Made by a program: the position numbers and the translations under genes. The notes under the pieces were generated by a model. It saw nothing but the letters and a program-made list of their open reading frames with translations. It did not search any database and was not told the DNA's origin. This document shows positions 1 through 64,000 of a DNA stretch of 64,000 bases, piece by piece. Each line of letters starts with the position of its first letter. Position 1 is the first letter of the stretch. Source of the DNA: a virus; the IMG/VR virus record IMGVR_UViG_3300009593_002680; one strand, 5' to 3'.

Positions 1-2
1 AT

Positions 3-347
3 AAACTACTAACGGCGGCATCTAATAACTATATTTGGCTAAACAGTGAAGTTGATTATAGAATACAGTTTATGCAAGATGTGTTGTTAATGCAATATGC
101 ATTAGAAAAAATGGATATGCCTTATTTGTTTACTAGTATGTCTCAACATAGTCATAGCAAATTTTTAATTTGCCAAACTGACTATGAAATACTATTGAAA
201 GATAGATTAGATATGAGCAAGTGGACTAAAAGACCACTAACACATATTGTAAGTAATGATACTAGTGCTGATGGTCATCCAAATGAACAAGGGCATAAAA
301 AGATTGGTGCTGAATTAATGAGGGAGTTTAGAAGAGTAAATGGATAA
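3..347 (+). CDS. 5'-truncated SGNH/GDSL-like hypothetical protein
   Basis: Frame is open from the window start; C-terminal DGHPNEQGH resembles the DxHPN motif of paralogs at 58038-59596. Confidence 0.55.
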   Translation, partial: KLLTAASNNYIWLNSEVDYRIQFMQDVLLMQYALEKMDMPYLFTSMSQHSHSKFLICQTDYEILLKDRLDMSKWTKRPLTHIVSNDTSADGHPNEQGHKKIGAELMREFRRVNG

Positions 348-1722
348 TATAGAGAACTACACAGAAGAAATACAAGAAATGTACTTAAATTTCTTGGTAA
401 CTGATCCTGAACTATTTGTTAGAGTAAACAATATTGTTGAACCTTATATGTTTAACAAAAGGTTTCAAGATACAATCAAATTTTTAAAACAGCATAGTGA
501 AGAATATAGTGCTATTCCAACTATTGACCAAATTAAAGCAACAACAAATGTAGAATTAGAACGTATAGAAGGATTAACATCTAATCATTCAGATTGGTTC
601 TTAGATAGTTTTGAAAGATTTTGCAGACACAAAGCATTAGAAAAAGCAATACTTGATAGTACAGACTTATTAGAGAAAGCAGACTATGGAGCAGTAGAGA
701 AAAAAATTAAAGATGCAAGTCAAGTTAGTCTTGTAAAAGATTTAGGATTAGAGTATTTTGAGAATCCAAAAGAACGTTTACAATATATTAAAAGCCAAGC
801 AGGTGCAGTTAGTACAGGTTGGAAAATGTTTGACCAAAAACTTTATGGTGGGCTGAATAGAGGAGAGATTACAATCTTTGCTGGTGGTTCTGGTGCAGGT
901 AAAAGTTTATTCTTACAAAACTTAGGTGTTAATTGGAGTTTAGCAGGACTTAATGTAGTTTACATTAGTTTAGAATTAAGTGAACAATTAATTAGTATGC
1001 GTCTTGATGCTATGGTAAGTGAATATAGCACAAAAGAAATTATGAGAAATATGGACGATGTAGATTTAAAAGTTCGTATGAAAGGAAAAGGTGCAGGTAA
1101 GTTTAGAGTAAAACAAATGAGCAGTGGAGTAACTGCAAATGATATTAGAGCATTTGTTAGAGAGTATGAAATAAACACAGATGTAAAAGTAGATTGTATT
1201 TTAGTTGACTACTTAGACTTAATGAGTCCTATTAGTGCTAAAGTAAGTCCAGGTGATTTGTTTATTAAAGACAAGTATGTATCTGAAGAGTTGCGTAATT
1301 TAGCAATGGAATCTCAGACATTATTTGTTACAGCATCACAGTTGAATAGAGGTGCAGTAGAAGAAATAGAATTTGACCACCATCATATTGCAGGTGGTAT
1401 TAGTAAAATACAAACAGCAGATAATGTTGTAGGTATTTTTACAAGTAATGCTATGAGAGAACGTGGAAGATATCAAATACAGTTTATGAAAACACGTTCT
1501 AGTAGTGGTGTTGGTAGTAAAGTAGACTTAAAATTTAATCCTGATACACTTAGAGTAGAGGATTTAGATGAAGATGACGAAGATACACTAACAATGACAT
1601 CTGGAAACTTAATTGACCAACTAAAAAGATCCAATAGTATTAAGGCAGACGAGCCAGAAGCACAAAAAACTATCAGTACTGCATTGAACATGCAGGAGTT
1701 CATGAAGAAAAATGACCTTTAA
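340..1722 (+). CDS. DnaB-like replicative helicase (T4 gp41-like)
   Basis: Walker A GGSGAGKS, Walker B ILVDYLD, TASQLNR, ADNVVGI and KTRSS motifs. Confidence 0.92.
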   Translation: MDNIENYTEEIQEMYLNFLVTDPELFVRVNNIVEPYMFNKRFQDTIKFLKQHSEEYSAIPTIDQIKATTNVELERIEGLTSNHSDWFLDSFERFCRHKALEKAILDSTDLLEKADYGAVEKKIKDASQVSLVKDLGLEYFENPKERLQYIKSQAGAVSTGWKMFDQKLYGGLNRGEITIFAGGSGAGKSLFLQNLGVNWSLAGLNVVYISLELSEQLISMRLDAMVSEYSTKEIMRNMDDVDLKVRMKGKGAGKFRVKQMSSGVTANDIRAFVREYEINTDVKVDCILVDYLDLMSPISAKVSPGDLFIKDKYVSEELRNLAMESQTLFVTASQLNRGAVEEIEFDHHHIAGGISKIQTADNVVGIFTSNAMRERGRYQIQFMKTRSSSGVGSKVDLKFNPDTLRVEDLDEDDEDTLTMTSGNLIDQLKRSNSIKADEPEAQKTISTALNMQEFMKKNDL

Positions 1723-1724
1723 AT

Positions 1725-1732
1725 GATAAATA
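1725..1732 (+). promoter_or_regulatory. T4-late-like promoter box GATAAATA
   Basis: Recurrent NATAAATA box in intergenic gap, with SD-like ATAGGA before ATG 1755. Confidence 0.7.
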
Positions 1733-1754
1733 TGCATATAAGATAGGAAATAAT

Positions 1755-2021
1755 ATGTCTATGAGAAAATCGAGGAGCATTTTAGAAGAGTTAAACTCTA
1801 TCAGTGTTGATAGAAGTCGTCATCATGTTCTCGAAAATAGAGTACAACATTTAGTTAGTAGTGCTGAAAACATTAAAGCAATTCTACGTGAATCTTATAG
1901 TCCAGAAGAAGCATTGGACTTAGAACGTAGACTAATAAACTCAATTAAATCAGGTGATTCTAAAAAATTCTCTCGTGGCATAAAGAAAGTTGTTGCGGAG
2001 AGCGAATCAAATGAGAGTTAA
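1755..2021 (+). CDS. Hypothetical phage protein
   Basis: ORF with promoter and RBS. Confidence 0.75.
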   Translation: MSMRKSRSILEELNSISVDRSRHHVLENRVQHLVSSAENIKAILRESYSPEEALDLERRLINSIKSGDSKKFSRGIKKVVAESESNES

Positions 2022-3261
2022 GGACATTATAGAAGCACCAGGTGACGGTAGAGGTAGAGCGGCAGGTTCTGCCAAAACACAATACAAAAAAGATGGTACT
2101 CCCGGAGCAGGCAGAGTAGCAAGATCCAATAACCAATTTAGAAGTGTACCAAAAGGCACTAACGATCCTAGAGGATCTGACAATCCTATGAATCCTTTAG
2201 GTGATCCAGGTAAGCAAAACCAAGCGGGTCAAGACACTAAATTTAAAAGAGCAGACCAACAAATTAATCAAAAATTTGGAAACGATGATTCATTAGCAGG
2301 TGGTTCTAGTAGAATAGCACAATTCAAAAAAGACAAAGAAGAAAAAGCAAGAATGCAAAAATCACAGACCAAAGGTGATATTGGCAGATTTGCAGATGAC
2401 CGTGCTTTATGGAAACCTGGTAAAGTTATACAACACCCAAATGGTTTAATGTATCAACTATTAGGTAAAAAAGAAGGTTGGATAGAAGTAACAGGACCTA
2501 CAGTAAATAAAAAAACAGGAGTAATAACAAAACCTGAATTGGCAAAACCAACTCCAGGCGGAAAAGCGGCTCCTATGGATAGTCAGTTAGGTAAAGACCT
2601 TAACACATTATTAAAAGATCCAAAAGCAAATATTGACCAAACTATAGGTTCTAAAATTAAAGGTGCATTACAAAAAGGCGTTGCAGGTGCGGCGGCTAAA
2701 GCAGGAATGAGCAATTTAGCATCTAAAACAAGATCCGATCCAGATGCAAGTGCGGCACAAAAAGTTGGTGCTACAGTAGGTGCTGGTATTGGTAGAGCAA
2801 TGGCAAACGTATTAAGAAGACCTAAAGGACAACCTGCACCAGATAAAAAACAAATGTCAAATGTTGGTAAATTAGACATGAAAGCATTTCAATCTAGGAT
2901 AATGAAGTCTCAAGACCCAGCAGAAAAATTGGCACTTGCAACAGATATGCTTGATAAAATTGCTGTACAAAAATCAAGAAACATAAGTGTAGAACCATAT
3001 TTAGATAGTTTAGGTCCTATGTTAAAAGCAAGTGGTTTACAAAAAACTAATGCACAAGAATACCAAGCACTTGTTACAAAAGCAAGAGGCATGAGAGAGG
3101 CGGCATTTAATTACTTTAACAAGTTAATAGAAACAGTAGGAATAACTTGGGAGCAATTAGGTTATAAAGTAGTACTTTCAGAAAACAAAGGTGATGACAT
3201 TATTTTAATTCCTACAAAAGACATCGAATTACAACAACTTAAATCATTAGCAGGAGTTTAA
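2011..3261 (+). CDS. Probable virion internal-head protein
   Basis: Likely start ATG 2011 (MRVKDIIEA) after GGAG; K/G/A-rich; ends LKSLAGV. Confidence 0.6.
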   Translation: MRVKDIIEAPGDGRGRAAGSAKTQYKKDGTPGAGRVARSNNQFRSVPKGTNDPRGSDNPMNPLGDPGKQNQAGQDTKFKRADQQINQKFGNDDSLAGGSSRIAQFKKDKEEKARMQKSQTKGDIGRFADDRALWKPGKVIQHPNGLMYQLLGKKEGWIEVTGPTVNKKTGVITKPELAKPTPGGKAAPMDSQLGKDLNTLLKDPKANIDQTIGSKIKGALQKGVAGAAAKAGMSNLASKTRSDPDASAAQKVGATVGAGIGRAMANVLRRPKGQPAPDKKQMSNVGKLDMKAFQSRIMKSQDPAEKLALATDMLDKIAVQKSRNISVEPYLDSLGPMLKASGLQKTNAQEYQALVTKARGMREAAFNYFNKLIETVGITWEQLGYKVVLSENKGDDIILIPTKDIELQQLKSLAGV

Positions 3262-3262
3262 T

Positions 3263-4537
3263 ATGCGAGTTCAAGAGTTCACTAAACCTCTTGTTACTCG
3301 GTTGCTAACTGAAAGTGCCGTTGTAGAAGCAGAAGGCAAAAACACCCACTTAGAACATTTGGAAGATAACATATTCAACAAAGGATATGATGGAGCCAAA
3401 GAAGCAGTAAACTATTTGTACAGTCTACATGAAATGTTAGACGGCAGTACAAACTCACCAGTATCAATGACAACAAAATGGGATGGTGCTCCAGCCATTG
3501 TAGCAGGTAAAGATCCTGAAACAGGTAAATTTTTTGTAGGTACTAAAGGAGTATTTGCACAAAAACCTAAAATTAATTTTACTGAGAAAGACATAGAAGC
3601 AAATCATCCAGGAGAAGGGTTACAAGACAAATTAAAATTAGCATTGATGACATTAAAAAAACTTAAATGGAATACAGTTGCACAAGGTGATTTTTTATTT
3701 GCAAAAGATACATTAAGTATGGATGATATAGACGGTGAAAATTATTTAACTTTTACACCTAATACTTTAACTTATGCAGTACCTTCACAAACACAATTAG
3801 CATCAGATATTGTAAAAAGCGATATTGGTATTGTATGGCATACAGAATATGTAGGCGGCCCTACACTAGCAGACACTACAGCAAAGTTTGGCTTTGATAG
3901 TAGTGTGTTAGGAACAGCACCGGGTGTTTGGCATAGAGATGCAATTATTAAAGACCTAAGTGGTACAGTAACATTTACAGCAGGTGAAAGTGCAGATATA
4001 ATGCAGGCTATTAGTATTGCAAATGATTATTTAAAAAGTATAGACGGTGAAACATTTGCATGGTTACAACAAGGAACAGATTTAATAGGTAAAAACTTTT
4101 TACTACAACTTAAAGCACATGTAAACAATGCCATTAGAGCAGGTGGATTTGAACAAGATCCAAATAAGTTTGCACAAGACTTTATACAAAAGTATGTAGA
4201 CTTTATGACTAAAGAAATAGACAAAGTAAAAACACAAAAAACTATAGATGCTAAAACAGACTTAATGGTTAAGGGAGTTGCATTTATTAGGCAACACTTA
4301 CAAGGAATAATTAGTGTATATGATTTATACTTAAAAATAATAGAAGCAAAAGTTAAAATAGTAAGAAAACTAGAACAAATAAGAGTAATGGATACATTTG
4401 TACAATCAGATGATGGTTTTGAAGTTACTGGAGAAGAAGGTTTTGTTGCTGTAGACAGAATGGGTAATGCTTTAAAAATAGTAGATAGATTAGAGTTTAG
4501 TAGATTAAACTTTGATACAGGAAAACCAGCAACATGA
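3263..4537 (+). CDS. Conserved T4-like/jumbo phage protein (DUF6267-like) with KWDG motif
   Basis: EGKNTHLEHLED, TTKWDGAPAIVAG, FVGTKGVF and EGFVAVD motifs recalled from this phage family. Confidence 0.6.
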   Translation: MRVQEFTKPLVTRLLTESAVVEAEGKNTHLEHLEDNIFNKGYDGAKEAVNYLYSLHEMLDGSTNSPVSMTTKWDGAPAIVAGKDPETGKFFVGTKGVFAQKPKINFTEKDIEANHPGEGLQDKLKLALMTLKKLKWNTVAQGDFLFAKDTLSMDDIDGENYLTFTPNTLTYAVPSQTQLASDIVKSDIGIVWHTEYVGGPTLADTTAKFGFDSSVLGTAPGVWHRDAIIKDLSGTVTFTAGESADIMQAISIANDYLKSIDGETFAWLQQGTDLIGKNFLLQLKAHVNNAIRAGGFEQDPNKFAQDFIQKYVDFMTKEIDKVKTQKTIDAKTDLMVKGVAFIRQHLQGIISVYDLYLKIIEAKVKIVRKLEQIRVMDTFVQSDDGFEVTGEEGFVAVDRMGNALKIVDRLEFSRLNFDTGKPAT

Positions 4538-5604
4538 ACATACCAACAGATGTAGAAAATTTTATAGGTAGACTTAATCCAATGGAAGTTGGAGTAGATA
4601 CTGTTGGCGATTATGTTATACATTATGAAGGCTTTAGTGATGAATGCAATGATGGATATGATGATGAACAAATACATCAAATTTATAAAGATGTTTATAA
4701 AGACTTCGATGAACGTTCAAATGCAAAACCAATAAAACGTGGTCATACATATGATGAATTAGGTGTTGACCATAATCCTGTGTTGTATAGCATTTATAAA
4801 AAAGAAGATGTTAAAGAAAGTAAGTTTTTACTTATTGATGAAGATTTAAGCGAAAGTAGACTGTTTAGATTTACTATGAGTTTCCAAAGATTAACTGGCA
4901 GAGATGTTTGCGACTTATTATATGCAGAAACACTTGCAACATATATGTTTGCATTAGATGAAAAACAACAAGATTATGGAACTGCATACGCAAGAAAAAC
5001 AACACAATATGGTCCTTATTCAGTATTTAGAACTAGTGCAACGGATATATACATGCTGGCTTTTGCTATTAATCAACCTGATTACAAGTCATTAAAGTTA
5101 GATCCTAAGGATAGAAGAATGTTAAACAACCTTAGTTTTAACAATAGACAGCACTATATGTTTATGAACAAAATTGCTAGATATACACCTAGTAGAAGTG
5201 ATGCTAGTTCGTACTTAATTAGATTAGAAGCACAATTAAAAATGAGTATGTCTAGACATGGTGCTCTCTTTAAGCAATTTAGAAGATTAATTTTAGATTG
5301 GCCAGATTTAAAATACAGTCAAAAGCAGTATGTTATTGCAAAACTAATGCAAATAATTAGATTAAAAGGTAAAGGTACAGAAATATTCCCACATTTGGTT
5401 GCAATGAAAACTAGTAGAAGATATGATAATGTTAAACCAGCAAAACCAACAAGCAATTTGAAAAGAGCCGCCGCTACAGTTGGTGGTGCTTATGTTGGTA
5501 GCAAGTTAGTTCCTAAACTTACTAAGAATAAATTAGGAAGTAAAACTGGTGCTGGTATAGGAGCCATTGCAGGTTATTGGGCAAGTGGACGTAAAAAAGT
5601 ATAA
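4534..5604 (+). CDS. Hypothetical phage protein
   Basis: 356-aa ORF overlapping the previous stop; G/A-rich C-terminus. Confidence 0.75.
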   Translation: MNIPTDVENFIGRLNPMEVGVDTVGDYVIHYEGFSDECNDGYDDEQIHQIYKDVYKDFDERSNAKPIKRGHTYDELGVDHNPVLYSIYKKEDVKESKFLLIDEDLSESRLFRFTMSFQRLTGRDVCDLLYAETLATYMFALDEKQQDYGTAYARKTTQYGPYSVFRTSATDIYMLAFAINQPDYKSLKLDPKDRRMLNNLSFNNRQHYMFMNKIARYTPSRSDASSYLIRLEAQLKMSMSRHGALFKQFRRLILDWPDLKYSQKQYVIAKLMQIIRLKGKGTEIFPHLVAMKTSRRYDNVKPAKPTSNLKRAAATVGGAYVGSKLVPKLTKNKLGSKTGAGIGAIAGYWASGRKKV

Positions 5605-5607
5605 ATA
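5600..5607 (+). promoter_or_regulatory. Late promoter box TATAAATA (predicted leaderless)
   Basis: 5 nt before ATG 5613. Confidence 0.7.
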
Positions 5608-5612
5608 CAGTT

Positions 5613-6158
5613 ATGAGAATCAACGAAGTTTTAAATAGTAAAAATTATATCACAGAAGAAGACACTATGACTTTGGCTGATGTACAAGTTATGTATGGCG
5701 ATGATCCTGAAATGATGGCGGCTATACAAAAAGCAAAGATGTTACCAAAAATTAAAACTTGGGACCAAGCAATAGATAAAGCAAGTGCTGATATGCGTAG
5801 AAATGCTAACAAAGGTCAGCAAGCCGCACCAGATAGAAAATTTGCATCTAACAGTAGAGCAAAAGGATGGGACGATGAAACTCATGGTCATTTAAGAAAA
5901 GCAAAAGCAAAAGCCGCCGCAAAAGCACAAAAACCTATGTCAGGTGATGGCGAAACAGGTGAAATTAATAGAGCCGCTGGCACTTTCATGAAGTCTGTTG
6001 GCGATGCTATGGATACAATAAAACACGGTTCAATGGGAGACATCAATACTGCTGTAGACAGAGGAAAACACGTAGGTAAAGACGGCATGGAACTGTGGAA
6101 TGTAACGGCAAAAACAAAACGTTCTAAAGACAGAGGCGGAAACTTCGGCTCTAGATAA
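5613..6158 (+). CDS. Probable virion internal protein
   Basis: N-terminus MRINEVL...ITEE. Confidence 0.55.
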   Translation: MRINEVLNSKNYITEEDTMTLADVQVMYGDDPEMMAAIQKAKMLPKIKTWDQAIDKASADMRRNANKGQQAAPDRKFASNSRAKGWDDETHGHLRKAKAKAAAKAQKPMSGDGETGEINRAAGTFMKSVGDAMDTIKHGSMGDINTAVDRGKHVGKDGMELWNVTAKTKRSKDRGGNFGSR

Positions 6159-6195
6159 TCAATCAAAAACATATTTTATTAACTCTATTTTATTC

Positions 6196-6203
6196 GATAA
6201 ATA
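6196..6203 (+). promoter_or_regulatory. Late promoter box GATAAATA
   Basis: Followed by a leader hairpin and AGGAG before ATG 6238. Confidence 0.75.
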
Positions 6204-6237
6204 ACATTATAGTAAAACTATAGTGTAGGAGAATAGC

Positions 6238-6561
6238 ATGGCACTTACAAGAGTAAATGGTGGTGTTGAAGAAGGACAATTACTTGTTGGTTCTTTAACT
6301 CATTTAATTATAGACGAAGTTGATGGTACAGATAATATCAGTAACTTCGGATTTACAAGTGGTAACCCTGATCCGGGTGAAAAAGTTGTGCAGGCAATTT
6401 CTGTACATTGTACACCAGTTCTCATTAATTCTGCAAACGCAAGAGTAATGTATATTGGTGTTGAAGGTTCACCTAATACAACTGCAATGGCGGCGTCTAT
6501 TAATAGTGTTTTATCTCACAATAACGCAACTGTTACAGCAGGAAGTTACATTGTAGCATAA
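6238..6561 (+). CDS. Small probable structural protein
   Basis: Own promoter, strong SD and terminator; beta-rich composition. Confidence 0.6.
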   Translation: MALTRVNGGVEEGQLLVGSLTHLIIDEVDGTDNISNFGFTSGNPDPGEKVVQAISVHCTPVLINSANARVMYIGVEGSPNTTAMAASINSVLSHNNATVTAGSYIVA

Positions 6562-6577
6562 GTTTAATTTAAAACTG

Positions 6578-6607
6578 AAAAAGCACACCTCGAGTGTGCT
6601 TTTTTTT
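6578..6607 (+). terminator. Rho-independent terminator
   Basis: AAAAAGCACAC-CTCGA-GTGTGCTTTTTTTT. Confidence 0.9.
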
Positions 6608-6615
6608 GATAAATA
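6608..6615 (+). promoter_or_regulatory. Late promoter box GATAAATA
   Basis: Abuts the terminator; AGGAG before ATG 6646. Confidence 0.75.
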
Positions 6616-6645
6616 ACTGCAACTATATATAATTAGGAGAATAAA

Positions 6646-7017
6646 ATGGCTCAAACTAAAGTAGCACCAACTTTCGTAGATGAAGATACATTCTTTATTG
6701 GGAAAAAAGTAACATTAATAGAAATTACTTATGCGGCGGCGGTTAATGCCAAAACAGGACCTTTATCAGCAATTCAGGCAACTCATGAAGCAATTATGGG
6801 AGCAGGTTTTAATATTTTAGGTTATGGCGCATTAACAGATACAAATACAGTATCAGCAATGATGATTGAAGGCGAATATGGAACAGATACATATGATGGA
6901 TCTAATTCAGAAACAATAGCGGCTCACTTAGAAGATGTTGTACAAGCATTAGGCACAGTAGACGGAATTAACCTCGGTGGCACAGCAATCGCGGCTAAAG
7001 CCTTTGCATTAGCATAA
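6646..7017 (+). CDS. Small probable structural protein
   Basis: Own promoter, SD and terminator. Confidence 0.6.
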   Translation: MAQTKVAPTFVDEDTFFIGKKVTLIEITYAAAVNAKTGPLSAIQATHEAIMGAGFNILGYGALTDTNTVSAMMIEGEYGTDTYDGSNSETIAAHLEDVVQALGTVDGINLGGTAIAAKAFALA

Positions 7018-7035
7018 ACTAATTTTAGATAATTT

Positions 7036-7068
7036 AAAAATCCTCGACTTTGTTCGGGGATTTTTTTT
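7036..7068 (+). terminator. Rho-independent terminator
   Basis: AAAAATCCTCGA-CTTTGT-TCGGGGATTTTTTTT. Confidence 0.88.
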
Positions 7069-7090
7069 GACTACATGTTCTGACAAAAGT

Positions 7091-7098
7091 GATAAATA
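7091..7098 (+). promoter_or_regulatory. Late promoter box GATAAATA
   Basis: AGGAG before ATG 7120. Confidence 0.75.
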
Positions 7099-7119
7099 CA
7101 AGTTATACAGGAGACACAC

Positions 7120-7524
7120 ATGAGTTTGAATAGAAAAGGAGCGATGGGCTCCGTAGAAGTACTAACAGGTAACATAGAATTTTTTACTTTGTTTACTACT
7201 TTGGATATAACAGTAACAGGTGATTATAACGATAGTAGTCAAAAAGACTTCGAGAGTGTAGTTCAATGTATAGGATTAAGAGCGATGCCAACAGTAATGA
7301 ATAACCCAGTAGCATTAAACGGTAGTGGTTCAAATGTTTTAGAAAATTATGGTGCACCAACTTTAACTGGTTCAGGATATATTTTTAAATTTGCCACAGA
7401 GATACCTGGTGCTCATAGTGTAGATACATTAAAAGATGAACTAAATGGAATTGTATTGAACGCAGGAGTTATAGATACCAAGAGTACTGTTAATATGGAA
7501 TTTACTAAACAGGATCTATTATAA
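7120..7524 (+). CDS. Small probable structural protein
   Basis: Own promoter and SD; conserved-looking FKFATE motif. Confidence 0.6.
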   Translation: MSLNRKGAMGSVEVLTGNIEFFTLFTTLDITVTGDYNDSSQKDFESVVQCIGLRAMPTVMNNPVALNGSGSNVLENYGAPTLTGSGYIFKFATEIPGAHSVDTLKDELNGIVLNAGVIDTKSTVNMEFTKQDLL

Positions 7525-7790
7525 TGAAAAAATCAGAACAGCAAGGAAAATTAGACCAACAGTTAGAACAAAACAAACAAGTTTATGCTGAGTCTAATAA
7601 TTTAGAAGCACACATTATTGCTGACATGTTGCGTATTGAAAGCATTACGACAGAGTTAAGAGAGTTTAAAGAAGATACAAAACACAGATTAAACAAAATA
7701 GAGAATTGGCTAGTTGCAATAGTAGGAACATCATTTACAACACTTATTGCAATAGTAGTTGGTTTACTAGTAAACCTATTTGGAAGTTAA
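7524..7790 (+). CDS. Coiled-coil protein with C-terminal transmembrane helix
   Basis: Heptad-like region followed by WLVAIVGTSFTTLIAIVVGLLV. Confidence 0.65.
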   Translation: MKKSEQQGKLDQQLEQNKQVYAESNNLEAHIIADMLRIESITTELREFKEDTKHRLNKIENWLVAIVGTSFTTLIAIVVGLLVNLFGS

Positions 7791-7791
7791 T

Positions 7792-8091
7792 ATGAGATTA
7801 GACGAAATAGTTAATGAAGAAGAAATTTTTGAAGCCCGAATGGTTTGGCGTAAAATGGGTAAGAAAATTAAACGTGCTGTAAGGTGTACAACCGGCAGAC
7901 GTAAAGGTAGAGTTGTGAGTAACCCAGCACAATGTTCTGCTCCCATTAATATGAAAAAACGTATGGTATTAAAAAGAACAAAAGCAAAAATGGGTAAACG
8001 TCTTAGCAGAAAAGCAAACAGAACTAAAAGACTTAATCCAGCAAGTAGACGTTTAAGACAGTTAAACAGAAGTACTAGAGCCAGAAGATAA
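7792..8091 (+). CDS. Highly basic phage protein
   Basis: Likely start MRLDEI at 7792; K/R-rich with two cysteines (RC...QC). Confidence 0.65.
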   Translation: MRLDEIVNEEEIFEARMVWRKMGKKIKRAVRCTTGRRKGRVVSNPAQCSAPINMKKRMVLKRTKAKMGKRLSRKANRTKRLNPASRRLRQLNRSTRARR

Positions 8092-11000
8092 TGAAGTTTA
8101 AAGATGTTAAAACATTAGAAAGCATATTACTGGAATACGGAATGAAGTCTGGTTCCAGCACACCAACTGCTCAACAGCAGACTGGTTCAAATGCAAAAGC
8201 AAACAAAACTAAAAGTCCAACAACATCTAACACACCTAAAAAAGCAGACCAAGGCAGTCCAACTGTAGGCGATAAAAATGCACCAGAGCCTATAGAGCCA
8301 CAACAACAATCAGCAAAAGATATTGAAAAAGATGCAGTAATTGTAGGAAAAGATAATAAAAACAAAAAAGTTGTATCACCCGTAGGTCAAGGAAACTTAC
8401 CAGATGCAATGGTAGTACAAGATGATGATGGCGAGTATGAAGTTATTGACCAAAATGAAAAGGTTGATGCACTATCCCCAGAAGATGCAGAACAAGTAGG
8501 AAAAGATCCTAGTTTACTAGCAAAAGGAAAAGGTGCCTTTGGCGCCGGAGCAGGTGCTGTTGATACAATAGCAAATTTAATGGCATCAAAAGACCCTAAT
8601 GTAAAAGAAGGCAAAATACGAAAACGTATTAATAAAAAAGCACTTAATAAATTAAAGCCTAGAGTAAGACAAGAAAAAGGTAGAGTTAAAAAACTTGCAA
8701 AAATAGGATTAAAAGAAGCACCTGAAAAACTATTCGAAATAAATTTTAGAAACAAGGACGTTATTAACAGTTCACTTGATGCACAAATACGTTGTGGTTG
8801 GGAGGCAGAAACTGTATGGGAAAATATATCAGGACCTAGTGATGATATAGACAACTTAACTCTTAATGAAGTTGATGAACAGTTTGGCGGCGTTGATTGG
8901 GACGGTTTATCAGAAAGTTATACAGAATGGTTGTATGATAACAAAGTAGAAGAATTTATAGATGACCTAATTCAAGAATTCATCAACGAACGTGAAGATG
9001 ACGAAGATTATATCAATGAATTTATAGAAGATGAAGGCATAGAAGAATCAGATTGGGATGATTACAGAGAAGGTGTACTAAGAACTGAATACGGTGATGA
9101 AAGATTTGAAGAAGAAGGTGCTGATGAATTGTCTGAATTGTATGGATATGAAGATGAAAATTGGGCAAGAGAATATGTTGATGAATATAGAGGCAGTGAC
9201 TTTAGAGAATACTTAAGAAACATAGCAGAAGAAGATGATGATATAAAACAAGCGGCATACGAAGAAGCCAGTGAAAATTATGATTATGACGATTATATCA
9301 ATGACACATATTACAGCATGAGTGAATTCTGTGATAATTGGGACATTGATTACAGTAGCGGAGGTAATTTAGAAGAAGTAGCAGACAAATTAGAAGATTG
9401 GATATCCGGCCAGAGTGCTTTCCACGACCATAGACCTGACACAGGTTCATATGGAGATACTAGTGGAGATACTACAGAATATGCTGTTGAAACAGATAGT
9501 AGTATTGATGGATATGGTACTGGTGCTGAAATTATATCACCTGTGTTTAGTACTCCAAGAAGAATGTTAAAAGAAATGGACAAGTTCTTTAAGTTTTTAC
9601 AAGGTGAAGGAGTTGTAACAAATAATAGTACTGGATTACACATTACTATGAGTTACTTTCCACAAGAAGGCGAAACTGTAAGTCATGAAGAAGGTTCAAG
9701 CAACGTAACAGCAAATAAAGTTAAGATGGCTGTATTGCTAGGCGACCAATACTTGTTAAGTCAATGGGGAAGGGACCGCAACACTTATACAAAGAGCCAA
9801 TTAAAAGAATTACAAACAGCAATTCAAAACTTAAAGAGAGAAGGGCGAGGAACAGATGCAATTAAAGAAGCAGAAAAATTTTTAGCAAAACACATCAGTG
9901 AAGATAAGTTCCGCTCAATACATTTTAAAGGTCAAACAGACCAAAAAACAAAAACAAAATTAATAGAATTTAGAATAGGTGGTGGAGAAGACTACCATGA
10001 AGAATTTAAAAAAGTGTTTAGTTCTGTAGTAAGATATGCTACTACAATGATTGCTGGACACACGGATCAATATCAAGGTGATTATGTAAAAGCATTACTT
10101 CGATTAATGAATAACATGGATAAAATAGCAACCAGCGATGAAGAAGAAGTAGAAAATTTAAAAAATCAACATTCAGACTACGCAGGACATCCTATTTTAG
10201 ATACACATAAAGCAATAGTAGGTGCTAAACACTATTTAGATTTTACTCAGAAAATGCTTAATTCAATGGAAGATTTACACAAAGCATCATTGTATCTAGA
10301 TCCAAAAGCAGACAAGAAATGGAAAAAGGAATGGGTAGACTTTTTAAAAGGTACCGGCAGTAATTTGGATGATTATGATAGTAAAATAAGAAAAGCATTA
10401 GACAAGATTCCAGGTAAAAAAATTACAGAAGATAAAGATAGAGAAGACCAGTCTATTAAAGCATATATGCAACCTGAAACAACACCACCTAGTGAAAGAG
10501 CATCTGATAGACGTAAAGACGGTTTACGAAAATTTAGTGAAGCGATGGGTATGGTAGCAGTAGATATTAGTAATAAGACTGCAAGGTCACAACCTAATGC
10601 TAAAAGTATTGGAGCATTGAGAAGTTTCTTAAAAGAGCATGAGATTTCAGATACTGAATTAGACTTAAACATAAGAAATGCTTTAACTGATATAAACTTT
10701 GGCTCTGGTGAAGATACTAAAAACACTCAAAAAGCCAAACTGGAAACACTTAGACATGGTATTAATACTCTTATACAAAGAGATATTATATCTAGACCAG
10801 ATTATGCAACTAGTCCGCAAGTCGAAGCAATGGCTAAAGGTCTTTGGAATGCTTTTAATGATGAAAAATTTGATGATAGAGCAAGAAAAGAATTAATACA
10901 ACTAGTAATTAATATGCGTACAGGTGACCTATCACAAGGTTCTGTGGACGATACAGAAGTTAAAAGAGATGTAGCAATACTTCTTGACCAAGCAAAAGAC

Positions 11001-14000
11001 AAAAGAGAGTTTAATGACTTTTATAATACAATAGTTGGAAGAAGGTTAACCACTGGTCACCCAGATGGAGTTTTAACACCTGGTAGTATTTTCTCCAAAG
11101 CAGATTTTGATAAATTGGTAAGTTTCCTTAAAGGGTTTGAATCTTATACACAACCTGTAAACAGATATCACAATCCTAATTTATATAATGATGATAGTTA
11201 TGAAGAAAATTCATTAAGCAAATACACATTATTGTTAAGAAGAAGATTTGAATATTTAGAAAATCAGTTTGATAGTGACAAATCATTAGCAACACAATCT
11301 CTAGAGAGAATGTCTAAATTAGTAGAAACTTATTATCAAGAAAATCAATCAGGACAGTTTGAATGGCCCGACATATTTGGTATAGATGAATTAGAATTAA
11401 GAAATCCAGAACCAACTGATCCTAGAGTTAAAAAAATGTCTGAAGAAGATAAAGATACAATATTAGATTTATATGGAGACAATGACGGAACACCTTATTT
11501 AGGAATAAATTCGTATAAAGTAGAAAGAATTCAAAGTTCATTAGATGATATTGCTAGAGGTGATGTAGAACGAAGAACAATTTCTAATATGAGTGAATTT
11601 GTTACAGATAGTATTAGAGAGGCACTAGGAGCCTATTATAGAAACAAAGAAAGATATCCAGAGTATTACAAATTTGAAGAAGTTAAAAATCTTATTAAAG
11701 AAAGATTTGAAGGCTTGCGAGATTTTATGCGAGGCATTGACAAAATTTTTGTAGATAATGGATTTGATAGTCAAGATGAAATTATTAAACGTAAGCAACA
11801 AATAGACAAAGACGCAAAAGAATTTGCAAAACTTCAGAGGAATAAACCTTTAGCAACTGTTAATTTACCTTCCCATTCTATAATGTATATGGACAACATT
11901 TCATATGAAAGATTTGAAGAGTATGTTGACGAAAGAGAAAATTCAGATGATACTGATGCACCAGTGAATACTGCAAGAGATGTAGTTAAAAAAATAATTG
12001 CGGGTGCTAGGCAAGTGAATGGTCATGTAAATTCCGGACATGCATCAATATATGTAGTACCAGCGGCACATTGGGGTCCATGTGGAGATGCTGTTAATGG
12101 AATGGAAATTATTAAACTACAACAACGAGTTGGTAACATGTCCCAAGCATGGCGTGTAAAAAATTACCATGCCTTGCTTGAAAAGTTTGCAGAAACATAT
12201 CAAGAAAATTTCGAACGATTACAAAGGACAGACTTATATAAAGTTATTGATGGAACAGATAGGTCAAAATTAAGCAAACACTTTGGAATACAGTTTACTG
12301 GTAAATTAGATGGTAGAACAGGAATGGGAGATGTAGAAGACTTAATCCCAAGAGAGAAGTTAAACAATAAGTATTCAGGTGAACCATTAGATAGAAATAG
12401 TGCTATTAGTTGGGCTATAAACAATGACGAAAATGAGAAGAAACAATTCCACGCATATGATTTTGCAAAGTATCACGGTAACGAAGCAGATAAAATTAAA
12501 GAACTAGTTGCTAAAGAAATGAAAGACAACGATAGAAGTTTTGGTGTTGCTATACAAAAAGTAATGGAGCGAAGTCCAAAAGGCGTAATGGTAATAGATA
12601 ATGACAAAATTGCAAAAGCGGCTGGTGTTGAACACATGGAACGTGAAGCATCTAACACTATTCAAGATGCCACAAATTGGGGCAACCTAGCAGACTTCTT
12701 TAAAATAGAAAGAGGTGTAGACAATCAAGGTCCAAACATGTTAGAGAAAGTTTCTAGAACATTTGACGGTGACCATAATTGGAGACCAGAGCCAAACCCA
12801 GATGCTTGTTGTTTGGAAAGATGGGTAGCATGTGTAAAACATGCCACCGAGTATATCAAAATGAATTATACAGTTAGTGCTGGAAACTATTTTAGAAAAG
12901 AAAATGACGGCAGTCCGGGTGATGACGTAGGTTCTATTTATGGTGATTCAGGAAGTAATCCTCCACCAAGCAGAAGAGGACGAGCAGATGGTGTCGGCAT
13001 CACATATAATAGCGATGAAGAAGTAACTGAACAAGATTACGAAAAAGTCAGATCCGAATATATTGATTTTGATAGGATGATGAATGCGGGTATGCAAAAT
13101 TATATGGTCAGACCCGACGTAAACTTATTGGTAGGTTTCTTGAAGAATCCAAACAATGATGAGGAATTCAAACAGGCTGTTTTACAAAGCATGATGAAAG
13201 AAAAATTACTAGGTTCAGAACCAAACGATTGGCAAGGTCATTTAGCAAGAGCCAGACAGTTTTATGCAGATAGATATAATGAGAGTGTTTTTGATAGATT
13301 CGATAAACTACCTTTACAAGAACAATTAATTATTTTAGAAAAATCAACTGTATTATCTGAGATAAGTGATACTAAAAAACGTGAACTAGAATATGAATTA
13401 AGGAATGAACCTAAAAATAACTATGCTGTAATTATAAATGGTAAAACGTGGAAAATAGTTTCTAGTGAAGACAGAGCAAAAAAGATGGTTAACACACTTG
13501 TAGGAAAAGGCAAAGATGCTAGGTATAGTGAAACAGGTCAACCAGTTAATGAAAGTGTACCAACTATTAAAACAACAAAAATTTTAAATGATATATTAGC
13601 AGACCATTTTCCAGTAGGTGACCTTAAGAAACAAATGTTAGCCTTTCATGCTATACCTATTCCTCAAATGTTAAATCAGTTTAGAGAGTTAAGAGGAGAA
13701 GCAGGTGATGATGCATGTGCAAGAGGCATTGTAAGATACTATGTAAATGCATTACCAAAAGAACAACAAGACCAAATAGAGTTAAATGAATGGGCAAAAA
13801 GCAAAGTTAGAAGTTTAATAGAATCCAAAGGTATTATGGGCAGAGTACAAGGTGATACTTTTTTAAAAGGAGATGATAGATTAGAGTTTCAAAGTGTAAC
13901 TTTATACCCTACAGAAGAAATGGAGTTTAACTCTCCTGAACAAAGAGATGATTTTATACAACAATTAGAACAAGAACTAAACAGTCAAATAGAATGGACA

Positions 14001-15149
14001 AATACTCCTAATAAAGGTAGTTTAGCATTTGGTGTGGCAATACTAACAGACCCTGCATTAGATGATAAAATAACATATTGGGGAAGATACTTTAAACAAA
14101 AAACAGCAGATATGATGGGTAAATGGAGCAATAGCCAAGTACCTGTGGGTTGGAAACTACAAACTGCTGGAGCAATGAAGTTAGATATTGGTATTGATCC
14201 ACAGCACTTGATTAAAACAGATGACCCCTTTAATGGTGTCTTAGACGTCATACAAGCAGTCAAAACTAACTCTGCCGGTAATGAACTATCTGAATCATTA
14301 GTCAACGCACTAGAGACTATACATACGCAAGAACACCCAGTATTTCCAGGTCAAATAGCAAACTTACCAGCATTAAGAGATTATTTTGGTGAGATTATGG
14401 GTCCAGTAGCATTAATGAGTGAAATGGTAGGTGGACAGGCAGATAATGCCAAAGCAGATTTATTAAAAGGTTTACCTTGGTCAAATTGTAGTATATTTTG
14501 GCACATGGCGATGAATGCCCCACTAGTTGATAGTTACTTTACAGCACCAGACGGTACTAGAGTAGGTATTAGTAGTAAAGGCGGTAAAGGTGCAAAAGCA
14601 AGTGTTAAAAATATACAAGATGCTATATTAAAAGCACCAGAAGAATTAAAAGCACAATATCCTACAACAGTTAATGTTATTAATATTGTACAAAGCAATA
14701 GTGCTAAAGATGGTCCATTTAGATTAGCAGAATTATATAATATTTTACCACAAGGATTAGAAGAAGAAATAAATGGATATATTCAAGAAGGAAAACAAGA
14801 CTATGCTGGATTAAGTCCTGCATGTACAGAATTATTCAATTACGGAACACCAAGACAAGATGTACCAGGATTTAATACAGGTTATGCTATGTTGGCTCTA
14901 CTTGCTAAAAAAGTAACAAAAGCAATAAACACATCAGGTCCAGAATTTGGACAAGGCTGTGTAGCATTCCTTAACCAATCCAGCATTGTACAGTTGTATT
15001 GCAAAATGGGTAAAATGGGTGACGATGCTAGAGTAACAGGATGGGAGGCTGTATATCCGCCAAACTTCCAAGGTACAGTAGAAATAGATGGCAGTAAAAA
15101 TTACTACAGTTCGAGAATAGGTGGTAAGTTTGCCTTTGGATTTAAGTAA
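8091..15149 (+). CDS. Giant 2352-aa multidomain protein with an Amidoligase_2 (COOH-NH2 ligase) domain
   Basis: GWEAE, VETDSSI, GAEIISPV, TNNSTGLHITMS, KFRSIHF and IEFRIGGG motifs; very acidic segment; separate C-terminal module. Confidence 0.7.
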   Translation: MKFKDVKTLESILLEYGMKSGSSTPTAQQQTGSNAKANKTKSPTTSNTPKKADQGSPTVGDKNAPEPIEPQQQSAKDIEKDAVIVGKDNKNKKVVSPVGQGNLPDAMVVQDDDGEYEVIDQNEKVDALSPEDAEQVGKDPSLLAKGKGAFGAGAGAVDTIANLMASKDPNVKEGKIRKRINKKALNKLKPRVRQEKGRVKKLAKIGLKEAPEKLFEINFRNKDVINSSLDAQIRCGWEAETVWENISGPSDDIDNLTLNEVDEQFGGVDWDGLSESYTEWLYDNKVEEFIDDLIQEFINEREDDEDYINEFIEDEGIEESDWDDYREGVLRTEYGDERFEEEGADELSELYGYEDENWAREYVDEYRGSDFREYLRNIAEEDDDIKQAAYEEASENYDYDDYINDTYYSMSEFCDNWDIDYSSGGNLEEVADKLEDWISGQSAFHDHRPDTGSYGDTSGDTTEYAVETDSSIDGYGTGAEIISPVFSTPRRMLKEMDKFFKFLQGEGVVTNNSTGLHITMSYFPQEGETVSHEEGSSNVTANKVKMAVLLGDQYLLSQWGRDRNTYTKSQLKELQTAIQNLKREGRGTDAIKEAEKFLAKHISEDKFRSIHFKGQTDQKTKTKLIEFRIGGGEDYHEEFKKVFSSVVRYATTMIAGHTDQYQGDYVKALLRLMNNMDKIATSDEEEVENLKNQHSDYAGHPILDTHKAIVGAKHYLDFTQKMLNSMEDLHKASLYLDPKADKKWKKEWVDFLKGTGSNLDDYDSKIRKALDKIPGKKITEDKDREDQSIKAYMQPETTPPSERASDRRKDGLRKFSEAMGMVAVDISNKTARSQPNAKSIGALRSFLKEHEISDTELDLNIRNALTDINFGSGEDTKNTQKAKLETLRHGINTLIQRDIISRPDYATSPQVEAMAKGLWNAFNDEKFDDRARKELIQLVINMRTGDLSQGSVDDTEVKRDVAILLDQAKDKREFNDFYNTIVGRRLTTGHPDGVLTPGSIFSKADFDKLVSFLKGFESYTQPVNRYHNPNLYNDDSYEENSLSKYTLLLRRRFEYLENQFDSDKSLATQSLERMSKLVETYYQENQSGQFEWPDIFGIDELELRNPEPTDPRVKKMSEEDKDTILDLYGDNDGTPYLGINSYKVERIQSSLDDIARGDVERRTISNMSEFVTDSIREALGAYYRNKERYPEYYKFEEVKNLIKERFEGLRDFMRGIDKIFVDNGFDSQDEIIKRKQQIDKDAKEFAKLQRNKPLATVNLPSHSIMYMDNISYERFEEYVDERENSDDTDAPVNTARDVVKKIIAGARQVNGHVNSGHASIYVVPAAHWGPCGDAVNGMEIIKLQQRVGNMSQAWRVKNYHALLEKFAETYQENFERLQRTDLYKVIDGTDRSKLSKHFGIQFTGKLDGRTGMGDVEDLIPREKLNNKYSGEPLDRNSAISWAINNDENEKKQFHAYDFAKYHGNEADKIKELVAKEMKDNDRSFGVAIQKVMERSPKGVMVIDNDKIAKAAGVEHMEREASNTIQDATNWGNLADFFKIERGVDNQGPNMLEKVSRTFDGDHNWRPEPNPDACCLERWVACVKHATEYIKMNYTVSAGNYFRKENDGSPGDDVGSIYGDSGSNPPPSRRGRADGVGITYNSDEEVTEQDYEKVRSEYIDFDRMMNAGMQNYMVRPDVNLLVGFLKNPNNDEEFKQAVLQSMMKEKLLGSEPNDWQGHLARARQFYADRYNESVFDRFDKLPLQEQLIILEKSTVLSEISDTKKRELEYELRNEPKNNYAVIINGKTWKIVSSEDRAKKMVNTLVGKGKDARYSETGQPVNESVPTIKTTKILNDILADHFPVGDLKKQMLAFHAIPIPQMLNQFRELRGEAGDDACARGIVRYYVNALPKEQQDQIELNEWAKSKVRSLIESKGIMGRVQGDTFLKGDDRLEFQSVTLYPTEEMEFNSPEQRDDFIQQLEQELNSQIEWTNTPNKGSLAFGVAILTDPALDDKITYWGRYFKQKTADMMGKWSNSQVPVGWKLQTAGAMKLDIGIDPQHLIKTDDPFNGVLDVIQAVKTNSAGNELSESLVNALETIHTQEHPVFPGQIANLPALRDYFGEIMGPVALMSEMVGGQADNAKADLLKGLPWSNCSIFWHMAMNAPLVDSYFTAPDGTRVGISSKGGKGAKASVKNIQDAILKAPEELKAQYPTTVNVINIVQSNSAKDGPFRLAELYNILPQGLEEEINGYIQEGKQDYAGLSPACTELFNYGTPRQDVPGFNTGYAMLALLAKKVTKAINTSGPEFGQGCVAFLNQSSIVQLYCKMGKMGDDARVTGWEAVYPPNFQGTVEIDGSKNYYSSRIGGKFAFGFK

Positions 15150-15150
15150 T

Positions 15151-16152
15151 ATGCGATTAATAGAATTACAGATAGAACGTCCAAAGTCAGACAAAAACTT
15201 CCCAAGAAATATAATGCCTCAAATAAGAAAAGGCGATATACAAGATTCACCTTTTGAATACTCTAAAGAAAAAATAGATATAGAGAAACTAATGCCTGTA
15301 CAAAACCAACGTGTACAAGGTATGCATGATAGAGCAAAGAAGGGTTTTGATGATGGTAGCATAAGACCTATTGTAGTTGATAAAAATAATTATATTGTAA
15401 ATGGACATCATAGATTTGATGTTGCATTACAAATGGGTTTAAAGAAAATTAAAATATTAAGAGTTGATGCTACAATAGAAGACTTAATTGACCACTTTAG
15501 TAATACATCAAGTGATGCACCTACATTTGAAGAAATAATGAAACTAAAGTTAGCAAAAGCAATGGAAGGTGATGTTGTAGATTTCCCTGGAACGTATTAT
15601 AAAAAGGAATATGTTACTATAAATGGCGTAAAGATGCTCAGAGATGTTTGGGACTATATGAGCCAAGACAGAGAACATGCCCATGGATATGATGATAATT
15701 ATGTTCCAACCCATAAAGGTCTCACTAATTTTACAGGCGATGAAGATCCAAGAATTTTAAAGAGAGCATATCAAATGGAATTGAGAAACTTTATAGATGA
15801 ACTTGAAAACAATGACTTTGATATGGACCCACAACCATTTATAGATGAACTAGACCGAATAGATGAAGATTGGGCAGAAAGATACAATCTAAATCCTAGT
15901 GTTAAAAAATATGTAGATGATAACTTATGGAAATTGTCTACTGTAGACGTAAAAGATTTAGATGACGAAGCACACGATGACCAATTTGGTAGAGTAATTG
16001 ATGTTGACCCAGAAGATGCAGATAGTGTCCATTTAGATGACCCAATAATAGTACATGCTGATGGAAAAACAGTACTAGATGGCTTTCATAGAGTTTATAA
16101 AGCAAAAGAGTTAGACGTAAAAGTATTACCAGCATATATACCTAAGCAGTAA
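15151..16152 (+). CDS. Protein with two ParB/Srx-like domains
   Basis: PIVVDKNNYIVNGHHR and PIIVHADGKTVLDGFHR; likely start ATG 15151. Confidence 0.75.
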   Translation: MRLIELQIERPKSDKNFPRNIMPQIRKGDIQDSPFEYSKEKIDIEKLMPVQNQRVQGMHDRAKKGFDDGSIRPIVVDKNNYIVNGHHRFDVALQMGLKKIKILRVDATIEDLIDHFSNTSSDAPTFEEIMKLKLAKAMEGDVVDFPGTYYKKEYVTINGVKMLRDVWDYMSQDREHAHGYDDNYVPTHKGLTNFTGDEDPRILKRAYQMELRNFIDELENNDFDMDPQPFIDELDRIDEDWAERYNLNPSVKKYVDDNLWKLSTVDVKDLDDEAHDDQFGRVIDVDPEDADSVHLDDPIIVHADGKTVLDGFHRVYKAKELDVKVLPAYIPKQ

Positions 16153-16159
16153 ATATACC

Positions 16160-16167
16160 AATAAATA
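16160..16167 (+). promoter_or_regulatory. Late promoter box AATAAATA (predicted leaderless)
   Basis: 6 nt before ATG 16174. Confidence 0.6.
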
Positions 16168-16173
16168 TGTGTT

Positions 16174-17484
16174 ATGCAAATAGCACACATCCAAAATCCT
16201 TTTTATGAGTTTATTAAGTCTTGTAATGAGCCTTGGATAGATATTGACAATATTCCAAGAACTAGTAGAGACCATATACTTGGTACATGTACATTTTTTG
16301 ATACATATTGGAAAGACATTAATAAGATAAGCAACTATATTCCTACATTATATATTATAAGTTTAGATGGTATAGGCTCTAAAGAGTTATATAAGATTTG
16401 GGAAAAACATCATTTAACAAATAAAACACTAATACCTGAGCATATTATAAACAATGATAAAGCAGTAATACTATTTGATAATAGTGCTGAAGGACATTGT
16501 GATGAATATATGTTTAAGTTCGTATCTCAAGTAGTTGACATGTATAAGTTAAATCCTAACACAACATTTTATGGTAATAGTGCTATTAATATTAAAGAAA
16601 TACACGAAAAGACAGACTATAAAAATTTTAAAACAATGTATCTTGCTAATTTTCAGGAAGATACTATGGCAGAATTATATGACGAATTAAAAGATTTAGA
16701 AGTTACATATGATAATAAAACTAATTTGTTTAGTTGTTTAAATAATGCTCCAAAACCACACAGAGCATTATTGCTAGGTGCTATACCAAATACAGTAGAT
16801 AGTTTAATTAGTACTCCAACTGTAGACTGGCAAGACATACATTCTAATACTATTGAATACTTGTTAGAGCAATCAGAGAGAAAACAAATATCTGCAGATG
16901 ATTTTGACGAAGGATTAAAATATTTAAACAGTTTAAAAGAATCGTATCCTAGAACAATAGATGATAGAACAGATGATGTTGTACACATGAAACAAGTTTC
17001 TGCAGACAATGACTTTATTAACAAATTATTAGATTGTGATTTTCAGTTAATTACAGAAACTTTTTGTGACCACACATTAGTAATTACAGAAAAAATCTTT
17101 AAAGCAATAATTATGAAACAACCTTTTGTAATTTTAGGACCTAACAGAATATATAAATTCTTACAACAACGTGGATATAAAACATTCGACCATTTACTTG
17201 GCTTAAACACATGGAAAGGTACAAGTAATTATGATAGTGAAACTAATGTTATTAGCAAAATAAAGTTTTTAATACAGCATTTAGAGACATTATCCATGTA
17301 TAAAGACAATAATACACAATGGCAAGAGATAGAACAAAAGAATAAATTAGATGCAGAACATAATTTTGAAGTATTTAAAACTAATATGAATAAAATTATA
17401 GGCTCTGCCACTGACGGTTTAGATAGTTGGTTAGAAAATTATGAAGATTTTAATATGCTTTTTGAAATTGATATAGATAAATAG
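16174..17484 (+). CDS. Hypothetical protein, possibly glycosyltransferase-like
   Basis: LITET...ITEKIFKAI...QPFVILG...GYKTF motif typical of marine phage GT-like proteins. Confidence 0.5.
   Translation: MQIAHIQNPFYEFIKSCNEPWIDIDNIPRTSRDHILGTCTFFDTYWKDINKISNYIPTLYIISLDGIGSKELYKIWEKHHLTNKTLIPEHIINNDKAVILFDNSAEGHCDEYMFKFVSQVVDMYKLNPNTTFYGNSAINIKEIHEKTDYKNFKTMYLANFQEDTMAELYDELKDLEVTYDNKTNLFSCLNNAPKPHRALLLGAIPNTVDSLISTPTVDWQDIHSNTIEYLLEQSERKQISADDFDEGLKYLNSLKESYPRTIDDRTDDVVHMKQVSADNDFINKLLDCDFQLITETFCDHTLVITEKIFKAIIMKQPFVILGPNRIYKFLQQRGYKTFDHLLGLNTWKGTSNYDSETNVISKIKFLIQHLETLSMYKDNNTQWQEIEQKNKLDAEHNFEVFKTNMNKIIGSATDGLDSWLENYEDFNMLFEIDIDK
17476..17483 (+). promoter_or_regulatory. Late promoter box GATAAATA (predicted leaderless)
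   Basis: 5 nt before ATG 17489. Confidence 0.7.
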
Positions 17485-17488
17485 TAGT

Positions 17489-17680
17489 ATGAAAATTAAA
17501 GATATCATAATTAATGAAACAGCATCAGTAGGAGGCATGAGTGCAGGAGCAGTTGCAACAGTAGTTAAGCCTATTGCTAATGATGTCCAACGTGTTGTTC
17601 AAAAACCTAAGAAACCTAAAAAGATAGGCAAAAAGAAACCAGGACCTAAAGGTAAAAAAAGTACTTTACTAAGGAGATAG
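17489..17680 (+). CDS. Small probable virion protein
   Basis: MKIKDIIINETASVGGMSAGAVATV followed by a K-rich tail. Confidence 0.6.
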   Translation: MKIKDIIINETASVGGMSAGAVATVVKPIANDVQRVVQKPKKPKKIGKKKPGPKGKKSTLLRR

Positions 17681-17681
17681 C

Positions 17682-17900
17682 ATGAGAATAGTTGTTTCTA
17701 AACATGGCCCAACGTTTTGCAGTTCTAAAGAGTTTCAGTTATTTGACAAACTTCGTCACGAAAAAGGTATATATGAATGTAACCTTTCTGAAAATGATAT
17801 ACACACATGTAATGAATTAAGACAAAGAGGTTTAGTTTTAAAAATTAATGATAATGGTCAAACAAAATACAAAGTCTACCCGCAAGAAGAGACTAACTAA
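17682..17900 (+). CDS. Hypothetical protein
   Basis: GGAG SD; operonic. Confidence 0.65.
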   Translation: MRIVVSKHGPTFCSSKEFQLFDKLRHEKGIYECNLSENDIHTCNELRQRGLVLKINDNGQTKYKVYPQEETN

Positions 17901-18342
17901 AAAGCAGAAAGAAGCAATCGCTTCAAAATTAGAAAATACTGTAAAAGGTGTTAGCAAAAGAGGTTTATTTTTTAAATCAAAAGATAAATTTGGCGAATGG
18001 ACTATTGTAGATGGTAAAACAAAACAAGAAGTTTTTAAGAATATTATATTAGTAGAGTCTGCTAATATGATGCTTAAAACACTTAACAAAGCAAATCCTA
18101 AGCAATTACAAAAAATAATACCAAGTTTTCACGAAACACTATATGCATATCAACAACCAATATGGAAACATATGAATGATATATTCTTTTATAAGCACAC
18201 AATGAAAACCACTAAAGATACTACTTTATTCCATGCCACAGAGGCAAGAGTAGATATGTCATTAATGAAATTACGTCATAGTAGAGAAGAATTACACAGT
18301 AAATTAGACATAAATTCACTCCACGGCATACACCTAGCCTAA
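17848..18342 (+). CDS. Hypothetical protein (start uncertain)
   Basis: 164-aa ORF in operon. Confidence 0.6.
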   Translation: MIMVKQNTKSTRKKRLTKKQKEAIASKLENTVKGVSKRGLFFKSKDKFGEWTIVDGKTKQEVFKNIILVESANMMLKTLNKANPKQLQKIIPSFHETLYAYQQPIWKHMNDIFFYKHTMKTTKDTTLFHATEARVDMSLMKLRHSREELHSKLDINSLHGIHLA

Positions 18343-18380
18343 ACCCGTCCAAATAAAAACGCAAAATTTTTGCGATAATT

Positions 18381-18388
18381 GATAAATA
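18381..18388 (+). promoter_or_regulatory. Late promoter box GATAAATA
   Basis: Intergenic, upstream of ATG 18422. Confidence 0.7.
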
Positions 18389-18421
18389 CAATTAACAAAT
18401 TATCATTATCGGGAAAATAAA

Positions 18422-19729
18422 ATGAAAATTAACAATTTTAACAAAACAGGTTTAGATAAGGTAAACGAATTAAATTCTTACCTTAAAGAAAACCATGGAG
18501 TTAAAGTAAGTGGCTTTCATCCTAAAGCAAGACTTGAAAAAGTCAGAGAACAGGCACAAGCACACGTTATTACTTTAAGAAACTCCAACAAACAATTTAA
18601 TTTAGATCCAGAATACGCAAAGTATTTAGGAGTAAAAGACGTCATAGACGTTATGCTTGAAGAAGGTCTATATGCAGACAGTCCTGCAGTTGCTGGCATG
18701 AAAGAAGAACTTTATGCTACAGTACAGAACTTAATGGACAGTGGCTATACAATGGACGAAGCAAGTAAAGAATGCATGAACAAATTCAGAAAAGATTCCC
18801 GATACGCATATGATGATGAATTTGTTTTACCGATTGTTTTAAAAGCCGCCAAAGACTATTTAGAAAGTTGCGGTAGCACTCATGAGTCGATTGAAGAAGC
18901 ACCTGCAATTAACGAGTTCCTTTTAAGAGAACTTGCTAAAGAATGTGGTGTTGCATTAGAAGACCAAACAAGTATGGTAGCAATAGAAGAAAAATTAAAC
19001 ATGTTTGCTGAAATTAGTGGCAAAAGCAGAGATGCAGTTGTTGAATTTTTAAATACTTTAGAAGAAGATTCTGTAAATGCTGGAATACAAATGTTTGGCA
19101 AGAAAGTTGCAGAACAAAATAAATTTACCGGTGCTAGAAAAGATGCTATTGCTAAAGGCGAAAATAACTTTGAAGTAGATGGTAAGCAATATAAAATCAC
19201 AGGTGATACTTCCGACGAAGAAGAACAAGTAGAAGAAAGTATGTTTGACGACATCATAGATGAAATGTTAGCAGAAGAAGTTAATGTTGAAGAAGCAGAA
19301 GTTATTATGGCGGCTAGAGCATTAGCAGATGATGTACAAGACATGATTGCTAGATTAGGTAAAATGGTAAATGAAGATTTACCTGCAATACAAGACCAAA
19401 TGAGAGCAGAACTAGGAGCAGAAGTTGCCGCTGGTTTCCAAGACTCAATGGTTAGTGCAGTTGATGGACATTTAGCACAAACTAAAGCAACAAAACAAAT
19501 GATGGACGATGCTATTGGAACGTTATCAGGCGAAGCACCTATGGATTCAGGTATGATGGCAGATGAGCCAATTGATGCACCTATGGACGTAGATGCTCCT
19601 GTTGATGCAGAAGTACCAGTAGATGACGCAATGGATGTAAATGATCCTGCGGCGGCTGGACCAGAAGAAGAGCCACTAGGTAGAGCACCTGTAGACGCAC
19701 CAGAGCCTAAAGACCCAGAAGGAGTCTAA
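18422..19729 (+). CDS. Acidic helical protein, possible prohead core/scaffold
   Basis: Very acidic, coiled-coil-like, with a P/D/A-rich tail. Confidence 0.5.
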   Translation: MKINNFNKTGLDKVNELNSYLKENHGVKVSGFHPKARLEKVREQAQAHVITLRNSNKQFNLDPEYAKYLGVKDVIDVMLEEGLYADSPAVAGMKEELYATVQNLMDSGYTMDEASKECMNKFRKDSRYAYDDEFVLPIVLKAAKDYLESCGSTHESIEEAPAINEFLLRELAKECGVALEDQTSMVAIEEKLNMFAEISGKSRDAVVEFLNTLEEDSVNAGIQMFGKKVAEQNKFTGARKDAIAKGENNFEVDGKQYKITGDTSDEEEQVEESMFDDIIDEMLAEEVNVEEAEVIMAARALADDVQDMIARLGKMVNEDLPAIQDQMRAELGAEVAAGFQDSMVSAVDGHLAQTKATKQMMDDAIGTLSGEAPMDSGMMADEPIDAPMDVDAPVDAEVPVDDAMDVNDPAAAGPEEEPLGRAPVDAPEPKDPEGV

Positions 19730-19730
19730 A

Positions 19731-20087
19731 ATGCGAATACGTGACGTATTCCTATTAGAGGCATACTACGATGACTTGCAAGTTGCAATCATGGATAGGC
19801 TTACACAATACTTAGGCAAAGAAGTCAACGATATCCCAACAGATGAATTTAGAATGGCATTAGCAGATGATGGCTTTATGTTAAGTTTTGAAGAAATGAA
19901 AGCCGCAATGGAAGAAATGGGTGTAGTTGCTAACATAGGTCCTGACAGTATTACACCAAAAGGCAAAGTTCCAAATGACCTTGCAGAACCAGAAGGTGAA
20001 GAAGAATTTGCTGAACCAGAAGTAGACGTTGGCGATATGGCTGGCGACCAGGCAATGTCTGCCGTAAAAGACGAACTCCCACAATAA
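19731..20087 (+). CDS. Acidic probable virion protein
   Basis: N-terminus MRIRDVFLLEAY. Confidence 0.55.
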   Translation: MRIRDVFLLEAYYDDLQVAIMDRLTQYLGKEVNDIPTDEFRMALADDGFMLSFEEMKAAMEEMGVVANIGPDSITPKGKVPNDLAEPEGEEEFAEPEVDVGDMAGDQAMSAVKDELPQ

Positions 20088-20093
20088 ACTCCA

Positions 20094-20101
20094 AATAAAT
20101 A
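20094..20101 (+). promoter_or_regulatory. Late promoter box AATAAATA (predicted leaderless)
   Basis: 5 nt before ATG 20107. Confidence 0.65.
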
Positions 20102-20106
20102 CTAGC

Positions 20107-20763
20107 ATGGAAATCCAATCTCTAATGGAGAATATTGTTAGTCGTGCTACCGTTTACGAAAGACATGTAGTACATACAGAATTTTTCACAGATACTTCAA
20201 ATACAATAGCATATGGACTTAATAGTCTTTGGCATCGAGATGTAGAATTAGATAGTTTTAATAGCGGATTTAATTTAGCAGTTGGATGCAGTCACACTTT
20301 TGGTATAGGCGTTAATAACCCTTGGCCCTCATATTTTGTAAACACATACAATGCAGGAGTACCTGGAGCAACTATTTTTGATATGATAGATATTGCATTT
20401 GCAATATATAAAGAAAAGCGATACAACAGATTAATGTTGTTTGCACCACATGGAGAAAGATTAGTAGTTTTTAAAGATGGTAAAGCAGAAGCACTTATGC
20501 CATATAGTGAAAGTTTTGATGACTTTAAAAACATTGACTTAGACACAAAAATGTACTATAATACAAGGTCAGTTAATCATTTATTAGATTTTTGTAAAAA
20601 TGAAAATATTGAACTGCAAATTTTTAATTATAATAGTATAGGATTTCTAAAGGAACATAAAAAGTTAATAGTAGACAAAGGCGCAGATGGCGTCCATTAT
20701 GGCGAAGAAACCCACAAAAATTTTGCAGGATTATTTAATGTTAAAAGAAAAGATACAATATAA
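20107..20763 (+). CDS. SGNH-like hypothetical protein
   Basis: AVGCSHTFG, NAGVPGA and DGVHYG motifs. Confidence 0.55.
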   Translation: MEIQSLMENIVSRATVYERHVVHTEFFTDTSNTIAYGLNSLWHRDVELDSFNSGFNLAVGCSHTFGIGVNNPWPSYFVNTYNAGVPGATIFDMIDIAFAIYKEKRYNRLMLFAPHGERLVVFKDGKAEALMPYSESFDDFKNIDLDTKMYYNTRSVNHLLDFCKNENIELQIFNYNSIGFLKEHKKLIVDKGADGVHYGEETHKNFAGLFNVKRKDTI

Positions 20764-21409
20764 AAAATTAGAAAGGGTTACAACTGCGGAAGGCAGAAAG
20801 TATGTTGGAGATGACAATGTACCTGTTCCAAGTGTAACTACAGTATTAGACAAAACATCTGATAAAACTGCTCTTATTGCCTGGCGTAAAAGAGTTGGCG
20901 AAGCAGAAGCAAACCGTGTTAGTAAAGAAAGTGCAGGGTTAGGTACTAAAGTACATGACGCATTAGAAAAACACATACTAGGTGAGGAAGTTACTTTTGG
21001 TAATAACATGGTTAGTGTTATGGCAAAAGACATGAGCGAACTTATGATTAAAGAAGGTTTTGCTAATGTAGATGAAGTTTGGGGTACTGAAATTGGATTA
21101 ATTGCACCAGGACTTTATGCAGGTACTACAGATTGTATTGGTATGCATAAAGGTGAAGAAGCAATTATAGATTTTAAAACTAGCAAAAAAATTAAAAAAG
21201 AGGAGTGGGTGCAAGACTACTTCTTACAATGTTGTGCATACGCAATGGCACACAATGAAATGTATAACACAAATATCAAGAAAGGTGTAATACTAATGGT
21301 CAGTAGGGATATAAAATTTAAAGAATATATTATAGAAGGTGCAAGATTTGAGATGTATTGCGACCTTTGGACCCAACGACTAGAAGAATATTATAGTAAG
21401 TTCGGATGA
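20738..21409 (+). CDS. PD-(D/E)XK exonuclease (Cas4/MGME1-like phage exonuclease)
   Basis: PSVTTVL, AGTTDCIG, IIDFKTS and DYFLQCCAYA motifs; likely start ATG 20738. Confidence 0.85.
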   Translation: MLKEKIQYKKLERVTTAEGRKYVGDDNVPVPSVTTVLDKTSDKTALIAWRKRVGEAEANRVSKESAGLGTKVHDALEKHILGEEVTFGNNMVSVMAKDMSELMIKEGFANVDEVWGTEIGLIAPGLYAGTTDCIGMHKGEEAIIDFKTSKKIKKEEWVQDYFLQCCAYAMAHNEMYNTNIKKGVILMVSRDIKFKEYIIEGARFEMYCDLWTQRLEEYYSKFG

Positions 21410-22434
21410 TATCAAAACAAGTCAGAATACTTAATCCTGTAGACGGACAACTAACACTAGAAGATTTCGAGATTGTAGAAGTAGAAATACCTGAGTTACA
21501 ATCCGGTGAAATGTTAATAGAAAATTCTTATTGTAGTACAGATCCATATATTAGAACAACAATGGGGTCTAATGACACTACTGATCCATTTAATACATTA
21601 CCAAATAAACCTATTCAAGGTGATGCTGTTGGTACAGTAATTGAAAGCAAAAACTCTGAATTTCCTGTAGGCACAAAACTAATACATAGGCATGGTTGGA
21701 GAACGCATACTGTTCTAAGTAATTTAGATGATAACGACTACACGATGAAAATACCTGAAAATCATAAAATGCTAGATTATCTTTCTATATACGGATTAGT
21801 AGGTATTACAGCATATTATTCATTAACAAAAGTATTAAATCCAAACCCAGGTGATATAGTTGCTATTGATGGTGCTACAGGTGGAGTAGGACAAATGTTT
21901 ATTCAAATGGCTGTAGCAAAAGGAATAAATGTTTATGGTGTTACATCAACAGACGAAAAAGTAGATTACATAAACAGTATTGGTGGAACTGGAGTACTAG
22001 TAACAACACCAGGTGGACTAGCAAAAATAAACAAGATTTATAATAATACTTTCCTTGATGGTATAGATTACTACCATTCAAATGTATGTTCTGAAAGAAT
22101 GTTACTAGCACTATTAAAATTAAATCCACAAGGACATCTAGTATTATGTGGTGCTATGAAAACATATAATAAACCTGCATTTAAAGTTTTAGGTCCCAAT
22201 ATAACATCTATTGTTCATAAAGACGCACACATACATGGTTGCTCATGGAGATTTTCTATAGATGAATGGAGACAAGAATTCTTTGACTTTGTTGATGAAA
22301 ACTATGATAAACTTATACCTAAATACCAAATTTATGAAGGTATAGAGTCTATGCCACAGCAATATGTGGACCAATTCTTTGTTTATGACGAAGATTCTAA
22401 TAAAAAGTTCGGAAGGTCTATTACCCAACTATAA
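21406..22434 (+). CDS. NADP-dependent oxidoreductase (MDR, prostaglandin/alkenal reductase-like)
   Basis: STDPY, GLVGITAYY, GATGGVGQ and LVLCGAM motifs. Confidence 0.8.
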   Translation: MISKQVRILNPVDGQLTLEDFEIVEVEIPELQSGEMLIENSYCSTDPYIRTTMGSNDTTDPFNTLPNKPIQGDAVGTVIESKNSEFPVGTKLIHRHGWRTHTVLSNLDDNDYTMKIPENHKMLDYLSIYGLVGITAYYSLTKVLNPNPGDIVAIDGATGGVGQMFIQMAVAKGINVYGVTSTDEKVDYINSIGGTGVLVTTPGGLAKINKIYNNTFLDGIDYYHSNVCSERMLLALLKLNPQGHLVLCGAMKTYNKPAFKVLGPNITSIVHKDAHIHGCSWRFSIDEWRQEFFDFVDENYDKLIPKYQIYEGIESMPQQYVDQFFVYDEDSNKKFGRSITQL

Positions 22435-22460
22435 ATAGAACTCTACATTTCCGTTTAAAT

Positions 22461-22468
22461 GATAAATA
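22461..22468 (+). promoter_or_regulatory. Late promoter box GATAAATA (second box TATAAATA at 22430-22437)
   Basis: Upstream of GGAG and GTG 22499. Confidence 0.7.
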
Positions 22469-22498
22469 CATACATAAACGTTATCGGAGTTAAATATA

Positions 22499-25162
22499 GT
22501 GTCACACCAAGACGATGCAAATTTAAAAGTTATTATAAGTAGGATTCAGCAAAGAAGAGGGCTGAAACAAGATTTACCACATCCATTGAGACCAGGTGAA
22601 ATTGGTTTCGCTACGGATAGTAGACAAGTTTATATTGGTGCAGATACAGATGATACTGTTAGTAAAACTTTTAACAAAACAGTATATTTAGAGAATACAT
22701 TAGGTGCTCAATCAACTTCATTAAATATTGCAAACACTCAAATTATTAAATTTGAAGTACCACACATTAGATTTGCTAAAGGTAGTAGTACATTTGATGG
22801 TGTAAGTAAAACTCAATCATGGTTTGCAAATACTTCTACAACATACAATTTATCAGATAACAGTAATGTTGCTAGAACAACTTTTGATGTTACAGTTGCT
22901 AATTCAGGGAATTCAGTAGTTAATCAAAACCAAACTGCAAAGGCATTTAATGCCGATGATGTAACAATTTTAATTGATGGCAAAAAACAAGTAGGTGATT
23001 CTAGTGGAACTGGTGCAACAGTAAATGCATCTTTTGATTATAATTTTGTAACAGGTAATGCTACAGGCGATAGTCATACAGTTTATTTTAGAACTGCTCC
23101 TACTAATGCAGAACAAGTAGCAATAACATATTATGGTAATACGCATGTTAATCATGCTATTGCAAATAGTGTTATAGCAAATGGTGCCACAGTAACTGGT
23201 TTCCATACACAAATGAGCATACCTGAATATAGGTATATTGATCCAGATTTAGTTTTAGTTAATCCAGAAGCAGGTTCAGGATGTATAGGTTTAGAAACTA
23301 AACACATAGATGTTGTTCAAGAAGGTTCCGGTGTTTCTAATGTAGCAAACTTAACATTAGGTAATATTGTTGCAGTTAAAGATCCACTTGATCCAGCATT
23401 ATATAGTCCAGATCCAGCAAATGCAAACGCACAAATTTATACAGGTATAAGCAACGTAAGTGCTACTAAGAGTGGTACAGTTCATGATGATGAACTAATT
23501 ACTTTTGATATGGGTGCTGATAGTGTTGCCTTTACAGCCTATGCAAATGCTAGTGGTGGATATAATGGTTATGTTTGGTTAGAAGGTCAATCAGGAACAG
23601 CAGTTGCAGGTAATACAACAATTGAAACGCAACATTACTTACATCAAAAACTTTTACCAATACAAGCAAATAGTGTTGGTACTACATTTACAATTTCAAC
23701 ACCAGCAAATACATTCCAAACTGCTAGAGCAGTAACAACAACTGGAAGTGGTACTATTACTGTAACAGGTAATGTTGAAGGATTAACAAATGGAGATAAA
23801 GTTAGATTTGCAGGAGCAAATGCAACAAACTTTACAAATGCTCCATATACTATTTCAAGTTTAAATGCAGGTGCAGGAACATTCCAAGTTACAGAAGCAG
23901 GACAAACTACTGCTATTGCAGGTAACTTAGACTTTATTAACCATGGTGGCAATGTTGCAAACGTGCAAATATTCAGTTTAAATCATGGTATCCCAACAAC
24001 ATCAAATGTAGTGTTTGATGTAGCAGTTGGTGGAGAAAGTGCTAATACAGAAGTTGAAACTGTAGGCGACCAAGATACTACAACAACTAATACATTCTTT
24101 GTTAGTGCGGCTAGTGTTACAGCAAACGCAACTGGTAACATGAGTCCATTTATAACAAACTTAACAACAGCAGACGGTTTAAGTATTAAAGAAGGATACC
24201 TATTAGACCTTTCAGGAACAACTACACTTAATGGTGCAATAGCAACATTAAACGGTAAACAAAAATGGATTAGAATGAGTTTGAAACCAGGCATTAATGA
24301 TGAAGCATACGTTTATAGTAATGACCAAACTCAATATAGATTATTTGATGATCCACAAAATGATGGTAACACATGGACAGCATTAGGATTAAATGAAGGA
24401 TACTTTACAAGAAAAGACCATACAATTAAATCAAAATTAGAAAAATGGTTTAAAAATCCAGTTGGAAACACTTCAGCAAATCCAGGTGTTTTAGGCGATG
24501 AGAAAGTTAATATACTTTCTAATGTGTTTATTAACCAACCATATAGTGATGAAACATTTGATACTTGGTTAGTTGATATAGATACAACAAACGGTGAAAT
24601 AGACTTTAACAGTAATGACGAAGCAGGACACTTTGCAGAAATAGTAAACAAATTATACTTCAATACATCAAATCCAGACAAACGTGGACTAACAACTGTT
24701 AAAACAAATATAGAATTATTAACAACTGCCGCTCAAGAAAGTGGGCAGTCAGTAAGTACATTTACTCAACCACAACAATTAACAATTGGTACAGGTAATG
24801 TAACACTTACAAATTTAGGATCGGATGCAAGTATATATGATACACTATATGTTGATTATTCACTTGTAGGTACAACACTAGATCCAAGTAATGCAAATGT
24901 ATCAAGATACTATAATAGAGTAGGAACTCTTATGTATCATGGTAACCCAAGTGCAGACGTACAAGCAAATGGTGTTGCAAATGGTGTTGTAACAATAAAC
25001 GATATTTCCACAGAAAACAAAGATGCTAACATTACTGGTAACTTAACCTTCTCAGCAAGTATGGCTAACGGTACTATTAGTATTGGATGTAACAATGACC
25101 TTACACCAACAACATCAAATGTTGTTATGAAGTACATTGTGCGTAGATGGAAATCACAGTAG
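22499..25162 (+). CDS. Tail/baseplate-associated structural protein with Mtd/hyaluronidase-type N-terminal domain
   Basis: ISRIQQRRGLKQDLPHPLRPGEIGFATDSRQVYIG; T/N/G/A-rich beta-type body. Confidence 0.7.
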   Translation: MSHQDDANLKVIISRIQQRRGLKQDLPHPLRPGEIGFATDSRQVYIGADTDDTVSKTFNKTVYLENTLGAQSTSLNIANTQIIKFEVPHIRFAKGSSTFDGVSKTQSWFANTSTTYNLSDNSNVARTTFDVTVANSGNSVVNQNQTAKAFNADDVTILIDGKKQVGDSSGTGATVNASFDYNFVTGNATGDSHTVYFRTAPTNAEQVAITYYGNTHVNHAIANSVIANGATVTGFHTQMSIPEYRYIDPDLVLVNPEAGSGCIGLETKHIDVVQEGSGVSNVANLTLGNIVAVKDPLDPALYSPDPANANAQIYTGISNVSATKSGTVHDDELITFDMGADSVAFTAYANASGGYNGYVWLEGQSGTAVAGNTTIETQHYLHQKLLPIQANSVGTTFTISTPANTFQTARAVTTTGSGTITVTGNVEGLTNGDKVRFAGANATNFTNAPYTISSLNAGAGTFQVTEAGQTTAIAGNLDFINHGGNVANVQIFSLNHGIPTTSNVVFDVAVGGESANTEVETVGDQDTTTTNTFFVSAASVTANATGNMSPFITNLTTADGLSIKEGYLLDLSGTTTLNGAIATLNGKQKWIRMSLKPGINDEAYVYSNDQTQYRLFDDPQNDGNTWTALGLNEGYFTRKDHTIKSKLEKWFKNPVGNTSANPGVLGDEKVNILSNVFINQPYSDETFDTWLVDIDTTNGEIDFNSNDEAGHFAEIVNKLYFNTSNPDKRGLTTVKTNIELLTTAAQESGQSVSTFTQPQQLTIGTGNVTLTNLGSDASIYDTLYVDYSLVGTTLDPSNANVSRYYNRVGTLMYHGNPSADVQANGVANGVVTINDISTENKDANITGNLTFSASMANGTISIGCNNDLTPTTSNVVMKYIVRRWKSQ

Positions 25163-25172
25163 ACAGTAAACA

Positions 25173-25598
25173 ATGTTCGAAAAAACTAGCGATGTCACTC
25201 GTCGCTTAAACCAGTGGAGAGAACTTAGGCACTACGCAACAAGCGAAGAAGCAGTTCTTGAAGCATTTTCCCAAGTAAAAATACTACCTAGATACCTAGA
25301 TTATTGGAGCCCAAACGACTGGCCCAATGCATTTGAAATAATAGAACATGGTTACTTTTGTGCAACAGGAATAGCCATCCTTTTATACCAGACATTAGGT
25401 AATTTAAAATACCTAAATCAATACGAAACGTCCTGGAAAGTGATAAGTAATCATGTTACAGGAAATGATGGAGCGGTGTTTATACATAATGAAAAAGTGT
25501 ATAATTTAACTCCAGGTCAGACTAATAATTTAGATGATTTGGTTGCACTTTCTATCACTTTAAAAGATTTCAAAAATCTTCACATTCCTCTAATTTAA
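25173..25598 (+). CDS. Hypothetical protein
   Basis: 141-aa ORF; W-P-N-A-F-E motif. Confidence 0.65.
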   Translation: MFEKTSDVTRRLNQWRELRHYATSEEAVLEAFSQVKILPRYLDYWSPNDWPNAFEIIEHGYFCATGIAILLYQTLGNLKYLNQYETSWKVISNHVTGNDGAVFIHNEKVYNLTPGQTNNLDDLVALSITLKDFKNLHIPLI

Positions 25599-25601
25599 CA
25601 C

Positions 25602-25630
25602 TTGACGTAATATGCTTTAGGTGTTATACT
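25602..25630 (+). promoter_or_regulatory. Sigma70-type promoter for nrdAB
   Basis: TTGACG-17 nt-TATACT. Confidence 0.75.
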
Positions 25631-25661
25631 ATCAAAAGAACAAACATAATAGGACAAACAC

Positions 25662-27968
25662 ATGCAGGTACAAAAAAGAGATGGACGACTTGAAGACTTA
25701 AACATAGACAAGTTGCACAAAGTCGTTATGTATGCTTGTGAAGATATCACTGGAGTAAGTGCATCACAAGTAGAGATAAATTCTCAAATTCAATTTTTCG
25801 ATAAAATAGTCACAGAAGATATTCAAGAAACTTTAATCAAAAGTGCCGCAGACCTTATAACGGAAGAAACCCCAAATTACCAATATGTAGCAGGTAGATT
25901 AATTAACTATCATTTGCGTAAAATGGTATATGGTGAGTTTGAGCCACCTTGTTTGTGCGATATTGTTCAGGATAATATTGATAAAGGATTTTATGATCCT
26001 GAGTTTGTTGAACTGTTTACTAAAGATGAAATTAATGAACTACAAAGTTTTATAGACCATAGCAGAGATGAGTATTTAACTTATGCGGCTATGGAACAAT
26101 TCCGTGGTAAGTATCTTGTACAAAACAGAGCAAGTGGTCAAATATTTGAAACACCACAAGTTGCATACATGATGATTGCGGCTACATTGTTTAGTAAGTA
26201 TCCTGCAGAAACAAGAATGTCTTATATTAAAAGATATTATGATGCTATCTCACGTTTTAAAATTTCTTTGCCTACACCAGTTATGGCAGGAGTAAGAACA
26301 CCTCAAAGACAATTTAGTAGTTGTGTATTAATAGAAGCAGATGATAGTTTAGATAGTATTAATGCAACTGCTAGTAGTATTGTTAAGTATGTAAGTCAAA
26401 AAGCAGGTATTGGTATAGGTGCAGGTAGAATTAGAGCAATAGGATCTAAAATTAGAAGCGGCGATGCAACACATACTGGAGTTATTCCTTTTTATAAATT
26501 ATTCCAATCAGCAGTTAAGTCTTGCAGTCAAGGTGGAGTAAGAGGCGGAGCGGCTACATTATATTATCCTATTTGGCATTTAGAAATTGAGGACATGTTA
26601 GTTCTTAAAAACAATAAAGGAACAGAAGATAATAGAGTACGTCATATGGATTATGGTGTACAGTTTAACAAACTTATGTACGAAAGATTATTAGAAGGCG
26701 GTGATATCACTTTATTCTCCCCACATGATGTACCAGAAGTATATGATGCTTTCTTTAATGACCAAGATAAGTTTAAAGAGTTATACGAAGCGGCAGAAAG
26801 AAAAACTAGTATTAGGAAAAAGACTATTTCAGCAGTAGAATTGTTTAGTAACTTTGTACAAGAAAGAAAAGATACAGGAAGAATTTATTTAATGAATGTT
26901 GACCATGCTAATACACATGGAGCATTTATAGAAGATATTGCACCTATTAAACAAAGTAATTTATGTTGTGAAATTAATTTACCTACTAAACCTTTAAGTG
27001 ATATAAATGACCCTGATGGTGAAATTAGCCTATGTACATTAAGTGCTGTTAATTGGGGTGCCATTAAGAGTTTAGACTCAATGGAAAATGTTTGTGATTT
27101 AGCAGTTAGAGGACTTGATGAATTGCTAGACTATCAGGAGTATCCTGTAGAAGCGGCAAGGCGTAGCACTATGAATAGACGTCCACTAGGTATTGGTATT
27201 ATTAACTTTGCATATTGGATGGCTAAAAATAGTAGTACATATCAAGAACCAAATTTAGAAATGGTAGACACATGGGCAGAAGCATGGAGTTACTATTTGA
27301 TTAAAGCAAGTGCCGACTTGGCAGTTGAAAAAGGTGCATGTCCATTAAGTAATGAAACAAAGTATGGACAAGGATTAACACCTAACCAAACATATAAGAA
27401 AGACGTTGACGAATTAGTTAAGCATCAAGAACGTGCAGATTGGAAAGCATTAAGAAAACAGTTAAAAGAAACAGGAATTAGAAATAGTACATTAATGGCA
27501 TTGATGCCAGCAGAAACTTCTGCACAAATTAGTAATAGCACTAATGGTATTGAACCACCTAGAAGTTATGTAAGTATCAAGCAAAGCAAACATGGAGTAC
27601 TAAAACAAGTTGTTCCAGGTTTCCCAAGGCTCAAAAACAAATATGATTTGTTATGGGACCAAAAGTCACCTGAAGGATATCTTAAGATTATGGCAGTCCT
27701 ACAAAAATATATAGACCAGGGTATTTCGGTAAATACATCTTACAATCCACAACACTTTGAAGATGAGAAAGTGCCTATGAGTTTGTTGTTACAACACCTT
27801 ATTATGTTTTATAAATATGGTGGCAAACAGTTGTATTACAATAACACTCATGATGGACAAGGTGAGATTGATATAAATCAAATGAATGCAGAAGCAAATG
27901 TTCCTACATTCATAGAGTCGAACGAAGCACTACTAGACGAGGACGATTGCGATAGTTGTAAGATATAA
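25662..27968 (+). CDS. nrdA: Ribonucleoside-diphosphate reductase class Ia, alpha subunit
   Basis: N-terminal ATP cone (VQKRDG), SSCVLI, SNLCCEI, LMPAETSAQISNSTNGIEP and C-terminal CDSCKI; no intein. Confidence 0.97.
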   Translation: MQVQKRDGRLEDLNIDKLHKVVMYACEDITGVSASQVEINSQIQFFDKIVTEDIQETLIKSAADLITEETPNYQYVAGRLINYHLRKMVYGEFEPPCLCDIVQDNIDKGFYDPEFVELFTKDEINELQSFIDHSRDEYLTYAAMEQFRGKYLVQNRASGQIFETPQVAYMMIAATLFSKYPAETRMSYIKRYYDAISRFKISLPTPVMAGVRTPQRQFSSCVLIEADDSLDSINATASSIVKYVSQKAGIGIGAGRIRAIGSKIRSGDATHTGVIPFYKLFQSAVKSCSQGGVRGGAATLYYPIWHLEIEDMLVLKNNKGTEDNRVRHMDYGVQFNKLMYERLLEGGDITLFSPHDVPEVYDAFFNDQDKFKELYEAAERKTSIRKKTISAVELFSNFVQERKDTGRIYLMNVDHANTHGAFIEDIAPIKQSNLCCEINLPTKPLSDINDPDGEISLCTLSAVNWGAIKSLDSMENVCDLAVRGLDELLDYQEYPVEAARRSTMNRRPLGIGIINFAYWMAKNSSTYQEPNLEMVDTWAEAWSYYLIKASADLAVEKGACPLSNETKYGQGLTPNQTYKKDVDELVKHQERADWKALRKQLKETGIRNSTLMALMPAETSAQISNSTNGIEPPRSYVSIKQSKHGVLKQVVPGFPRLKNKYDLLWDQKSPEGYLKIMAVLQKYIDQGISVNTSYNPQHFEDEKVPMSLLLQHLIMFYKYGGKQLYYNNTHDGQGEIDINQMNAEANVPTFIESNEALLDEDDCDSCKI

Positions 27969-29065
27969 TGGCAGTATTTAATAGTAAAAATAAAAAACAT
28001 CATACAAAAGCAAAAATGTTTTTAGACCCAAGTGGGGGTGTTAATGTTCAGCGATTTGATGTTGTTAAATATAAACAGTTTGAAAAATTAACTGAAAAGC
28101 AACTTGGATTCTTTTGGAGACCTGAAGAAGTTGATATTCTTAAAGATGCAAAAGACTTTAAAGAACTTACAGACTTTGAACAACATATTTTTACTAGTAA
28201 TTTAAAAAGACAAATACTTTTAGATAGTGTACAAGGACGTTCACCTAATTTAGCATTGTTGCCTGTAGTAAGTGTTCCTGAATTAGAAACATGGATTGAA
28301 ACTTGGGCATTTAGTGAAACTATTCACAGTAGAAGTTATACACATATTATTAGAAATGTATATTCCGATCCAAGTAAAGTATTTGATGAAATGCTAAACA
28401 TTAAAGAGATTACAGATTGTTCTGATGCTATTACAGAAAACTATGACAAACTAATAGAACAAAACTATGCTAGAGAACGTGGCTTACAAAGTTATGATGA
28501 ATACGAGCATAAGAAAGCATTGTACAAATGTATAATGAGTGTAAACATATTAGAAGGTGTACGTTTTTATGTTTCATTTGCATGTAGTTGGGCATTTGCT
28601 GAACTTAAGAAAATGGAAGGTAATGCTAAAATTATTAAACTAATTGCTAGAGATGAAAATGTACATTTAGCAAGTACACAACAAATGTTAAAAATCTTAC
28701 CACAAGATGATAAAGACTATGAAAAAATTGCAAAAGAACTAAAAGAAGAATGTACTCAAATGTTCCTAGATGCAGTTGAGCAAGAAAAAGAATGGGCAGA
28801 CTACTTGTTCAAAGACGGAAGTATTATTGGACTAAACGCAGAACTGTTAAAGCAATATATAGAATTTATTGCAGGTAAAAGAATGAGAGCAGTAAATTTA
28901 GAAACACCATTCAATACAGGAACAAATCCTTTACCTTGGACCCAAGCATGGATTACTGGTGGTAGTGTTCAAGTAGCACCACAAGAAACTGAAATAAGCA
29001 GTTATGTTATTGGTGGCACTAAACAAGATGTAGATAAAGATTCCTTCAAAGGCTTTTCTCTTTAA
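27968..29065 (+). CDS. nrdB: Ribonucleoside-diphosphate reductase class Ia, beta subunit
   Basis: FFWRPEE, LLDSVQGR, ETIHSRSY, LEGVRFYVSF, RDENVH and APQETEISSY. Confidence 0.97.
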   Translation: MAVFNSKNKKHHTKAKMFLDPSGGVNVQRFDVVKYKQFEKLTEKQLGFFWRPEEVDILKDAKDFKELTDFEQHIFTSNLKRQILLDSVQGRSPNLALLPVVSVPELETWIETWAFSETIHSRSYTHIIRNVYSDPSKVFDEMLNIKEITDCSDAITENYDKLIEQNYARERGLQSYDEYEHKKALYKCIMSVNILEGVRFYVSFACSWAFAELKKMEGNAKIIKLIARDENVHLASTQQMLKILPQDDKDYEKIAKELKEECTQMFLDAVEQEKEWADYLFKDGSIIGLNAELLKQYIEFIAGKRMRAVNLETPFNTGTNPLPWTQAWITGGSVQVAPQETEISSYVIGGTKQDVDKDSFKGFSL

Positions 29066-29066
29066 A

Positions 29067-29489
29067 ATGAAATCAGTACAATTTTTCCGCGACTTGCCCT
29101 ATTCAAAACCTGACATATCTTTTAGATTTTATGAAACAACAATTTTAGATAAATCTACATTCCCTGACTTTGTTAAAGAAGAACTATTGCTAGATGAAAA
29201 TAGTATAGTTACTATTGAAGCAGTAAAAGGAGAAACTCCTACGCATACAGATGTTCCTCCAAGACAAGCACATCTTATATGTTATATTTCCAATAATCCT
29301 ATGTCAGTTACAACAAAAGACGGTAATTTTGTATTAAATTATGGTGATAGTATGGTCATAGACAGCACTAGTGAACATAGTGGAAGTGTTGGAGACCTAC
29401 AAAAAGGTAGGTTTTTTGCTATAGATTATGGTAAAAACTACCAAGAAACCATGGAAATTTATCAGAAAATTACCAGAAAAAATGGTTGA
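29067..29489 (+). CDS. Hypothetical protein, possible cupin/oxygenase-like fold
   Basis: HTD and EHSG motifs. Confidence 0.5.
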   Translation: MKSVQFFRDLPYSKPDISFRFYETTILDKSTFPDFVKEELLLDENSIVTIEAVKGETPTHTDVPPRQAHLICYISNNPMSVTTKDGNFVLNYGDSMVIDSTSEHSGSVGDLQKGRFFAIDYGKNYQETMEIYQKITRKNG

Positions 29490-29513
29490 CTTTCCCTAAA
29501 AAACCTGTATAAT
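29486..29513 (+). promoter_or_regulatory. Sigma70-type promoter
   Basis: TTGACT-16 nt-TATAAT with TG extension. Confidence 0.75.
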
Positions 29514-29548
29514 ATACTATATTAACAATTAAGTTGTAGGAGACTTAA

Positions 29549-29764
29549 ATGGCTACAGAACTTCGAAACGTACCAAAAACTGAGATATCACAAACTAGAT
29601 TTGCTGGTGGTGTAGAACGTGGCACTATGCTACAACTTACAGTATCTGACAATGGCAGTTTTCAAGCAATATCAGTAACACGTGAACAAGCGGCTCTATT
29701 AGCACAAGAACTACTGTTATTTGCTAATGGAAACGAAGTTCCAGAGATAAATCTAGTCAAATAA
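29549..29764 (+). CDS. Small early hypothetical protein
   Basis: AGGAG SD and upstream promoter. Confidence 0.75.
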   Translation: MATELRNVPKTEISQTRFAGGVERGTMLQLTVSDNGSFQAISVTREQAALLAQELLLFANGNEVPEINLVK

Positions 29765-29788
29765 TTACCAAAAAAAGTGGTAAAAAGG

Positions 29789-29817
29789 TTGACACTAACC
29801 CCCAAATTTAGTATAAT
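29789..29817 (+). promoter_or_regulatory. Consensus sigma70 promoter
   Basis: TTGACA-17 nt-TATAAT. Confidence 0.9.
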
Positions 29818-29851
29818 ATATACATAATTTGTTAAAAAGGTAGGAGATTTT

Positions 29852-30370
29852 ATGCAAACATTAGTGATACAGACTCAATATAGGGAAAACTATGCGGCTC
29901 ATAATGAAGATTATAAGCATGGTATAGATGAGCCTTATTGGAAGTTCAAGGGTGGTAGCACTTATTTTGTAACTAATCTTACTTCTGAGCAAATCAACAA
30001 GATTGCTCAAAATGGTATTCCGACTTTAACAAAGTTAATTGAGTATTCTAACCCAGCATCGGAAGAATATATCCTGGATTGGGAGATTCGTGACCTTGGT
30101 AAAAATGGCGACGGCAAAGGTCCAATTTGCGAACCATGGGAAACTCCAGTAGAGTTTTATTGGAAGATGGACCGTTGGTTATGTCGTACCCATCACACTC
30201 CTGCTAGAGAATATTCTCACTGGAATAGTGCTATCATAGGAAAGGCTGAGCAATGGATTCCTTTAGAGGAGCAAGGTAGGTCAGACTACAAATGTCAATA
30301 CAAGACTAGAAATGGTTGGTTTGACCAAAAAGACGCACAACTAAAAGCGGAGATTGAACAAGCCGCATAA
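29852..30370 (+). CDS. Early hypothetical protein
   Basis: AGGAG SD; TQYRENY...YWKFKGG motif. Confidence 0.75.
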   Translation: MQTLVIQTQYRENYAAHNEDYKHGIDEPYWKFKGGSTYFVTNLTSEQINKIAQNGIPTLTKLIEYSNPASEEYILDWEIRDLGKNGDGKGPICEPWETPVEFYWKMDRWLCRTHHTPAREYSHWNSAIIGKAEQWIPLEEQGRSDYKCQYKTRNGWFDQKDAQLKAEIEQAA

Positions 30371-30374
30371 CAAC

Positions 30375-30743
30375 ATGACAAGCAAACAGAAGAAACAAAT
30401 GCACAATTTTGTGCAAACCACATTAAAAATTGTGGGTTGTTCTTTATTGTTTCTTGGACTAACAATGAGTTTAGGTATATCGCATAATCCACACATGGAA
30501 CTATATGCCTATATAATGCTATTTGTTGGAACTATTATCATAATGACACATAGTTTAAGGGGTCATGACCATTTGTATTTGTTAGTATCAAGTGCAGGAT
30601 TCTTATTAGTTAGTAATGCTTTCTTAGGAACTGAAACTGCAATCATGTTAGCAGACAGTTATGGTATTGCATTAACTGAAGAACAGACTTGGTTTGCAAA
30701 ATATGGCAAACTTTTTGTCGAAATCTTAAAGGCTATATCTTAA
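30375..30743 (+). CDS. Multi-pass membrane protein
   Basis: Three hydrophobic helices; likely start ATG 30375. Confidence 0.65.
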   Translation: MTSKQKKQMHNFVQTTLKIVGCSLLFLGLTMSLGISHNPHMELYAYIMLFVGTIIIMTHSLRGHDHLYLLVSSAGFLLVSNAFLGTETAIMLADSYGIALTEEQTWFAKYGKLFVEILKAIS

Positions 30744-30747
30744 ATTA

Positions 30748-30755
30748 GATAAATA
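30748..30755 (+). promoter_or_regulatory. Late promoter box GATAAATA driving the riboswitch unit
   Basis: Same box as elsewhere, at the start of the 30744-31273 gap in the ORF track. Confidence 0.7.
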
Positions 30756-30823
30756 ATTGTGTATAAATTACACACATAATGTAACTTATACACCATAAGA
30801 CATGGTTTAAAAGTCTATTTACA

Positions 30824-30944
30824 ATCGTTCATTCACTCTAAATGTAGCAGTGAACGGAAGTAGGTAACCTGAAAACCTCTTACGAAAGTAAGGCAAGCAA
30901 GTAGGCATTCGCCGAACGAGACCGACAGTAACCGAAGGAACGCA
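30824..30944 (+). ncRNA. Glutamine riboswitch-like RNA (glnA-motif type) with enlarged P3
   Basis: P1 CGTTC(30826)/GAACG(30938); P2 TTCACT/AGTGAA; junction CGGAAGTAGG; P3 GGTAACCTG/CAGTAACC; then GAAG. This matches the glnA three-stem-junction consensus as recalled. Confidence 0.82.
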
Positions 30945-30972
30945 TCTAACTTAATTAATTGAGGAGGATGAT

Positions 30973-31137
30973 ATGACTTATTACAGAGGTATCAAGTATG
31001 ATCCCAAGAAATTACAAGCAGAGAAACCTGTTTCTTTGGCCGGTATTTACAGAGGCATCAAACACGATCCTATAGTAGCACAAAAGTCTGTGTCAGCATC
31101 ACACGGTACATACCGAGGTGTAGCATGGGAAAAGTAA
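30973..31137 (+). CDS. 54-aa DUF4278-like peptide with three YRG repeats (not in ORF track)
   Basis: GAGGAGG SD; MTYYRGIKYDPKKLQAEKPVSLAGIYRGIKHDPIVAQKSVSASHGTYRGVAWEK. Confidence 0.85.
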   Translation: MTYYRGIKYDPKKLQAEKPVSLAGIYRGIKHDPIVAQKSVSASHGTYRGVAWEK

Positions 31138-31220
31138 CTTATAGGAAGTGGGAAAAAGTTGATACAATTATTCTGGCAGTTCTAGTATCTGCAATAACAT
31201 TAATAGTTGTATTGGCATAA
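31125..31220 (+). CDS. 31-aa single-pass membrane peptide (not in ORF track)
   Basis: GAGGTG SD; MGKVTYRKWEKVDTIILAVLVSAITLIVVLA; overlaps the previous stop. Confidence 0.6.
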   Translation: MGKVTYRKWEKVDTIILAVLVSAITLIVVLA

Positions 31221-31230
31221 AGTCAAAAAC

Positions 31231-31260
31231 GAAAAGGGTCGGAAACGGCCCTTTTCTTTT
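31231..31260 (+). terminator. Rho-independent terminator
   Basis: GAAAAGGGTCG-GAAA-CGGCCCTTTTC-TTTT. Confidence 0.9.
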
Positions 31261-31268
31261 GATAAATA
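31261..31268 (+). promoter_or_regulatory. Late promoter box GATAAATA (predicted leaderless)
   Basis: 5 nt before ATG 31274. Confidence 0.7.
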
Positions 31269-31273
31269 AAAGT

Positions 31274-31537
31274 ATGCCAGCAATAACAAGAGTCGGAGTT
31301 AATCAAGCAGGGGGAATTATAGTAGGCCCTGGAGCACCTACAGTTAAGGCTGAAGGAGCCAGAGTATCTCTTTTAGGTGACAAAGTTGCCGCCCATGGTA
31401 AACCACCACATGCTTCACCAAATATGGTAGGTTCTAGTAGCACAGTTTTTGCTGATGGAAAACCTGTTGTAAGAGCCGGAGATGATGCAAGTTGTGGACA
31501 TGCCGCCAACGGAGCAAGTACCGTATTTGCCGGCTAG
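31274..31537 (+). CDS. PAAR-domain spike tip protein (T4 gp5.4-like)
   Basis: Starts MPAITRVG; GSSSTVFADGKPVVRAGD, CGH and TVFAG motifs. Confidence 0.9.
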   Translation: MPAITRVGVNQAGGIIVGPGAPTVKAEGARVSLLGDKVAAHGKPPHASPNMVGSSSTVFADGKPVVRAGDDASCGHAANGASTVFAG

Positions 31538-31552
31538 AACCACTTTCGCATA

Positions 31553-31560
31553 CATAAATA
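31553..31560 (+). promoter_or_regulatory. Late promoter box CATAAATA (predicted leaderless)
   Basis: 6 nt before ATG 31567. Confidence 0.55.
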
Positions 31561-31566
31561 TTATGT

Positions 31567-32709
31567 ATGCTTATAATCCAATTTACTGAACAAATAGACC
31601 CATCAACATTACCTGTTGAAGTAATACAGTCTTTTAAATATAACACATATCTTGTTGATTGTGAAATAAGCGAATATGACGTCATTTCCAGCATAACTTC
31701 CCAATATCCGATATCAAGTATGCAATCTAATGAAGATTGTGCGTATATCGACGTCTATGAGCGTCTTACAACGTCATATACAACGGTTTATGCAGAAGAT
31801 ACACTTGCACCACTCTTAGAGAAATTAGACTTTTTAGAGGCCCTTAAACCACAAATTTTGTGTTTTAGTTGGCAAATGGATCGTAATTATATAGTAGATT
31901 ATCGTATAGAAAAACTAATTGAAGCAGGAAATATGGTAGTTTGTGCAGGTGGTAACCAAGACTTACCAGTACATGACATAAGTCCTGTTGCTGTAGATGG
32001 TACAATTAAAGTAGGTGGAAATCTGCATGATGGGCATCACCAAAACTGGATTGATATCTATGATGTAACCGTACCTAATGAACCAAACAGCAATAAAGCA
32101 GTTCATACAGTATGTGGACTTATGGCTAACAAAGAACTTGAATTAGATTACACATTAGGATATTACAGTGATAGTAGTGTTCGTAGTGCTCCTTGGCCTC
32201 TTAGACTTGCACAGACGCCGTCTAACGAAACAAAGTTCTATGAGTTTAATCCTATATCCAATTTACGATATTGTGCAGGAGAACACTTAATACCAGTTAG
32301 ACCAGGTGACCAGGTTAGCATGTTGTACGGTGGAATAGAGTTAGAAGATTTTGTAGGATATCAGTATGTAGAATGTAACACAGACTTACCACGTGGTATT
32401 ACATTTGATTTAGAAAGTGGGTGGTTGTATGGAACTTTTAAATTTAAAACAAATATGTTTCATAGATTCCAAGTTGATATAAATGGGCAACTTTTTGAAT
32501 ACCACATGATTAGTTGTGATGCAGACAATAAACTAACATACGAAGATGTAAAAGAAAAATATTTTAATAGACCATATGATTCACCACCATTTACAATGAG
32601 AGAGTATTGGGTGCCTATGGCAAGACCAGTAAAATTATTAGAGCCTGGCGATCCTTTTATTAGAACTTACAACTTAAATGATTTACATTTATATAGGGGT
32701 TACGAATGA
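31567..32709 (+). CDS. Degenerate subtilase-like protein with putative Ig (He_PIG-like) repeat
   Basis: VVCAGGN, SPVAVDGTIKVGG and YDVTVP resemble S8 motifs; LPRGITFDLESGWLYGT resembles He_PIG. Confidence 0.5.
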   Translation: MLIIQFTEQIDPSTLPVEVIQSFKYNTYLVDCEISEYDVISSITSQYPISSMQSNEDCAYIDVYERLTTSYTTVYAEDTLAPLLEKLDFLEALKPQILCFSWQMDRNYIVDYRIEKLIEAGNMVVCAGGNQDLPVHDISPVAVDGTIKVGGNLHDGHHQNWIDIYDVTVPNEPNSNKAVHTVCGLMANKELELDYTLGYYSDSSVRSAPWPLRLAQTPSNETKFYEFNPISNLRYCAGEHLIPVRPGDQVSMLYGGIELEDFVGYQYVECNTDLPRGITFDLESGWLYGTFKFKTNMFHRFQVDINGQLFEYHMISCDADNKLTYEDVKEKYFNRPYDSPPFTMREYWVPMARPVKLLEPGDPFIRTYNLNDLHLYRGYE

Positions 32710-33662
32710 GAGGTGTAACATTTAGTGAATTCAAAGATGGTCAAAATGTTGATATGTTTTATCATGCACCTGATTGTAAACCAGGTACACCAATGCAAGA
32801 AGCAATTCGAACTGCAAAAGAAATAAGAAACAAATACAGTAAAGACATATATGTATGGTGTGATTATAGTGTACAACACATGTATTCACAATTATGTATG
32901 CAGGCTTTTAAAATGGCTGGTATAGAATTTGTTGCCGCCATTCCTGTTTTAAGTAATAACTTAACAAAACGTGAAAACGATTGTAGTATTGCATATTGTG
33001 AACAACGTAATATACCTTACGAATTATTTCATATAGATGTAGAAGAATTATTTAATGGTCCTGAATTAGAAAAGTACGGAGAAAAATTCCCAACTACACA
33101 ACCACAAATGACTATAGTTGGAAAATACTTTGATATACTTCCTAAATGTTGTTTAGTATATCCAGGCTTTATGGCTCATGTTAGTAATAGTGATTGGACT
33201 AGAACAAAGAACAATGGCTTTATGCCATTTGTACCACACCAAACTCAAGAACATGCCGCTGAAGTAAGTGGTTTAGAATATACTAATTTTCAAGAACATT
33301 ATGTAAACATGTACACTAGTTGGATGTTTACACAAAGTTATGGAGAAGTACTTAAATCAGCAACTAAAGATTTTGTTGATAATGCTCCACATAGATACTA
33401 TCAATATGAAATGCGTACTATAAAACAAGCAGGTTTCGATATAAAACCTACAACACAGAAATTAATTGGGATTGAATTACTTAAAAGCCATTTCGGACAT
33501 GATAAATATGATAGTGAACTTCGACAAAGGTTATCTCAATTTGGTCCATTATTATTAAAATATGCCAGTTTGCAATATACTGTCAAAGTAGACACAAGGT
33601 TAAAAGAGATGTTGGAAACACACTATGAAACAAGTTTTGAATTCATTAACAAACTTTTTTAA
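32706..33662 (+). CDS. Hypothetical protein
   Basis: 318-aa ORF coupled to neighbours. Confidence 0.7.
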   Translation: MRGVTFSEFKDGQNVDMFYHAPDCKPGTPMQEAIRTAKEIRNKYSKDIYVWCDYSVQHMYSQLCMQAFKMAGIEFVAAIPVLSNNLTKRENDCSIAYCEQRNIPYELFHIDVEELFNGPELEKYGEKFPTTQPQMTIVGKYFDILPKCCLVYPGFMAHVSNSDWTRTKNNGFMPFVPHQTQEHAAEVSGLEYTNFQEHYVNMYTSWMFTQSYGEVLKSATKDFVDNAPHRYYQYEMRTIKQAGFDIKPTTQKLIGIELLKSHFGHDKYDSELRQRLSQFGPLLLKYASLQYTVKVDTRLKEMLETHYETSFEFINKLF

Positions 33663-34449
33663 AGATAAAGCAAAAGTAAACTTTTGGTTATATACACTTC
33701 CTATTCAATTAGTTGGATGGTGTATTTTGCCTATTATGGCATACAATGGTGATTGGAATTATCTTTGGTTAGGTTTAATTACATACTTCCTATTTGGTTG
33801 TATAGGAATGGCTATTGGCTTACATAGATATTGGGGTCATGCCGCATTTGAAATGCCCAAATGGAAAGAACGTTTAATGACAACATGTAGTGTGTTTAAT
33901 GGATACGGAGCAATTTTCCCTTGGGTTATGATACACACAAATGGACATCATAAAAATGCCGACCAAGAAGGAGACCCACATAGTCCACTACAAGGATTTT
34001 TTCATGCATTTTTAACTTGGCATAGAGAACAAAAGTATTTTGATGAACACATAGATAGAAAAGTGTTAGTTAGATATATAAGAAGAGGATTTGTCAACGA
34101 CAAATATTATCAATTTTTAAATGACCACCATTTAGTAATTAACTATGGAACAGTTGGTTTAGCATGGTTACTATTTGGTTGGCAAGTTGCACTATACGGA
34201 ATTGTATTTGGTATATGGGCAACATTAATGAATACAAGTACTGTTACAGCATTTAGTCATTACAGTTGGTTTGGCTATAGAAATTTTGAGACAAAAGATA
34301 ATAGTGTTAATAACAGAATTGGTTCACTTTTAACTTGGGGAGAAATGTTGCATAACAATCATCATAGGTATTGGAATGCACAAAGTAATAGTCAACACTG
34401 GAGTGAAATAGACATTAGTGGCTGGGTAATTAAAGGACTTAAAAAATAA
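33625..34449 (+). CDS. Acyl-lipid/acyl-CoA delta-9-type desaturase
   Basis: His boxes HRYWGH, HTNGHH and HNNHH; DPHSP motif; transmembrane helices. Confidence 0.9.
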   Translation: MKQVLNSLTNFFKDKAKVNFWLYTLPIQLVGWCILPIMAYNGDWNYLWLGLITYFLFGCIGMAIGLHRYWGHAAFEMPKWKERLMTTCSVFNGYGAIFPWVMIHTNGHHKNADQEGDPHSPLQGFFHAFLTWHREQKYFDEHIDRKVLVRYIRRGFVNDKYYQFLNDHHLVINYGTVGLAWLLFGWQVALYGIVFGIWATLMNTSTVTAFSHYSWFGYRNFETKDNSVNNRIGSLLTWGEMLHNNHHRYWNAQSNSQHWSEIDISGWVIKGLKK

Positions 34450-35219
34450 TGTTATTCTATTTAATATTCCTTCCAGTTTGTTTTATATCTTTGCTATGGA
34501 GTATAGCCAATGGTAGTACGCAGTTATTATGTGCTACCATTCTTTTTACATGGTTATACAGCGGCTATGGTATAAGTGTTGGGTTCCATAGATTACATGC
34601 CCACAATAGTTTTAAAACTTGGGAGCCTATAAGAAAGTTACTACTTTACTTAGGTTGTCAAGGAGCACAAGGTTCACCGGTGACTTGGACCTTAATACAT
34701 AATAGAAGTCATCACGCACATACAGACACAAATAAAGACGTACATACTCCAACAAGAGGTATTTTATATGCCTTAGGCGGTTGGATATATCATAAAGAAA
34801 ATCACGAATTTGCAAGAAAAGAAATTTTTAAAATTAAAAAAACTTTAGACCCATTTGCAGTCTGGTGCCACAAGAATTATTATATGTTAATCCTACTAAA
34901 CTTATTGATTATTTCACTATTAACAGTTTGGTGGTTCGACGGAAGATATATATTAGCAAGTTTGAATGGAAGTTTATTAGCAGTTGTTATAAGCGGATTA
35001 GTTAATTGGTTAGGACATTTTCCTATTAAAGGATTAACATATCAAACATCAAAAATGAAAAACAAGAGTACAAACAATCCTTGGTTAGCACCTCTAATAG
35101 GTTGGGGAGAGTTATTACATAATAACCATCATGCTAGACCAAGAAGATTAGAGTTTAATACTAAATGGTATGAAGTGGATATTGGCAAATGGATGATACA
35201 ACTAATACAGAAATCTTAA
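34449..35219 (+). CDS. Second delta-9-type desaturase
   Basis: His boxes HRLHAH, HNRSHHAH and HNNHH; DVHTP motif. Confidence 0.9.
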   Translation: MLFYLIFLPVCFISLLWSIANGSTQLLCATILFTWLYSGYGISVGFHRLHAHNSFKTWEPIRKLLLYLGCQGAQGSPVTWTLIHNRSHHAHTDTNKDVHTPTRGILYALGGWIYHKENHEFARKEIFKIKKTLDPFAVWCHKNYYMLILLNLLIISLLTVWWFDGRYILASLNGSLLAVVISGLVNWLGHFPIKGLTYQTSKMKNKSTNNPWLAPLIGWGELLHNNHHARPRRLEFNTKWYEVDIGKWMIQLIQKS

Positions 35220-35788
35220 GAACATTTTTTAAAGGAGAAATTGGCTGTATTGAATATACAGATAAATGGCTACCTCAATTAGAAGAGTTTTGTAGTATTG
35301 CAAAAGACTTAGGTTACGTTAGTAACGAATCACCCGAAGCAATGAAAGTAGATGAAATACAATATCATTGTATGATACATATACCAACAAATAAAATTTA
35401 TGCAGTAGCAGGTGTACAATATATGCCTGAATACAAAGAAGGTTATTATAGGATATGGACTAGGTTATGTAGAATACCAAATGAAGATATACCTATGACA
35501 AGAACAAGAAGATATGGTAGAGGAGAGATGCAAGAGTTTGATGGACTACTATATTTTAATTGTGATTGGGCAACAAAGCAAGATAATTTTAAAGCAACAT
35601 TTGGTACTACACTAGCCAACAAAGCCTATGCAGACAGTTATGTAAGAAGTACAAATACTATTACAGACTATGTTGCAAGAAATTGGTGGCGTAGAAAAGG
35701 TATAGCAGAACCAGAAGGCATAACAGAATTTTATGCAGTACCACAAGTAGTATGGCGTATGCATTTTGATAAGTTTAAGGAACTATAA
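35189..35788 (+). CDS. Hypothetical protein, possibly GNAT-like
   Basis: YAVAGV...YRIWTRLC pattern. Confidence 0.45.
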   Translation: MDDTTNTEILRTFFKGEIGCIEYTDKWLPQLEEFCSIAKDLGYVSNESPEAMKVDEIQYHCMIHIPTNKIYAVAGVQYMPEYKEGYYRIWTRLCRIPNEDIPMTRTRRYGRGEMQEFDGLLYFNCDWATKQDNFKATFGTTLANKAYADSYVRSTNTITDYVARNWWRRKGIAEPEGITEFYAVPQVVWRMHFDKFKEL

Positions 35789-36645
35789 TGATACCTAATA
35801 TCAAAAGAATTATATTTCAAGTAGACAGCAAAATGAATCATGCTATAATAGATGACTCTCCAATACAAGTAGGATGTGAATTAGTTATACCAGACAAATT
35901 TAAAGTTAAGCAACCATTATGTATTATAAGTCACGGATCAGGTGGACTTGGTGCTGATACAGATTTATTTGTAAACAGTTTAGCAAACTTAGGTATAGCA
36001 AGTTTATGTGTTGATAGTTTTACAGGAAGAAATATAGATGCTTTACATTGGGGAGATATTTTATCTAGTTATGTTAGTCCAAAGATGAGAGCATTAGAAA
36101 CAGTTGAAGCATATAACTTTTTAAAAAATAAAAATTTTCCTTATTTAGATTTAGACAATGTTGCATGTGTTGGATTTAGTTGGGGTGCCGATACAATAGC
36201 AAATATAACAGGATACTATTTTAATCAACTTCCTAAAGATACTTTTTATGCATTATGTTATGGAAACTTGTGGCCCTTTGAAGAAGCATTTTATAATGCA
36301 AAAGATTTGAATGTTAGATTGTATCACGGAGAAAAAGATAATTGGACTAGTCCTGATAAAAGTAAAATTTTTGCAGAACAAACTAACAGTGAGTATGTAG
36401 AGTTTTATGATTGCGTACACGGATTTTGTAAACCAGCAAATGGTTTAAATGATGTAGGAGAAGTAACAATTAATCATCATGCACCTTTTCCTATACCAAC
36501 AGAATTGACAGATGTTTACAAATGGATTATGAAAGGTAAGATTTGGGAAGACACAGATTTTCAAAAAGTAAATGCTGTAATGGAATATGATGACCTAGCA
36601 ACACAACGAATTTTAACAGATATCCACAAACATTTAATAGACTAA
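35788..36645 (+). CDS. Dienelactone-hydrolase-family alpha/beta hydrolase
   Basis: HGSGG, nucleophile elbow GFSWG, LYHGEKD and VHGF. Confidence 0.85.
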   Translation: MIPNIKRIIFQVDSKMNHAIIDDSPIQVGCELVIPDKFKVKQPLCIISHGSGGLGADTDLFVNSLANLGIASLCVDSFTGRNIDALHWGDILSSYVSPKMRALETVEAYNFLKNKNFPYLDLDNVACVGFSWGADTIANITGYYFNQLPKDTFYALCYGNLWPFEEAFYNAKDLNVRLYHGEKDNWTSPDKSKIFAEQTNSEYVEFYDCVHGFCKPANGLNDVGEVTINHHAPFPIPTELTDVYKWIMKGKIWEDTDFQKVNAVMEYDDLATQRILTDIHKHLID

Positions 36646-36651
36646 AAACCC

Positions 36652-36659
36652 GATAAATA
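36652..36659 (+). promoter_or_regulatory. Late promoter box GATAAATA (predicted leaderless)
   Basis: 5 nt before ATG 36665. Confidence 0.7.
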
Positions 36660-36664
36660 GTAGT

Positions 36665-37687
36665 ATGGCTAAACTACTATGGGTTAAAGGCCCACATACA
36701 ACAGACCCAGAAAGAGCAGTACAAATACAATGGAGTATGGGTAATACCTGTAACTTCAGTTGTGACTACTGTCCTACAATTCTACATGATGGTAGTAAAC
36801 CTTGGCTTCCAACAGAACGTTATTTACAAGTTGTTGATAAAATTTCCAATCACTATAAAGAAAAAGGCAGGTATATGCATTGGGAATTGCTTGGTGGCGA
36901 AGTAACTACTATACCAGACTTTGAAGAAATTATAAAACGTATTGCACATTATAATTCTAGTGTAACAATTTATACTAATGGAAGTAGAACAACAAGATGG
37001 TGGAATGAAGCAAAAGACTATTTAACAGGTGTTGTAATAACATATCACCCTTTAACAATGGACGTACAGCATTTATATGACGTTGTAAATACACTTAAAG
37101 ATAACCTTATACTAGATATTAATATTGCTGGCATAGGAGGTCGTGTAAAAGAATTAAGTGAAGTAGCAGATAACTTAAGAAATATATTTACAGATGGAAA
37201 AATGCAAAGTATATATGATGTGAATATAACAATAAAAACAATGTACAAAAAGTATTTAGGTCCAGATGCAAATCATCATCAACAAGAAGCATACTATGAA
37301 TATACTCCTGAAGAAATAACAATCATGCAAAGACCTGGAGTACTACCAAATCCAAATAGACAACCAAGCCAAGATCCAAATGACAGTATGGAACATCCTC
37401 GTTTTTGGAGTACAGAATTTATGTATGACGATGCTCCTCCAAAGTATGTACAAAGTCACCAAATTATAAATGAAGGACTTAATAAATTTAAAGGCATGAA
37501 ATGTGAATTAGGTTTTGACAGTTTAAATATTGACATGAATGGCGAAGTAATTAGTAGTTGGTGTGGTGCAAGAAACTTTGGAAATATTACACAATTAGAA
37601 AATTGGGATATACCAAAAACTGAAACAAGATGTCCTTACGAATTCTGTAACAACCTCAATGACATCAGCATAACAAAGACGTTATAA
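36665..37687 (+). CDS. Radical SAM protein with C-terminal Cys cluster (twitch/SPASM-like)
   Basis: CNFSCDYC, LGGEVT and YTNG; C-terminal C...C...CPYEFC. Confidence 0.9.
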   Translation: MAKLLWVKGPHTTDPERAVQIQWSMGNTCNFSCDYCPTILHDGSKPWLPTERYLQVVDKISNHYKEKGRYMHWELLGGEVTTIPDFEEIIKRIAHYNSSVTIYTNGSRTTRWWNEAKDYLTGVVITYHPLTMDVQHLYDVVNTLKDNLILDINIAGIGGRVKELSEVADNLRNIFTDGKMQSIYDVNITIKTMYKKYLGPDANHHQQEAYYEYTPEEITIMQRPGVLPNPNRQPSQDPNDSMEHPRFWSTEFMYDDAPPKYVQSHQIINEGLNKFKGMKCELGFDSLNIDMNGEVISSWCGARNFGNITQLENWDIPKTETRCPYEFCNNLNDISITKTL

Positions 37688-37722
37688 AAAACAACCTTAA
37701 TATAACTTTTTTTATAAAGTAA

Positions 37723-37730
37723 TATAAATA
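37723..37730 (+). promoter_or_regulatory. Late promoter box TATAAATA
   Basis: Upstream of the small-ORF cluster. Confidence 0.55.
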
Positions 37731-37850
37731 CCTTCTATAGTAAGCAATAAGTTTTGTTTATGTAATCATTCTCCCTTAAAAATGGTTTATAATGTAAAAC
37801 GTTCTATGATTTTCGCCACCCTGCTCTTTGCGATACAGGTAGGAGACACC

Positions 37851-37922
37851 ATGGCAGGAGTGATGAGAAGTTTACGAGATATAGAAAACACTTACTACAT
37901 ACACAGGAGTAACAATGGATGA
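37851..37922 (+). CDS. Possible 23-aa peptide (not in ORF track)
   Basis: AGGAG SD; MAGVMRSLRDIENTYYIHRSNNG. Confidence 0.4.
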   Translation: MAGVMRSLRDIENTYYIHRSNNG

Positions 37923-38013
37923 GTTTGAAAAGAATCTCAGAGATAAAGCAGAACTAATTACATTAATATCCATTTTTCTTGTAAGTGTTCTTGCACTAAC
38001 ACCAGCGATATGA
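37915..38013 (+). CDS. 32-aa membrane peptide (not in ORF track)
   Basis: AGGAG SD; MDEFEKNLRDKAELITLISIFLVSVLALTPAI. Confidence 0.65.
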   Translation: MDEFEKNLRDKAELITLISIFLVSVLALTPAI

Positions 38014-38183
38014 AACAATATAGAGAAGCAACACCTCAAGAATTAGAGGATTGGCATAACAAAGAAGGTAAGTATTGGGCAGATAGATCCTTAAGCATAG
38101 TAGCAATAGCATCGGTTTTTCAAGTTTTAAGTTTAGGATTTCTGCTATTATCATTCAAACTAATACAAATACTATTCTCATAA
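38010..38183 (+). CDS. 57-aa membrane peptide (not in ORF track)
   Basis: ATGA overlap; MKQYREATPQELEDW followed by a hydrophobic C-terminus. Confidence 0.65.
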   Translation: MKQYREATPQELEDWHNKEGKYWADRSLSIVAIASVFQVLSLGFLLLSFKLIQILFS

Positions 38184-38185
38184 CC

Positions 38186-38193
38186 AATAAATA
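38186..38193 (+). promoter_or_regulatory. Late promoter box AATAAATA (predicted leaderless)
   Basis: 5 nt before ATG 38199. Confidence 0.65.
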
Positions 38194-38198
38194 GTAGC

Positions 38199-38783
38199 AT
38201 GTTACCATACTACTTAGACATACCCGAACTAGAATTACCTTTTACAATAGAAGATAAACCGTATGTGCAACACCCTATGGATTTAATGACGCCGACAGGG
38301 TTAGGCTTAGGTGGAAACAATTTTCAATATAGAGGAGTACCTGAAGATTGGTACATGCTCACAAAATCATACCTCGAAGAAAAACTTACAATTAAAATTG
38401 GAAGTCTAACACTTTTGAATACAATGTGTAATGCTTCAAGTCCATGGCATAGTGAAGGTCCTTCAACATTTGGACGCAGGTGTGCATTAAACTTTATGGT
38501 TGCAGGAGACTTTGAACGTAGTTATGTTCGATGGGCAAGTAAAGGAGACACTGATCCTATAGAAACATTAGACGGTAAAGGTGCATGGTGGGAAGATGAA
38601 AACTTAGAAGTTTTAGCAGAACACAGAATGACTCCAGGCAAGGCAACAATTTATAATACAATGCATTGGCACAGAGTTTTCAATTTTACTGGATGGAACA
38701 GAATGGTTATCAGTGCCGCCATAATGGAAGACATTGAAACTGTCAATAATCTTTATTTACAAGACAAATTATTCAAGACTTAA
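38199..38783 (+). CDS. 2OG-Fe(II)/cupin-like oxygenase
   Basis: PWHSE, ALNF and WHRV motifs. Confidence 0.6.
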   Translation: MLPYYLDIPELELPFTIEDKPYVQHPMDLMTPTGLGLGGNNFQYRGVPEDWYMLTKSYLEEKLTIKIGSLTLLNTMCNASSPWHSEGPSTFGRRCALNFMVAGDFERSYVRWASKGDTDPIETLDGKGAWWEDENLEVLAEHRMTPGKATIYNTMHWHRVFNFTGWNRMVISAAIMEDIETVNNLYLQDKLFKT

Positions 38784-38830
38784 AGTACCACTTAACCTGA
38801 AGTTGTAATAACACCTATATAGAAATATAC

Positions 38831-38838
38831 GATAAATA
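38831..38838 (+). promoter_or_regulatory. Late promoter box GATAAATA
   Basis: Upstream of GGGG SD and ATG 38887. Confidence 0.65.
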
Positions 38839-38886
38839 CAAGTGTAGATAATGATGTAAAAACATCACAAGGGGTAACTAAACAAT

Positions 38887-39054
38887 ATGTCTAATAAGAC
38901 GCCATACGAAATTCGATTAGAATTGATACAAGAAGCAAGGTTGATTTTACAAGCGAAGGCTAGTAAACCTGAGTTCATGCCATCTACTGAGGAAGTTATC
39001 TCCGAGGCAGAGAAACTTAATCAGTTTATTTCCAGAAAACCTGATTCCAGATAA
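38887..39054 (+). CDS. 55-aa phage protein (not in ORF track)
   Basis: MSNKTPYEIRLELIQEA...EEVISEAEKLNQFIS, a motif recalled from large phages. Confidence 0.75.
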   Translation: MSNKTPYEIRLELIQEARLILQAKASKPEFMPSTEEVISEAEKLNQFISRKPDSR

Positions 39055-39075
39055 TACCAATTTATTATATTTTTG

Positions 39076-39104
39076 TTGACAGAATAAGTTAAATAAAGTA
39101 CAAT
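39076..39104 (+). promoter_or_regulatory. Sigma70-type promoter
   Basis: TTGACA-17 nt-TACAAT. Confidence 0.8.
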
Positions 39105-39135
39105 AACACTTTAACTATTCGGAACAGGAATATAC

Positions 39136-40083
39136 ATGGCTAATAGAAAACAAAAGCGAACTGCAAAATCTAGCAAAGCAAAGAATAAAGCAGAGGCTCA
39201 AAAAGCAAAGAATTCACCTAAACCAATTAATGAGAATGTTGATCCAGCACAGGACGACACTCTTTATAAATTATTGGATGCAAAAATTGAAATACCCATT
39301 CAAGTATTAAGAGAGAAACATATTTTTATTGCAACACCTTGTTACGGTGGGCAAATTGGTGAACCATACTTTAGAAGTATGATGAGACTTGCTATACTAT
39401 GTAACAAGTATGATATACAATACACAGTAAGTACATTGGCTAATGAAAGTTTAATTACAAGAGGAAGAAACACACTTGTAAGTTTCTTTATGGAACACCC
39501 TGAAGCAACACATTTATTCTTTATTGATGCAGACATCGAGTTTGATCCAAATGATTTATTAAGAATGGTTGCATACGATAGACCTATTACAGTAGGTGCA
39601 TATCCTAAGAAAGCAATTAATTGGGATAGTATTATAAATGCCGCAAGACGTAATGAAGAAGAGACACCACAAACAATCGAAGGACATAGTTCTAACTATG
39701 TTGTAAACTTTGATTTCTTAAAAGATGCAGACGGCAATCCACAAAATCAAATACAAATTAGAGATAACTTAATTAAATTAAAAGATGCTGGTACAGGATT
39801 TATGTGTATCCAACGTCAAGTTATTGAAAAAATGTTTGAAGAGTATCCAGACTTAAAATATGCAAACGATATTAATGTAGATGAAAAGTTTGAAAAACAC
39901 ATGTACGCATTATTTGATACAATGATTGATCCTGACAGTAGACGTTACTTGTCAGAGGATTATACATTCTGTAGATTGTGGCAACAAATGGGCGGAGAAG
40001 TATTTTTAGATCCACGTACAGGACTTAACCACGTAGGACATTATACATTCCGTGGAAACATTAGAAAACTTATAACAGGATAA
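39136..40083 (+). CDS. GT-A fold glycosyltransferase-like protein
   Basis: IATPCYGG, RGRN, LFFIDADI, LSEDYTFC and LNHVG motifs. Confidence 0.8.
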   Translation: MANRKQKRTAKSSKAKNKAEAQKAKNSPKPINENVDPAQDDTLYKLLDAKIEIPIQVLREKHIFIATPCYGGQIGEPYFRSMMRLAILCNKYDIQYTVSTLANESLITRGRNTLVSFFMEHPEATHLFFIDADIEFDPNDLLRMVAYDRPITVGAYPKKAINWDSIINAARRNEEETPQTIEGHSSNYVVNFDFLKDADGNPQNQIQIRDNLIKLKDAGTGFMCIQRQVIEKMFEEYPDLKYANDINVDEKFEKHMYALFDTMIDPDSRRYLSEDYTFCRLWQQMGGEVFLDPRTGLNHVGHYTFRGNIRKLITG

Positions 40084-40086
40084 AAA

Positions 40087-40995
40087 ATGGAAAAAGCAGA
40101 GGTAGAAATTAACGAAGGTAGTGTAATTAGTATTATTCTTCCAACACGTGGAAGAACAGGCGGAGCATTACAAGACAGCATTAAAAGTTTATTAGAAAAT
40201 GCAACAGATCCAAGCAAGATTGAAATTATGCTTGGAGTAGATGAAGATGACCAAGATAGCATTGATTGGGTAAACAACGAAGCGGCAGATTTTGTTAAAC
40301 CTTGGAGTTGTGCCTGTAAAGCCAAAATATTTCAACCATTAGGATATGAACAATTAAATGTTTATGTAAATTTACTTTGTCATTCAAGTACGGGTAATTG
40401 GTTATTCCTTTGGAATGATGATGCACTTATGCAAACAAAAGGTTGGGACGAAGTAGTACAAAGTTATGATGGACAGTTTAAATGTTTAGCACCAAACGAC
40501 AACCATGACCATCCATTTGCAATTTTCCCACTTATACCTGCAGACTGGTTTACACTATGTGATGCTTGGAGCATTAATGCACAAAACGATACATGGGTAA
40601 GTGTTATTGCTAGAATGAATGGAATATTTGAACGTATTGATATTGATGTATTACATGACCGAGCAGACCTAACTGGTGGAAATGATGACCAAACATTTGC
40701 AGATAGAAAGTACATGGAAGGTAATCCAGAAGATCCTAAAGATTTTAATCACCCAAGTATGCAACAAGCAAGAATGCATCATGCAAGTAAAATTGATTGG
40801 TTCTTAAAGAAAATGGGAGTACATGATACACCTAGTCCATTTGAACAATTTATAAAAGGTGAAGTTAATCCTTTTGATGATGTAAACAAACATAATCCTA
40901 AAGGGGCAGGACAGTTTGGTAGCATTAATAAACCACAAGAAGAGTTTCCAACAAACAAGCCAAGATTAGACGACGATACTAAGATTACATTGTAA
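40087..40995 (+). CDS. Glycosyltransferase family 2-like protein
   Basis: IILPTRGR, GVDEDD and WNDDA motifs. Confidence 0.75.
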   Translation: MEKAEVEINEGSVISIILPTRGRTGGALQDSIKSLLENATDPSKIEIMLGVDEDDQDSIDWVNNEAADFVKPWSCACKAKIFQPLGYEQLNVYVNLLCHSSTGNWLFLWNDDALMQTKGWDEVVQSYDGQFKCLAPNDNHDHPFAIFPLIPADWFTLCDAWSINAQNDTWVSVIARMNGIFERIDIDVLHDRADLTGGNDDQTFADRKYMEGNPEDPKDFNHPSMQQARMHHASKIDWFLKKMGVHDTPSPFEQFIKGEVNPFDDVNKHNPKGAGQFGSINKPQEEFPTNKPRLDDDTKITL

Positions 40996-41774
40996 TGGCA
41001 ATACCACCCGATTTTGATATTTCTACTGCCTTAGAAAATTTTGAAAATCATTCAGGCCCATATCCAAGAAGCGAACGTTATACATTTTTTGACACAATGT
41101 TAAACAATATCGATTGGGAAAATGCAGTTATACTAGACTTAGGTGGCAATAGAGGAAATCTGTTAGAGGATTTACAACAAAAAAAGATAGGCAAAGAAGA
41201 AAACTACTATTGTTTAGATGTTGACCACGAAGCATTAAACTTTGGACAATCAAATTATCCTAATGCAAATTGGGTTTCTTATGATGCATTTAATCCTATG
41301 TATAATAAGACAGGAGTTCTGTCACAAAAGTTTCCTTTTGAAGATAATAAGTTTGATGTAATATGTTGTTATAGTGTTTACTCTCATACTACACATGAAA
41401 ACTTTATAGCAGATTTACAAGAAATACAAAGAGTATTAAAGCCGGGTGGTCAAGTTGCAATTACATTTGTGGACCATGAAAGTGTTAGGTTCTTTTTAGA
41501 TAAACGTAAAGCAGACTACCCTGGCAAATTTATTTTAAACCAAATAGATATAAACAATGCACTTCAAGAAAAAAGAATGGAATATATTTATTTTGTTGAT
41601 AATGATTTATTAGTAGATGAAATACATAACCCAGAAGGTATAACACATCTAGTTACTGTATATCACAAAGATTGGTTACAGAATGAACTAAATAGTGTTG
41701 GATTAGATGTAACGATAAAACAACCTATACAAGGGCATATCCAAAAAACAATAGTATTCAATGGCAAAAATTAA
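40995..41774 (+). CDS. Class I SAM-dependent methyltransferase
   Basis: ILDLGG, LDVD, KFDVI and RVLKPGG. Confidence 0.85.
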   Translation: MAIPPDFDISTALENFENHSGPYPRSERYTFFDTMLNNIDWENAVILDLGGNRGNLLEDLQQKKIGKEENYYCLDVDHEALNFGQSNYPNANWVSYDAFNPMYNKTGVLSQKFPFEDNKFDVICCYSVYSHTTHENFIADLQEIQRVLKPGGQVAITFVDHESVRFFLDKRKADYPGKFILNQIDINNALQEKRMEYIYFVDNDLLVDEIHNPEGITHLVTVYHKDWLQNELNSVGLDVTIKQPIQGHIQKTIVFNGKN

Positions 41775-41988
41775 GTACACAGAAGCATCAGAAGATGAAC
41801 ATGCAAAGCAAATAGATATACAAGGTATTTGTAAAAAGCACAATATAGGACGACACGACTTAATTAATGTAGCAACTCAAGTAGCAAGATTAGGGAATAT
41901 CACACCAGTACAAGCACTTGAAAGATTACTAGAATGTGATGATATTCCAGAATTAATTACAAATCTTAAGTTTAATAGCATGATTTAA
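41761..41988 (+). CDS. Hypothetical protein
   Basis: Coupled small ORF. Confidence 0.6.
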   Translation: MAKIKYTEASEDEHAKQIDIQGICKKHNIGRHDLINVATQVARLGNITPVQALERLLECDDIPELITNLKFNSMI

Positions 41989-41991
41989 TGC

Positions 41992-42020
41992 TTGACAAAC
42001 AACCTTTATTACAGTATAAT
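41992..42020 (+). promoter_or_regulatory. Consensus sigma70 promoter for the ncRNA/tRNA transcript
   Basis: TTGACA-17 nt-TATAAT. Confidence 0.9.
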
Positions 42021-42028
42021 TAGTTAGT

Positions 42029-42151
42029 ATTAGAAAGTATCCGAGTGGTATTTCGTATATTAGGTGGGGTCGTGTGGTAAAACACACCACGAAACAAGAG
42101 TTGATTTTAACCGTGCCCAGTAAAGTCCTTAAGTGTACTATACTTTCTAAT
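42029..42151 (+). ncRNA. Candidate ~120-nt structured RNA of unknown class
   Basis: Perfect 12-bp terminal stem ATTAGAAAGTAT/ATACTTTCTAAT; GC-richer interior with a hairpin; begins at the predicted TSS. Confidence 0.55.
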
Positions 42152-42155
42152 TCGG

Positions 42156-42231
<76 letters not shown>

Positions 42232-42232
42232 T

Positions 42233-42307
42233 GCCCTGTTCGTCTAGTGGTGAGGACACCGGGTTTTCATCCCGGCAACAGGAGTTCGATTCTCCTACAG
42301 GGTACCA
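42233..42307 (+). tRNA. tRNA-Glu(UUC)
   Basis: Acceptor GCCCTGT/ACAGGGT, CCGGG-TTTTCAT-CCCGG anticodon arm, GTTCGATTC, encoded CCA. Confidence 0.95.
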
Positions 42308-42328
42308 GTTTAAAAATTTAATAATATT

Positions 42329-42604
42329 ATGGGACAGTACGACGATAGAGTAGAAAGGCAAAGGCAAGTTTTGTTGGCAGAAGAGTGGGCAAAAACACCT
42401 AGGTCAATTCATGTACATGGAATGACGTCAATGTGGTATGAAACTGAAGAGACTGAAGCAGAACTAATAGAAAATGGTACTGTAACAGATACACAATATA
42501 ATAGTGGAATTATTACAAGGCATAGGAATGGAAAACTTGTTCATACTTTTGGCGAAGAATTGAAAGGCGATGCATTAGTTGATTCATTTCGTAGACATAC
42601 TTAA
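42329..42604 (+). CDS. Hypothetical protein
   Basis: 91-aa ORF following the tRNAs. Confidence 0.7.
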   Translation: MGQYDDRVERQRQVLLAEEWAKTPRSIHVHGMTSMWYETEETEAELIENGTVTDTQYNSGIITRHRNGKLVHTFGEELKGDALVDSFRRHT

Positions 42605-42613
42605 AAAAATACC

Positions 42614-42621
42614 GATAAATA
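42614..42621 (+). promoter_or_regulatory. Late promoter box GATAAATA (predicted leaderless)
   Basis: 5 nt before ATG 42627. Confidence 0.7.
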
Positions 42622-42626
42622 CTAGC

Positions 42627-43130
42627 ATGAAAGAATTTTTTAAAAGTGCTGGATTATTATTAGGTTGTATATTATTAAGTAGATTTATACTCCCTGACAA
42701 CATAACACCTTTAATAGCAATGGCAGTTTTCATGCCATACCTAACATCAAATAAACAATTACAAATGTTTTTACCTGTTAGTATGTTATTTGTAACAGAT
42801 ATTTTCTTAGGGTTTTATAGCACTATGTGGCTAACTTATGGAATAATGGCCCTTATAGGCTTCATCTCCCGGGTTTTAAATAACGGACAGTACTCAACAC
42901 TAATGGGAACTTCTGCATTAAGTGTTGTTTTATGGCACTTAATTATAAACATTCCGGGACCTTTTCCACCTTTTTCACCAGAAGCATTGGTGTTTGATTT
43001 AAGATTATTAGCAAGTACTTTGGTATTTGCAAGTATATTTTATGCAATACAAAGAGCAGTTACACCTGAATTAGCAGAAGTAATTAATATTAACAATAAA
43101 CAAAAACAAAAATATGTCGGACGAATTTAA
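42627..43130 (+). CDS. Multi-pass membrane protein (DUF6580/ECF S-component-like)
   Basis: SRFILPDNITPLIAMAVF...TDIFLGFY; about five transmembrane helices. Confidence 0.6.
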   Translation: MKEFFKSAGLLLGCILLSRFILPDNITPLIAMAVFMPYLTSNKQLQMFLPVSMLFVTDIFLGFYSTMWLTYGIMALIGFISRVLNNGQYSTLMGTSALSVVLWHLIINIPGPFPPFSPEALVFDLRLLASTLVFASIFYAIQRAVTPELAEVININNKQKQKYVGRI

Positions 43131-43665
43131 AGTAGATTTAGTAGAACCAAGAAACCCAGCACTTCACACAGTTGCAAGTGTAAACCCATTTGATGATAAA
43201 GATGCAAATTGGGAAGAACGTGAAAAAGAAATGATACAACTCATGCATGATAGGTTTGGCATAGGACTTGCCGCTCCACAATTAGGTATGGGTTATAGAA
43301 TGTTTGTTATGACATTATCTACAGGAGAGAATGTAGGTGTTTATAATCCTGAGATATTAGAATTCAGTAAAGAAGAAGTTGCTATGGAAGAAGGTTGTTT
43401 AACATTTCCTTTATTGTATTTTATAGTAACAAGACCAGAAAAAGTTAAAGTTAAGTTTCAAACAGTTGACCAAGAAGAAGTTGAAGATTGGTTAGAAGGT
43501 ATGGACGCAAGATGTTTTCAACACGAGTTTGACCATTTAAATGGCAAGTTATATTTAGAGTATGCAAGTGATATGAAATTACAACGTGCTATGAAAAAAC
43601 GTGATAAGAAAATTAAAATTTTACAAACAGATTTAGACTTGCGTAAAATTGAAAATGAGTCTTAA
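43114..43665 (+). CDS. def: Peptide deformylase
   Basis: GIGLAAPQLG, EGCLT and QHEFDHL. Confidence 0.95.
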   Translation: MSDEFKVDLVEPRNPALHTVASVNPFDDKDANWEEREKEMIQLMHDRFGIGLAAPQLGMGYRMFVMTLSTGENVGVYNPEILEFSKEEVAMEEGCLTFPLLYFIVTRPEKVKVKFQTVDQEEVEDWLEGMDARCFQHEFDHLNGKLYLEYASDMKLQRAMKKRDKKIKILQTDLDLRKIENES

Positions 43666-44515
43666 CTATCCATTTTGGGTTAATAACTTTGACAGAGTAA
43701 GAGACCACAAACTTAAATTTCCTTTATCTAGTAAAATATTTGAACACCCTGTATCATTTTGGTATGGTGAACGTAATGGCAAATGCATTGGTAAACTAGA
43801 TAAGAGTCTTAAAAGATTATTCAATAGAACGGCACCTCAGTTGCCCATATTAGTCGTGTATAACATGCCTAATAGAGATATGGGTCATTACAGTAAAGGT
43901 GGTGCTAAAACACGTGAAAGTTATTTGTTATTTTTATTAGAGTTTGCTAGAGGCATTGGTAAAAACAAACCTATTGTTATATTTGAACCTGATAGTTTAC
44001 CTCATACAACACTTATGGAAGATAAAGATGCTGAGTGGCGTTTAAATTTAATGAAAGAAGGATTAGAATTACTAACAGATAGATGTGATGCTTTAGTGTA
44101 TATAGACATTGGGCATAGTAATTGGTTAAGTCCTAAAGATGCAAACATGTTATTAGACAAAGTTAGTAACGATAAAGTAAGAGGGTTTGCTGTAAATGTA
44201 AGTAATTATAGAACAACACAAGAAAGCATGGAGTGGAGTAAAAAAGTATGTGAGCATAGACCTAATGATTATTTTGTTATAGATACAAGTCGTAATGGAA
44301 ATGGTCCTCACGGAAATGAATGGTGTAATCCACCAGGGAGAAGTTTAGGAATACCGCCTACATGTGATACAGGTGATGAACAATGTGATGCTTTTTTATG
44401 GATTAAGATACCAGGAGAAAGCGATGGCAAAGCAAACAAAGGACCTAAAGCAGGAAAGTTCTGGGGTGAAATGGCAGAAGAATTAGTTAATAACACTTTT
44501 GGAAACAATAAATAG
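43655..44515 (+). CDS. Glycoside hydrolase family 6 (cellulase-type) catalytic domain
   Basis: VYNMPNRD, EPDSL, YIDIGHSNW, NVSNY, IDTSRNGNG, WCNPPG and LWIKIPGESDG. Confidence 0.9.
   Translation: MSLNYPFWVNNFDRVRDHKLKFPLSSKIFEHPVSFWYGERNGKCIGKLDKSLKRLFNRTAPQLPILVVYNMPNRDMGHYSKGGAKTRESYLLFLLEFARGIGKNKPIVIFEPDSLPHTTLMEDKDAEWRLNLMKEGLELLTDRCDALVYIDIGHSNWLSPKDANMLLDKVSNDKVRGFAVNVSNYRTTQESMEWSKKVCEHRPNDYFVIDTSRNGNGPHGNEWCNPPGRSLGIPPTCDTGDEQCDAFLWIKIPGESDGKANKGPKAGKFWGEMAEELVNNTFGNNK
44507..44514 (+). promoter_or_regulatory. Late promoter box AATAAATA (predicted leaderless)
   Basis: 5 nt before ATG 44520. Confidence 0.65.
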
Positions 44516-44519
44516 TAGC

Positions 44520-45200
44520 ATGGATATAGAATACATAAGAGGACCATTCGAACATGCTATAATAGATAATATTATATCTGATGAAGATTGTAATCAATTG
44601 TGGAATTTAGCAAACAACATTCCAGAAGATAGCATAGACTTTGCAAGGGGCGGTGAGCAACAAGACAATGCTTACATGTGGAATAATAATGCAGGACATA
44701 GTGCAACACACGAAGTTATAGATGGACGTTTACATTATGCTGTAACATTAGCAAGTAGAATGTTTGATGACTATAATGATGAACTTTTTACATGGTCTTG
44801 TGCCCTTACAGAAACAAATAGAAATCATGGCAACTTTTTATATCCACATAATGACGACCCAGAAGTAATTAAATTAAGAGATCCAACAGGAACTTATGTA
44901 CCAGCACCAATAAAAGCAGTATTGTATATTCCACACTATAGAACACAATATCGACACTACGGAACTAAAATTTATAATGATAATGACAGAGCAAGTTTTG
45001 TTAGAGAAATAAAATTCGAAACTGCAAGATGTTTTATGTTTAAAACAGGTCCACATAGTTGGCATGGTACAGATTTTGTTAAAGGTATGCCAGAAAGAAG
45101 ATTCTTTTATACTTGTGAATACTTACCAAGAGAATTAGTAAATGACGTAGAAACAGAGTATGGACCAGATGCAACTCCAACAGGTACACCAGATGGATAG
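44520..45200 (+). CDS. 2OG-Fe(II) oxygenase-like protein
   Basis: YPHND, SWHG and RRFF motifs. Confidence 0.75.
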   Translation: MDIEYIRGPFEHAIIDNIISDEDCNQLWNLANNIPEDSIDFARGGEQQDNAYMWNNNAGHSATHEVIDGRLHYAVTLASRMFDDYNDELFTWSCALTETNRNHGNFLYPHNDDPEVIKLRDPTGTYVPAPIKAVLYIPHYRTQYRHYGTKIYNDNDRASFVREIKFETARCFMFKTGPHSWHGTDFVKGMPERRFFYTCEYLPRELVNDVETEYGPDATPTGTPDG

Positions 45201-45867
45201 TTATTGGGAATGGAATAAAGAAAATTTCCCTTGGCACTATGATCCAAGTAGTAAAGAAAAAGACGTGCAATACGTTGGTAGATTTACATGTAATAATTTT
45301 GATGATATAATAAAAACAGCAGTTAGTAGATTTAAACCTGGAGATGAATACGACGAAGTAAGTATTAAAGGTGAACCTTATAACGATGAAGCAAAAGAAA
45401 TTATGGAAGGCTACCATAATGATTTAACTAGAGCAGGATTTAATCAACACAATACAGGCGGTAGGCAAACAAGAGATAACTTACCTAGACAATTAGTTTC
45501 TATGGGACAAAAATCAGGATTATGGAATCCTCAGATAATGTTTTTAGAGCAACCACCAGGAAAGTTCATACCTTGGCATAGAGATAGTTATAATAACTAC
45601 AGAAGAAACTTTGCTAAAGTAAGCGATACAACAGAAGTAATACGTTATTTGGTACAGTTAAATGATTGGCAATGGGGTCATTATGTTAGTGTTGGCAACG
45701 ATGTAATACATCAATATAGTATAGGCGACATACATTGTTGGCCCGAAGGCATATATCATTGTACAGGTAATGCAGGATTATGGCCCAGATACTGTTTAAC
45801 TATTACAGGTTGTGTAACTGAATCAGCATTACACTTAAAAGACCCAAAAGAAATAAAGATACCATAA
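45160..45867 (+). CDS. 2OG-Fe(II)/cupin oxygenase-like protein
   Basis: PGKFIPWHRD and YHCTGNAG. Confidence 0.7.
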   Translation: MDQMQLQQVHQMDSYWEWNKENFPWHYDPSSKEKDVQYVGRFTCNNFDDIIKTAVSRFKPGDEYDEVSIKGEPYNDEAKEIMEGYHNDLTRAGFNQHNTGGRQTRDNLPRQLVSMGQKSGLWNPQIMFLEQPPGKFIPWHRDSYNNYRRNFAKVSDTTEVIRYLVQLNDWQWGHYVSVGNDVIHQYSIGDIHCWPEGIYHCTGNAGLWPRYCLTITGCVTESALHLKDPKEIKIP

Positions 45868-46541
45868 TGGAAGTTTTTAAACGATTAAATATAGAATTCG
45901 ATTATGCACAATTAAGAAAAGATGTGTGGAATACGTTTGATTCTATTAGAAACGAAGCAAGTGGTACTGAGAATGAAATACTTGCAAATCGTAATCAATG
46001 CTTAACAGTATCAGAAGAGAATAGTGATAATTGGTTAGATGGTGTTGCTGGAAAAACAATACAGAATAATACAAGAGAACTTAATCATATAACTGCCCAA
46101 CTAGATGATTCAAATGAAATAGTAGATGAAACACGTTTTATACATCCTATTAAACAAATACACGGTACTTACTTAGAACAGTTTATACAAGGCTTCACAG
46201 ACGTTTACAGATGGCGTATAAGTGTGCTACCACCAAGAACTACATTAAGCATACATAAAGACGGTAGTCCTATGATGGCAACATTTAATAGTGGTAATGC
46301 AGTATTAGATTGGAGATTACATTTTCCGATTATAACAAACAACAGATGTTTTTTAGTTAATTGGCCCGATGATTTTACAGGTGCTAGTGATGAAGGACAA
46401 GAAGTATCTTTACAAATGGCACATTTTAAAGCAGGTAATAGTTATCTATTGAATACTAGTAAAACGCATTGTGCTACTAATTATAGCGACAAAGAACGAA
46501 TACACTTAATTGCAAGTGTTAGTAATATAAAACAATTCTAA
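45867..46541 (+). CDS. Aspartyl/asparaginyl beta-hydroxylase-like oxygenase
   Basis: LSIHKD, RLHFPI, HCATN and RIHLI. Confidence 0.75.
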   Translation: MEVFKRLNIEFDYAQLRKDVWNTFDSIRNEASGTENEILANRNQCLTVSEENSDNWLDGVAGKTIQNNTRELNHITAQLDDSNEIVDETRFIHPIKQIHGTYLEQFIQGFTDVYRWRISVLPPRTTLSIHKDGSPMMATFNSGNAVLDWRLHFPIITNNRCFLVNWPDDFTGASDEGQEVSLQMAHFKAGNSYLLNTSKTHCATNYSDKERIHLIASVSNIKQF

Positions 46542-46555
46542 AAAATATACAATCA

Positions 46556-47305
46556 TTAAGCAGGTTTCTTAATAACCATTGGATTTTGGATACTCCACAT
46601 TGGAGGTAACCGTCTTGTTACAACTTCAGCATTAGGTAAAAGATTAGATAATCTATTTGTTAAAGAATCATTTTCCCAAAATATAGAAAAGTGTGTACTT
46701 TCTAAACATGCATCTTCACCTGAAGTAGGGACTCTATCAACATCAATATGTACAGTATCGTTATCTATTAATGTAAGCCATTTACAATTTTCTGATGATT
46801 CTATGAGTTGTTGTTCTACCATACCATATTCATGTGTACGTCTAACAATAAAGTAGTTTAGTGCAACTTCTCTCATAAACACTCCCCAAATAATAGCACC
46901 ACCTGGATTTAAGTGTTCATAACATTGAGTAGTTAAATCATCTAGAATGTTTGGATCTAAATTAGCAGTTTTCATCCAACAAAATATAAAATCAAATTTT
47001 TCATCACCACTCCATGGCATAGGTTCATCTATATTACCACTTGGGTGATTCATTTGATTATGATGGTCCCAAAATCTAAAGTCTGCATTTGGGTAATCTT
47101 CTATACCTTGTTGTAATGCTTCATGAGATGTTTCGAAAACAGTATAATTTTCTTCTTTAACAATGTTTTCAGGGTCTGCTAAAAGTTGTCCTGCATTACC
47201 ATATATTTCTAATACTTTTGCATTAGATAAATCTAAATCTACATTTGCTGTAGAAAATGCTGTATTAATATAATTGCATTTAGGTTGGTATGCTTCTACT
47301 GTCAT
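46556..47305 (-). CDS. Methyltransferase-like paralog of 40995-41774
   Basis: Shares KEENY, HEAL, YPNA and KFD-I-C segments; motif I degenerate (LEIYGNAG). Confidence 0.65.
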   Translation of the reverse strand: MTVEAYQPKCNYINTAFSTANVDLDLSNAKVLEIYGNAGQLLADPENIVKEENYTVFETSHEALQQGIEDYPNADFRFWDHHNQMNHPSGNIDEPMPWSGDEKFDFIFCWMKTANLDPNILDDLTTQCYEHLNPGGAIIWGVFMREVALNYFIVRRTHEYGMVEQQLIESSENCKWLTLIDNDTVHIDVDRVPTSGEDACLESTHFSIFWENDSLTNRLSNLLPNAEVVTRRLPPMWSIQNPMVIKKPA

Positions 47306-47331
47306 AATTTATGTCCTTGTAATTATAACAG

Positions 47332-47339
47332 TATTTATT
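47332..47339 (-). promoter_or_regulatory. Late promoter box AATAAATA
   Basis: Minus strand; AAGGA SD before ATG 47305. Confidence 0.6.
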
Positions 47340-47345
47340 GAGTTG

Positions 47346-47960
47346 TTATAGTAGTTGCCCACCAAAATTGGTTAAGTCTTCTTGTAAATCTTCTTCGTTA
47401 ATTACAACAGGAACATATATTTGTGGGAATACATGGCATGGACAGTTTTGTAAAGAACCATGTCTTATTATTTCGTTTGTATCATTATGCTTACTCCATG
47501 TTAATCCAAATGGAGCATTTTCTCTTTTAATGTGTGATTTAGCAAGTTCTGTCCAATCCCAACGTTCTTGTACACTTGCTGGAATACCTATTCTGTTTAC
47601 AGGAACTAAATCAATTTCATTATTAGCACCTTGACCCCAAATAGTATTTTGCTCTACTACTTCGTCTTCTCTATTTCTATATCTAGTGCTAAGAACTTTC
47701 ACACCTACAATATCTTTATAGTTTTCTATTATCCAATCTAATTCTGTACACCATTCGTCATTATCACCACTTATAGGTTGTTCCTTATGTGGCTGTAACC
47801 AATCTTCGGGTTCATCTGGAAATTGTCTTATACGTCTATCAAACTCGCCGTCTATATACTTGTCTATATTTTGACCACCATCTACTGTAGTGTATCTAAG
47901 ATTATCTATCTCAAATGTAAGTCGGTTTTCTGAGTAATTGGGAACCCAGTCTAACTGCAT
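47346..47960 (-). CDS. Hypothetical protein
   Basis: GGAG SD; 204-aa ORF. Confidence 0.7.
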   Translation of the reverse strand: MQLDWVPNYSENRLTFEIDNLRYTTVDGGQNIDKYIDGEFDRRIRQFPDEPEDWLQPHKEQPISGDNDEWCTELDWIIENYKDIVGVKVLSTRYRNREDEVVEQNTIWGQGANNEIDLVPVNRIGIPASVQERWDWTELAKSHIKRENAPFGLTWSKHNDTNEIIRHGSLQNCPCHVFPQIYVPVVINEEDLQEDLTNFGGQLL

Positions 47961-47961
47961 G

Positions 47962-48822
47962 TTAAACTCCGGATGGGTTTATATCGTCTTGTTCTACTTC
48001 TGCTTTGCTTATTTCTAATGCTTCTGGTTCAGGGGCATTAAGTTCGCTTTCTAAGTAATGTTTAGCATCTGACAAGTATTGTCCTGCTTTAACTACTTTT
48101 GCTTGCCACCAATGAGGGAAATCTCCGTTTGGTAAATCTCCTAGCATTTTGTATAGTTCTACACTATATTTGCCTAACTTAAATAATTCCTTGCGAATCA
48201 TATCAGGCTCGTTATCTCTGTGTCCGATAACGTCTTTTGTTACTTCTTCATCTTCGTTAATTGATTCATCTTGTTCATCGCCTACGCCATGTCCTTTTTC
48301 AAACCAAGATTTTAATTCAGCCTGCATGTCTTGTTCTTCAGGCTCAAAATATGTGAAGTCATCTGCAACTTCTTTGCTTTCTCCTGATGGAGATGTAATT
48401 GTTAGTTTGTGAATTGTGTAACCGCTTCTTTCACCATTATATTCTAATGTATAACTGTACTCACCTGCTTCTTCTTCTAGTCCTGCAAGTTCTTTAATTC
48501 TTGAAAGGTCACCTTCAAATGCATCAGGTTCTTTTACACCTTTTGCTGTATTTCTTTCTTTTTCATCATCAAATGCTGAATTAACACTAGGTACTTTATC
48601 AGGCTCTTGCCTTCTCATAGTCTTTTCTTGTCCGTATTCTCTTTCTAAACTAGGCATTTTATCTTGAAATTGACCTAATGTTATATTAGGATATTTCTCT
48701 ATTGCCCAAGCAAAAAAGTTTCCAATACCAAACTGTTTGCCTTTTTGTGCAACTTTATCTCTAGTACTAGCACGTTTCATGCCAGCGGATTTAAAATCTA
48801 AAACGTTTTTATCGTCAGCCAT
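47962..48822 (-). CDS. Probable virion internal protein
   Basis: IKELAGL motif; FPHWWQAKVVKA domain. Confidence 0.6.
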   Translation of the reverse strand: MADDKNVLDFKSAGMKRASTRDKVAQKGKQFGIGNFFAWAIEKYPNITLGQFQDKMPSLEREYGQEKTMRRQEPDKVPSVNSAFDDEKERNTAKGVKEPDAFEGDLSRIKELAGLEEEAGEYSYTLEYNGERSGYTIHKLTITSPSGESKEVADDFTYFEPEEQDMQAELKSWFEKGHGVGDEQDESINEDEEVTKDVIGHRDNEPDMIRKELFKLGKYSVELYKMLGDLPNGDFPHWWQAKVVKAGQYLSDAKHYLESELNAPEPEALEISKAEVEQDDINPSGV

Positions 48823-50420
48823 TACACTAATCCTGCTAATTTTTTAATTTCTTCCATTTCGTAATCAGGTTCACCATGGTCTTTAAAGTCTGCATTATGA
48901 ACAGTATCTTCTATAACACCTAATACAATTTCATCTCTATCGTCATCTGAATGTAAGCCATGTTCTCTGCCATACTCATCGATTTCGTCACCTAACTCTT
49001 CTAAACTAAGACCCATAACTTCTGCTAGGTCTTCTTCACCATTTTCGTATGCAGTGATTAATCTGTCATGTAATTCATCTTCTTGACTTGGTTCACCAAA
49101 TGGAGCACTTTCATCTTTGTAACCTTTTTCCATTTCTTCTTGACTTGGCTCGCCTGCATCTGAAGGAACATAGTCAGGATGTTCTTCATTATATGTTTTA
49201 TTAAGTTCTTCCCAATCCCACATACCTTTGTATTCTGCATCAAATTCTTCTTCACTCATTTGCATAGCATCGATGATTATATCTTTTAATCTACCTTCAT
49301 CTACTATACCATAATCTTCTCTTACATCATTTAAGTCCATCTCAGGTGCAACAAAACTTTCTGATTGTTGTACAATCTTTTTATCGTAAGCAAAGTCTAT
49401 CATATTTTTAAGACCTTTGCTTGTTTGTATTGCATCTAAGAACTTTTCTCTAGCAGATTGTTCTTCTCCCATTCTAGCACTTGACAACATGTCCATCATT
49501 TGCTTTAATGCTTTTGCTTCTGCAGGTGAAACGTCAACTGATTGACCATCGTCTGTTTTTACTTGAGTGACCGGAGTAAATTTTTTGATTTTCATTGCAT
49601 CAGCATCTTGACTAACTTCATCGCTATCTATGATTTTACCTAATTGGGTAATCATACTGTCTTGCTCGTATCCTGGTTTTGTTGCATATTCGTCATCATC
49701 GTCATTTGTCATGCCGGTATCAACGTCTGCATCAAAGTTTACTGGCGGTGCTTCGTTAAGCATACCTGCCAAAAATTTCATAATGTCTAATTGTTCACTC
49801 ATTTTTTCACCTATTAATTTGTCTTTGAAAAGATTAAATATGTTTTCATTAAATTCTCCCATATATTTTTGGAAGATTTCCTTTCTCTTTTCAGTATCTT
49901 CAACACTTGTGAATGCTTTTCTAAAAGCACTTGCACTTGCAACTTCACCTCTACCTGCTACTGTAGGAGCAAGATAAATGTATCCTCTATCACTCATTGG
50001 TAATGCAGGATGTTGCTCTAATGTATTTATCATCTGATAGTAAGTTGGACGGGTTTCTCCTCGTAGAGACATGTTTAAACCTGTAGAATCGTCGATATTT
50101 TTCATTGGAAACCTATCTTCGTCCTTTCCACCTACTGCAAATATGACCATTGTGTTCTTTTGGTCAAATTCTTTCATGTAACTATCTATTAAGTATGGAT
50201 TTGCGGCAAGTATGATATTCTCTTCTGGAATACCATGCATTTGTGTTATAATTTCTTTTTTTTCTTCAAAACTAAAAGGACTTTTACTTCCTTCTACTTT
50301 ATTTGATGTAGCAACATATACTTCAGCACCTGGAAATTGTGCCTGTAGTTTACTATATACTTCCTGATGATGTGGGAGCATAGGTTGAAATCTACCTGGA
50401 TATATTACTATTTTTTTCAT
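48822..50420 (-). CDS. Cytidylyltransferase-like (HIGH-type) nucleotidyltransferase fused to an acidic domain
   Basis: IYPGRFQPMLPHH, VGGKD and SASAFR; acidic C-terminal half ending IKKLAGLV. Confidence 0.75.
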   Translation of the reverse strand: MKKIVIYPGRFQPMLPHHQEVYSKLQAQFPGAEVYVATSNKVEGSKSPFSFEEKKEIITQMHGIPEENIILAANPYLIDSYMKEFDQKNTMVIFAVGGKDEDRFPMKNIDDSTGLNMSLRGETRPTYYQMINTLEQHPALPMSDRGYIYLAPTVAGRGEVASASAFRKAFTSVEDTEKRKEIFQKYMGEFNENIFNLFKDKLIGEKMSEQLDIMKFLAGMLNEAPPVNFDADVDTGMTNDDDDEYATKPGYEQDSMITQLGKIIDSDEVSQDADAMKIKKFTPVTQVKTDDGQSVDVSPAEAKALKQMMDMLSSARMGEEQSAREKFLDAIQTSKGLKNMIDFAYDKKIVQQSESFVAPEMDLNDVREDYGIVDEGRLKDIIIDAMQMSEEEFDAEYKGMWDWEELNKTYNEEHPDYVPSDAGEPSQEEMEKGYKDESAPFGEPSQEDELHDRLITAYENGEEDLAEVMGLSLEELGDEIDEYGREHGLHSDDDRDEIVLGVIEDTVHNADFKDHGEPDYEMEEIKKLAGLV

Positions 50421-50686
50421 AATTCTACAATTCTTACTGTTAAGTCTGTGCTACCTTTAATAAGTTTATGTATAGAATTTTTATTGATATGGATTGATGT
50501 GCCTGGGCCTATCTCTTTTGCTGTTTCACCTTGGTATTGAAATTTCCAACCAACACCTTCTAAAACTTGCATAAATCTTGTACTACCATCTGTGTGCCAA
50601 TCTAATTCTATGTGGTCTAAACTTGTTAATGGTATTTTTTTCTCAAACACATTATTATTTTTCTCTAGTGTCTGTGTGCTTGGCAT
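50417..50686 (-). CDS. Small cupin protein
   Basis: WHTD, GWKFQ and IHKLIKG. Confidence 0.75.
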   Translation of the reverse strand: MPSTQTLEKNNNVFEKKIPLTSLDHIELDWHTDGSTRFMQVLEGVGWKFQYQGETAKEIGPGTSIHINKNSIHKLIKGSTDLTVRIVEL

Positions 50687-50688
50687 GA

Positions 50689-52146
50689 TTATCCTTGATG
50701 CTCGTCATTAGCAAAGAGGTTTGCTAAAAACCCTGCTTTTTTTGGAGCCTTTTCTCTTTTCTTATTATAACTAGGTGTTGATTTTCTCATTTGACTTTTA
50801 CGTTTTTGCATTAAGTCTTTACCTAGTTTAGTTTTAATATCTGCTTCTTCTTTATCGTCTATACTTTTAAATATTTTTTTATCTTTGTTAAACTTGAATT
50901 CTTTTCCACGTACATCTTTAACAACGTCAGCAACTCCAACGTCTTTGTAACTTCTTTCTTCTAATCTAACATCATATACTACTTTGCTTAATCTTGCAAT
51001 AGTATCTGCTAATTCTGGATTTACACTTTCTAATTCTGAGTATAGTTCTTGTGGACTATATTGTAATGCTTCTTCTTGGTCTTTCTTTAATGCTTTACCT
51101 AATATAGTACATACTGTATTTTCTTCTGGAGTATTTTCTTGCTTTGGCAATGCCATTGCTTCACCAAATGCCATTTTAGATGCTTTACCTAGTATTTCAC
51201 TTCTTTGTCCTCTACCCATGTGTGGGAAGTCTGCCTGCATTTGTTGATATGCTAGTCTAGGATCATCCATTTGTTTCATATAACTAGCAACTTGTTTAAT
51301 TACTTCTTCGTCACCTGGATATTCGTCTTTGGATTTTTGTCTATCTGCTTTACGTTCATCATGCTTAACTATGTCGAGCCAATCTGCTCCTGTTAGTTCA
51401 CCTTCGTCACAGCCAAAAATACCAACGCCATCACATTCAGTGCCTTCTTCGTACTCTTCTGTTTCATCATTGTACATTTCTTCTTCACCATCCATAAAGC
51501 CATTTCCACCACAACCTGGACATATACCTTGCATAATACTTTCTTGGTCATCTTTGTCAAATTTATCTAAGTCATCTTGCATGTTATCGTATGCTTCTTG
51601 TCTTTCTTCAGCATCGTAGTAATCATCAGGCTCACCTATCATATTATCTGCATAGTCGCCTCTTGCTGGATTGTAGTCTGGAGCACCTATGGATGCTTCA
51701 TCAGTTTCAGTTTTACCTAAAACTTTCTTCTTAAATTTATCACTAACATCTGCTGGGTGGTCTGGATTATCTTTGTTTAATGAATAGTACCCAGGACCTT
51801 TAAGATTTTTTATAAAGTCTGATAATTTTTTACCACTTTTATCAAACTTTTTGATTTGATCTCTTATGCTTATATCGTCTGTTGCTTCGGCATGCATAGC
51901 CGCCATATGGTCTTTGTATTTTTTAGTACCTTTTTTGTGTGGGGATTTGCCTTCTATAACTTCAAAATCACTAGTACCTGTACCAGTGTAACGTGATGCT
52001 GTTCCACCATGTTGTGCTCTGGCTTTTTCTATTGCACTATTCTTATGCATAGCAGTAACTTTATAAGTTTTACCGCTTATTTTGTGCTTAACAGTATAGT
52101 GCCTGAAAGATTCTTCTAGTGTTTTATAAAAGTCTGATAGTTTCAT
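50689..52146 (-). CDS. Probable virion internal protein with CxxCxGxG motif
   Basis: MKLSDFYKTLEES; EGKSPHKKG; CPGCGGNG. Confidence 0.6.
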   Translation of the reverse strand: MKLSDFYKTLEESFRHYTVKHKISGKTYKVTAMHKNSAIEKARAQHGGTASRYTGTGTSDFEVIEGKSPHKKGTKKYKDHMAAMHAEATDDISIRDQIKKFDKSGKKLSDFIKNLKGPGYYSLNKDNPDHPADVSDKFKKKVLGKTETDEASIGAPDYNPARGDYADNMIGEPDDYYDAEERQEAYDNMQDDLDKFDKDDQESIMQGICPGCGGNGFMDGEEEMYNDETEEYEEGTECDGVGIFGCDEGELTGADWLDIVKHDERKADRQKSKDEYPGDEEVIKQVASYMKQMDDPRLAYQQMQADFPHMGRGQRSEILGKASKMAFGEAMALPKQENTPEENTVCTILGKALKKDQEEALQYSPQELYSELESVNPELADTIARLSKVVYDVRLEERSYKDVGVADVVKDVRGKEFKFNKDKKIFKSIDDKEEADIKTKLGKDLMQKRKSQMRKSTPSYNKKREKAPKKAGFLANLFANDEHQG

Positions 52147-52152
52147 GTAAAC

Positions 52153-52160
52153 TATTTATC
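52153..52160 (-). promoter_or_regulatory. Late promoter box GATAAATA (predicted leaderless)
   Basis: 6 nt before ATG 52146. Confidence 0.7.
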
Positions 52161-52173
52161 ACTTTTAGGAGAT

Positions 52174-52419
52174 TTACTTGTCTTCTTGTAGTTCGTCTTC
52201 TTGGTCTTTTCTTTCAACCCATACAAGATTAATGCCTCTACGTTGTAGTTCTTTAATACATTTTACTCTTGTTTTAGGTTTGTATGAACCTTTTTCTTTA
52301 TTGACGTATTCGAAAAGGAATTCTGTTGATTTTGCTTTGATGTAGTCATGTTCCCAATGCCACTTTGTACGGCTACCTTTTGCATATTTTTTCATTGATG
52401 GACCGAATTTTACTGGCAT
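52174..52419 (-). CDS. Small basic hypothetical protein
   Basis: GGGAG SD; 81 aa. Confidence 0.7.
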   Translation of the reverse strand: MPVKFGPSMKKYAKGSRTKWHWEHDYIKAKSTEFLFEYVNKEKGSYKPKTRVKCIKELQRRGINLVWVERKDQEDELQEDK

Positions 52420-52421
52420 TG

Positions 52422-52580
52422 TTATCTCCCTTGACCTCTGTACTTCTTATGAGAACGTTTTTTATGCTTGTTCATAGTAGATGTTGATATCTTACAACGT
52501 CTACCGCGACCGCCTTGTCCTATGGAACTACATTTCCTTGTAGGTGTTATAGTACTTACTTTTCTTGCCGCTCTAGCCAT
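52422..52580 (-). CDS. 52-aa highly basic peptide (not in ORF track)
   Basis: GAGGGG SD; MARAARKVSTITPTRKCSSIGQGGRGRRCKISTSTMNKHKKRSHKKYRGQGR. Confidence 0.75.
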   Translation of the reverse strand: MARAARKVSTITPTRKCSSIGQGGRGRRCKISTSTMNKHKKRSHKKYRGQGR

Positions 52581-52626
52581 TACCCCTCATGGTTGAACAA
52601 TTCACTATGAACTGTTTTGATGTATG

Positions 52627-52634
52627 TATTTATT
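52627..52634 (-). promoter_or_regulatory. Late promoter box AATAAATA
   Basis: Minus strand, upstream of ATG 52580. Confidence 0.55.
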
Positions 52635-52655
52635 TAAAAACTATTTTAATGGAAA

Positions 52656-55241
52656 CTAAACTGGAAATTTACCCATATGACCCGGGTCATATTTTCTGTA
52701 AGAAGGTGCAGGTTGTGTAGGTTGTTGTCTTTGTTGTTGCTGTCTTTGTTGTTGTGCTTGTTCGGGATCTTGTTGTTGTCCTAATTGAGAACCATGTTGT
52801 TTAGTTGCTTGTTGTGGTTGTTGTATTCCTGCTCTTTTTTGTAAGTCTGCTATATCTTGTTGTTGTTCAGGTTGTTCAGGTTGTTCAGGTTGTTCAGGTG
52901 TAATTCCTTGGAATGCTTGTTCTATTTCTTTTTTTGTAACTCCTGATTTAACTAAAAATGCTTTTACTTCTTCTGAATCTGTTGGAGAACCTGATGCTTG
53001 ATAATCACTTTGTAATTTTTCAATATCTAGAGCACCTTGGCTACCTGTAAGTTTTTTAACTTGATTTAAAAAGTTTTGTATAGCAGGACTGCCCATTACT
53101 GGTTTTAATAAAGCACTCATTCCAGCACTTACGGCACCACCTACTGCTTTGGCTCCTTTGGCAACTGCACCACCAACGGCACCAGTAGCCTTTCTGTAAG
53201 CACCACCAATTTTCTTAGCAATATCCATAGGACCTTCTGCTAATGCTTTTGAGGTATCTTCTATTAATCTGTGTTCTTGTAAATGTTCAAACCCTTCTAG
53301 TATAATTATGTTTTCTTTTATCCAACTGTTATACCATTCTAACATCACAAACACAGCAAGTTCAGGACCTAAGTCTTCTGTGAGTTGAACAAAGTCCTCA
53401 CCAACTTCTTCTGTTAGTGCTATGGTCCATTCGTTATTAAACTGCATGGATTCTTTTTGTTCTTGTGCACCTTGTACAAATTGTTTTTTAATGCTTTCAT
53501 CTGCTGTTCCCATTGCCGCAACTGCTATTGGTACAGCCGCCGCTTCAACATATTTTTTCACAGAGTTTTCTAATTGTTTTTTTACTTTTGCTGGTTCCCA
53601 TATAAGATCCGATGCTTCTCTTTCTATACCAGCTCTAGCGGCATTGTTTATTCTATTTTGTTGAAACATGTCTTCAATACTACTGTATTTTGCACCGTTT
53701 TCTTTTGCCTGTTGCATTAAATCTTGATATGCTCTCTCATACCACATAGGAGTTTCATATGCAGTTCCTTGCCATCCATGCATAACAGAAGTTAAGCCAG
53801 TTTCATGATTTGTTACCATTAATTCAAAAGCACTTTGGAATTGAACATCTGGTAAACCAGGTAATCTAATATCTACAGAATTAAAGTATATTGAATGTTT
53901 TCCATCACCTGCTTTTTCAATTATAGCATCACCTATGTCTATACCACTGTCTGTTATAACCTTTGTAGCCTCCGCCGCCGCAGTATCTAAACTTGATTCT
54001 TGGGCTATGACATTAAATACTGCACCAACTTCAGTCCTATAGTCACTCATATATTGATTTATTTCCATTGCTTTAACAACTTCTTGAATATCTTTTGCAG
54101 AAGCATCATATTGTTCACCAAGTTTATATATATTTTGAACTATTGTTTCGTCTAAAGGAGAAGCAAGGTCTAAATCAATACCTGCTTTTGCTAAATCTTC
54201 GGCACTGATTGGTTCTAAACCTCTGTCTGGTCTTTCCCAATCTTTTTCAGTACCGTCAAGCGAACTTCTAGGTAAATCTTGCGTACCTACTAAATCAAAT
54301 TCTTGTTGTAATACCTCTGTACCACCTAATTCTTCTATTTTTGCATCAAGGAAATCAGAAGCATCTGAAATTGCTTTTTGACCTACTTCATCTATTTTAT
54401 CCATACTTGCTTCTAATTGGCTAAAAACTCTTGCTGTGTCTAAAAGTTCTCTTGCTGATTCTTGGTTTAAATTATCTATACTTGTTGCACTCATGGCTTC
54501 TAAATCATTTAAGTTTATTTCACCGTTAGATTTAATTGGGATAATTTCTGTGATAGTTTCATCTGGGAATACTTCGGTTGCAAGTTCAGAAATACCTAAA
54601 CCTATAGAACCTGCAATAGCACCTGCAACAAAACCAACTCCTGCATCTTTACCAATGTCTGCTACTGAGCCACCTGCCGCGGCTGTAATGGCACTATCAA
54701 CTACTGTTCTAAATAAAGCCGCACTACTAATAACTCCTAATACTGCAGGACCACCAGCACCAGCAACACCCATGCCAATTGTTATAATAGTAATCATTAA
54801 TCCTTTAAAAGCGGCAAGGTCTTCATCATTTTTTATTTGTGATGCTCCGTTTTTAATAGAACTTACTACAGCACTTGCTTTAGAACCTGCTGGTTCAGGT
54901 AATCCAGCAACTAATTTTTGCAATTTATCCATAGGTACTGCATTACCTACTTTGGATAATATACTGTTTAGTTTTGGATTACTTGTAATTTTAGTAAAAA
55001 TTGGTGTAATAAGTCCAGCAACTTTTTTCATTGCCGGACCGGCTTGCATCATATCAGAATTTCTAGTATCTGATATTTTTTGGAATACTGATTGTATTTG
55101 TGCAGGTTGTAGTTCTGCTTCTTCTAACTTATTAAGTTCTGCAATGATTGTTTCAACATCATTTCTAACATCAACAGGCAGTTCTTGCCATGCTTCGTTA
55201 ATCATAACACTTTCGTTAATGATGTTTATATATTCTCTCAT
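52656..55241 (-). CDS. Large probable virion protein with hydrophobic G/A-rich segments and a Q-rich tail
   Basis: MREYINIINESVMINEAW; hydrophobic stretch LMITIITIGMGVAGAGGPAVLGVI; (PEQ)4 and poly-Q tail. Confidence 0.6.
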   Translation of the reverse strand: MREYINIINESVMINEAWQELPVDVRNDVETIIAELNKLEEAELQPAQIQSVFQKISDTRNSDMMQAGPAMKKVAGLITPIFTKITSNPKLNSILSKVGNAVPMDKLQKLVAGLPEPAGSKASAVVSSIKNGASQIKNDEDLAAFKGLMITIITIGMGVAGAGGPAVLGVISSAALFRTVVDSAITAAAGGSVADIGKDAGVGFVAGAIAGSIGLGISELATEVFPDETITEIIPIKSNGEINLNDLEAMSATSIDNLNQESARELLDTARVFSQLEASMDKIDEVGQKAISDASDFLDAKIEELGGTEVLQQEFDLVGTQDLPRSSLDGTEKDWERPDRGLEPISAEDLAKAGIDLDLASPLDETIVQNIYKLGEQYDASAKDIQEVVKAMEINQYMSDYRTEVGAVFNVIAQESSLDTAAAEATKVITDSGIDIGDAIIEKAGDGKHSIYFNSVDIRLPGLPDVQFQSAFELMVTNHETGLTSVMHGWQGTAYETPMWYERAYQDLMQQAKENGAKYSSIEDMFQQNRINNAARAGIEREASDLIWEPAKVKKQLENSVKKYVEAAAVPIAVAAMGTADESIKKQFVQGAQEQKESMQFNNEWTIALTEEVGEDFVQLTEDLGPELAVFVMLEWYNSWIKENIIILEGFEHLQEHRLIEDTSKALAEGPMDIAKKIGGAYRKATGAVGGAVAKGAKAVGGAVSAGMSALLKPVMGSPAIQNFLNQVKKLTGSQGALDIEKLQSDYQASGSPTDSEEVKAFLVKSGVTKKEIEQAFQGITPEQPEQPEQPEQQQDIADLQKRAGIQQPQQATKQHGSQLGQQQDPEQAQQQRQQQQRQQPTQPAPSYRKYDPGHMGKFPV
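52863..52898. repeat. Coding 9-nt tandem repeat, about 4 copies (PEQ)
   Basis: (TTGTTCAGG)4. Confidence 0.8.
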
Positions 55242-55507
55242 TTAAACTGTTTACTCTCTGATTTAAGTTTTTTAACTTCTTTTTCCAGTGTAACTATTCT
55301 TTTTGCTAGTAATGGATATTGTGCTAACCATTTTTCTTCTCTACTAGCAATTTCAATATCATATCTTTTTGCTACCCACTCCATAGTGTTGTCCATTTTT
55401 ACTTGAAACCATACACCTACTTTTGTGTTTTTAAACCATTGATAAAAACTACTTCCTATTATACTCGATAAAATACTTTTTAATGTTAGTATGAATAACC
55501 AATGCAT
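55238..55507 (-). CDS. Hypothetical protein
   Basis: 89-aa coupled ORF. Confidence 0.7.
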   Translation of the reverse strand: MHWLFILTLKSILSSIIGSSFYQWFKNTKVGVWFQVKMDNTMEWVAKRYDIEIASREEKWLAQYPLLAKRIVTLEKEVKKLKSESKQFK

Positions 55508-56838
55508 TACTTCTCTCTATTTTCCCACTCTAAATCTTCTAAGTCCATTTCAAGTTCTTCTATCTTGTTTGCTACTTCTTTGTATTTGTCTTCAAATACT
55601 TCTTCCATTTCATAAATGGCGGACTCTAATCTACTTTTTGCATCATATACTTGACGTTCATGGTAGTCTAATTCTTTTTCATCTATACCCAATTTATCTG
55701 CAAGTCCTGAAAGACCAACCAATATTTCACTTGTAGTATTCTCATATTTGATTGCTTTAGTAATATCTCTTGCTTCACTATGTCCAAATTCTAATTTGTC
55801 TGCAATAGGTTGTAGTTTTTCTATTTCTTGTTGTATTCTTTGTTTTGTTGCTTCTTCTTCTAAAGGCTCTAACTGCCATCTGCCTGTCGGTCTATTATGG
55901 CTTCTAGGATCTGCTTTTTTACTAATCATTTGTGCTAGTTGTTTAAGCAGTTCATCGTCGTCTTGTGCTTCGTCTTTTAATTTTTTAAGTATAGAATCTA
56001 TAACAGCACTTTTTTGTGCAATAAAAGTACCTTCTTCTAGTTGTGATATATCCATATGTTGCATAACGTCATATACTACATCACCGCTATTAACAACATC
56101 TATTACTCTACCACTAGCAAAGTTTCCAATTGGTTGTCCACCTACTTCCATTCTAGGGTCAACACAATCTTCAACATTTAATCTTTCTAATTCTTGATAT
56201 ATTGCATATCCCAAATCATCTGTGTTTTCAAATTGTCCTTCTTCTCCAGCAAAGTCATCTACTAATTTTTCAATACATGCATGTTGGATAATACTTCTTT
56301 CTTCGCCTTCATCTAATTGTTTTTGAATTTCTTTTTTTGCATCTTTTCTGTTATAGTCTTTTGGTGACTTGTGGGCACCTGCTCCACTCATGTTTCTTGA
56401 ATGTTTTGCTACTGGATTATTTTGTTTTGGCATTTTATCCTTCTTTTTACTTTCTACTATTTCTGGATCTATTTCTTGTGCTGTGAATTGTTGCATTAAA
56501 TCAACAATGTCATCATCGTGGTCTATAATTTTATAGTCTTGGTCAATAATAAGTGCCACATTGTCTGCATAACCATGATTCTCACCACTTAAAATGTGCA
56601 TACCATTACTTAACTCTATGTGGTCATCTTGATTTACCCATCGGTGTATTGCGGCTTCAACTTCTTCATGTGGAAGTTTGTCCAACTTAGGCTCTGTATT
56701 AAGTTTGGTTACATCTTCGCCAACAAGTTTACCTTGATAAGGATGAGGACTCTCATGCCCTGTATTAGGTTTAGTTTTTTTAGGCTTTTTGCTTTTAGCC
56801 TTAACTTGTTTTGCTTCTACTACATCACCTATTTTCAT
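55507..56838 (-). CDS. Probable virion internal protein
   Basis: MKIGDVVEA; HESPHPYQGKLVGE and NPVAKH...GAGAHK modules separated by xxE motifs. Confidence 0.6.
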   Translation of the reverse strand: MKIGDVVEAKQVKAKSKKPKKTKPNTGHESPHPYQGKLVGEDVTKLNTEPKLDKLPHEEVEAAIHRWVNQDDHIELSNGMHILSGENHGYADNVALIIDQDYKIIDHDDDIVDLMQQFTAQEIDPEIVESKKKDKMPKQNNPVAKHSRNMSGAGAHKSPKDYNRKDAKKEIQKQLDEGEERSIIQHACIEKLVDDFAGEEGQFENTDDLGYAIYQELERLNVEDCVDPRMEVGGQPIGNFASGRVIDVVNSGDVVYDVMQHMDISQLEEGTFIAQKSAVIDSILKKLKDEAQDDDELLKQLAQMISKKADPRSHNRPTGRWQLEPLEEEATKQRIQQEIEKLQPIADKLEFGHSEARDITKAIKYENTTSEILVGLSGLADKLGIDEKELDYHERQVYDAKSRLESAIYEMEEVFEDKYKEVANKIEELEMDLEDLEWENREK

Positions 56839-57314
56839 TATACACTCTCTAATCTTACCATTAATCTTTCAGCACGGTTAGTTACTTGTTTGTGCCATCT
56901 TGAATCTCTGCCTTCTACTGCGGCTGTTTTCCAATCGCTTTCTAGTATTGCGGCATGCATTTTTTTAAATTTACTTAATCTTGTTCTTCCCATGTTAAAC
57001 ATCATATTAACCAGGATTTCTTGTACTTCTCCTGGTAAGTTTCCAAACACCCCGTCTTCGTATAGTAACTCACATTCACTAACTGCTGTGTCGAGGTCTT
57101 TTTCAAAACATTCTTTTGTTCTTTCTTCTGAGACTGGTGTACCAACTTCTTGTCCGTATTCGGGGTCTGATTCGAGGACGAGATGCCCGACACCAAATGT
57201 TGGGTACCCGAGATGGTCTTTATAGATTTCATTAACAACTCCTTCGTCTATTTTAAGTTGTTCAAATACTGCTTCTCTATTCAATTTCGTATCCTTAAAT
57301 AAATTTTTAAACAT
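56838..57314 (-). CDS. T4-type (GH24) lysozyme
   Basis: DEG...YKDHLGYPTFGVGH, MMFNMG and SRWHKQVTNRAERL; likely start ATG 57314. Confidence 0.92.
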   Translation of the reverse strand: MFKNLFKDTKLNREAVFEQLKIDEGVVNEIYKDHLGYPTFGVGHLVLESDPEYGQEVGTPVSEERTKECFEKDLDTAVSECELLYEDGVFGNLPGEVQEILVNMMFNMGRTRLSKFKKMHAAILESDWKTAAVEGRDSRWHKQVTNRAERLMVRLESV

Positions 57315-57322
57315 TATGTGTG

Positions 57323-57330
57323 TATTTATC
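57323..57330 (-). promoter_or_regulatory. Late promoter box GATAAATA
   Basis: 8 nt before ATG 57314. Confidence 0.65.
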
Positions 57331-57350
57331 ATGAATCCAGTATTTTGTTC

Positions 57351-57379
57351 AAAAAAAAGCACACCCTAAGGTGTGCTTT
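57351..57379 (-). terminator. Rho-independent terminator
   Basis: Minus strand AAAGCACACC-TTAG-GGTGTGC-TTTTTTTT. Confidence 0.88.
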
Positions 57380-57403
57380 AAATTCTTTTTCTACTTATAC
57401 TTG

Positions 57404-57988
57404 CTAGGTAATTGCACCGTAATCTCTTGTGATATTACTTTGTATTCCAGCCTGTGTTAGCACTACTGCTGTTACAGTACAAGTACCATTACTGGCACTA
57501 CCTGCCGCTACAGTGGCTTTTACGTCTGTTGCAGAACTGTAAATATGCTGATGCGTACTTTGAAATTGGAATGTTTGCGTCATATCAGCATCACCTGTAC
57601 CAAAATGTCTATCAGTATCTCCATCATCTCCAACAATAATTGTTGTTGTGTCATCAGCACTAACCCACGGACTTCCAATGTCAACATGTATGCTGTAAAT
57701 CATAGAATTTGCAGGTGCTTCAAACAAAGTTGTTGTACCTGAATTGTATGCTATTGACGTACTAACGTATTGTGCTATAGTTTGGGTTGCACTATCAAAT
57801 TGCCCTTTTGTAAAAAATGCTGTAGCCTGAGTTGCATCAGCACCTTTAACTTCAACAAGAGTAGAGCCGTCATTGTCAGTGAATGTAAATTCATTATCTG
57901 TAGTGTTTGTGAGAAGTTTTAATCCGCGTTTTCCGAACTGTACTAAACTGCCTAGTCCTTTTAACCCGAAGTTGTTGATATCTGCCAT
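57404..57988 (-). CDS. Probable structural protein
   Basis: Own late promoter, GGAG SD and terminator; T/A/G-rich. Confidence 0.6.
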   Translation of the reverse strand: MADINNFGLKGLGSLVQFGKRGLKLLTNTTDNEFTFTDNDGSTLVEVKGADATQATAFFTKGQFDSATQTIAQYVSTSIAYNSGTTTLFEAPANSMIYSIHVDIGSPWVSADDTTTIIVGDDGDTDRHFGTGDADMTQTFQFQSTHQHIYSSATDVKATVAAGSASNGTCTVTAVVLTQAGIQSNITRDYGAIT

Positions 57989-58034
57989 TTGGTTACTCCA
58001 ATATTATAATCGATTATAGTATTTCTACTATTAG

Positions 58035-58042
58035 TATTTATC
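58035..58042 (-). promoter_or_regulatory. Late promoter box GATAAATA
   Basis: Minus strand, upstream of ATG 57988. Confidence 0.7.
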
Positions 58043-58787
58043 GAAATTTTGAATCGATGTACTTTATAAGGCAGTCCGCAAGAACTTGTATGCCTTTATC
58101 ATTAGGATGGTGGTCTATTATTTTACTATGGTCAGTCATGTTAATATGCAGAGCAGGATCACCTTGTAAGGCATGACTCAAAGGAAACCAATCTATTATT
58201 TCGTTAAAACAATAAGATGATTGGTTTGAATTTATTAAATGCTGATGAAGTCCTTTTATTCTTTCTTTTTCAGTATTGATACCATCTTTATTTACTCCTC
58301 CATTTGGCAATGAATGTTGAAAATGTATTGTTCCCCATATAACTGTAGAATTTGGAATTAACTTTTTCCAATTCATAATTTTTTCTAACGATTGCATATC
58401 AAGAGTATGAAATAAATCTTTTACAATCATTTTCTTTATTGTTTTATTAAGCATTCCTCCATCTACACCTGTATGTGGATCATGACGTAAATGCTCAGGT
58501 AATATACTGTCTATACTTCCTATTATACCTTGCATGGGATAAAGTATTGGAAGTCGCCATGGTGTTGTCATACCAAATATGATTAAAGGCTTTTTAAATT
58601 GTTTCATATTGTCAGGAGTATGTTGTAATGGTTGTAATGCAATTTCATAATTACTAGAACCACCCCTGGCTAAATTTGCATGTGGTACTTCATAATGTCT
58701 AGATAGCAAGTTGGGCCACATATCTCCGTCTACAGTCTTGTGATATTTTGTAAAACTATCTCCACATGCTATAATACTATCAAACAT
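58038..58787 (-). CDS. SGNH-like hypothetical protein
   Basis: ACGDSFT, NLARGGSSN and DHHPN. Confidence 0.65.
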   Translation of the reverse strand: MFDSIIACGDSFTKYHKTVDGDMWPNLLSRHYEVPHANLARGGSSNYEIALQPLQHTPDNMKQFKKPLIIFGMTTPWRLPILYPMQGIIGSIDSILPEHLRHDPHTGVDGGMLNKTIKKMIVKDLFHTLDMQSLEKIMNWKKLIPNSTVIWGTIHFQHSLPNGGVNKDGINTEKERIKGLHQHLINSNQSSYCFNEIIDWFPLSHALQGDPALHINMTDHSKIIDHHPNDKGIQVLADCLIKYIDSKFR

Positions 58788-59596
58788 TACAGTCCTCTTA
58801 TTCCTTTTTCAAATATATCTGCCATTAAACTTATTCCATCTAAGTTTGGATGTCCATCAGTGTCTGTTAGCCAATATTCTCTTTTCGTATGAAATAGTCT
58901 TTGCATAGGTTCCCAATTAGTAAATTGATTAAAACATGACCCCTCATTGGGCCAGTTCATATCTTTATATTTTAAAATTGGAGGGTCAATTGTATTGTCG
59001 CCTATATTTTTTATATTGTTTAAAAATGCTTCAGGGCCGACACGTTCATGTATAAATCCCCACAGTACAGTAGCACCAGGTATTAATGATTCATATTGCA
59101 TTGCCAATTTAACTGCTTGTATAGTTGAGTAAGTATAACAGTCAATACCATGTCCATCGTGAGTTTTCATGCTTCTACCCATTGCTTTAATAGGTAAGTG
59201 TTGTTGTTGATTAGTCCAGTAGTTACCATAGTTATTAGTATCAGCCATATACTGTGGGTCTATACTAAAGTGTGAATCTATCCGACCTTGGTCAGGATTA
59301 AAATAAGTCCAACGATCCATTACAGTAAAAGCAAATATAATTAAAGGCTTTTTAGCATTACCCAAACCATTCCATTCAATTCCGCCTCTATCTTCTATTG
59401 GGCCTCCGTGCGGAGTATTAACTGGTTGAAGTGCTATTGAAGTATTTGAAGAACCACCTTGAGCAATATTGGCAAAAGGTACTCCAAACCTTTCTGCTAA
59501 CATTCCGGGCCAAGTACCTTTAGTCCCTAAACCAATTTGGTCTCGACAACCTTCTGTAAAACTATCCCCACATGCTAAAATAAAATCAAATTCCAT
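58787..59596 (-). CDS. SGNH-like hypothetical protein (paralog)
   Basis: ACGDSFT, NIAQGGSSN and DGHPN; likely start ATG 59596. Confidence 0.65.
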   Translation of the reverse strand: MEFDFILACGDSFTEGCRDQIGLGTKGTWPGMLAERFGVPFANIAQGGSSNTSIALQPVNTPHGGPIEDRGGIEWNGLGNAKKPLIIFAFTVMDRWTYFNPDQGRIDSHFSIDPQYMADTNNYGNYWTNQQQHLPIKAMGRSMKTHDGHGIDCYTYSTIQAVKLAMQYESLIPGATVLWGFIHERVGPEAFLNNIKNIGDNTIDPPILKYKDMNWPNEGSCFNQFTNWEPMQRLFHTKREYWLTDTDGHPNLDGISLMADIFEKGIRGL

Positions 59597-59601
59597 ACTG
59601 C

Positions 59602-59609
59602 TATTTATT
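59602..59609 (-). promoter_or_regulatory. Late promoter box AATAAATA (predicted leaderless)
   Basis: 5 nt before ATG 59596; overlaps a plus-strand -35 box. Confidence 0.65.
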
Positions 59610-59636
59610 GACAAATTGATTAAAGTACATTATAAT
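59608..59636 (+). promoter_or_regulatory. Consensus sigma70 promoter
   Basis: TTGACA-17 nt-TATAAT. Confidence 0.88.
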
Positions 59637-59921
59637 TAGTTAAGTTTGAGAATATATCAGATACAGTAAGAGAATGGCTAGAAGTAACCTTCGAACTTAT
59701 ATTTTTATGTTGTTCACAAATATGACTCCGGAGTCTTTGTGTTGACTGATTGGGGAACACTGAGTTCCTTCTTTATCTATCACATCTTAATGAGCGGTGA
59801 AATATCTTAATGTCAACTGGTTCAATACCAATCAGTTGCTAATATTTAATCAATTACAAGAAAAGGTGTATGAAATGGTATATTTTGATTAAATAATGGT
59901 ATTAAACAGGAGTTATAATAA

Positions 59922-60287
59922 GTGACATACGTTGTAAAGGGTGAATGTGTAGATTGCAAACACACCACTTGCGTAAAAGTGTGCCCAGTCGATTGCTTTT
60001 TTGAATTGGAGAATACATTAGTTATTGATCCAAAAATTTGCATTGATTGTGCTATATGTGAACCCGAATGCCCGGTAGATGCTATTGTGAGTGATAGAAA
60101 GTTAAAACCTGAAGACCAAAAATGGTTGGATTTTAATGCAGATTACTCTCCATCTGGTGGAAAAATAAACCCTCCTGTTATAACTAAGGTAAAAGAGCCC
60201 ATGCCTACGTTCGAAGAAGCCGCCAAATATACTGCTGATGAGCAATGGAGTAAAGTTAGCAGAATACCAGTCAAAGAAATTGACTAA
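59922..60287 (+). CDS. fdxA: FdxA-type (7Fe/8Fe) ferredoxin
   Basis: CVDCKHTTCVKVCPVDCF and CIDCAICEPECPVDAI; AGGAG SD, GTG start. Confidence 0.9.
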   Translation: MTYVVKGECVDCKHTTCVKVCPVDCFFELENTLVIDPKICIDCAICEPECPVDAIVSDRKLKPEDQKWLDFNADYSPSGGKINPPVITKVKEPMPTFEEAAKYTADEQWSKVSRIPVKEID

Positions 60288-60326
60288 ATAACCATAAATT
60301 ATCTGCCAGAAATCATGGCAAATAGG

Positions 60327-60355
60327 TTGACATTGACCCTATAATTCGTTATAAT
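60327..60355 (+). promoter_or_regulatory. Consensus sigma70 promoter
   Basis: TTGACA-17 nt-TATAAT. Confidence 0.88.
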
Positions 60356-60389
60356 ATATGTATATTTTAACAAGGAAGGTAGGAAATAT

Positions 60390-60767
60390 ATGAGTAACTT
60401 AAACACACAAAACCAAAGCAAAGACAAGATTGTTTCAGTAGATGGCTACTGGATTTCAACTGTTACTTGCTATAATGAAAACAATGATGATTCAGTTGTA
60501 GTTCAACTTACTGGATTAGAAAGTATGTGGTATAACCATGAGGAGAACATTGACCACCCAGAAGGTAGTGAATATCCAACTGGTGTTAATGTTGCTCATA
60601 GGAACGTAATGGTGAATAGAGTTGCTGATAGTATTTTAGCAAGAACTGGTATTAACATTAAAGATTATGATAGTGTTATCCATGCTTCTACTTCACCAGG
60701 TAGAAATCCAGATGGTAGTTTTATTGAATCTGGTTTTGAAGATAGAGTTATTAGGAACGTAGCCTAA
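60390..60767 (+). CDS. Early hypothetical protein
   Basis: Promoter and AGGA SD. Confidence 0.75.
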   Translation: MSNLNTQNQSKDKIVSVDGYWISTVTCYNENNDDSVVVQLTGLESMWYNHEENIDHPEGSEYPTGVNVAHRNVMVNRVADSILARTGINIKDYDSVIHASTSPGRNPDGSFIESGFEDRVIRNVA

Positions 60768-60791
60768 CAAAAAACAAAAAGGAGATCCAAT

Positions 60792-61349
60792 ATGGGTAGT
60801 ATGGAAACACTTTATGCAGTATTAATGTCAATGATGTTGAGTTATGCACCTTATAATGCAACTGACGTCGTGATAGATAGAGATGAAGCATTTTGTTTAG
60901 CACAAAATGTTTTTATGGAAGCCAAAGGTGAAAACCTTGCAGGCAAATCAGCAGTAGCACATGTCACACTTAATAGAGTGGCACACAAAAAATATCCAAA
61001 CACAATTTGTGGTGTTACAAAACAAGCCAAACTAAGAGTTAATTGGAGAGGATACGAAGTTCCTATTATAGGTATGTGTCAGTTCAGTTGGTATTGTGAT
61101 GGCAAGTCTGACAAGATACAAGTCGTGTATGAAAAAGGAACTAGAAAAGGAAAAGCAATAGGACCAAACATGGAAGCCTGGAAACAAAGTGTTCAAGTTT
61201 CATTATTGGCTATGTATGGTGTAACAATTGATCCAACAAGTGGTGCGACACATTATTATAACCATAATATCAGTCAACCTAATTGGGGTCAAGTGTATCC
61301 AGTTGTTGCTATTTTAAGCAATCATACCTTCTTAGTTAGAACTGATTAA
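60792..61349 (+). CDS. SleB/Hydrolase_2 cell-wall hydrolase
   Basis: CLAQNVFMEAKGE, CQFSWYCDG, GATHYY and NHTF. Confidence 0.9.
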   Translation: MGSMETLYAVLMSMMLSYAPYNATDVVIDRDEAFCLAQNVFMEAKGENLAGKSAVAHVTLNRVAHKKYPNTICGVTKQAKLRVNWRGYEVPIIGMCQFSWYCDGKSDKIQVVYEKGTRKGKAIGPNMEAWKQSVQVSLLAMYGVTIDPTSGATHYYNHNISQPNWGQVYPVVAILSNHTFLVRTD

Positions 61350-61362
61350 AACATTACTTTAA

Positions 61363-61370
61363 GATAAATA
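61363..61370 (+). promoter_or_regulatory. Late promoter box GATAAATA
   Basis: AGGAG SD before ATG 61398. Confidence 0.7.
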
Positions 61371-61397
61371 CTCTTGTAGGAAAACACAGGAGTAGTT

Positions 61398-61856
61398 ATG
61401 TACGAGTACAGATGTAAAGTCATCAGAGTGATTGATGGCGACACAGTGGACGTAGACATCGATTTAGGTTTTGATATCATGCTCAGAGACGAAAGAGTTC
61501 GTATTATGGGTATCGACACACCAGAAAGCAGAACTAGAGATAAAGTTGAAAAGAAATTTGGCTTGGCTAGTAAGGCTAGATTAAAAGAACTCATAGGTGG
61601 AAAATCAGGACCAATTCTAAAAACCCAGATTAACAAAAAAGGCGAAGACATGCGAGGCAAGTTTGGTCGTATATTAGGTGACTTTGTTACCGACGACGGC
61701 AGAATGGTAACTGAAATCTTAGTTGAAGAAGGACATGCAGTTGCATACTTTGGCGGTAGTAAAGAAGAAATTCAAGATAAGCATATGGCTAATCGTAAAA
61801 AGTTAATCAGAGAAGGTTTTATCGATATTACTGAAGAAGAAGCCGGAATAGTTTAA
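61398..61856 (+). CDS. Thermonuclease (SNase-like) family nuclease
   Basis: RVIDGDTVDV, RVRIMGIDTPE and GKFGRILG. Confidence 0.9.
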   Translation: MYEYRCKVIRVIDGDTVDVDIDLGFDIMLRDERVRIMGIDTPESRTRDKVEKKFGLASKARLKELIGGKSGPILKTQINKKGEDMRGKFGRILGDFVTDDGRMVTEILVEEGHAVAYFGGSKEEIQDKHMANRKKLIREGFIDITEEEAGIV

Positions 61857-61886
61857 TCAAATTATTATTTCCAATTAAATATCCAT

Positions 61887-62462
61887 ATGTTAAAGTGGCA
61901 ATCGACTATTGGATTTTTTAATCCAGAAAAAGCATCAACAGTTGAAGAATTAATAAAAACTTATGTTACACCTGATACAAATTGTATTGAGGTTGGAGTT
62001 TTTTGTGGAAAAAGTTTAATGCATTTGCTAGAAGTAGGAAATCCAAAACATGTATTTGCAATAGATCCTTTTGAAGGCAAAATAAATCAAACTTTAAAGA
62101 CTATAATAGATATGGATATTGATTACAATATGCATTACAAGTATGACAAAGTTTTAAAAAGGTTTAAAGACTTTGATAATGTAACATTTTACAAAGATTA
62201 CTCTCCCCTAACTGACCAAACATTTCCAGACATTGGATATGCATTTGTAGATGGTAATCACACTAAAGAAAATGTTTTAAAAGATGCAGAATGGATTTAT
62301 TCTTTAATGACTAACGGTATTATAGTGTTTGATGATTATGCTATAGAAGGTGTTAAAAATGCATTAGTGTATTTTGCAGAAAAGTACAAACTTGAACTAG
62401 TTGTATCTAACCCAACAACATATAGTGAAACTATTGCCTGGATTATAGTAGAAAAAGGTTGA
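61887..62462 (+). CDS. Class I SAM methyltransferase (Methyltransf_24-like)
   Basis: IEVGVFCGKS, AIDPF, FVDGNH and IIVFDDY; variant ATTAAATA box 5 nt upstream. Confidence 0.85.
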   Translation: MLKWQSTIGFFNPEKASTVEELIKTYVTPDTNCIEVGVFCGKSLMHLLEVGNPKHVFAIDPFEGKINQTLKTIIDMDIDYNMHYKYDKVLKRFKDFDNVTFYKDYSPLTDQTFPDIGYAFVDGNHTKENVLKDAEWIYSLMTNGIIVFDDYAIEGVKNALVYFAEKYKLELVVSNPTTYSETIAWIIVEKG

Positions 62463-62486
62463 CATTTCATATATAATCTATATAAT
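62459..62486 (+). promoter_or_regulatory. Sigma70-type promoter
   Basis: TTGACA-16 nt-TATAAT. Confidence 0.7.
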
Positions 62487-62508
62487 ATAAAAATTACAGG
62501 AAAATACT

Positions 62509-62802
62509 ATGTTAATTGAAGTTATAAAAGAAGGCGAGGTTGTTAGTTGTAGACTTACAACTGGTGAAGAATTAATCGCAAGATTAAAGAAAGATAATAG
62601 AGATAAAGGTTCTGTAGAACTAACACAACCTCTTATAGTTGGTAGAGGACCTGAAGGATTTGGACTTATGCCATATATGATGACAGTTAATCCTGATACC
62701 ACAGTAGAAATTAAAATGGAACACATTTTAAGTATGGCAAAGACTAACGACGAAATCACAAAAGGTTATACAAAACAAACAAGCAAGATAGAGACATTAT
62801 AA
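62509..62802 (+). CDS. Conserved small phage protein (Sm-like beta fold inferred)
   Basis: VVSCRLTTGEELIARL...LMPYM motif. Confidence 0.65.
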   Translation: MLIEVIKEGEVVSCRLTTGEELIARLKKDNRDKGSVELTQPLIVGRGPEGFGLMPYMMTVNPDTTVEIKMEHILSMAKTNDEITKGYTKQTSKIETL

Positions 62803-63296
62803 TGACAAAAAGATATTATTCAGGAAAAACTTATGCACATAACACAGGACATAGTTGTGCATTTAGGCAATGGCGAGCAGATAGTCATTGTAATTTAATA
62901 CACGGTTACGCATTACAGTTTGAATTCGTATTTGGTGGAGATGAACTTGATGAACGTAACTGGATAGTGGACTTCGGAGGATTGAAGCCACTTAAAGAAT
63001 GGTTGAAATATATGTTTGACCATACATACTTGTTAGCAAGTGACGACCCAGAGTTTGAAACATTTCAAATGTTAGCAGACAAAAATCTTATTGATTTAAG
63101 AGTTGTTGGCGGAACAGGTTGTGAAAGATTTGCCGAACAGGCATTTGATGAAGCAGACAGAATTGTTAAAGAACTAACTGAAGGTAGATGTTGGGTTCAA
63201 AAATGTACTGTTAGAGAACATGAGGCAAATAGTGCCACAGTTGAATTAAATGACCATCAAAAAGTTCATTGGTCAATGAACCCTGAAGACAAATAA
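62802..63296 (+). CDS. queD: 6-carboxy-5,6,7,8-tetrahydropterin synthase (QueD/PTPS-like)
   Basis: GHSCAFRQ, SHCNLIHGY, WIVDFG, FDHT, CERFAE and VREHEANSA. Confidence 0.88.
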   Translation: MTKRYYSGKTYAHNTGHSCAFRQWRADSHCNLIHGYALQFEFVFGGDELDERNWIVDFGGLKPLKEWLKYMFDHTYLLASDDPEFETFQMLADKNLIDLRVVGGTGCERFAEQAFDEADRIVKELTEGRCWVQKCTVREHEANSATVELNDHQKVHWSMNPEDK

Positions 63297-63865
63297 TATT
63301 CTACTTCATCTGAAGTTATAGATTTCCTTCCTGGATTGTCTGGGAAAACACAACAAGGTTGAACATTATAGAAACTATTGTTTTCTTCACACCATAATCT
63401 TTTATAATATTTTCCTTCACTATCAAGTTCTATCCAAATCTTATTTTCAAAGTCAACTAATACGTTTTCCATATCACGTCCTTCTTGAACATGTGCATGA
63501 CGTTGCAGTCTATCTAAATAATATCCATCATCACTGATACCATATATAGGCATAGCCATATTCCAACCATGTGTTTGTTCCCATTCTAAATATTCTTCTT
63601 CTGATAACTCTTGTAAATGCCACATAGGTCTATATACACCTGTATTATCTGAGTAAGTTTCACTCAACCATTCTTTTTCTTGTTCCCAAGGGTCTTTATG
63701 CTCTGTTTTTACAAAAGTGTTTATTAAAACGTCATTAAAATACTTGTTAATAACTTTTCCACCATTAGTAGTAGTGTAATAAAGTTCTTGGTTGAATTGT
63801 CTTGAGTCAAAAACCACACATTTTAATAGGTTTTGTGCGGTATCGTGTGTCCATGTAAGTTCCAT
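63266..63865 (-). CDS. Hypothetical protein
   Basis: Likely start ATG 63865, 5 nt after CATAAATA (63871-63878, minus strand). Confidence 0.7.
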   Translation of the reverse strand: MELTWTHDTAQNLLKCVVFDSRQFNQELYYTTTNGGKVINKYFNDVLINTFVKTEHKDPWEQEKEWLSETYSDNTGVYRPMWHLQELSEEEYLEWEQTHGWNMAMPIYGISDDGYYLDRLQRHAHVQEGRDMENVLVDFENKIWIELDSEGKYYKRLWCEENNSFYNVQPCCVFPDNPGRKSITSDEVEYYLSSGFIDQ

Positions 63866-63909
63866 AATCATATTTATGTCCAAACTGTTTTAATTATACG
63901 CAAAATACC

Positions 63910-63917
63910 GATAAATA
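63910..63917 (+). promoter_or_regulatory. Late promoter box GATAAATA (predicted leaderless)
   Basis: 5 nt before ATG 63923. Confidence 0.7.
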
Positions 63918-63922
63918 GTTGC

Positions 63923-64000
63923 ATGTTATTCGGTATATTAACTTTAATAACTGCTCTTGCCATCGCCGGAGTAGCCGCCTGGTTCAGTATTGCTGGACTT
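63923..64000 (+). CDS. 3'-truncated membrane protein
   Basis: MLFGILTLITALAIAGVAAWFSIAGL, running off the window end. Confidence 0.65.
   Translation, partial: MLFGILTLITALAIAGVAAWFSIAGL

Follow-up and report, generated by a model that had tools for sequence, protein, structure and literature searches.

A type-1 glutamine riboswitch with a nested domain upstream of a YRG-protein gene in an uncultured marine phage, and its counterpart in SAR86

In Prochlorococcus and Synechococcus, the type-2 glutamine riboswitch (Downstream-peptide motif, RF01704) is found with short DUF4278 proteins. In the leader of gifB (IF17) of Synechocystis sp. PCC 6803, the linchpin C and the bases following it pair with the ribosome-binding site, and glutamine raises expression (Klaehn et al. 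2018, PMC6212724). Of IF17, DUF4278 accounts for the N-terminal moiety alone, which is dispensable for the inactivation of glutamine synthetase (PMC6316151). Riboswitches have been considered rare in phages; a 2017 survey counted only two, both of them glutamine aptamers in cyanophages (McCown et al. 2017, PMC5473149). Glutamine riboswitches have also been reported in T4-like cyanophages (PMC9964418). The passages on these riboswitches in a further report place them in the OM43 phage Melnitz, the Pelagibacter phage Mosig and pelagimyophage MAVGs; they tie the Melnitz switch to a tmRNA gene and mention neither a downstream peptide nor a nested domain (Buchholz et al. 2022, PMC9004378). Published work already covers both glutamine riboswitches in phages and the combination of such a riboswitch with DUF4278. 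A preliminary description of the locus studied here had called a riboswitch in this setting unusual; as far as the mere presence of a glutamine riboswitch in a phage is concerned, that was already known (PMC5473149, PMC9004378, PMC9964418). Judged from the literature and Rfam, the element that appears new is a conserved, covarying three-way junction of ~67 nt within P3.

The locus lies in a 64,000-nt stretch of viral DNA (IMG/VR record IMGVR_UViG_3300009593_002680), hereafter called the window. The promoter, stems, core strands, Shine-Dalgarno (SD) sequence, both open reading frames (ORFs) and the terminator that had been listed earlier were all found in their places (Table 1). The cassette, from an uncultured marine phage, is very probably a late transcription unit in its own right, in which a glutamine-ON riboswitch with a nested domain controls a YRG protein. 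Its autonomy, proposed from the outset, is borne out by a T4-type late-promoter motif at one end and an intrinsic terminator at the other. The gene order, in which nrdA/nrdB precede the cassette and the PAAR gene follows it, is kept in Tara and IMG/VR contigs.

Table 1. Features of the cassette and its immediate context (window coordinates).
Feature	Position	Strand	Remark
Late-promoter-like motif GATAAATA	30748-30755	+	7/8 match to TATAAATA; read from sequence, putative function
5' leader hairpin, 8-bp outer and 5-bp inner stem	30759-30793	+	fold
Leader segment	30794-30823	+	100% identical across three sister lineages
Glutamine riboswitch aptamer (glnA RNA, RF01739)	30824-30946	+	cmscan
Aptamer P1	CGTTC 30826-30830 / GAACG 30938-30942	+	
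Aptamer P2	TTCAC(T) 30832-30837 / (A)GTGAA 30849-30854	+	
Aptamer core strands	CGGAAGTAGG 30855-30864; CCGAAG 30932-30937	+	
Linchpin C	30943	+	directly 3' of P1
Nested three-way-junction domain inside P3, ~67 nt	30865-30931	+	covariation
Nested stem P3a	30865-30868/30928-30931	+	
Nested strand GAAAACC	30871-30877	+	
Nested hairpin Ha, GAAA loop	30878-30893	+	
Nested strand with AGUA	30894-30903	+	
Nested hairpin Hb	30904-30913	+	
Nested strand GAAC-GAGACCGA	30914-30925	+	
Expression platform hairpin, C30943 as closing pair	30943-30970	+	pairs SD
SD GAGGAGG	30961-30967	+	
54-aa basic protein, three YRG motifs, DUF4278	30973-31137	+	
Hydrophobic ORF of 31 aa that overlaps the peptide's stop codon	31125-31220	+	doubtful gene
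Intrinsic terminator, GAAA loop, U tract	31231-31262 (stem 31231-31256)	+	
Next late-promoter motif GATAAATA	31261-31268	+	context
PAAR-domain gene	31274-31537	+	PAAR_motif 43 bits; context

Is the RNA at this locus a glutamine riboswitch? The Rfam glnA model (RF01739) matched above its gathering score over its entire length: cmscan aligned model positions 1-53 with 50.5 bits (gathering score 35; E 4e-8), skipping 63 nt inside P3. In the alignment, the CGGAAGUAGG and CCGAAGGAACG junction strands are identical to the consensus, all three stems are formed and C30943 follows P1; P1, P2, both of these strands and the linchpin C are the same in the Synechocystis gifB leader. As had been proposed, then, this is by its sequence a real type-1 glutamine riboswitch aptamer upstream of a DUF4278/YRG gene, and the enlarged variant would be expected to bind glutamine. 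RF01704, the other model that had been suggested for it, had no match in the window at gathering score. The locus is like the type-2 systems in placing a glutamine-sensing leader before a free-standing, short DUF4278 peptide, but differs from RF01704 in aptamer architecture. The preliminary description, although right about the aptamer, had treated it as ordinary: the P3 of gifB is a small hairpin, whereas that of the window carries the conserved nested domain. RF01739 matches with P3 inserts of 63-92 nt were obtained at 13 related loci. The first P3 pair is A-C rather than G-C in two sister lineages (L010 and L001).

The structure of the nested domain was assessed with 70 distinct versions of its sequence. 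Cognate and non-cognate duplexes differed for each helix (P3a, p = 2.4e-9; Ha, p = 1.8e-28; Hb, p = 3.8e-8). Insertion of a U was fully coupled to insertion of an A: 17 versions have both and the other 53 neither. In alignment A1, 94.1% of cells were paired, compared to 75.1% in shuffles; the covariation score of 0.434 (0.134 in shuffles) was reached by none of 500 shuffles. Neither the literature nor Rfam yielded a description of a three-way junction nested in P3, a comparison that stops short of the original consensus drawings (Ames & Breaker 2011, Ren 2015). Three other ideas about the insertion were discarded. The minimum-free-energy fold pairs the nested GAACG with the 5' strand of P1, as a “decoy P1” would; however, part of the family has GAACA or GAAAG at this place, and a loop-E-like AGUA/GAA arrangement fits better. 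If the nested CCUC paired with the SD, the duplex would have only 4 bp, and CCUC belongs to stem Ha. A weak, degenerate second glutamine aptamer finds no counterpart in Rfam at E<=10.

Situated in P3, the 67-nt insertion could modify ligand recognition or extend it. The nested junction might form a second site for a ligand or a protein, or it might change the specificity or affinity of the aptamer, such that the switch would not simply report glutamine; candidates include 2-oxoglutarate, some other metabolite of nitrogen and, in a feedback loop, the YRG peptide. Some 25 nested positions are invariant over 52-70 distinct sequences amid helices that vary freely, as is typically seen in binding pockets and tertiary cores. 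Like the outer core, the nested domain contains an AGUA...GAA loop-E-like arrangement; the domain alone matches no Rfam family at E<=10, and it occurs almost exclusively with triple-YRG peptides. On the other hand, every glutamine-aptamer position of the outer core is intact, such conservation would also follow from a peripheral domain whose sole role is to stabilize the fold, and no ligand candidate can be derived from the sequence. Moreover, two viral triple-YRG genes (L280, L314) are preceded by a short aptamer. We regard a re-tuned or two-input sensor as a minor possibility. In either case, the nested variant is a defined RNA with which altered or dual ligand sensing can be tested.

In about 100 marine viral contigs, proven T4-like phages among them, the nested domain is in most cases followed by a triple-YRG peptide. 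Short viral aptamers are mostly followed by other peptides. In the proven T4-like contigs, the cassette comes directly after gp23 or gp55. A related 146-kb record with the nested riboswitch type has gp23 and CsgG and lacks psbA, in agreement with the earlier remark that cyanophage markers are missing. The major capsid protein of a nested-type phage shares 63–68% identity with its counterparts in HTVC008M, Melnitz and Mosig, three members of the Kyanoviridae. The switches of Melnitz and Mosig are of the same RNA family and likewise reside in marine T4-like phages; unlike that of the window, their aptamers are short and canonical (49-54 nt; 52.8 and 50 bits) and precede other small basic ORFs, not YRG peptides. 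A search of 50,697 phage records with the cassette and the surrounding 24 kb of DNA detected no relative, nor did tblastn with the peptide, the 435-aa structural protein and the 380-aa neighbor find a relative among isolates. Similarity of the ribonucleotide reductase was uninformative with respect to phage identity.

Homologous cassettes also reside in SAR86 chromosomes. In a scan of species-representative genomes, all 25 of the cellular full matches listed were from SAR86 or SAR86-like genomes, on contigs of up to 797 kb. The nested-type cassette is present, in one copy each, in 51 of 266 SAR86-order genomes; the RF01739 profile gave only sub-threshold, partial alignments to the nested type in SAR86 genomes. 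Among the matches listed, amtB(-glnK) lies within 2.5 kb of the cassette at 17 of 25 loci. The cellular counterpart of the cassette, which the preliminary description had missed, is found in SAR86 beside amtB-glnK, not in cyanobacteria. In this the window element departs from gifB, as it does in being borne by a phage under a T4-type late-promoter motif. The proximity of the SAR86 cassette to ammonium-uptake genes hints at both the host of the phage and the target of the protein. SAR86 yielded no cassette of the window's own subtype (defined by its P2 and its short platform). A search of the 266 SAR86-order genomes for infected single cells detected no copy of the lineage-specific 380-aa protein of the phage, only weak host matches. 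To our knowledge, almost no SAR86 phages have been described; as a sequence marker, the cassette may connect SAR86 with a set of T4-like phages that are still uncultured. Overall, the glutamine switch has here a distinct, enlarged form that is backed by covariation and is common to about 100 marine viral contigs and roughly a fifth of SAR86 species.

The product of the switch was examined next to its homologues. The 54-aa protein (pI 9.85) scored 31.8 bits against Pfam DUF4278 (PF14105; gathering score 25.3), confirming the family membership that had been suggested for it; residues 3-51 align to profile positions 4-56 of 57. It also matches phrog_5049. The three YRG motifs contain the only residues that are invariant among 36 homologues, and these are encoded by synonymous codons, including AGA vs. 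CGT/CGC/CGA, while ORF lengths stay at 52-57 aa. The gene is under protein-level selection and the three-YRG peptide described earlier is real. AlphaFold2 (AF2) predicted three β-hairpins with R-G at each turn (pLDDT 79, pTM only 0.26); a profile search of PDB sequences and a Foldseek search with the AF2 model found nothing. The 31-aa ORF, which had been advanced as a membrane peptide and second product, exists and has GAGGT 6 nt upstream, but it is absent from three sister lineages (L006, L010/L016 and L025), where the terminator directly follows the peptide gene. No family match for it was found in Pfam and PHROG searches.

What might the YRG protein act upon? In the reading preferred here, the phage has copied a nitrogen-status module of cells, one that in SAR86 is usually linked to glnK-amtB; because of this linkage, ammonium uptake or PII signaling is a more likely point of action for the peptide than glutamine synthetase. 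The leading candidate target is AmtB/PII. The T-loop of GlnK (PII) plugs the AmtB pore (Conroy et al. 2007, as summarised in PMC4274968). In SAR86 GlnK, this loop reads ...SSYRGSEY..., and the predicted fold of the YRG protein would likewise put Y-R-G at the tip of a β-hairpin, in three copies that would suit a trimeric channel. GlnK acts under nitrogen sufficiency, as the peptide would, and the SAR86 YRG gene neighbors amtB-glnK. The protein lacks, however, the PII fold as well as a site for nucleotides or 2-oxoglutarate; the likeness is one of three residues and a predicted hairpin, an analogy and not membership. Extending the analogy, the triple-YRG protein might be a glutamine-induced, trivalent mimic of three PII (GlnK) T-loops that plugs or competes at trimeric AmtB or other PII targets, deployed late in SAR86 infection to re-set ammonium uptake by the host, with the nested domain as a second sensing or feedback site in a two-input leader. 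We consider this picture speculative and rather unlikely. For the abundant, uncultured SAR86 and the phages that infect it, the cassette is a candidate means of coupling glutamine status to the uptake of ammonium or to PII signaling.

The preliminary description had suggested that the peptide may modulate host glutamine synthetase or nitrogen flux; in the former case it would be an IF17-like inhibitor made at high glutamine. DUF4278 is indeed the Pfam domain of IF17, the same riboswitch controls cyanobacterial gifB, and the peptide resembles IF7 and IF17 in its small size and basic character. Inhibition, however, lies in the IF7-like, C-terminal part of IF17 (PMC6316151). The phage protein lacks this half that binds glutamine synthetase: its 54 residues, with three YRG motifs, are covered end to end by DUF4278, leaving no room for it. 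Since DUF4278 covers only the dispensable N-terminal moiety of IF17, homology gives no basis for an inhibitor of glutamine synthetase. The SAR86 gene is linked to amtB-glnK, and glnA was not among the nine flanking ORFs scanned at two loci. An inhibitory role is improbable.

Preferring the reading of a functional glutamine switch, we propose the following mechanism. In the absence of glutamine, C30943 would close a hairpin that buries the SD sequence. When glutamine is bound, C30943 would be drawn into the long-range G-C pair of the aptamer; the SD hairpin would then be weakened and the peptide translated. Such a translational ON switch is what the likeness to gifB leads one to expect, as there too the gene downstream encodes DUF4278 and the platform containing the linchpin C pairs with the ribosome-binding site. 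The predicted SD hairpin is more stable than all of 200 shuffled sequences (-8.8 kcal/mol, z -3.6); it is without covariation support because the short platform is identical in all members of the window's lineage. The 5' leader hairpin also surpasses all 200 shuffles (-10.6 kcal/mol, z -3.1) and is retained by sister lineages, where one U-A pair has become C-G in a compensatory change. The leader segment that follows it is identical in the window, L010 and L001, vs. a peptide identity of only 57–61%; in a centroid fold, this segment is predicted to pair with the core of the aptamer and with strand GAAAACC. That the aptamer no longer switches, owing to the P3 insertion or the added leader, and that the peptide is simply a late protein is very improbable: the extra 68-nt leader of the window lineage, its predicted pairing with the core and the A-C mismatch at the base of P3 in some sister lineages would fit such a relic, but the core and nested junction are strictly conserved, with compensatory changes, across diverged phage and SAR86 lineages, and the RNA is more conserved than the coding part.

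Expression of the switch and peptide would be late, from a T4-type late promoter, which we take to be a TATAAATA-like -10 element read by a gp55-type sigma factor. The bare ATAAATA motif is not enriched in the window (34 found vs. 41.6 expected). Fourteen of the 34 occurrences, however, lie no more than 60 nt upstream of a gene start on the same strand, compared to 1.0 +/- 1.0 for random positions. This pattern fits a T4-like phage, and gp55 was found in one relative (L027). In relatives from other phage lineages, TATAAATA or CTAAATA is located 4-8 nt before the P1 strand CGTTC; the window differs from this spacing of a few nucleotides in that its GATAAATA is 68 nt upstream of the aptamer. A sigma-70-like promoter (AAGACA-17-TACAAT, 30797-30825) was rejected, as transcription would begin inside P1. 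At the other end of the cassette, the GAAA-tetraloop terminator noted earlier proved sound. Its fold (-18.7 kcal/mol, z -4.7) was matched by none of 200 shuffles, and a terminator scan delineated an 11-bp stem with six G-C pairs, the GAAA loop and a TTTTCTTTT tail. The terminator is kept in sister lineages, in which the loop varies within the GNRA class (GAAA, GCAA and GAGA).

The cassette elements listed in the preliminary description were all present in the sequence where it had placed them, and its account of the cassette's anatomy was correct. Searches with the Rfam covariance models and Pfam identified a glnA-motif RNA and a DUF4278 peptide. The RF01739 match covers the full 53-position model, with no deviation from the consensus in the core strands; 63 nucleotides in stem P3 are skipped by the alignment. 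No riboswitch family other than RF01739 was matched within the window, where the only further RNA genes are two tRNAs. The terminator has a folding energy of -18.7 kcal/mol (z -4.7).

Coordinates of the cassette and associated features in the window
Feature	Position	Strand	Details
Conserved leader, 3' half	30794-30823
Type-1 glutamine riboswitch aptamer	30824-30946	+	RF01739, 50.5 bits (gathering 35), E 4e-8
SD-pairing hairpin	30943-30970		-8.8 kcal/mol, z -3.6; nearly entire Shine-Dalgarno sequence paired
Peptide ORF	30973-31137		54 residues; DUF4278, 31.8 bits vs 25.3; also matches PHROG 5049
ATAAATA close to start codon	31261-31276
ATAAATA close to start codon	5601-5615
ATAAATA close to start codon	16161-16176
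ATAAATA close to start codon	31554-31569
ATAAATA close to start codon	36653-36667
ATAAATA close to start codon	38187-38201
Two tRNAs	42156-42307

The finding is real; glutamine riboswitches paired with DUF4278, and glutamine riboswitches in phages, are already known. In cyanobacteria, the link of an RF01739-type aptamer to DUF4278/gifB is established, and glutamine binding raises translation (PMC6212724). Such riboswitches have also been published for cyanophages (PMC5473149, PMC9964418) and for Melnitz, Mosig and pelagimyophage MAVGs (PMC9004378). RF01739 had no match in HTVC008M or phage C48C1. Melnitz and Mosig carry a short canonical aptamer, in contrast to the nested type of the window, and neither is followed by a YRG protein: the downstream genes are an unannotated 32-aa ORF and a 51-aa hypothetical protein, respectively. 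In the literature searched, we found no public description of the nested domain, of its strict pairing with a triple-YRG protein, or of its SAR86 home beside amtB-glnK.

The nested domain, a three-way junction inside P3, was sought in IMG/VR with a pattern of two core strands lying 52-82 nt apart. The 107 contigs found share one architecture, except for a few plain tandem aptamers. A variable stem, P3a, leads to an invariant GAAAACCUC, a variable hairpin (Ha) and GG-N-A/U-AGC-(U)-AAGUA; a short variable hairpin (Hb), GAAC-(A)-GAGACCGA and the return strand of P3a follow. The fold was assessed on 70 distinct nested versions, viral and SAR86. P3a strands form better duplexes with their cognate partner than with a non-cognate one (29 distinct pairs, p=2.4e-9), and both hairpins fold better than chimeras (Ha, 56 distinct sequences, p=1.8e-28; Hb, 44, p=3.8e-8). 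The extra U after AGC and the extra A after GAAC are perfectly coupled (both in 17 versions, neither in 53), which implies an inserted U-A pair. In a MAFFT alignment, 94.1% of cells are paired vs. 75.1% in shuffles; its covariation score is 0.434 vs. 0.134, a value reached by 0 of 500 shuffles, and compensatory changes occur at seven pairs, while slid controls collapse. The AGUA...GAA beside Hb echoes the outer core's loop-E-like arrangement. Searched alone against Rfam, the nested domain matched no family even at E<=10. Two loci (L022:815-890 and L085:5475-5551) have a different nested arrangement: within their P3 insert, a stretch reading ATCGTTCATTCGC...GTGAACG resembles P1-P2 of a second aptamer; the ORF downstream in L022 has two YRG motifs. 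Six viral contigs (L031, L032, L034, L046, L086, L094) have two complete glutamine aptamers head to tail, with non-YRG small ORFs downstream.

A 52-57-aa triple-YRG ORF with a GGAGG-type SD follows the nested type in 83 of 112 loci, a count for which the locus end must leave room and in which most of the remainder reflect a wrong-frame ATG chosen by the ORF picker. Across 36 diverse homologues only the three Y-R-G triplets are invariant; one Gly is nearly so, and the linkers are variable and Lys-rich. The invariant residues use synonymous codons (the second Arg, for example, is AGA vs. CGT/CGC/CGA), so it is the protein that is under selection. AlphaFold2, given the homologue alignment, predicted three beta-hairpins with R-G at every turn (pLDDT 79, pTM 0.26); structure and PDB profile searches returned no solved structure resembling this model.

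The same arrangement occurs in cells. When one genome per prokaryotic species was scanned for the nested pattern, at least 120 matches were obtained. Among the matches listed, at least 25 genomes have a complete nested aptamer; all 25 are from the SAR86 cluster or similar Gammaproteobacteria MAGs, on contigs of up to 797 kb, and downstream of each aptamer come a conserved platform and a triple-YRG gene of 52-55 aa. Within the SAR86 order, one copy is present in 51 of 266 species representatives, a lower bound given the exact-pattern match. One SAR86 locus reads TonB receptor, cassette, amtB and glnK consecutively; in 17 of the 25 loci listed, amtB is found no more than 2.5 kb away, usually together with glnK. 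It is often the immediate neighbour and co-directional, across several sub-clades and orientations. In RF01739 searches of five SAR86 genomes (G006-G010), the nested type aligned only partially, at a sub-threshold 26.9-34.7 bits, so routine annotation may miss or under-score the SAR86 variant. A maximum-likelihood tree of 77 cassettes places the window lineage in a viral clade (support 100/100). The cassette of SAR86 AH-326-N13 (L224, on a 317-kb contig) falls inside a phage-cassette clade with L021, L023 and L027 (support 100/98), which contains a proven T4-like contig; therefore, at least one SAR86-phage transfer took place, in either direction.

How would the switch act? In the gifB model, the C after P1 and adjacent bases are proposed to pair with the ribosome-binding site, and glutamine draws this C into a long-range G-C pair (PMC6212724). 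The window has the same arrangement: C30943, the base that follows P1 on its 3' side, closes the hairpin that buries the SD. We therefore interpret the element as a translational ON switch, in which the hairpin would bury the SD at low glutamine and the peptide would be made at high glutamine. Transcription attenuation is unlikely, since no terminator separates the aptamer from the peptide ORF. The type-A platforms of SAR86 and most phages (e.g., L003:2936-3000, L146:3849-3917) are long and contain a 3-bp helix that covaries (CGU/ACG becomes CUA/UAG or CAU/AUG). This helix pairs the C after P1 with a site ~45 nt downstream, enclosing a conserved GAGAAGGGUGU-hairpin-AUGUACGAAAUCGA module; the SD itself is unpaired in the consensus fold.

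The idea that the peptide inhibits host glutamine synthetase (GS) found no support, because DUF4278 corresponds to the N-terminal moiety of IF17, the gifB product, which stabilises that protein and is dispensable for GS inhibition (PMC6316151). The amtB-glnK linkage in SAR86 points instead to a role in ammonium uptake or PII signalling. The GlnK adjoining the SAR86 cassette has a T-loop reading ...SSYRGSEY..., and the YRG hairpins might copy the tip of this loop. In E. coli, the tips of the T-loops insert into the three pores of the AmtB trimer, where Arg47 blocks conduction (PMC4274968); three glutamine-induced hairpins with Arg tips, as modeled, would fit that picture. We nevertheless consider such mimicry improbable, since a three-residue match and a low pTM are weak evidence. 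The 31-aa membrane peptide is doubtful as a gene: the ORF does have an SD-like GAGGT and a hydrophobic core, but the L006, L010/L016 and L025 lineages lack it, and in them the conserved terminator lies within 25-35 nt after the peptide gene.

The cassette is truly phage-borne. Among the products encoded in the window (G+C ~34%) are a DnaB-type helicase, a PAAR protein, a class Ia ribonucleotide reductase and a radical-SAM protein; many others have no known relatives. Searches of 50,697 deposited phage genomes returned no close relative of the window. Contigs of up to 336 kb from Tara Oceans, JGI and IMG/VR carry close homologues of the peptide and show the same gene order: nrdA, nrdB, 1-3 small genes, cassette, PAAR gene and 380-aa gene. 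RF01739 with a 63-92-nt P3 insertion was found on every such contig scanned whole; L017 and L019, which end inside the aptamer, gave no match. In L027 the cassette comes directly after the gene for the gp55 late sigma factor, and the contig also encodes tail sheath, portal, scaffold and major head protein; in three further records the cassette follows gp23. A 146-kb record has gp23 and CsgG and lacks psbA. The gp23 of one cassette phage is 63-68% identical to those of HTVC008M and Mosig (Pelagibacter phages) and Melnitz (an OM43 phage). The host of the window phage is unproven: it may well be SAR86, is less likely some other bacterium, and is a little less likely still SAR11.

Of the 34 ATAAATA motifs in the window, 14 lie within 60 nt upstream of a same-strand gene start vs. 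1.0 +/- 1.0 for random positions, as would be expected of T4-type late promoters. Other phage lineages have TATAAATA or CTAAATA 4-8 nt before P1, so that the transcript would start at the aptamer; in the window lineage, GATAAATA is placed 68 nt further upstream and is followed by the conserved leader. Three sister lineages share the 3' half of this leader at 100% identity, although their peptides are just 57-61% identical. In the centroid fold, its UAUUUAC pairs with GUAGGUA of the aptamer core and its GGUUU with AAACC of the nested domain; this predicted pairing may represent an anti-aptamer structure. In front of several genes, that of the PAAR protein among them, ATAAATA is only 5-7 nt from the start codon, too close to accommodate an SD; this spacing fits leaderless late mRNAs.

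Short canonical aptamers are present on at least 120 viral contigs (L259-L375); some of the short contigs may derive from cellular genomes. A small ORF lies downstream of each of those listed. These ORFs fall into about eight unrelated micro-protein families, which include double-YRG (33-52 aa), Melnitz-type (31-35 aa), Mosig-type (51 aa), 64-65-aa ending KSTNNW and 45-54-aa ending YITDNPFYP. The Melnitz aptamer (L253:699-868 = MZ577097.1 46398-46567) overlaps the 3' end of an annotated tmRNA feature; its 32-aa ORF is basic, on the same strand, and has an SD-like GGGGAGAG. The published reading of this switch as tmRNA control may need revisiting.
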